Positions 1 through 26,602 of a stretch of 26,602 nt of DNA are shown here, in pieces. Under the pieces are notes generated by a model. That model made no database searches. It saw nothing but the letters and a program-made list of their open reading frames with translations, and was not told the origin of the DNA. Made by a program: the position numbers and the translations under genes. Positions within the stretch are counted from its first letter, which is position 1; each line of letters starts with the position of its first letter. The DNA is from a virus (Duplodnaviria > Caudoviricetes). The stretch is taken from positions 1 through 26,602 of the IMG/VR virus record IMGVR_UViG_3300021373_000811. One strand, given 5' to 3'.

Positions 1-160
1 CAGTGCCAAAGTTCCAGACCACATCTGGTTTGTGACGTTCGATAAGTTGTGCCGCAGTCATTGCAGCGTTAACCTTACCGACTCCAGTGAAGTGCACATT
101 CTGCCACGATGACATCTTAGGTGCTTCGATTTCAAGTGCGATAAAGATTAGACTACTCAT
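1..160 (-). CDS. mtnN: 5'-methylthioadenosine/S-adenosylhomocysteine nucleosidase-like protein (PNP/MTAN family), N-terminal part, runs off window
   Basis: Not in ORF track. Manual translation from ATG at 160: MSSLIFIALEIEAPKMSSWQNVHFTGVGKVNAAMTAAQLIERHKPDVVWNFGT, containing the GVGKVNAA and PDxVxNxGT motifs typical of MTA/SAH nucleosidases. Start overlaps the apt stop. Confidence 0.85.
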   Translation of the reverse strand, partial: MSSLIFIALEIEAPKMSSWQNVHFTGVGKVNAAMTAAQLIERHKPDVVWNFGT

Positions 161-680
161 CGTAGGTCACCACGGTATATGTTTTAATATGTTGACTGCG
201 AAGTTTCTCAGTGCCACCAAGGTGAGCAAGGTCAATCACGCACCCGTAAGATATTTTAGAAACATCGAAAGAGTGTAACAGTTCCGTGATGGCAAGTGCT
301 GTTCCGCCTGTCGCACTCACGTCATCAATGATGCATACCTGACTGTTCTTGTTCAGTGGTGCAGTCGTTTTGATTTCAAGTGTGCGTGGTGCATACTCGC
401 ACTTGTACTTTCGGGAACGTACTGGTGGTGGTAGACGACCTGGCTTACGAATTATGTGCAGGGGTATACCCAAGTACAATGCGACAGGCGCACCCCAAAG
501 AAACCCACGTGCATCCGGAGCGACAATATCCGTATAACCCTGACCTTCCATTTGGTTCACTAGGGTACGGACACTCTGTTGGAATGCCTGTGGGTTCTGT
601 AGGAGACTGGTCACATCTTGGAAGTTGATTCCTTCCTCAGGCCAGTCCGGTACAGATTGTATTACCTGTTTTAGATTCAT
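153..680 (-). CDS. apt: Adenine phosphoribosyltransferase
   Basis: 175 aa. PDWPEEGINFQDVT, DARGF, RKPGRLP and the PRPP-binding loop IIDDVSATGGT match APRT. Confidence 0.92.
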   Translation of the reverse strand: MNLKQVIQSVPDWPEEGINFQDVTSLLQNPQAFQQSVRTLVNQMEGQGYTDIVAPDARGFLWGAPVALYLGIPLHIIRKPGRLPPPVRSRKYKCEYAPRTLEIKTTAPLNKNSQVCIIDDVSATGGTALAITELLHSFDVSKISYGCVIDLAHLGGTEKLRSQHIKTYTVVTYDE

Positions 681-682
681 AA

Positions 683-823
683 CTACTCTTCGTCATATTT
701 GGATTCTGGAGTCGCGTCGGCCCCGCACATAGGACAGTGCGCCGGTGGTTCTTCACTATAAAGAACTTCAACGGATGTCTCTATATCACATATAGGGCAT
801 TCAATTTTATAGACAGTTTCCAT
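683..823 (-). CDS. Small zinc-ribbon/rubredoxin-like protein (46 aa)
   Basis: Not in ORF track. METVYKIECPICDIETSVEVLYSEEPPAHCPMCGADATPESKYDEE has two CxxC pairs. ATG overlaps the nrdB stop (TAATG) and the ORF fills the nrdB-apt gap. Confidence 0.8.
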   Translation of the reverse strand: METVYKIECPICDIETSVEVLYSEEPPAHCPMCGADATPESKYDEE

Positions 824-1797
824 TATGCTACCTCTAACTCTATTTCCTCCCAGCCGAAATCGTCACCTTCCATACCTACGACTGAGTATTCGGTCACACG
901 CTTCTCAAAGAAGTTATCATGTGACGCTCCGTTTAGGACCCAATCCAACCAAGGGAGTGGATTGTCCTTTTGATTGAACAATGGTTTCAGTCCAAGTTGA
1001 AGTAGGCGTCGGTCCGCAATGTGACGGATGTATGCACGTACTTCTTTCTTGGTGAGCCCCTGTACATCGTTTCCTCTAAATGCGAGGTCGATGAACTTGT
1101 CCTCTAAACTAACTGCGTTTTCCGCCATGTTATATATCTTTGACTTTAGCTCGTCATTTACCACACGAGGGTGTTCCTCGCAGAACGTGCGGAACAACTT
1201 TGCGTTACCCTGCACGTGGATGGTCTCATCACGGATGGACCATTCGACGATGGTTGCCATACCCTTCATTTTTCCGAATCGTTGGAAGTTCAGGAGCATG
1301 ACGAACGACGCGAATACCGACATACCTTCGTTGAACACTGACTGCGCAAGCGCGAGTGCAAGACCTGTATGAGAGGTGACATTTCCCTCTTTCATAAAAT
1401 CGATCTTGTCAGCCATCGCCTTGTAGTCAAGGAACTTGTGGAAGTCTTCGTCCGGTAGACCAAGTGTGTCGTTCAGTAAGGCATATGCACGTTGGTGCAC
1501 TGCCTCTCGTGCCGCAAATGATGACAACATGTTGCGGACTTCGTTATTTTTAAAACGTGGTATAAGTAGTTCGTGATAGTTCTCACCTACCTGCACGTCA
1601 GACTGAGTGAACAGACGCAGAACATGAGTGATAAACTCCTTCTCTGATTCTGTCAACTTAGTTTTCCAATCTTGCACGTCTTCGGATAACTCCGCTTCAT
1701 CTTCAATCCAGTGAATCTCTTCGTGTTTCTTCGCAAGGTCCACTGCCCATGGATAAAGAAAAGGTTTGTATGTTTTTGAAAAGTTAAGTAATGACAT
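823..1797 (-). CDS. nrdB: Class Ia ribonucleotide reductase beta subunit
   Basis: Di-iron ligands and radical Tyr visible: FTQSDV, REAVHQRAY, FNEGM, RDETIH; C-terminal NFFEKRVTEY. Confidence 0.96.
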   Translation of the reverse strand: MSLLNFSKTYKPFLYPWAVDLAKKHEEIHWIEDEAELSEDVQDWKTKLTESEKEFITHVLRLFTQSDVQVGENYHELLIPRFKNNEVRNMLSSFAAREAVHQRAYALLNDTLGLPDEDFHKFLDYKAMADKIDFMKEGNVTSHTGLALALAQSVFNEGMSVFASFVMLLNFQRFGKMKGMATIVEWSIRDETIHVQGNAKLFRTFCEEHPRVVNDELKSKIYNMAENAVSLEDKFIDLAFRGNDVQGLTKKEVRAYIRHIADRRLLQLGLKPLFNQKDNPLPWLDWVLNGASHDNFFEKRVTEYSVVGMEGDDFGWEEIELEVA

Positions 1798-1800
1798 TCA

Positions 1801-2595
1801 TTATCCTATTATTGGGTTTAGGTAGGGAGCGAGCGTCTGTGCGATGAGTTTATTCCCCGCAATGTTTGGATGACCGCACCCTGCCATGTATTGTCTATCG
1901 TATTTTCTTAATTTGTGGGTTTTAAGATATAGTGTCGGTGCGAGTTTCGCATCGTCCATCAACCAATGACCCAAGATAATGTCAAATAACGTATTGTAGG
2001 AGCTACCACTTTCAATCCAGTTAGGATCCCCAGATGGTCCTTGCATTTTCCATGTTTTACTCCCTAATCTCACATCTTCAACACGACCATCATCATACAT
2101 CTTTGGAACCCATATGTCAAGGGTATCACAAAAATTTTGATGGTCGAAACTGTTAATCATTCTGTAAGGTATGTCTAATTCCTGACATAACTGTTTCAAA
2201 CCAAGGTAACACATTTCTGTAGTTATGCGTAGTGTAGCTTCGTCTGGGTCTTTGACTTGAGGCCAACGAGACCACACAATACCGTTTAATGCGTGATGCA
2301 CATCTGCATCTTTGACATTTGGATTTCGTGCGGTCTCTCTCAACCAGTCAGAGAAACATATTAAGAACGCATAATCTTTTAGTTCGTCTTTCGGCGTTCT
2401 ACGAATGAAAGACACAACGTCGTTTGCAATCGCTAGGTTAGAGTGACCATGATGTCCTAAATTGATAACTTCTGTGCCCAGTTCATCAGCGAGATAATAT
2501 GGGAAATTGAAATTTACAATTCTGGGATTCGGGTCTGCCCGATACCCCTGAACATAACTGTCACCGAATACGACTAACCTTCGCAAGCTCGACAT
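1801..2595 (-). CDS. SGNH/GDSL-like hydrolase
   Basis: Block I VVFGDSY, block II VINLGHHGHSN, block V-like GHPNIAGNKLIA (canonical Asp of DxxH absent). Start overlaps the nrdA end by 22 nt. Confidence 0.7.
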   Translation of the reverse strand: MSSLRRLVVFGDSYVQGYRADPNPRIVNFNFPYYLADELGTEVINLGHHGHSNLAIANDVVSFIRRTPKDELKDYAFLICFSDWLRETARNPNVKDADVHHALNGIVWSRWPQVKDPDEATLRITTEMCYLGLKQLCQELDIPYRMINSFDHQNFCDTLDIWVPKMYDDGRVEDVRLGSKTWKMQGPSGDPNWIESGSSYNTLFDIILGHWLMDDAKLAPTLYLKTHKLRKYDRQYMAGCGHPNIAGNKLIAQTLAPYLNPIIG

Positions 2596-4562
2596 TCTTC
2601 ACCGCCTGGATTAGTATATACCTCATCTGTTAGATAAGACATTAGGTCATCATATCCACCGATGTAACGACCCTCAAGATATATCTGTGGTACAGTAGTA
2701 ACCTTGCGTCCCGTAACTTCGGCTGCGGTTTTTTTAATCTCATCGAGATCAACATAATCAAACGGTATACCACGAAGAGATAACTCTTCGGTTGCCATCT
2801 TGCAGTATGGACAGTCTGGTTTACCGTAGAGGATGGTTCTGTTATCATCTTCGAGTGCCACGCGCTCAACTTTCTCGCTGACGTTCTCTGCACGGTTCTT
2901 CGCCTCTGTGCGTAGATAATACAGACCTTTCAACCCTTCCTTCCACGCCTTGAAGTGTACTTTGTTAACGTACCTCTTCGAGGCACCAGATGGGAAGAAT
3001 AGGTTGACTGACTGACCTTGACAGATGTATTTTTGACGGTCAGCCGCGTGTTGGACAACCCAAGTCTGGTCTAACTCTTGGGCGGTCTTGAATACTGCCT
3101 TCTCACCTTCGTTGAGGAATGGAAGGTGTTGCACCGAACCTTTTGCTGTGATGATTGATGTCCACGTAGAATCGTTGTCTTCTTTCTTACTCTTCAACAA
3201 TTGTTCTAGGTACCTGTTCTTCACTAGGAACGAGCCCGCACGTGTTCGGTGCGTGTATGCATTCGCCTTCATTGGTTCTATCGAAGGTGACGTGGAGAGG
3301 ATAACACCACTCGATGCGTTTGGTGCAATGGCGAGTAGGTGTGAGTTACGTTTACCTGACCCTTCTCCGTCGAGATACTCTCCGCGTTCTCTAGCGAGTT
3401 GTTCTGTCTCTGCGCGGGCGTGACGATTGATGTGGGAAAAGACCACGTTGTTGATCTCTCGCGCCTTGTCTGATTCCCAAGCGACAGAGTGTTTTTGCAG
3501 GAGTGAATGGAAACCCATCGCTCCAAGTCCAATACTTCTTTCTCTTTCTGCCGAATAACGGGCGCGGGAAATACTATCGGGCGCATTGTCAATGAAGTAT
3601 TGGAGAACGTTGTCCAACATACGAACAAGATCACGGACAATGTTAGTTTCTTTCCATTCATCATAATATTCAAGGTTCAGTGAAGACAAGCAACACACCG
3701 CAGTCCTTTCTGCGGAAGTAGGTAGGTGGATTTCGTTACATAGATTCGACCCGTGAATGCGCAGACCCTTTTCCTTGAGGGACATTGGTAGTGCACGGTT
3801 CGCAGTGTCAATGAAGTTCAAGTATGGTTCACCTGTGCGGAAACGTACCTCAAGGATGCGTTCCCACAGCTTACGTGCATTGACAGACTCTTTGACAGAC
3901 CCGTCTTTAGGGTCTCGTAAGTCAAACGTCGTGTTGTTCAGGACCGCGGCCATGAACTCATCGGTAATGTTGATTGCGTTGTGTATGTTTAGTGCCTTAC
4001 GTTGCACGTCACCTGTAGGGATACGGATGTTTAGGAACTCAATAATGTCTGGGTGTGACACGTCCAGATACGCGGCGTATGACCCTTTGCGCGTTTTCCC
4101 TTGTCGATATGCAATCATGTCTGCATCGACCGTGTGCAGAAAAGGAATCGGGCCTGGTGCGATGTCTGAGACGGTACGCACATCACGCCAGTGACCACCG
4201 ACACCACCACCCATGACAGACAACCAACGCAACTCGCTGGAGTGTTCAATCAGTCCTTCAAGGGTATCTGGTACGTAAGTTAGGAAACATGAGATAGGGA
4301 GACCGCGAGTCTTCGTACCTTCCTTGGGTGCGTTCGACAATACAGGTGATGCAAACATGAACCATTTCTTACTTACATATTCGTATAGGCGATTTGCGAG
4401 TAACGGGTCTATCTCACCTTTGTAGGAAGCCCACGCCTCTGCCGCTCGTGCATATGCCTCTTGCGGAGAGGTTTCACCGTCAATAAAATAAAAATCCTTT
4501 AACATACCGACGGCGTAGTCGGTTAACAGACCATCACGGTCTGGTACAGTAGTCACACTCAT
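2574..4562 (-). CDS. nrdA: Class Ia ribonucleotide reductase alpha subunit, no ATP cone, with a glutaredoxin domain before the C-terminal CxxC tail
   Basis: PISCFL, SNLCNEI, VCCLSS, APNASS, GLYYLR, then LYGKPDCPYC...TVPQIYLEGRYIGGYDDL (glutaredoxin), then EECRACEG. Confidence 0.96.
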   Translation of the reverse strand: MSVTTVPDRDGLLTDYAVGMLKDFYFIDGETSPQEAYARAAEAWASYKGEIDPLLANRLYEYVSKKWFMFASPVLSNAPKEGTKTRGLPISCFLTYVPDTLEGLIEHSSELRWLSVMGGGVGGHWRDVRTVSDIAPGPIPFLHTVDADMIAYRQGKTRKGSYAAYLDVSHPDIIEFLNIRIPTGDVQRKALNIHNAINITDEFMAAVLNNTTFDLRDPKDGSVKESVNARKLWERILEVRFRTGEPYLNFIDTANRALPMSLKEKGLRIHGSNLCNEIHLPTSAERTAVCCLSSLNLEYYDEWKETNIVRDLVRMLDNVLQYFIDNAPDSISRARYSAERERSIGLGAMGFHSLLQKHSVAWESDKAREINNVVFSHINRHARAETEQLARERGEYLDGEGSGKRNSHLLAIAPNASSGVILSTSPSIEPMKANAYTHRTRAGSFLVKNRYLEQLLKSKKEDNDSTWTSIITAKGSVQHLPFLNEGEKAVFKTAQELDQTWVVQHAADRQKYICQGQSVNLFFPSGASKRYVNKVHFKAWKEGLKGLYYLRTEAKNRAENVSEKVERVALEDDNRTILYGKPDCPYCKMATEELSLRGIPFDYVDLDEIKKTAAEVTGRKVTTVPQIYLEGRYIGGYDDLMSYLTDEVYTNPGGEECRACEG

Positions 4563-4573
4563 GGTTTACCTAG

Positions 4574-4912
4574 TTATTTCGAATAGTCATAGAAAGGTTC
4601 GTCTGATTGAAATTCATAGTCCTCAATGAGCATCTGTTCACCAGTCTCATGGAACCTACGTGCACAACGGAAAATGTAATCCGTTTGTTCTGAATCGTCC
4701 AACAGGCCTTCCCACATCATATGATTCTTAAATGAACTCTCCGGATTCTTCACTAAGAATCGAGACGCATCAAGAGCATTACTCTGCACCCCAACAAGCG
4801 GGACATAGATGAGTTCTTCTTCGTTGTATTGTTCTGGGACCTCGAATAGGTCGGGTGTATCGCCCTTCTCGATAAGGACGACTTTATATGATTCACAGTC
4901 TAAAATCTTCAT
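4574..4912 (-). CDS. Hypothetical acidic protein
   Basis: 112 aa ORF, first gene after a sigma70-type promoter, GAGAG RBS-like sequence upstream. No motif recognised. Confidence 0.7.
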   Translation of the reverse strand: MKILDCESYKVVLIEKGDTPDLFEVPEQYNEEELIYVPLVGVQSNALDASRFLVKNPESSFKNHMMWEGLLDDSEQTDYIFRCARRFHETGEQMLIEDYEFQSDEPFYDYSK

Positions 4913-4939
4913 CTTGTACTTCTCTCAGTTATGAGCAGC

Positions 4940-4969
4940 ATTATATAGTAGTATGGCCGGGGCAGTCAA
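4940..4969 (-). promoter_or_regulatory. Sigma70-type promoter for the nucleotide-metabolism operon
   Basis: TTGACT (4969-4964), 18-nt spacer, TATAAT (4945-4940), in the intergenic gap upstream of the operon. Confidence 0.7.
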
Positions 4970-4975
4970 CTACTA

Positions 4976-5158
4976 TTAAATATTTTTGTTAGGTAGTAAC
5001 CTACGCAAAACTTCGACGTTGTCCTTACGTTTGTTTTTGCGGTCACCTTTCTTTCTAACCACGACGGTGTCTTTGTCGCTACCTGCTCCTGCAACTGAGG
5101 CTGTAGATACGGATAACTCTTCTTCAAACTGCTTCTTAAACTCTTCGTAAGTTTTCAT
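4976..5158 (-). CDS. Small putative internal head protein
   Basis: 60 aa. N-terminus MKTYEEFKKQFEEE resembles the T4 capsid-targeting sequence MKTYQEFIAE; basic C-terminal half. Confidence 0.65.
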   Translation of the reverse strand: MKTYEEFKKQFEEELSVSTASVAGAGSDKDTVVVRKKGDRKNKRKDNVEVLRRLLPNKNI

Positions 5159-5733
5159 AAATCTCTTCCAAGTAGTACCATCTTTCCGGTATTGCGGTCG
5201 GCATTGTCGTATCGATATATGCCAGACAAATGATAGGGAAACGCGTCCTTGTCAATGTAGTGATTAATTAGGTCAGTTAGTTCACGGCACCAAAAATTCT
5301 GATAGTCATCTATCAACAACCATCGGCATCCTGCACGTCGGACATTTTGTATATCTATAGACGCGCCTGCAACGGTGTGGTCACCATCAACGAAAACCAT
5401 ATCATACCCTATTATGTCACGGAAGTCAAGGTCTTTCGAATCCATTTTCGTAAAAGTAAAACGTTCTGGAAACATGTTCTCAATGCGTTGCGCGTTGAGT
5501 TCAGTGTGTTCATACTGACAAATGTCGATTGAGTGGTAGCGTTCCACATCCGTAGAGGCTAACCAACCCATCGCACTGTGACCGGCGTTAAACCCAATCT
5601 CCAGTACACTTTTTACTTCGGTATGTTTATATATTCTTTTGAGGGTCTCTACGGTGCGTTCCGTAAGAACTAAATGTCCTTCATCCTCAACCATTGACTG
5701 GTCAAGAAGTCTGGACTCCTCTTGAAGGTTCAT
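5155..5733 (-). CDS. Class I SAM-dependent methyltransferase
   Basis: Motif I VLEIGFNAGHSA, SIDI, FVDGDH, LIDDY. Confidence 0.85.
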   Translation of the reverse strand: MNLQEESRLLDQSMVEDEGHLVLTERTVETLKRIYKHTEVKSVLEIGFNAGHSAMGWLASTDVERYHSIDICQYEHTELNAQRIENMFPERFTFTKMDSKDLDFRDIIGYDMVFVDGDHTVAGASIDIQNVRRAGCRWLLIDDYQNFWCRELTDLINHYIDKDAFPYHLSGIYRYDNADRNTGKMVLLGRDL

Positions 5734-6320
5734 CTCGTGATTTCGTTAGAACCGAACAGAACACGATGTCCTGTTCTAATGTGAGTACCCTCGTAGATGG
5801 CCAGACCCATAGTTCGATGTGTTGGGTCACCCTTTGTCACTCGAACTTGGTCACCCTTACGTACCTCAACACAACCTAGAGTCAATGACTCGTTACGCAT
5901 ACGGTACATGCCTGGGCCTAGAGAACCATCACTCAGTAGATACCAGTGGGTGTTTTCTGCGAGTACGTCAAGAACATCTATTCCGGTTTCTGTATGAATT
6001 CTTTCGACCTGTTTGTCGCTGAGATTACCGTGTTCTTTGATAAGGGCGAGTGCTGCACCATAACGTGCGACCACAGAAGAACCGCCTGGAGCCTTTGCCA
6101 TGATTTTCTTCAGGTTGAATACTAGACGGTGAAATGAAGTGTAGTGGTCACGATAGGCATCACGATTTTCCATTCTGCCTAAATCAAAATCCTTATTCTT
6201 ATTACCGTCCTTGTCGATGATACCCGCCTTGAACGCGCCAGTATCCTCGAACTTAGTTACGAGTAACTTTAGAAAACGTATCGTGTATACTACGTCTGCG
6301 GCTTGTTTTAGGATTCCCAC
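5730..6320 (-). CDS. Hypothetical protein (resembles conserved proteins of T4-like marine phages)
   Basis: 196 aa ORF overlapping both neighbours in an operon. Family resemblance is from memory, function unknown. Confidence 0.75.
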   Translation of the reverse strand: MGILKQAADVVYTIRFLKLLVTKFEDTGAFKAGIIDKDGNKNKDFDLGRMENRDAYRDHYTSFHRLVFNLKKIMAKAPGGSSVVARYGAALALIKEHGNLSDKQVERIHTETGIDVLDVLAENTHWYLLSDGSLGPGMYRMRNESLTLGCVEVRKGDQVRVTKGDPTHRTMGLAIYEGTHIRTGHRVLFGSNEITR

Positions 6321-6676
6321 TGCAGTGCCCTCAAATAATCTATTACATATTTATCCATTTCGATTCCCGTAATCTCTTCATTCTTGATTGCACGGAGATA
6401 AATTAGGAATGGTTTTAGTGCACCCCATTGCTCCAACGGAATTTTGAGTGCAAGTATCTCAACCCCAGCCTCATGTCCAAATACGTTGAAAATTACAATG
6501 AGGTGATTAAGTATGAGTCTATGAGATAACTCTCCTGTGGTATAGTACCTATTGATTAATCTCTTTACGTATTTAAAACGTTTTAGGTCATCAAAGAACT
6601 CATCCCCGTCGATGTGTTTGGGACTATAGTAATGTTTCGCTGCGTAGACAACAAGGTTATTTCGATTTAACTTCAT
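6308..6676 (-). CDS. Conserved hypothetical T4-like phage protein
   Basis: ORF track gives 6712. The ATG at 6676 (MKLNRNNLVVYAAKHY...EFFDDLKRFKYVKRL...RLILNHLIVIFNVFG) reduces the overlap with the upstream gene and is preferred. Confidence 0.75.
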   Translation of the reverse strand: MKLNRNNLVVYAAKHYYSPKHIDGDEFFDDLKRFKYVKRLINRYYTTGELSHRLILNHLIVIFNVFGHEAGVEILALKIPLEQWGALKPFLIYLRAIKNEEITGIEMDKYVIDYLRALQWES

Positions 6677-7625
6677 AGTATGGGTCAATAAACTCTGGTA
6701 ATGAATAGTCAACGGGTAGTTCAGGTTCGAGTTTATTTAGTGCATCTGTAAGAGGACGCATCCAATCGTAGTTTACGATAACTCCACCACCATGAGTTGA
6801 TATAGTACGAGTAACTGAGGTGCGGTCCGCAATCTGCACATAACTGAATGCCCATCGTTCTTTCCTCATACGCATATCTATGACTCCATCATGTGCGAGT
6901 TTGCGGAGTTGGTGGTACTGGTATGCGTCTTCACCTACAATTAGATTGTTGTCGTAGTGCATGAGTTCTGCAGCTTTACGTGATAAAAATGTCATACGAC
7001 TAAAACATTCGCTGCGTGTCGCGAACTTCTTGTAAAAACGATTTAGGTCTACGCGGTCTTTACCCCACCGGAGTGCAGTGTTTTGGCTCACTTTAAATGA
7101 AGTCATGTATCCTGCAGCGATAGTCTCTGCGGGTAAGTCTTCGTACGCGGCGTCAAAGTTATAGTCCCACGGATAACGCGGACCAAGCTGTTGAGGAATG
7201 TACCACCCATCTTTTTTTACTGTAAGTGAATCGTATTGGTCGTCCCACAGACCCTTACGCCAACTACTGAATTGCAGTTGATTATAGAGTGCGATTACGT
7301 CGGGTGCGTTTGGTTGCATAGCAACCGTTCGATACAGATTCCTACCATACTTGGTGATTATGTCATCACCATCGACGTGAACCATGTATTCGTTATCACT
7401 CTCTAAGAATAGTCTTAGAACAGAGTTTTTTCCGGTTGCAGCCGTACCATCTGATTCTGTTACATGATGTTCTATATTATGTCGTGTACAGAAGTCCGCC
7501 GCCTCATCTCTATACTCATCATTGAGCGTATTGATTACGACGACGACATCATTGAACTTTAACGTGTCAAAATGACGTGCAAGAGTCGCGAGACTTGCAC
7601 TCGTTAAAATATAATACTTGAACAT
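6657..7625 (-). CDS. GT-A fold (family 2-like) glycosyltransferase-like protein
   Basis: VVVVIN strand, GTAATGKNSVL helix, YMVHVDGDD DxD motif, later VGEDA motif. Confidence 0.6.
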   Translation of the reverse strand: MFKYYILTSASLATLARHFDTLKFNDVVVVINTLNDEYRDEAADFCTRHNIEHHVTESDGTAATGKNSVLRLFLESDNEYMVHVDGDDIITKYGRNLYRTVAMQPNAPDVIALYNQLQFSSWRKGLWDDQYDSLTVKKDGWYIPQQLGPRYPWDYNFDAAYEDLPAETIAAGYMTSFKVSQNTALRWGKDRVDLNRFYKKFATRSECFSRMTFLSRKAAELMHYDNNLIVGEDAYQYHQLRKLAHDGVIDMRMRKERWAFSYVQIADRTSVTRTISTHGGGVIVNYDWMRPLTDALNKLEPELPVDYSLPEFIDPYYEVKSK

Positions 7626-7635
7626 CTAGGAGAGT

Positions 7636-7827
7636 TTACGCAGACTCAATCGTTGCGATTATATCTGCCTTTCGCTTGCGCATATCGACTTTGATACCAC
7701 GTGACGCTGCGATATCTTTTAGTTCCGCCTTGGTAAAAGAATCCAAGGATACTTCGATAATATGTTCTTCCGGAGCCGGGTGAGTTTCCTCACCCTTACC
7801 GAAAAGTTTCTTCAAAAAACTAATCAC
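7636..7827 (-). CDS. Small protein with Rho-N/HeH-like helical domain
   Basis: LDSFTKAELKDIAASRGIKVDMRKRKADIIATI matches the helix-extension-helix pattern. Confidence 0.7.
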   Translation of the reverse strand: MISFLKKLFGKGEETHPAPEEHIIEVSLDSFTKAELKDIAASRGIKVDMRKRKADIIATIESA

Positions 7828-8028
7828 TTATTCATCATCCCATTCAGGTTCATCATCAGCAGGAGCGTCTTCGACAACTTCTACAGGTTTTGGTGCACGT
7901 GCGGCACACCACTCGGAGATTTGTGCGTCAGTTAGACCCACCGCCTTCAAGACTTCTCCAGTTTTTGGATTGACCCATCCTTTTTGAGATGGGACCGCGT
8001 CTTTGCACCAGCTTGGAGCTTTAATCAT
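7828..8028 (-). CDS. Hypothetical protein
   Basis: 66 aa ORF tightly packed between neighbours; acidic tail. Confidence 0.7.
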   Translation of the reverse strand: MIKAPSWCKDAVPSQKGWVNPKTGEVLKAVGLTDAQISEWCAARAPKPVEVVEDAPADDEPEWDDE

Positions 8029-8029
8029 T

Positions 8030-8272
8030 TTAGTATCCTCGTTTTTGTCGAATTTGTAGAATAATCAACTCTTTGGTCAGAGTATCCATTCCACGCACTT
8101 CCAAACCCATGGCACTTGCCAAATCTAATAGTTCTGGCTTGGTCATGGAGTATAGGTTCTTGCGATCATAGTTAGGTATGATGTTCGTATCTTTTGGTTT
8201 TGCACGATTACGAAGCCACACACCTATAACCGCGGCTACCGCTACAACAACTACAATGATCTCAATCGTCAT
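8030..8272 (-). CDS. Membrane-anchored protein with Rho-N/HeH-like domain
   Basis: N-terminal hydrophobic helix IIVVVVAVAAVIGVW, then LYSMTKPELLDLASAMGLEVRGMDTLTKELIILQI. Confidence 0.7.
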   Translation of the reverse strand: MTIEIIVVVVAVAAVIGVWLRNRAKPKDTNIIPNYDRKNLYSMTKPELLDLASAMGLEVRGMDTLTKELIILQIRQKRGY

Positions 8273-8274
8273 GA

Positions 8275-9045
8275 TTAACTTCCCTTAACAGGACTCTTAT
8301 CACCGTTAGATAGATTGTCTGCACCATTACGAGCAGGTGCCTGCTTCATATCTTTACCGCCCGCCTTGAAAGTTTTCTTGTGACCATCTTCTTCGTCGTC
8401 TTCGTATTTCTTCTCAGACTTCTTATGCTTCGCAATAAACTCTTTAGACTTCGGTGATTCTTTAGAGTCAATCTTTTCACCCTCAAGTGCATTCGCCTTT
8501 GGGTTCGCTGCCTCTTGCAACTGGGCCCAGAAGTCTTCGAAAGTTTCTGCAAGGTCCAAACCACCTACAGGATTGTAGGAATCGGATACCGCACTGAAAC
8601 TCACGTATACACGTTTGAAAGTGCCATTATTACTCTGGTGGAACTGAGAGATTGCTTCACTAGAAGAATCACCACGACCACGACCGATTACTTTCTTAGT
8701 ACCGCTTGAAGTAGTACCGTAGATAGTGTATAGACCTTCGTCTAGGTTTTCTTCTTGAACGCCTTCGATTTTAGAAATCTCAGCACTCTTACCACCTTTC
8801 TTTTTCTTCGCGTCGATGGCGTCGTCAGTCGCCGCGCGCTTCTTGTGTAGATATTCGTCAGAAGAATCAACATCACCATCATTATCGATGTCCTTGTCTT
8901 CACGATCTTTGAACTCTTTATCGTTCTCTTTATCGTCTACAGGGTCGAGTTTTTTCTTCTCTTGGATATCTAGTTCTTCAACTTGCTCAGAGACCGACTG
9001 CTTCATAGACAAGTAAGCCTCCATAACTTTATTAATGTTTGACAT
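8275..9045 (-). CDS. Highly charged putative virion/internal protein with EF-hand-like loop
   Basis: 256 aa, D/E/K rich, DIDNDGDVDSSDEY loop, GGAG RBS upstream. Confidence 0.7.
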   Translation of the reverse strand: MSNINKVMEAYLSMKQSVSEQVEELDIQEKKKLDPVDDKENDKEFKDREDKDIDNDGDVDSSDEYLHKKRAATDDAIDAKKKKGGKSAEISKIEGVQEENLDEGLYTIYGTTSSGTKKVIGRGRGDSSSEAISQFHQSNNGTFKRVYVSFSAVSDSYNPVGGLDLAETFEDFWAQLQEAANPKANALEGEKIDSKESPKSKEFIAKHKKSEKKYEDDEEDGHKKTFKAGGKDMKQAPARNGADNLSNGDKSPVKGS

Positions 9046-9067
9046 TATTGTCAGTCTCCTTCAATTA

Positions 9068-9382
9068 TTACCCTACGTCAAAAAATACTTTGACGATGAT
9101 ACCAGCAAAAATAGTCATAGTAAGTGTAATTATATATTGCATTACTTTGACTGTCTTTCCTTGTTCTTTTAGTTCATCTTCAATGTCATCCATTCGTTGG
9201 GAGAATCTGTTCATTCTCTCGAAATGTTGTTGTGACGACTTGTCGATGTTAATAAGTTTTTCCTCGGCGCGAGCAAGGTTAATCATCGCGTCAGAAAGCT
9301 TATCAATTTTATCCTCGATTCTTGCGAGGCGCTGTTCTTCACGTTGCACATGCTCATGTAAGATATTGTTATTATCTGCCAT
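9068..9382 (-). CDS. Coiled-coil protein with C-terminal transmembrane helix
   Basis: Heptad-like RLARIEDKIDKLSDAMINLARAEEKL; hydrophobic C-terminus YIITLTMTIFAGIIVKVFF. Confidence 0.75.
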   Translation of the reverse strand: MADNNNILHEHVQREEQRLARIEDKIDKLSDAMINLARAEEKLINIDKSSQQHFERMNRFSQRMDDIEDELKEQGKTVKVMQYIITLTMTIFAGIIVKVFFDVG

Positions 9383-9449
9383 TTTCGGTTAAACCCATTA
9401 AAGTGTATTGTATAAGTCATATAACGACTTAACTGTTAAAAGGTACATC

Positions 9450-9457
9450 TATTTATA
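9450..9457 (-). promoter_or_regulatory. T4-type late promoter TATAAATA
   Basis: Exact T4 gp55 consensus in an intergenic gap, followed by a leader hairpin TAAGTCGT-TAT-ATGACTTA. Confidence 0.8.
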
Positions 9458-9466
9458 ACGTATCAA

Positions 9467-9784
9467 TTACCATGCGCGGCACGACCAATAACGCGCCTTC
9501 CACTTCGGGCCAGGGTCTGCACAATTGTGTCTCGCCCTAAAACTTTTTCTACGAGCAGGGTTGTCTTTCTTAATCTCCATGTTAGGGTCTCCGAATGAAA
9601 CCTTAACTACATTACCCTTTTCGTTCTTGGTGTAAACGTAGAACTTCTTAGAACCTCCACGCACAGGTTTGTTCAAGGTAACCGTCTTACCCTGATACTC
9701 TGCCTCGGTCAGTTCTAATTCTTCGTCGAGTGACGCACACGCCTCACAACAACCTTCTTCTACGTACTGCTTAAACTTTTTCAC
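9467..9784 (-). CDS. Basic putative internal head protein
   Basis: MKKFKQYVEE start; basic domain KVSFGDP...RRKSFRARHNC...ARYWSC. Confidence 0.75.
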   Translation of the reverse strand: MKKFKQYVEEGCCEACASLDEELELTEAEYQGKTVTLNKPVRGGSKKFYVYTKNEKGNVVKVSFGDPNMEIKKDNPARRKSFRARHNCADPGPKWKARYWSCRAW

Positions 9785-10377
9785 TATTTCTTTATTCCTC
9801 GGCGAGCAAGGTCTTTCTTATATGCATCACGTCTTGCTTGTCTATTTGCACCAACCTTAGCATTAGGGTTACGACCTTTCTTCATTTGACTCGCCACACC
9901 AAACTGGTCTGCCGTTCTTTGAATATTCTCATCAACTAGGTCTTCGGTCTTCACTGATTCAAGTGCACCCGCAGGTTGACCTTGTTTCTGATTAATGTCT
10001 AATGAAACCCTAGATTTTGGATGTTCAGATCGCATCTTCTTCAATGCTTCACGGCTGTTTCTTGCCTTGGTTTTGACAGTCATAGAACCACGACCGTCAC
10101 CTACCTTTACAAAGAAGATCTTGTTCTCTTCAAGATCGACTGACTCTTTCTGCATCGCATTCTTGACGATTGACATGACATTTGCTTTTGTTGGTTTTGG
10201 GTGACTACCAAGGTCTACAACCTTACCACTCTTAGTCTTTAGAGATAGAGAGTATCCGTCTTGCTTACCACGCATACCCTTGGTGTTTCTCTTAGTAGCT
10301 GTAACAGTACCGTAAGGCGTTTGGTGCGCAATCGCAACGTCACCCACTGCTTCTCTCAATTCCTGAAATGTTTTCAT
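9784..10377 (-). CDS. Basic putative internal head protein
   Basis: Preferred start is the ATG at 10377 (MKTFQELREA) after a GAGGA RBS. The ORF-track start at 10422 overlaps the upstream gene. Confidence 0.75.
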   Translation of the reverse strand: MKTFQELREAVGDVAIAHQTPYGTVTATKRNTKGMRGKQDGYSLSLKTKSGKVVDLGSHPKPTKANVMSIVKNAMQKESVDLEENKIFFVKVGDGRGSMTVKTKARNSREALKKMRSEHPKSRVSLDINQKQGQPAGALESVKTEDLVDENIQRTADQFGVASQMKKGRNPNAKVGANRQARRDAYKKDLARRGIKK

Positions 10378-10378
10378 T

Positions 10379-10567
10379 TTAACTTCCTCTACTTGCGCCT
10401 CGAAATACCTTCGTTCCCGCAACTGGATTGACTGTTTTTATATTACTACCCTTGCTATTTAGTGGGTTAAAATTCAGTCCCCCGTAGTTGTTGTCGGACG
10501 CCTGTTGCAGTCTTTGTTTCTTCGCAGCAGACATTTTCTTATTACGTGGTTTCTTCGATTTGCTCAT
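10379..10567 (-). CDS. Small basic hypothetical protein
   Basis: 62 aa, K/R rich, AAGGA RBS upstream. Confidence 0.65.
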   Translation of the reverse strand: MSKSKKPRNKKMSAAKKQRLQQASDNNYGGLNFNPLNSKGSNIKTVNPVAGTKVFRGASRGS

Positions 10568-10576
10568 ATGTTGTCC

Positions 10577-12277
10577 TTATAGTAATTGCACCGATTCGAT
10601 TGTTGACTGTCCGTCGTTATTGAACACTCTAATGGTGATTCTTGAATTACCACTGACCAACGGTATTGTCACATCGAAAGTGTCCGTCCCTCTAGTGTTT
10701 AAAACAATATCACTCCACTGAGATGATGATGTAGATTCGTAAGCATATCCATTAGTTTGGTACACACGGATTGTACCATAATTACTATTGTGAACGTAGT
10801 TACCTGTGATTCTAACTGAGGTTGCGCCTGTCATATCTGGTTCAATCCACCAGCTACCAGTTGACCATTGCGGAGCGACGACTCGCAGACCTTCTGCAAC
10901 AATCGATGCTGTTGGATTTGTAGTTCCCGCGTTCTCATCTTGTTTACCATTACTCCAGTTCCAGTCTCCGAACGAGATACTACCCGTTGCAGTTCCGGTA
11001 CCACCGTCAGCGACTGCACCGTTAAGTAGGTATGGAATGTCTGGGTCACCGGATGGACTGAAATCTGCGGTATACTTTGCGTAGTTGGAGTATTGCGGGT
11101 CACTCAAATATCCGTGTAAGAAGTTTTCAATTCCACCATTATTTGCATTCACATTACCTACACCCAAGTACTTGATTGGAGTGTCGAAAGATCCTGTATA
11201 GTTTAGAGTGCCTCTTGCAACACCATTAATGTACATGGTGATAACATCACTAGACCTAACAACCGCAACGTGGTTCCAATCGTTTAATACTACGTTAACC
11301 CCACTGAAAATTTCTTGTCTTGGAGATGGTCCACCGATTTGGAATACAAGTTCGGTAGAGGTGTTGTTCTGATTAATTCTCCAAGTGTTTGGTTCGTCAT
11401 AAGCACCTGCTTCAACGATACGGGCCCAAGAGTCGTTGACCGATGAGAATTTGTACCAAGTCTCGAACGTAAAGTCGTCACTACCTGCGGTGTGGTCATT
11501 GACAGGTACATAGTGAGACCCAGTGTAGTATACTTCACCCGAATGTAGACCGAACGTCTCTGGTACAGATGGGGTTTCTGGGACTTCGACTTCTGTGGTG
11601 ATATGGAATCCATACAATGCGCCGTTGAACCACTCTGGGCCATTCACCCATCCACCGATTTGAATTTCGGTCAGTGAACTGAAGTTAGCGGTCTCTGGGA
11701 AACTCATGTACTCTATACCATTTAAGTATATCGTCATTGTCCCTGCCGCGCGGACCATAGTGAAGTTATACCAAGTATCCACATCTAGTGTCAGTGTAGA
11801 CACCTGCATATTGTTACCACCACCACGGAAGTACTTTAGTTTTCCGTTAGACTCAATCCTTAGAATAGGGCCGCCTTGGTCTCTCTGCGCAAATACGTTC
11901 TGAGGAGAACCACTGCCGCGTGTAAGGAACCAACCTTCAATCATAAAGTCGCCAGTGCCATACTTGAGTGCAGTAGGGTGTTCTATCTTGATGTAGTCTG
12001 AGCTACCATCAAACTGAATGATTGGTCGTCCGGTCTCACCATCTATCGCATCAACTGCCGTATCAGCAGTGACACCATTACCGTGCACGGTAAGGACAGA
12101 ATCTCCTTGGACGTGTTCATATGGTTCGTCTGACAAACCTAAACCCAAAGAAATAAGACTGTATGAGTTGACCCAAGATGGAGTTTCTACACTTGGGACT
12201 GGTGGGTTATCCGCATCAACTCCAGAAATTACTGCCCCAGAACTAACAACGGCGGTAGATGAAATTATGTTTGCCAT
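10577..12277 (-). CDS. LamG/concanavalin A-like tandem-domain protein, probable virion surface protein
   Basis: Two repeats of the LamG pattern: FDGSSDY...GDFMIEGWF...WYNFTMVR...IYLNG and DFTFETWY...WNHVAVVR...MYING...AKYTADF; Pro-rich linkers. Confidence 0.8.
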   Translation of the reverse strand: MANIISSTAVVSSGAVISGVDADNPPVPSVETPSWVNSYSLISLGLGLSDEPYEHVQGDSVLTVHGNGVTADTAVDAIDGETGRPIIQFDGSSDYIKIEHPTALKYGTGDFMIEGWFLTRGSGSPQNVFAQRDQGGPILRIESNGKLKYFRGGGNNMQVSTLTLDVDTWYNFTMVRAAGTMTIYLNGIEYMSFPETANFSSLTEIQIGGWVNGPEWFNGALYGFHITTEVEVPETPSVPETFGLHSGEVYYTGSHYVPVNDHTAGSDDFTFETWYKFSSVNDSWARIVEAGAYDEPNTWRINQNNTSTELVFQIGGPSPRQEIFSGVNVVLNDWNHVAVVRSSDVITMYINGVARGTLNYTGSFDTPIKYLGVGNVNANNGGIENFLHGYLSDPQYSNYAKYTADFSPSGDPDIPYLLNGAVADGGTGTATGSISFGDWNWSNGKQDENAGTTNPTASIVAEGLRVVAPQWSTGSWWIEPDMTGATSVRITGNYVHNSNYGTIRVYQTNGYAYESTSSSQWSDIVLNTRGTDTFDVTIPLVSGNSRITIRVFNNDGQSTIESVQLL

Positions 12278-12286
12278 TCCTGTACC

Positions 12287-12733
12287 TTATGTTATGTAAC
12301 AGTTTAATTCGTATCGACGGTTATCTAAGTTAGTTACCTGTACCGCCAATCTCTTATTCTTTTGACCAACCAACTTCAAGGTGAAACTATTAGTTTTACC
12401 ATTAGATGGTTTCTTTGGTCCGGTTGCGACTTTATCGTCGATGTCGCTCTTGTCTACCTCAAAGCCCTTTTTCTTTGCAAATGCATATGACGCCTGCATT
12501 GCATCTGAATATGTCTTGTGGTAGATAGGGTAATCGTTCTTACCTTCTACTGCATATCCCATCTTCTTCAAGTCATCCTTGCTGTAAGATGGTGGTGGTT
12601 TACTGAAAAAATCAGACGACTTCTTAATCTTGTCTAGTCTCTTCTGCGAACCAAGACCATGTTTCGACGCACGTGCGGAAAGACGGTCTTGTGCAGACCG
12701 CCTTGCTTCTCTTATTTCAGTAAACTTTTTCAT
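12287..12733 (-). CDS. Basic putative internal head protein
   Basis: MKKFTEIREA start; K-rich; TAATG coupling to the upstream gene. Confidence 0.72.
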   Translation of the reverse strand: MKKFTEIREARRSAQDRLSARASKHGLGSQKRLDKIKKSSDFFSKPPPSYSKDDLKKMGYAVEGKNDYPIYHKTYSDAMQASYAFAKKKGFEVDKSDIDDKVATGPKKPSNGKTNSFTLKLVGQKNKRLAVQVTNLDNRRYELNCYIT

Positions 12734-15273
12734 TAGTCGTCCGAACTACTAATGCCGCCTGGGAAGTTTGGTCTAGGCAATGTCCAAGAAGTACATCCCT
12801 TATCAAACTGACCGTGCTCTTCAGACTGCGCAACAACCCAAGAAGATAGATCTTGGTTGAAGGACTCTGCGTTCTCAAACATTTCTCCAAAGTCTGTACA
12901 AGAAGAAACGTCCCAAGTTCCGATCGAAGCGCTTCCGCCATTATTAAATGCGGTTGCGTCTTGGAACATTTCGTCAAACTCTTCAACGCTTGAGACATCC
13001 CAGTCACCGATATTTTGATCGAAGACTTCGTTCTCCTCAAACATCTCACTCATGTCTATGACATTCGAAGTGTTCCAATTTCCGATAGGTTGATTGAACG
13101 GAGTTCTATAGAACAGTCTGTCCATATCTGTGACGTTGCTAGTATCCCAATTGTTTATTGAAGGACTTCCGCCATTGTTGAAAGAAGGCGCATCTTCGAA
13201 CATGTATGCCATATTCGTTGCACTAGAAGTGTCCCATCCACCGATGTCTTGGTTAAATGATTGCGCATCATAGAACATGCTATGAAAATTCGTTACACTC
13301 GAAGTGTTCCAATTTCCGATAGGTTGATTGAACTCAGTAGCGCTATAGAAAAAACCTTCCATATCTGTCATATTAGAAGTATCCCATCCGCTGATGTCTT
13401 GGTTAAATGAGGTGTACTTAAACATTTCATATGCTATCTCAACATTTGAGACATCCCAACCACTAAGATCCGATGGCGTAACATCCATACCGCTACACTC
13501 TTCAAACATGCTAGAAGTTCGATTTACTTGCGACATGTCTAAGTGAGTGATATTTAAGTATTCGATGTCCATTCCTTCAAACATAGAACGAGTGCTGGTT
13601 AGTGGTTCTGTCGACGTGAAACCAACGTATGGAATCCATGTATATCCAGCAGGAGCATAGTTCTCTCTCCAATATGAAGCAGTTGGGTCAGTATAAGGGG
13701 CGTTGCCACTAGTGGCTAGGATAGGATATCCATATCTATCCCAAGTGCTATCTAGTTTTGTACGGGTGTATGCCATTCCGCCGCCACCGCCTTGTGTCCA
13801 TGCGGTGAATGTGAATTCATAAAATTCACGTGAGCGCATACACAACATCACAACAGGGCTGAAATTTGATTCTAATATATTACTGCCTATCGACCCTTCG
13901 TACACATCTTCAAATCTCGTAAATGTTAGTGTATTTGGATCATATGTGCCAGATGGAGCAACTGCCCAAAGCGTTCCGGCAGGACTAACATAATCTTCAT
14001 TGTCATATTCACTTTCTAATACAGAGTTGTAAATGCCCTTGTTTGCGGCACGAGTTAATGTCGTAAATTCGTTGATTACGTCATATTGTTGATCGTTGTC
14101 AGCTTGTGAGAACTCGACGGTGTTTGTCTCCATTGACCACGACGTTCCGTTCCAACTGATACCTAGGCCAGGAATATCTTCTGGTTCATATTGATTTCTT
14201 GATCCTACAACACCCATTGTTGGATTTGCCCAAGTTACATTATTGTAAAAGTATCCACTAAAGAAGTGGTCATTGTTACTAGTAGAATATCCACCAAATC
14301 CATTGTCTGCTAATGTAGCTTCACCACCTGTGAATAATGCGAACACTTTCTTACTAACAGGGTCATATCGCATATGATGAATTGCGGATGCTCCACCAGG
14401 CGTGTTAATAGACCTAGTTCCACTTTCACCCCAAGTACCATAAGAGATCCATTGCAACATATCAATAGCATCCCAACCACCATTGTGAGTGATTGCTCGT
14501 CCTGAAGGAGATGCCATAATAAAGTCACCAGCATATGGGTCTACATAAGGATTTGGTGTTTCAGGTGCTGTTTGAGTTAATGGTAGAAGGTTAGTGATTG
14601 TTCCACCTAATCCGGTCACACCCTGATCTTCGTATGTATTTGTCTTTGAGTAATTCCACCCATGAATCTCTACACCTGTTCCGTCTCCCATGATCACTGA
14701 ATCATCTGCATAGGCAAAGAATGTTAAATCTGCACCCTCGAAATGAGTGGCTGGCCATTTAACACTTGTTGAGTGAGTTGGATGCGCCCCTGCTTGTGCT
14801 GTAGACACGAACTCTCCGTCTTTAAAGACCGCAGTTCTTCCTAGATTCCCATCGCGGACAATTGTTAAACGATGAGGCGACCCTGTCCATCCGTTACTGT
14901 TAGCTCCAAATAAGAAATTATTATATCCATCAGTCGTAGTGCCACTTGAACTTGTAACCATACTTACAGCATCACCACCATTCGTGGTATACATCGAAAG
15001 ACCACCATACTTCTTGTCTGGCGTTCCACCCAAAGTGAAGATATTTCTATATTGGTTGTCATTAGGTGCTGTAAATTCAACTTCGAATGTCCAACTAGTG
15101 AATCCGTCTTGTACGATTGAGAAATCGCCTTCGATATGAACAGGCCCATCTGCCCCTAATAAGTGGTATTGCGTTTCTGGCGCTGGGCCAGTTACTGGTG
15201 GGTTATCTGCGTCAACACCAGCAATGACCATGCCAGCATTAACAACAGCACCCGCTAAAATTTGATTTGCCAT
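12733..15273 (-). CDS. Large surface-type protein with beta-rich N-terminal domains and C-terminal DUF285/BspA-like repeats
   Basis: About 8 units of FNQxIxxWdTSxVxxMxxMF in the last ~280 aa; LamG-like N-terminal region (WTFEVEF...HRLTIVR...VFKDG). Confidence 0.82.
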   Translation of the reverse strand: MANQILAGAVVNAGMVIAGVDADNPPVTGPAPETQYHLLGADGPVHIEGDFSIVQDGFTSWTFEVEFTAPNDNQYRNIFTLGGTPDKKYGGLSMYTTNGGDAVSMVTSSSGTTTDGYNNFLFGANSNGWTGSPHRLTIVRDGNLGRTAVFKDGEFVSTAQAGAHPTHSTSVKWPATHFEGADLTFFAYADDSVIMGDGTGVEIHGWNYSKTNTYEDQGVTGLGGTITNLLPLTQTAPETPNPYVDPYAGDFIMASPSGRAITHNGGWDAIDMLQWISYGTWGESGTRSINTPGGASAIHHMRYDPVSKKVFALFTGGEATLADNGFGGYSTSNNDHFFSGYFYNNVTWANPTMGVVGSRNQYEPEDIPGLGISWNGTSWSMETNTVEFSQADNDQQYDVINEFTTLTRAANKGIYNSVLESEYDNEDYVSPAGTLWAVAPSGTYDPNTLTFTRFEDVYEGSIGSNILESNFSPVVMLCMRSREFYEFTFTAWTQGGGGGMAYTRTKLDSTWDRYGYPILATSGNAPYTDPTASYWRENYAPAGYTWIPYVGFTSTEPLTSTRSMFEGMDIEYLNITHLDMSQVNRTSSMFEECSGMDVTPSDLSGWDVSNVEIAYEMFKYTSFNQDISGWDTSNMTDMEGFFYSATEFNQPIGNWNTSSVTNFHSMFYDAQSFNQDIGGWDTSSATNMAYMFEDAPSFNNGGSPSINNWDTSNVTDMDRLFYRTPFNQPIGNWNTSNVIDMSEMFEENEVFDQNIGDWDVSSVEEFDEMFQDATAFNNGGSASIGTWDVSSCTDFGEMFENAESFNQDLSSWVVAQSEEHGQFDKGCTSWTLPRPNFPGGISSSDD
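13065..13333. repeat. 35-nt exact direct repeat inside the DUF285-type repeat region
   Basis: tcgaagtgttccaatttccgataggttgattgaac at 13065-13099 and 13299-13333. An 18-nt repeat gatgtcttggttaaatga also occurs at 13243-13260 and 13393-13410. Confidence 0.9.
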
Positions 15274-15299
15274 TTTTGTTTAAAACCTCTGTTTAAGTT

Positions 15300-15575
15300 T
15301 TATGCTAAGTCTTTGTCATGGTTCAGGTTGCCTTTCTTCTTCTTAACGATGAAAGCGTTAACCCTTGCCATTCCCCATTGTTGCGGTGTGGTGCCTGGCC
15401 GATGACCAGTCTTCCATGCCGCAACACCTCTATTATAAACCTTGCGAAGTGTGTCTGGTGAGATACCCGACTTCTTCGCCTTCGATGCGATACCGTCTGG
15501 ACCTTCTTCCAAGTTACCCATGTCATCATACATAGAGTATCTCTTTTCTTCAAGGTATACTTTAAACGAAATCAT
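15300..15575 (-). CDS. Small basic putative internal head protein
   Basis: MISFKVYLEE start; domain KAKKSGISPDTLRKVYNRGVAAW...QQWGMARVNAFI. Confidence 0.75.
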   Translation of the reverse strand: MISFKVYLEEKRYSMYDDMGNLEEGPDGIASKAKKSGISPDTLRKVYNRGVAAWKTGHRPGTTPQQWGMARVNAFIVKKKKGNLNHDKDLA

Positions 15576-17464
15576 TTATCCATCTCTCTATTACGAGCCT
15601 TGGCGCGTGATATACGTGCACGTTTTAACATCATTTGATGTTTTCTCTTATCAAACTCTTTCTCACGTGCGATAGCGGAACGTACATTAGACACTGCATC
15701 AATGTCTTCGCTCATAAGGTCTGCAAGTGCACGTGCGTTAATTCCCTTCAGGTTATACTTACGAATGACTTCTGCTGCGTAGTAACCATCACTGTGTTTA
15801 TGTGATGACTTTGCCTTCATGTCTTTCGCAACCTTTGCGATTTTTTCATACTCACTGCGTTTGATAGTCTTAGACGCTAGACGTGCAAGGTCATGTGCCC
15901 ATGAACGTTCATCAATCTCCATGTGTGGAGTATCTTTGACGTACTTCTTCTTGAGTTTGTCGGTTCCCCACTCACCTGCACCGTGTTCTTCTTTGACGCA
16001 GTTAGGGACCATCTTATCACCCTTTTTCTTCATACCAACCTGCTTGTAACCATCCCAACAGTCTTCGTCGTACATGTCCTTAAACGACTTAGTGTACTTG
16101 GATGGTTTAGTCTTCGCTCCCTTATCGCCTGGGGCTGGTTGATATGCGGACGCATCATTGTCTGCCTTCTTACCGTGTTTCTTGAAGTGCGCATCGCGCT
16201 TGTCCTTGGTGGACTTCTTCAATCCCGCATGGTAACGTGCAGGTTGTGTGCCTTCCTTGTCCTTTATATCTGGGTCTTGACGGGCACCTTCGTACGCAAC
16301 AACAGGGTTCGATGTTTTGAAACCTTTCTTACGCATGATGGTCTTATTGACCACTTCGAACTCACCGTTCTTGTAATTGATTGCAACAGGTAGGTTTAGG
16401 TCACTCTGCACATCTTTCAGTACGGCTTCTGCGTCACCGTGTTTCTTGATGTTGCGACCTTTCTCTTTTGCGATTTTCTTGAACAGACGCTGAATCTCCG
16501 CAACCTTAATCTGTGGTTGGTTACGTTTGTCATTCATGCGGTCTGCAAAATGGCGAGTAAACTCGATGTCGATGTCGAACTTTTTCAACAGACGGTCACC
16601 AAATTTCTCTAGGTCTTTGATTTGTGTTTGAGAAACATCTTCACTCAAGGGCTCAACTGCGTCTAACCACTTACGCATTCTCTTACCTTCATGTGTCTCT
16701 ACAATCACATAGTTTGCACCTAAGACGGTAACGGTGGCAAGTTCGTCAGACTCTTTTACTACCACCGTGTCGCCCATCTCGAACAGTTCACCCGCGACAA
16801 ACATTTCGCGGGTATTCGATACTGATTCAAGAGTTAGGTGATTGCGGAATTCTTTTTCTTCGGTCAGGCCCATACCCTTACGCACGTCATTGAATAGTTT
16901 ACGTGCATCCTTGTTGGACATTGACTTTGGGACGCCTTGCGAGAATGTGACAAAATCATTCTTCGAGGCGTTTTCTCTCTGCTTGGATGCGGACATACCT
17001 TCCACACCCTCAGCATCTGGATCTCTCTTACCGGCAGATACTATATTAATACTCTTAAAGTTGTAAAACCCATGTCGGGCCTTCACTCCATTGTACTTTT
17101 TAAACAGAACGTCGAATTCTCTAATCCTGTCTTCTCCGACGACCATAGTCACCGAGCGGTAACCTTGGTCATACAGAGAGACAAGTGCGTTGATTGCGGT
17201 CTTTACCGACTTATCAACCATAACATTACGCGCATGTTTTGGAAACATCTTGCGGACGTGTTTAATCTTATCTTGATACGACAACGGATTCTTCTTTGCG
17301 TCCGTTGACTGAGATACGAATACTTTGTAGTCTGCTTTACCAGACTTGGTCGCCAATGCATCCATTACCTTACCATGTCCAATGGTGGGTGGATTCATAC
17401 GACCGAACGTGAAGAATACCTCACGCTCCTCTTCGATTAGGTACTGAGAAAAATTCTTAATCAT
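15572..17464 (-). CDS. HIGH-superfamily nucleotidyltransferase (cytidylyltransferase-like) multi-module protein
   Basis: FTFGRMNPPTIGH, KNPLSY, VVGEDR and GMSASKQR in the first ~200 aa, followed by several distinct modules; MIKNFSQYLIEE start. Confidence 0.82.
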   Translation of the reverse strand: MIKNFSQYLIEEEREVFFTFGRMNPPTIGHGKVMDALATKSGKADYKVFVSQSTDAKKNPLSYQDKIKHVRKMFPKHARNVMVDKSVKTAINALVSLYDQGYRSVTMVVGEDRIREFDVLFKKYNGVKARHGFYNFKSINIVSAGKRDPDAEGVEGMSASKQRENASKNDFVTFSQGVPKSMSNKDARKLFNDVRKGMGLTEEKEFRNHLTLESVSNTREMFVAGELFEMGDTVVVKESDELATVTVLGANYVIVETHEGKRMRKWLDAVEPLSEDVSQTQIKDLEKFGDRLLKKFDIDIEFTRHFADRMNDKRNQPQIKVAEIQRLFKKIAKEKGRNIKKHGDAEAVLKDVQSDLNLPVAINYKNGEFEVVNKTIMRKKGFKTSNPVVAYEGARQDPDIKDKEGTQPARYHAGLKKSTKDKRDAHFKKHGKKADNDASAYQPAPGDKGAKTKPSKYTKSFKDMYDEDCWDGYKQVGMKKKGDKMVPNCVKEEHGAGEWGTDKLKKKYVKDTPHMEIDERSWAHDLARLASKTIKRSEYEKIAKVAKDMKAKSSHKHSDGYYAAEVIRKYNLKGINARALADLMSEDIDAVSNVRSAIAREKEFDKRKHQMMLKRARISRAKARNREMDK

Positions 17465-17919
17465 TTAGACTGACCGCCACCACGCTTCTTCTGGATTTCG
17501 TCACGTCTAACTTTAGGTAGATTCTTGCGGGCCGCACGTGCAATCTTTGCTTGCATCGCCGGTTTTTCTAAGCGCTTCTCGATTTCTTTTCTGCGAGACA
17601 TAGTCAAATCTGATTTAGGGACGCCCTTAACCAGTTTTGAGAATAGTGCCTTCCTCGCTTGTTTACGCGCACGGACCTTTAACTTGTCTAGGTTTGCGAC
17701 TTTACGCGCTGCACGTTTACGGCCGATTGCAATTCGAGCCTTATGCCTCTTCATGCGAATCGCCAACTTACGACGCTGTTGGATATCTAACGCCTCGTCG
17801 TATTTTCCGTTTCTGCGCTTCTGCGCATTGTACGATACTTGCGGATCTTTACCGTCCTTACCATTATCGGTAGTATAATCTGCATCAGTAAAGTGTTTAA
17901 ATGACAGAACTTTTGTCAT
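17461..17919 (-). CDS. Very basic helical protein, putative internal head protein
   Basis: 152 aa, extremely R/K rich after YDEA; GAGGA RBS; MTKVLSFKHFTDA start. Confidence 0.75.
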   Translation of the reverse strand: MTKVLSFKHFTDADYTTDNGKDGKDPQVSYNAQKRRNGKYDEALDIQQRRKLAIRMKRHKARIAIGRKRAARKVANLDKLKVRARKQARKALFSKLVKGVPKSDLTMSRRKEIEKRLEKPAMQAKIARAARKNLPKVRRDEIQKKRGGGQSK

Positions 17920-17949
17920 CTAATTAGTCCTCTATTGGTTTATTCCATA

Positions 17950-19170
17950 TTATCTACGGGCGGAATCCCACCCCTTTAATATATCAGATGAAAAGTTGTT
18001 GTATGAAAATTCCATACGGTCAACCAGTTTCACCGCATCACCACCAAGCGTGTCAATCGCAACATAACCTTCCTCACCTGTCACTTTGTAACCATTAGAG
18101 GTTTTAACGAATGTCTCGATTGTTTTTAATTTGTCAAGACTATTTATAAGCTTTAATTTCGCAAGTACGATGGTCTTCTGTAGTTCGAAGATTTTTTCTA
18201 AACTGGCTCGGTTCTCAGGTGAGAAAAAGGCCATTTCATCCTTCATCTTTGCGGTCCACGTGTCCTTACCACGTTGAGATTTCTTACTTGCAATCTCTTT
18301 CTTATAGTAGGCTTGTCTGTTACTTATCAATCCATTAACGTGTCGTTTTGGGTCTGGTAGTAACGCACCCGCACGTACGAATGAATTGTTGTATGTTTCG
18401 ATTGCACCCGCGAACTTAGGGTTCGCTTCGAGTGTGCGCAATGTCGTACCGGATATCTGATTAAAAATTTTACCCGCAGTCGATAGAAGTGCAGTTACCG
18501 CATCAGTCTCTCGTTGAGTCATGGTTGCATTGGTTAGGTCTTTCAACATTGCGTCCTGTGACCATACGTTGCGTGACTTGCGGAAGGCCGCAACATCCAC
18601 GCCGTACGACGCTCTCATGTTTTCAAAAGAATCACCCGTGTAGGTTGTGTGCCAGACGATACCAATCTTGGCTGCACGTAAATCCGCAGCCTCTTTCCAA
18701 GGTACTGCATATGCGATCGTGTTCGGGTGAAACATGACATATCGTTGTCCATCTATTTTCTTACCGTACAAATCTTTACGACTGAACAGGAAGTCACCTT
18801 GAACAACACCCTTGATACCTAACTCAGGGAGATACTTCAGTGCGTCTTTCAGTTTTGCATTGAGGTCACCCTTGGTGTCCGCGTCGATGTCCGCGTCGGT
18901 CTTGTAGACCTTCGGGTTCTTGTTGAAGATACCTTTCTTCGCAACAAAGAATTTACCGTCACGTGGGTCAGTTCCCGCAAACACTGCAGGCGCACCATCC
19001 CATTTCACAGAGACATTACCCTTTGCAGTACCGGCCAACATGTCACGCAGACCACGCAGTGCGTTAATCGCCTCGCGTGTCCCATTGACTCCACCGTAAA
19101 GAACCTTGTCCTCGATGTGGGTCATGTGAGTGTTCTTCTGTTCTGTTATGAATTCACCAAACTTTTCCAT
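17950..19170 (-). CDS. Covalent nucleotidyltransferase (RNA/DNA ligase-like) fold protein
   Basis: SVKWDGAP (motif I KxDG), VQGDFLF (III-like), EEGYV (IV), AVKLV (V); MEKFGEFITE start. Confidence 0.65.
   Translation of the reverse strand: MEKFGEFITEQKNTHMTHIEDKVLYGGVNGTREAINALRGLRDMLAGTAKGNVSVKWDGAPAVFAGTDPRDGKFFVAKKGIFNKNPKVYKTDADIDADTKGDLNAKLKDALKYLPELGIKGVVQGDFLFSRKDLYGKKIDGQRYVMFHPNTIAYAVPWKEAADLRAAKIGIVWHTTYTGDSFENMRASYGVDVAAFRKSRNVWSQDAMLKDLTNATMTQRETDAVTALLSTAGKIFNQISGTTLRTLEANPKFAGAIETYNNSFVRAGALLPDPKRHVNGLISNRQAYYKKEIASKKSQRGKDTWTAKMKDEMAFFSPENRASLEKIFELQKTIVLAKLKLINSLDKLKTIETFVKTSNGYKVTGEEGYVAIDTLGGDAVKLVDRMEFSYNNFSSDILKGWDSARR
18141..18148 (-). promoter_or_regulatory. Possible intragenic T4-type late promoter TATAAATA
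   Basis: Exact consensus about 220 nt upstream of the gene starting at 17919. It lies within a CDS, so it could be chance. Confidence 0.5.
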
Positions 19171-20449
19171 TAGTATACCTTACAGTATGGACCGGAGAGT
19201 CTTGACTCCGACCCTGCATAGTTAACGAGCCCAGAGGTAAACGCATTCTTTTGCGCCTCAGTACCATTCTCAACAATGGCGAACAACTGGACAGTCATAA
19301 TTTTAGATAGGTACCAGTTCTGGTCCTTACCTTTTAATTCTGTTAAAAAATCGACTTTTGTCATATCGTCTGTATATGGTACTTTTTTATACCACTCATA
19401 AAACTGTTCTTCGTTCTCGGAAGTTCTTCCCTTAACAATCGTTGAGGTATCATATCAACATCAAACACGTCCTTTACAATGTTTGCGACTGGGCCGCCGG
19501 ATACCTTACCCATGTTTGCGAACTGACCCTTTAGTTCTCCCTGCCATGTTGAACCGAACTTACGGAACTGAATCTTCTGTCCTGCAAAGTAAATGTAACC
19601 ATCCTGAGACAACCAGAAACCACGTAGACCTAGAGTGCTTGACTCGAACTTATATTCCTTACGTGCACTGGTCATATTCAACTCACCGAAACGTGCGGTT
19701 GGTGTCTGTATCTGTTTCAGAGACACACCAATAATATCTTTGGCATCGTACTGTTCTACTAGGAGTTGATTGAGTTCTATGAGTGAATTTGTTTGTGTTA
19801 GGTCAACACGTGCACCCGCAGTAGACACTAACCAGATATCCGCAGGGGACCACTTGTTGATATCACCGAATGGTTTCCCTGCAGCGACATTCAAGGTCTT
19901 CCAGTGACTCTCTAATCCGGTGACCCAACTACTACCACGATGGCATACGTAGTTCTTCATACTGTTAGAGAATTTCTCAGCCAGTTTATCCGCACCTTTT
20001 TTACTTGAGACAATCCATTTCTCTGGTAATTTCGTTTTGATGTTGTCTAGTCTCTCCGTGACATCGTACTTACTTTTTGCCGCATCCATATTCGCTGCAG
20101 TGTACACTCCTTTTTGATTGTACTTAACTGCAAGGTAAACACATTGCGCAGATTCAACAAGAGCAGTCAAATCAGACCCCGCACCGGAACCGCCACCACC
20201 TTTATGTTTGCATTCGATGTAGTAGGAACCAGAACACTCGACTCTGCCGATAGAGGATTGACCGCCTTTGTCGTTGTACTTTGCACTATAGTCACTTAAT
20301 ACATCCGCTGCCTTGAGTAGCGCATCCACACGGTCTGCACCCTTTGGTAGTTGTATTATGACCGTCCTGCTGGTCTTCCCATCTACCACCTCGAAGTTGG
20401 CAAATTGAAGTTCGACCTTCAGAGTGTCTCTGTCTTTTGGCTGCGCCAC
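19170..20449 (-). pseudogene. PD-(D/E)XK nuclease-like gene split by a frameshift into 19361-20449 and 19170-19364
   Basis: LVESAQ, KWSPADIWLV, IIGVSLK motifs. The frame of the downstream ORF is open about 30 codons upstream of its ATG and reads KGRTSENEEQFYEWYKKVPYTDDM. GTG start with GAGGA RBS. Could be a real lesion, an assembly error, recoding or two true genes. Confidence 0.6.
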
Positions 20450-20473
20450 TTAGTATCCTCTTACTCATCATTG

Positions 20474-20501
20474 AGTATAACAGATACTATTTATATGTCA
20501 A
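20474..20501 (-). promoter_or_regulatory. Composite promoter: sigma70-type with nested T4 late promoter
   Basis: TTGACA (20501-20496), TATAAATA (20495-20488), TGT-TATACT (20482-20474); 16-nt spacer. Confidence 0.75.
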
Positions 20502-21171
20502 GGGCGTTATGAGAGTTTTCTTCGTTGTACTGCGCAATTGTCTCACGTAGTGGACGTACCCAATTGTCACGATGTTCAATGAAGATTTGTGGTTCGTGGT
20601 TGTCAACCGAAATGATTGTAACCAGTTGAGTGATTGGTTGACCCGTACGTTCTTCCCACATGATTGCGTAGGCGGACTCTTGCATGAAATAATTCTTAAT
20701 CCAATCGAGCCGTTTAGGTTTCATGGAAGTCTTGAAATCAATGATAGAAGGACGACCATCGAACTCAGCAACGCAATCGACGCGACCAGCCACTCCCAAG
20801 TGGTTTGAGTAGAGAGGGGCCTCCTGTGCATATACTCGACCGATACGGCTATCCAAAATGGGCTTAAGATCAATAAAGCTACTAATAATGTCTGGAGTGT
20901 ATCCATCTTTGAAGTTCTCTTCATTGTTGATGTACTTCTCAACGATGGCGTGTACTGCGGTTCCCCGTGTTGATGCACGGTGAGAAATACGGTTCGCTTC
21001 TTCGTGTCCTACGCGGGCCCGCCACTTGGCGATAGACTCTCGCGATAGGATAGAAAGTACAGTAGTAATAGAAGGAAGGTTGATACCTTCCGGTGTTTTG
21101 TACTCACGGCGACCGTTATGGTTCTCCGTTTTCATTTCCGTCAACTCGACGGGGACATGTTCAAATATCAT
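20491..21171 (-). CDS. PD-(D/E)XK exonuclease (lambda-exo/RecB/Cas4-like phage family)
   Basis: PSITTVL, RGTAVH, QEAPLYS, AGRVDCVA, IIDFKTS, QESAYA. Confidence 0.88.
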   Translation of the reverse strand: MIFEHVPVELTEMKTENHNGRREYKTPEGINLPSITTVLSILSRESIAKWRARVGHEEANRISHRASTRGTAVHAIVEKYINNEENFKDGYTPDIISSFIDLKPILDSRIGRVYAQEAPLYSNHLGVAGRVDCVAEFDGRPSIIDFKTSMKPKRLDWIKNYFMQESAYAIMWEERTGQPITQLVTIISVDNHEPQIFIEHRDNWVRPLRETIAQYNEENSHNALDI

Positions 21172-21311
21172 TACAAATCGTCTAAATCAATTACAGGGTT
21201 AATATTCTCAAGTGCCTTCAGTTCATGTCGAACAATCACCCAAAGGAAAACCCAAGAAACCGAAGTGAGTATACCCACTGCGGCAAAAAAGTATAATAGG
21301 AATTCTACCAT
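21171..21311 (-). CDS. Small single-pass membrane protein (46 aa)
   Basis: Not in ORF track. MVEFLLYFFAAVGILTSVSWVFLWVIVRHELKALENINPVIDLDDL; TAATG coupling to the exonuclease gene. Confidence 0.6.
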   Translation of the reverse strand: MVEFLLYFFAAVGILTSVSWVFLWVIVRHELKALENINPVIDLDDL

Positions 21312-21330
21312 AATATTTCTCACTTGTCAA
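21302..21330 (-). promoter_or_regulatory. Near-consensus sigma70-type promoter
   Basis: TTGACA (21330-21325), 17-nt spacer ending TGG, TAGAAT (21307-21302). Confidence 0.75.
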
Positions 21331-21343
21331 TAGCAAAACAAAA

Positions 21344-21533
21344 GATTCCTCATGGATGCGGGGCCCGAAGGGTACTGTTATGTTTACTAGACTCTATAAC
21401 TTGTCGTGACTTTCTGTCACTCACCGTCCGCGGCATAAGGTGGACATGCGCGTAGTTGAGAGATTCTACGGTTTACAAATTATCGCGTTTGCGTCGTCTT
21501 AGTAGTACCGGCCCCGCATCCCATGAGGAAATC
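21344..21533 (-). ncRNA. 190-nt structured non-coding RNA of unknown family
   Basis: 22-bp closing stem with two 1-nt bulges, three further nested helices and a three-hairpin apical junction. Begins 7 nt after the tRNA-Ala CCA and is followed by TTTTGTTTTG. Confidence 0.82.
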
Positions 21534-21540
21534 GTTAAAA

Positions 21541-21616
21541 TGGTGGAGCGAGAGGGAATCGAACCCACGACCTTCTGGATGCAAACCAGACGCTCTCCCT
21601 ACTGAGCTACCGCCCC
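21541..21616 (-). tRNA. tRNA-Ala(UGC)
   Basis: 76-nt cloverleaf, anticodon arm TCTGG-TTTGCAT-CCAGA, G3:U70, encoded CCA. Confidence 0.96.
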
Positions 21617-21624
21617 ATTAAACC

Positions 21625-21632
21625 TATTTATA
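21625..21632 (-). promoter_or_regulatory. T4-type late promoter TATAAATA upstream of tRNA-Ala and the ncRNA
   Basis: Exact consensus in the spacer between tRNA-Gly and tRNA-Ala. Confidence 0.75.
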
Positions 21633-21643
21633 CTATTTTAAAT

Positions 21644-21719
21644 TGGAGCGGATTACTGGGTTCGAACCAGCGACCTAAACCTTGGCAAGGTTTCGCTCTA
21701 CCAACTGAGCTAAATCCGC
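21644..21719 (-). tRNA. tRNA-Gly(GCC)
   Basis: 76 nt, AAACC-TTGCCAA-GGTTT, U73, CCA. Confidence 0.96.
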
Positions 21720-21726
21720 TAATCAA

Positions 21727-23127
21727 TTAATCACATCCAAGTTCTTGACGTGACACCTCATCATTATTGATGGGACAGTTGCCACTGGGTAGAGACTCAG
21801 GGACATATCGCATCAAGTTAGGGTCACGCAAACTGTTCTCAAGAAACAATACTAGGCTTGCGATTTCGTCTTCGGTCAAGTCAAGAGGGGTAAATCGGTA
21901 ATCTACTTGATGTAAGTCTACGTCTGGATGCTGAGGTACCGCATCAACTTTGTAACGAACTACATCTTCTAGTGAACTAAACGATGCACCATGACCAAAC
22001 ACTTCTGTATCTATAAGATTGTAAAGTGGCGGTACTTTGAACTTGTACTTATCCATGTCATCGCCCGTGAATCCACCACGACCTTCACGTGTCGCATCGT
22101 TGACCTCACCAATTGTATCTTCCCAGATATCAAGGTCATGGAATCCAACCGTCATAAACACATCATCCGCAAGAGCACCTGTAGGTGAAGATAGTGCGGG
22201 CCCAGTGTGGCACGAGTTACAGTTACCCTTACCAAAGAACACCTTTGCACCTTCAATCTCTTCGATTGTCATCGCGTCGTCGTTACCTCGCAAGAAATCT
22301 TGGAATGGTGCCTCGTTTGCAAGAACAGTGCGTTCGTACGCGGCAATTGCGAGTGCGGCTGCTTCCAACATGTCGTCTGGTTCTGCGACACCATACGCGT
22401 CCTCAAACATCTGTCGATACGTCTCGTTGGTGCGTAGTAGTGAGTCTGGACTATTCGTTCCCATACGGTGCACACCAAGACCTGCGACTGCCTGCGTCTC
22501 TAGTCCGGACAGGTTACGTAGGTTTGCTTCCTTCGGTGTACCTTCTGTGAAGTGACGGTCGGGGTCGATACCAATGTTCACAATACCACCCACTTCATTA
22601 CCGAACTGACCATTCCAAAGCATCACTTCTTGGAATGCGGTATTCAGTACTGTAGGGGATGTTACTGGTTGTACATCAACGTCTGCAAGGTCTACACCTT
22701 CCATGACCATGCGATGGTCAAATCCAATACCACCCTCACCGATACCCTGACGGATACCAGACTTGAATCCATTCTGTGCATTGTGACAAGATGCACACGA
22801 GAACGTACCTTCACTGGAAGAGAGTTCACCTTCGGTGATACCAGTCTCGTGATAGATTAACTTACCCAGTGCGACCTTCTCTGCGGTAATAGGATTACTT
22901 GGGTCTTGGGGGATGTTATCGAAGTCATCACTATCGGGTAGGATGAAGTCTTCGGGCGTACCCATCAACTCAAACAATTCGTCCTTTGCGACCGTCTTGG
23001 GGTCAGGCGCTGGTGTGGTTACAGGTGTAGACGTAACGGGTTCCACGGGTACAGGTGATTCCGCCCCTCCCCCGCTACATGCGGAAATAACTAGAGTAGA
23101 TGCTAGTGTCATCGTCAACTTGTTCAT
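21727..23127 (-). CDS. Di-haem cytochrome c peroxidase/MauG-superfamily lipoprotein
   Basis: Lipobox ISA-C; NPITAEKVALGKLIY; two haem c motifs CASCH and CNSCH; LWNG; FKVPPLYNL. Confidence 0.9.
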   Translation of the reverse strand: MNKLTMTLASTLVISACSGGGAESPVPVEPVTSTPVTTPAPDPKTVAKDELFELMGTPEDFILPDSDDFDNIPQDPSNPITAEKVALGKLIYHETGITEGELSSSEGTFSCASCHNAQNGFKSGIRQGIGEGGIGFDHRMVMEGVDLADVDVQPVTSPTVLNTAFQEVMLWNGQFGNEVGGIVNIGIDPDRHFTEGTPKEANLRNLSGLETQAVAGLGVHRMGTNSPDSLLRTNETYRQMFEDAYGVAEPDDMLEAAALAIAAYERTVLANEAPFQDFLRGNDDAMTIEEIEGAKVFFGKGNCNSCHTGPALSSPTGALADDVFMTVGFHDLDIWEDTIGEVNDATREGRGGFTGDDMDKYKFKVPPLYNLIDTEVFGHGASFSSLEDVVRYKVDAVPQHPDVDLHQVDYRFTPLDLTEDEIASLVLFLENSLRDPNLMRYVPESLPSGNCPINNDEVSRQELGCD

Positions 23128-23150
23128 AATATACTCTCAACTGTGTGTAT

Positions 23151-23238
23151 TGGCGGAGAGTGTAGGATTCGAACCTACGGAACCTTCCGGTTCAACGGTT
23201 TTCAAGACCGCCGCTTTCGACCACTCAGCCAACTCTCC
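23151..23238 (-). tRNA. tRNA-Ser(UGA)
   Basis: 88 nt, long variable arm, GCGGT-CTTGAAA-ACCGT, G73, CCA. Confidence 0.96.
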
Positions 23239-23252
23239 ATGTGTTACTGCAT

Positions 23253-23281
23253 ACTATACACGAGTCCACCACTCGTGTCAA
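23253..23281 (-). promoter_or_regulatory. Sigma70-type promoter with palindromic spacer
   Basis: TTGACA (23281-23276), 17 nt, TATAGT (23258-23253); ACACGAGT-N5-ACTCGTGT spans the spacer. Confidence 0.75.
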
Positions 23282-23289
23282 GAACTTTT

Positions 23290-23733
23290 TTATGCCTTAT
23301 AAGATTTTTTTGCAACACGGTCCCACTCTTGTGGTGTTACATCATTCAGACGTGGGGCGTTAGTATCCACCATGTCCCATCTATCTTGCGTGTTATAGTA
23401 CACGTTACGAGTAGGTTGTGTGTATGATGCCTGCACGGATACAGGGGCATCGTCCAAGTGTATTTCATCCAACGGTTCAAGTTCAAGTTGTTGCGATTCT
23501 GCCTTCCGATAGGTTTCAGTAACCTTTTCAAAAGAAGACCATGCGTTCTCAAACTTAACCTTGTAGAGAGACTCTAACCCGATTAGTAGGTTAGCCATTT
23601 CGTCATTCGCCTCTGCACTCAAACCGGCAAACTTAGGATGGTCACATAGATACTTCGTCAACATCTTGATATCATCCACCACTCCCCAACATTCCATGAA
23701 CTCTTGTTCAAGGTCAAACAATGGGTCACTCAT
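23290..23733 (-). CDS. Hypothetical protein
   Basis: 147 aa, acidic helical N-terminal half; ATGA overlap with the upstream gene. Confidence 0.7.
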   Translation of the reverse strand: MSDPLFDLEQEFMECWGVVDDIKMLTKYLCDHPKFAGLSAEANDEMANLLIGLESLYKVKFENAWSSFEKVTETYRKAESQQLELEPLDEIHLDDAPVSVQASYTQPTRNVYYNTQDRWDMVDTNAPRLNDVTPQEWDRVAKKSYKA

Positions 23734-24398
23734 AAATTTTCATCCCACGACTTCTGTATCACGTCTCTGTAATCTCTATAACCGTCCCGCAACGTTGAGT
23801 GGCCAGGAATGGTCAATGTGAGATTTGGATACATCACGTATCCGTTTTTCCCGTTGTGTATAATGAAGTCGTTGAGTATATTATCACAACAGGCATCCGG
23901 ATGAGCCCTTCCCATCCGGTCAATGTAAAACAATGCGTATTGTCGCAACGCCTTCGCAGAGATGCAGTAAGACATTGCACTGGTAAATTTATTGACCTTG
24001 TAGATGTTGCCCTGCACATGTTCTAGTTTTTCTAGTGGACGACCACCAAGGTATAGTATGTCCCAATCATCGGGAACGTTATCAAGGGCCTCTTGTAACA
24101 TTCGATGACTGTTCTCATCAAAGTGCACGTCATCCTCAAAGATTGCGATACCGTTCTCGACCTCGGTGAACGATGCGGCCACCAACGCTTTGAGTTGACT
24201 GAGAACAACACCAAACTCACCCTTGTATCGATAATTGGTAGCCCGATACTCTTCATAAGGTTTGTCTGCAAAACACCAGAAGACCTTTTCATATATGCCT
24301 AGGTCCCTAAAGGTTTTGCTCATGACTTCTTTGCGGTCAAAGTCATGCGGTAGGTTAATGCAGAATATCTTATCGAAATAGTCAAATGGATTCATCAT
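23730..24398 (-). CDS. Glycosyltransferase family 25-like protein
   Basis: FCINLPHDFDRK, IFEDDVHF, DWDILYLG motifs. Confidence 0.8.
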   Translation of the reverse strand: MMNPFDYFDKIFCINLPHDFDRKEVMSKTFRDLGIYEKVFWCFADKPYEEYRATNYRYKGEFGVVLSQLKALVAASFTEVENGIAIFEDDVHFDENSHRMLQEALDNVPDDWDILYLGGRPLEKLEHVQGNIYKVNKFTSAMSYCISAKALRQYALFYIDRMGRAHPDACCDNILNDFIIHNGKNGYVMYPNLTLTIPGHSTLRDGYRDYRDVIQKSWDENL

Positions 24399-24404
24399 GT
24401 TTCC

Positions 24405-24431
24405 AAAATAAAGGGGGAGCGGACTCCCCCT
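24405..24431 (-). terminator. Intrinsic terminator
   Basis: AGGGGGAG-TCCG-CTCCCCCT followed by TTATTTT. Confidence 0.82.
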
Positions 24432-24449
24432 GCCGTCTTCTGGGCACCA

Positions 24450-24487
24450 CTGATTCAGTTATTTGGATAGGGGAATCAGACCCTATC
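24450..24487 (-). other. Predicted H-type RNA pseudoknot (38 nt)
   Basis: P1 GATAGGG/CCCTATC (7 bp), P2 CTGATTC/GAATCAG (7 bp), L1 1 nt, L3 CAAATAACT. Confidence 0.72.
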
Positions 24488-24644
24488 GTTTCCTTGCGGT
24501 AATATCCGCAAACGAGAGACCAGAGTATTTAGATGCACTGGAGCTCTGGTTGTAGTACCAACGTTCTCTCGCTCCGTACTCTGTCAATGAGTAGGTCAAT
24601 CCTACCTGAATACCTTTGTAGAAGATTGTCCATTCGTGTATCAT
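24483..24644 (-). CDS. Small hypothetical protein (53 aa)
   Basis: Not in ORF track. MIHEWTIFYKGIQVGLTYSLTEYGARERWYYNQSSSASKYSGLSFADITARKR, with an AAGGA RBS right after tRNA-Pro. Confidence 0.7.
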   Translation of the reverse strand: MIHEWTIFYKGIQVGLTYSLTEYGARERWYYNQSSSASKYSGLSFADITARKR

Positions 24645-24657
24645 AACATTTCCTTAT

Positions 24658-24734
24658 TGGTCGGAGATGTAGGATTCGAACCTACGACCCCCGCATCCCA
24701 AATGCGGTGCGCTACCAGACTGCGCCAATCTCCG
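24658..24734 (-). tRNA. tRNA-Pro(UGG)
   Basis: 77 nt, CCGCA-TTTGGGA-TGCGG, C1:G72, CCA. Confidence 0.96.
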
Positions 24735-24944
24735 TTAACTCTTAGAAACGAACTCGTTGATGACCTTGGCTCGGTTCATCACATCCTGCATACTAGGGTA
24801 TTCAGGATACTCAGGTACTTGGTCCATTGTTGGAGCAACCTCAATGAGAGAGTCACGTTTTTCTTTCTGAGCCCAGTACTCATCGACTAGGGTTTGTTTC
24901 GCTGTTTCAAAGATTTGGAACCGAAGTTCATATGGTGTAGACAT
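24735..24944 (-). CDS. Hypothetical protein (69 aa)
   Basis: Preferred start is the ATG at 24944 (MSTPYELRFQIF) after a strong AAGGAG RBS. Confidence 0.75.
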   Translation of the reverse strand: MSTPYELRFQIFETAKQTLVDEYWAQKEKRDSLIEVAPTMDQVPEYPEYPSMQDVMNRAKVINEFVSKS

Positions 24945-24972
24945 AATAAGTCTCCTTAGTTGTGTGTGTAAG

Positions 24973-25041
24973 TGAGCAGTTTTCCACATACTCAGGTGAC
25001 GGGCGTAACGACCAGAGTGAGTTTAGAGTCATCTCAGGACT
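24973..25041 (-). other. Two tandem predicted small H-type pseudoknots
   Basis: AGTC-C-TGAG-AT-GACT-CTAAA-CTCA (25041-25018) and TCAC-C-TGAGTA-T-GTGG-AAAAC-TGCTCA (24999-24973). Confidence 0.6.
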
Positions 25042-25046
25042 AAGTC

Positions 25047-25244
25047 TTAGTCGAGAGTGATTTCCTCTCGTTTTACTTTTGCAGGCTGACGGATGCCGAG
25101 AGAAATTTCGAGTCTCTCAATCTCCTTGTCCTTACGAGCCTGCCACTTTTCCTCAGTGCGTCCGTTCTTCTCAAAGAACTGTGACGCCTTGAGACGTTCG
25201 AGTGCGCCTTCACGTCGGCGCTTAACTACATGCTTACCTCGCAT
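25047..25244 (-). CDS. Small basic hypothetical protein
   Basis: 65 aa ORF, GAGGA RBS. Confidence 0.7.
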   Translation of the reverse strand: MRGKHVVKRRREGALERLKASQFFEKNGRTEEKWQARKDKEIERLEISLGIRQPAKVKREEITLD

Positions 25245-25245
25245 A

Positions 25246-25455
25246 TCAATCCTCTTGTTTAGGTGGTTCTAGTTCTTCATAAAGAACGCACCACGTTTGC
25301 ACTTTCTCCTGATCGGCGCATATCAATGCACCATACATAGGAATACACTTTTCTCGAATTACTACGCGTGAGTCCCAATCAAGGCATATCCTTTCATCTT
25401 CGATTGTACTACAACTCACGGCCGTTGTCAATAACACTGCTAAAAGAAATCTCAT
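25246..25455 (-). CDS. Small Cys-rich putative lipoprotein
   Basis: MRFLLAVLLTTAVS-C lipobox-like; four further Cys. Confidence 0.65.
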   Translation of the reverse strand: MRFLLAVLLTTAVSCSTIEDERICLDWDSRVVIREKCIPMYGALICADQEKVQTWCVLYEELEPPKQED

Positions 25456-25471
25456 AATTTTCTCTCATGGT

Positions 25472-25548
25472 TGGCGGAGCGGACGGGACTCGAACCCGCG
25501 ACCCCCGGCGTGACAGGCCGGTATTCTAACCAACTGAACTACCGCTCC
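25472..25548 (-). tRNA. tRNA-Asp(GUC)
   Basis: 77 nt, CCGGC-CTGTCAC-GCCGG, G73, CCA. Confidence 0.97.
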
Positions 25549-25928
25549 TAATAAGGTTTGAGGCCTTCTTTGCCCCTATGGTATCTCCCCCATATGCAGT
25601 GTGCAACTTCGTGTCCAATCAACTCAGGTTCCCATTGCCACTCTGGGTCCTTTATGTACACGGTGCACTCGCCGGTCTCGGGTATCCAGAGAGTAAACGC
25701 ACTCACTGAATCCCATTCTAATCCCAGATTCTTTCGTCTGGCTGCATTGAACTCGGCTTCGTTTTTGAGTAAAACAAAATGAACCTTTGGATGTAGGTTC
25801 TCGTATTCCTTTTCTAGGAACTTATAATCATCCGCACCGTAACGGTACGCATTGGTGACACCGGACGATGCGCATCCGGTGATGAATAGACTAATCGCTA
25901 TCGTGAACGTGTAATTGAATAAGCGCAT
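25548..25928 (-). CDS. Putative lipoprotein with HExxH zinc-metallopeptidase-like motif
   Basis: Signal peptide ending ITG-C; LIGHEVAHCIWGRYH. Confidence 0.7.
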   Translation of the reverse strand: MRLFNYTFTIAISLFITGCASSGVTNAYRYGADDYKFLEKEYENLHPKVHFVLLKNEAEFNAARRKNLGLEWDSVSAFTLWIPETGECTVYIKDPEWQWEPELIGHEVAHCIWGRYHRGKEGLKPY

Positions 25929-26172
25929 AATGAAGTACCTTTAGTAAGTCTTTTCGCGCATCGTCACGAGTCCCCTTCTTCCCGTAACGCTGTGCGTATT
26001 TCAAAACATTACCGATACAGAATCCTGTACCGTGCCCCCCATCAATAATAAATTCGGTCGCCTGAAACTTCTCTTTGGCGTAGTGTTGATTATATGTAGA
26101 GTCAATGTAACTCGCGAATTCCGCAATCAACTTATCCTCGTTGAACTTGTAGTCAATTGATTTTTTAGACAT
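25891..26172 (-). CDS. DUF3310-like protein (T7 gp1.7-related nucleotide kinase family)
   Basis: QHYA...GFCIGNVLKYAQRYGKKG...DLLKVLHYA. Preferred start is the ATG at 26172, coupled to the upstream TAA (TAATG). Confidence 0.75.
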   Translation of the reverse strand: MSKKSIDYKFNEDKLIAEFASYIDSTYNQHYAKEKFQATEFIIDGGHGTGFCIGNVLKYAQRYGKKGTRDDARKDLLKVLHYALIQLHVHDSD

Positions 26173-26471
26173 TACCACTCTCTCAAAATAGTTGTTGCAA
26201 TCATAAACCCAGAAACCGCATTCAGCATAATGAGTGCTCGGTCTTTCCAGATTACAGATACCCAAGTCCATAGTATAATACCTACGAACCCGATTGTCAA
26301 GTCATACATGCGATATTCTGGTCCTGCTGAGCGCATTGCCAGAGAAGCAAGAATAAGAATTGATGCGGCCCACTTCAGGTACCAATCGAAGTTCTCGGGC
26401 CACCAATCTCTATCTGGTTTATTGCGACCGTCTGCTCTTACCATCGGGTCGCCACGTCCTTGCTTAGGCAT
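26172..26471 (-). CDS. Small membrane protein with three predicted TM helices
   Basis: Three hydrophobic segments in 99 aa. Confidence 0.72.
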   Translation of the reverse strand: MPKQGRGDPMVRADGRNKPDRDWWPENFDWYLKWAASILILASLAMRSAGPEYRMYDLTIGFVGIILWTWVSVIWKDRALIMLNAVSGFMIATTILREW

Positions 26472-26497
26472 AATTTTCTCACTGGTTCATAATAAAT

Positions 26498-26582
26498 TGG
26501 TGCGAAAGGAGAGACTCGAACTCTCACGCCTTGCGGCACTGGTACCTAAAACCAGCGTGTCTACCAATTCCACCACTCTCGC
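26498..26582 (-). tRNA. tRNA-Leu(UAG)
   Basis: 85 nt, long variable arm, CTGGT-TTTAGGT-ACCAG, A73, CCA. Confidence 0.96.
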
Positions 26583-26586
26583 AAAA

Positions 26587-26602
26587 TGGCTGGCGAGGCA
26601 GG
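26587..26602 (-). tRNA. 3' end of a further tRNA (possibly Gln), truncated by the window edge
   Basis: CCTGCCTCGCCAGCCA ends in CCA 4 nt upstream of tRNA-Leu. A72 and G73 fit Gln, but the anticodon is not visible. Confidence 0.6.

Follow-up and report, generated by a model that had tools for sequence, protein, structure and literature searches.

Introduction

Stable RNAs encoded alongside the clustered tRNAs of T4-type phages have been on record for decades with no function assigned; a 2010 review gives the roles of T4 RNA C and RNA D as unknown and states that no small trans-acting regulatory RNA of T4 had a characterized function at that time (PMC3014915). The same review describes the T4 RegB nuclease, which inactivates early mRNAs at their GGAG ribosome-binding sites (PMC3014915). 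A rod-shaped RNA of bacteria, 6S RNA, binds the sigma70 holoenzyme and templates pRNA (PMC9670815, PMC8876501).

The window, by which we mean the entire stretch of 26,602 nucleotides that was analysed, is a 26.6-kb IMG/VR phage fragment that is 17% complete. It encodes the T4-like ribonucleotide reductase, a phrog_298 exonuclease and a cytidyltransferase, together with six tRNAs; genes for gp32, gp45, RegA, UvsX and baseplate proteins are found in a relative that is 93% complete. A first-pass annotation of this DNA had proposed a late-promoter, tRNA-linked structured RNA placed like T4 RNA C and RNA D, a description that is borne out by its position, its late box and covariation among relatives.

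An RNA gene downstream of tRNA-Ala

The fold of the window copy and a covariance model, R2, place a non-coding RNA gene of 190 nt at 21344..21533 on the minus strand, on which all window features below also lie. Model R2 was built without the window subtype and matches the copy with 59.5 bits (E 1.5e-13). The 5′ end of the RNA lies 7 nt past the encoded CCA, ending at 21541, of tRNA-Ala(UGC) (21541..21616), and a T4-type late promoter box, TATAAATA (21625..21632), is located 8 nt upstream of this tRNA. Late boxes of this type occur at 4 sites in the window versus 0.85 expected, all 4 on the coding strand, and 28 of 31 family members have a TATAAAT(A/C) box no more than 260 nt upstream of the RNA. 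Past the closing stem, a U-rich tail (21335..21343) likely marks the 3′ end; standard-terminator scoring of this tail called no terminator. The spacing from the CCA, the promoter upstream of the tRNA and the U-rich tract had each been noted in the first-pass annotation and are seen in the sequence. A sigma70-type promoter of the downstream exonuclease unit (21302..21330; 11/12 match) separates the RNA from the next gene, with such a site at most 140 nt downstream of the RNA in 30 of 31 members.

A 46-codon hydrophobic open reading frame (window 21171-21311, minus strand) begins within this sigma70 promoter. Its GTGAGA leader sits in the promoter spacer, so the frame could be translated only from read-through of the late tRNA and RNA unit; a similar reading frame follows the RNA in L003-type phages.

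Distribution of the RNA family

From marine T4-like phages we collected 31 distinct sequences of 150–195 nt (152–197 nt as cut), the window copy among them, each following immediately after a tRNA, which is tRNA-Ala or, in one type, tRNA-Asp. Identity to the window copy is 44–65%, with one exception at 98%, and each of the 31 members folds at z-scores of −3.3 to −9.4 (40 shuffles each). When loci were anchored on the exonuclease gene, the element was found in 33 of the best 80 of 596. Within the same best 80 of 596, all 32 loci with a tRNA at most 800 nt upstream of the exonuclease carry the core motif; as these loci came from synteny alone, the invariance of the motif is no artefact of motif searching. 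Viral contigs scanned for the motif yielded 81 loci. Among the 80 that were tallied, 50 have a tRNA, nearly always Ala, less than 130 nt upstream; the remainder comprise one locus with a damaged tRNA (L136) and 29 that score as chance. Scanning 10 of 64 parts of a metagenome collection added 6 of 117 loci, all 6 behind tRNA-Ala.

Model R2 recovered the element in 7 of 8 records known to carry it, missing the divergent L055 type, and detected it in none of 28 records whose exonuclease has none nearby, one complete genome included. The 80 loci from a second exonuclease query included no new member, a GCGT-variant pattern gave 58 loci with a single real one that was already known, and blastn of the element against 50,697 GenBank phage records gave no match. 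Cellular homologues were rejected: only 1 of 26 pattern matches in genome collections was real, and it lay on a phage contig; across 101 Porticoccaceae genomes model R2 found nothing beyond the copy on that phage contig. Taken together, we consider it nearly certain that 21344-21533 (minus strand) belongs to a genuine family of structured RNA genes.

Three core-motif loci were rejected as members. A GC-rich, probably betaproteobacterial metagenome contig (L181:292-475, plus strand) presents the core motif within an end-paired rod with side hairpins; its core scores only 15.7 bits, and there is neither an R2 match nor a tRNA. Similar intergenic segments with the core motif occur twice in one Paraburkholderia MAG (L297, about 1400-1640, minus strand; L302, about 1370-1640, plus strand), without R2 matches; in L297, a Betaproteobacteria-1 RNA (RF02932) lies just upstream of the segment.

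Among the members themselves, the L055 type, which follows tRNA-Asp rather than tRNA-Ala, carries a tandem duplication of the start of the 5′ arm (L055:3760-3795). An insertion between the RNA and the exonuclease gene is present at L042:3532-3907, in L316 and L317, and at about 35800-36180 of G001:C1. First in it comes a piece of the exonuclease gene from its 5′ end, then a sigma70-type promoter driving a terminated small RNA of ~100 nt that itself contains GTGAGAG, and last a second copy of the RNA 3′ half that begins exactly at the invariant GTGCATG. The insertion, which has no significant Rfam match, resembles a recombination or integration scar at the core.

The genomic distribution bears on the possibility that the element is a cis-acting 3′-end module of the late tRNA transcript, serving termination, processing or stability and insulating the exonuclease unit, with no function in trans. 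The five large RNA-bearing records possess 8–12 tRNAs and a peroxidase gene, and the four RNA-less records 0–3 tRNAs and no peroxidase gene, so that the element accompanies a tRNA cluster in 5/5 records and is found in 0/4 with at most three tRNAs. It is always last in the tRNA unit, it ends in a G-rich strand and U tract, and the sigma70-type promoter follows it in 30 of 31 members. However, a multi-helix fold of 150–195 nt with an invariant apical strand far from its ends exceeds what termination needs, and there is no standard-terminator score; we regard this explanation as improbable.

Structure and covariation

The window copy (21344-21533, minus strand) folds with an energy of −75.8 kcal/mol (z −6.9), which 0 of 200 shuffles matched. 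The opposite strand folds about equally well (z −5.1), and the strand assignment is therefore decided by the tRNA and promoter context and by G-U type changes in the alignment. Much of the fold first proposed for this RNA is present in the sequence: the 22-bp closing stem with two single-base bulges (21533-21510 with 21365-21344), the GGTACT/AGTACC, ACTA-A-GAC/GTCTAGT and ATAATTTGT/ACAAGTTAT helices, and the GTGAC-AGAAA-GTCAC hairpin. The statement that almost the whole interval is paired was too generous, as we count 64 pairs, or about two thirds of the bases, and a CGC-AAAC-GCG hairpin (21493-21484; pair probability 0.94–0.98) had been overlooked. The three-hairpin apex held only in part. 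Its GTGAC-AGAAA-GTCAC hairpin stands, while CGTAG/CTACG and GTCC/GGAC, with a probability of about 0.54 in the window, are found in none of the relatives. These two are mutually exclusive with the conserved ACCGT/ACGGT helix and GCAT/ATGC hairpin, for which the window pair probability is 0.36–0.46; the GCAT/ATGC hairpin is 98.7% paired in 19 relatives. By these predictions, the window apex is a pair of near-equal folds, and the one conserved in the relatives is not the one first described.

To the question of covariation raised by the first-pass annotation, a 46-pair structure gives a positive answer. When 19 members are aligned on sequence alone, 92% of cells are paired and 23 of 46 pairs are changed on both sides, compared with 30–49% paired and 1–9 double-change pairs for slid controls; the structure was hand-drawn from the same alignment, which favours it over these controls, and the shuffle control ignores kinship. 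The alignment omits the 12 most divergent members, the window type included, which MAFFT misaligned. RNAalifold on a 27-row MAFFT alignment returned a poor, partial consensus, and model R1 inherited an incomplete structure. A further alignment, A3 (94.7% paired, 35 of 46 pairs with double change), was set aside as it was model-fitted and 3 of its 32 rows were reverse-strand self matches.

The outer part of the consensus consists of P1, a 3′ bulge, P2, a one-sided A/C-rich loop, and P3 with a bulged A. The 5′ strand of the closing stem P1 (21510..21533) pairs with 21365-21344, and 13 of 18 pairs are changed on both sides in relatives. The 5′ strands of P2 and P3 (21496..21509) have their partners at 21376-21371 and 21392-21386, respectively, and the pairing is conserved: in the 19-member alignment, P2 is 100% paired with double changes in 3 of 5 pairs, and P3 96% paired with double changes in 2 of 4. 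Between the 3′ strands of P2 and P3, the one-sided loop (21385-21377) measures 0 nt by 9 nt in the window. The bulged A in P3, read from the sequences, is conserved. At the base of P1, the outermost pairs are TTCCCC/GGGGAT in all members (e.g. L009:3801-3963) and resemble a common intrinsic-terminator stem; they presumably also recall the stem of type I-E CRISPR repeats.

The inner part comprises an optional P4, P5, an optional P6 and the apex. P4 is the CGC-AAAC-GCG side hairpin (21484..21493), which some members lack; in the 98% identical copy (L299) its loop is altered and its stem kept. The 5′ strands of P5a and P5b (21468..21483; partners 21404-21396 and 21427-21423) are supported by the window fold and by the relatives. 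P6 is the GTGAC-AGAAA-GTCAC side hairpin (21406..21420), with a different stem sequence in other members. At the conserved apex, a strand of 14–16 nt with AUCUCUCA, predicted to be single-stranded, is located beside a GCAU/AUGC hairpin of variable loop. The window version of this strand, AGAAUCUCUCAACUAC (21452..21467, predicted single-stranded), contains the invariant UCUCUC(A) at 21463-21457, our proposed antisense seed. The adjoining hairpin P7, G-Y-GCAU / AUGC-C (21430..21451), is near-invariant, with a loop that varies in length and sequence; at the pair flanking the bulged C of P7, the window type has C-G where most members have U-A. The mean unpaired probability of the apical seed strand is at least 0.69 in 27 of 31 members, and opening 6 nt of the seed is predicted to cost 0.33 kcal/mol.

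The proposed apical seed and early leaders

We compared the seed to the leaders of predicted phage messages, with early-type leaders defined as those of sigma70-type promoters and with promoter classes and starts called by simple patterns. Across five RNA-bearing genomes, 18 of 111 early-type leaders contain the seed complement TGAGAG, compared with 0 of 82 late-type ones (Fisher p 2.7e-5). The word ranks 1 of 4096 hexamers in early leaders; TGAGAGA ranks 3 of 16384. At a cut-off of −8 kcal/mol, a duplex with the loop is predicted for 28 of 114 early leaders, compared with 8 of 82 late ones. In four of five genomes (G001, G002, G007 and G037), the real loop outperformed shuffled loops, with 1–12 of 300 shuffles as good; the test failed in G006, the closest relative of the window, with 1 of 12 early leaders and 270 of 300 shuffles as good. 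Genome-wide, matching to the loop fails in G002, with the expected base at 1 of 9 sites, and is equivocal in G008, with 2 of 5.

Four RNA-less relatives carry TGAGAG in 11 of 71 early and 0 of 57 late leaders (rank 3 of 4096), so the leaders do not need the RNA. A T precedes TGAGAG in 19 of 33 cases in RNA-bearing genomes with an A in the loop versus 7 of 25 in RNA-less genomes (p 0.034; the genomes are non-independent). The early-leader signature TGAGAGAG ... ATTATG is clade-wide (G001, G002, G037, G030, G029, G012), and leaders of this type pair poorly with the canonical anti-Shine-Dalgarno sequence.

Other partners for the seed were considered and rejected. The seed is not a copy of the host anti-Shine-Dalgarno, as 8 of 8 tails from the likely host family are canonical; the 3′ end of the RNA itself gave high pairing scores in 19 rows, yet it is sequestered in P1; the AGAG in P3 was dismissed as a partner, since the length of that pairing is not conserved; and mimicry of an anticodon loop (CUCUCAA) was dismissed because no flanking stem is conserved.

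From these observations we favour, at slightly short of even confidence, a reading in which the seed acts as an antisense strand on the UGAGAG ribosome-binding regions of early mRNAs and likely lowers their translation. Three further points stand against it: i) the 18 of 111 early-type leaders with TGAGAG are a small share, ii) the seed, a CU repeat, is of low complexity, and ribosome-binding sites are rich in purines in any case, and iii) neither the invariant GCAU/AUGCC nor the bulged A nor the conservation of lengths is accounted for by seed pairing. The invariant hairpin suggests an additional protein partner. In the extreme, the apex, that is the UCUCUCA strand and the GCAU/AUGCC hairpin, would act solely as a ligand or decoy for a host or phage RNA-binding protein or a defence nuclease, with the early-leader match due to chance or secondary. 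The clustering of invariant bases in one internal loop and an adjoining 4-bp hairpin, fixed in sequence and not merely in pairing, fits such a role, as do the conserved bulged A in P3 and the occurrence of the same leaders in RNA-less relatives. No protein partner emerged, however: a TROVE gene was found in 0/5 genomes, and RtcB, Hfq/LSm, CsrA and reverse transcriptase were absent at E 1e-7 among 110 ORFs scanned in G007. As a decoy alone would also leave it unexplained why the seed complements the top-ranked early-leader hexamer, we judge this account unlikely, if worth serious attention.

The cytochrome c peroxidase leader

Under the antisense reading, the best predicted target in the window is the leader of a di-haem cytochrome c peroxidase gene (PF03150; 21727-23127, minus strand, start at 23127), a probable auxiliary redox gene, in which AGTTGAGAG (23134..23142) is a 9-bp complement of 21462-21454. 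This leader ranks first of 35 window leaders at −13.2 kcal/mol, or about −9.0 after opening costs of about 4 kcal/mol, and the site ties as the longest complement of the loop on the coding strand of the whole window. The peroxidase gene is present in 5 of 5 large RNA-bearing records and 0 of 4 RNA-less ones. Among auxiliary genes, G007 (L394-L401) carries an alternative oxidase, isocitrate lyase, a redoxin, a carbamoyltransferase, a radical SAM protein and a DruA-like protein.

Of 31 distinct pairs of peroxidase leader and loop, 25 contain TGAGAG; this set excludes three further loci whose contigs end before or inside the RNA. Cognate pairs match over 7.2 nt versus 6.9 nt for permuted pairs (p 0.011, not corrected for kinship). 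Matching changes of loop and leader are seen in three lineages, CAACU/AGTTG in the window, CAC/GTG in L330 and L328, and CAU/ATG in G002; in L330 the match is perfect over 11 bp. Six peroxidase leaders alter the base facing loop position +1 with the loop unaltered, and a loop change in L319 is uncompensated. We thus see weak signs, in sequence comparisons, of co-change between loop and target.

Most peroxidase leaders can form weak AGAG/CTCT hairpins, with the TGAGAG word in the loop of many. This raises the possibility of a positive or host-directed seed, which would open or stabilise UGAGAG leaders or target host mRNAs; the poor pairing of peroxidase leaders with the anti-Shine-Dalgarno of the likely host family, canonical at 8 of 8 loci, points the same way. 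But a late RNA would be badly timed to help early genes, and host leaders seldom contain TGAGAG (2 of 161 and 2 of 125, by crude start calls), making such a role very unlikely.

Host and expression

The copy with ~98% identity over the element resides on a 93-kb phage contig of a Porticoccaceae MAG. This T4-like contig (G006:C1, with L299 and L389-L393), 87–98% identical to the window, is the largest of a GTDB MAG that serves as a species representative, and it represents an infecting or mis-binned phage. Among the 120 matches listed, the only named cellular homologues of the peroxidase are from Porticoccaceae (52–55%). The contig and these homologues together hint that the host is probably a SAR92-like member of the Porticoccaceae.

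An RNA library (X2) holds a 163-nt assembled contig identical to 21350-21512, which cannot show ends, strand or level. A 180-nt assembled contig covers 21391-21569 in X24, a library of unspecified kind, and in X12 a relative's 706-nt contig spans tRNA-Gly, tRNA-Ala and the start of the RNA. Assembled pieces of X1 cover most of the region, none over the element, and those of X2 include none over the exonuclease gene; such gaps prove nothing.

Proposed mechanism and significance

From the flanking signals, we infer a discrete RNA likely transcribed from the late promoter, late in infection, with its 5′ end likely freed by 3′ processing of tRNA-Ala. Both ends would be shielded by the long covarying rod, at whose tip a 14–16 nt strand would be kept open; there the invariant AUCUCUCA, predicted to be exposed, could base-pair with UGAGAG ribosome-binding regions of predicted early messages. 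Pairing would then damp translation of these messages late in infection, repression being the presumed sign. Candidate targets are several sigma70-driven and tRNA-cluster genes, among which the neighbouring cytochrome c peroxidase is the best candidate in the window. The fuller proposal, that a tRNA-processed late RNA is a global antisense off-switch, reading a UGAGAG leader code instead of RegB and co-evolving with the peroxidase leader, is offered more tentatively. A search for RegB detected it in 1 of 1 T4 controls and in 0 of 5 phage records, which include the RNA-less G030.

If true, this model would add an RNA-based layer to early-to-late switching of lytic phages and, in phages probably infecting SAR92 bacteria, tie the switch to the regulation of an auxiliary redox gene. 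It would also provide, for the first time, a mechanism for a stable RNA of the T4 RNA C/D kind from a tRNA cluster; the peroxidase gene would be host-derived in this scenario. With a structure backed by covariation, an invariant seed and candidate targets that can be named, the family reduces the question to a direct compensatory-mutation experiment, feasible without a cultured host.

Comparison with known RNAs

The first-pass annotation had not recognised the family, and searches with Rfam 15, at gathering and E-value thresholds, likewise returned nothing over the element in the window, in L042 or in L181, L297, L299 and L302. We found no description of the family in the literature. The motif and contig ids are absent from four supplement files of the Fremin catalogue of IMG/VR candidates (PMC10690425); a fragment may be listed elsewhere in that supplement, probably among its alignments. 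The RNA is thus uncatalogued in Rfam, and undescribed in the literature as covered here. A permuted two-piece tmRNA (RF04321) was rejected, scoring only 18.8 bits (cut-off 47) over the 3′ end of tRNA-Ala in L299; ARAGORN found no tmRNA, and the GGGGCC stretch is not conserved.

An early suggestion was a 6S-like promoter mimic that binds sigma70 RNA polymerase and stops early transcription. The element shares with 6S RNA (RF00013) its length and the overall form of an end-paired rod, late expression would fit, and a TGAA(C/T)...(G/T)TTCA helix ~40 nt from the 5′ end in 14 of 31 members recalls the helix beside the bubble of Porticoccaceae 6S. RF00013, however, matches neither the element, at E values up to 10, nor any of five relatives, in a search that finds Porticoccaceae 6S at 85 bits; model R2 in turn misses Porticoccaceae 6S, and CCTGAG/CTTGAAC motifs are absent from all 31 members. 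In place of a two-sided bubble, the family has a one-sided internal loop, a branched apex and an invariant strand, and a GC-rich hairpin occupies the would-be template strand. Sequestering holoenzyme would moreover be expected to take core enzyme from T4-type late transcription. A polymerase decoy is accordingly most unlikely; the idea that the RNA aids the early-to-late switch may still be right in outcome, with the evidence favouring base pairing to early leaders over polymerase binding.

Bacterial Y RNAs, including YrlA, possess a tRNA-like domain with a T-loop. The comparison once drawn with them does not hold: the T-loop motif GTTC(A/G)A occurs in 0 of 31 members, there is no Y RNA or YrlA match in Rfam, and no TROVE (Ro60) gene was found in five phage records that are 56–93% complete, with a control search positive in 2 of 14 genomes.

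By position, the nearest counterparts are T4 RNA D (species 2, rnaD, 119 nt) and RNA C (species 1, rnaC, 139 nt), which likewise lie behind the last tRNA of a T4-type cluster. They differ in fold and size, and rnaC ends in a T-arm-like hairpin that the window family lacks; neither nhmmer (no match at E 10) nor model R2 detected homology to rnaC or rnaD. Theta ribozymes are also structured RNAs beside phage tRNA genes, but are described as minimal HDV-like ribozymes (PMC10879173), whereas this family forms a nested rod of 150–195 nt with no Rfam ribozyme match. In function, T4 RegB would be the closest analogue, as it too inactivates early mRNAs at a ribosome-binding motif; RegB, however, is an early-made protein nuclease that cuts GGAG. 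Bacterial trans-acting small RNAs with pyrimidine-rich seeds of anti-Shine-Dalgarno type form an existing class, and the family resembles them in its short single-stranded C/U-rich seed, complementary to many mRNA ribosome-binding regions. Unlike in that class, the seed here is carried in a long end-paired rod that is phage-encoded and probably cut from a tRNA precursor, and it matches the phage-specific UGAGAG leader word rather than GGAGG.
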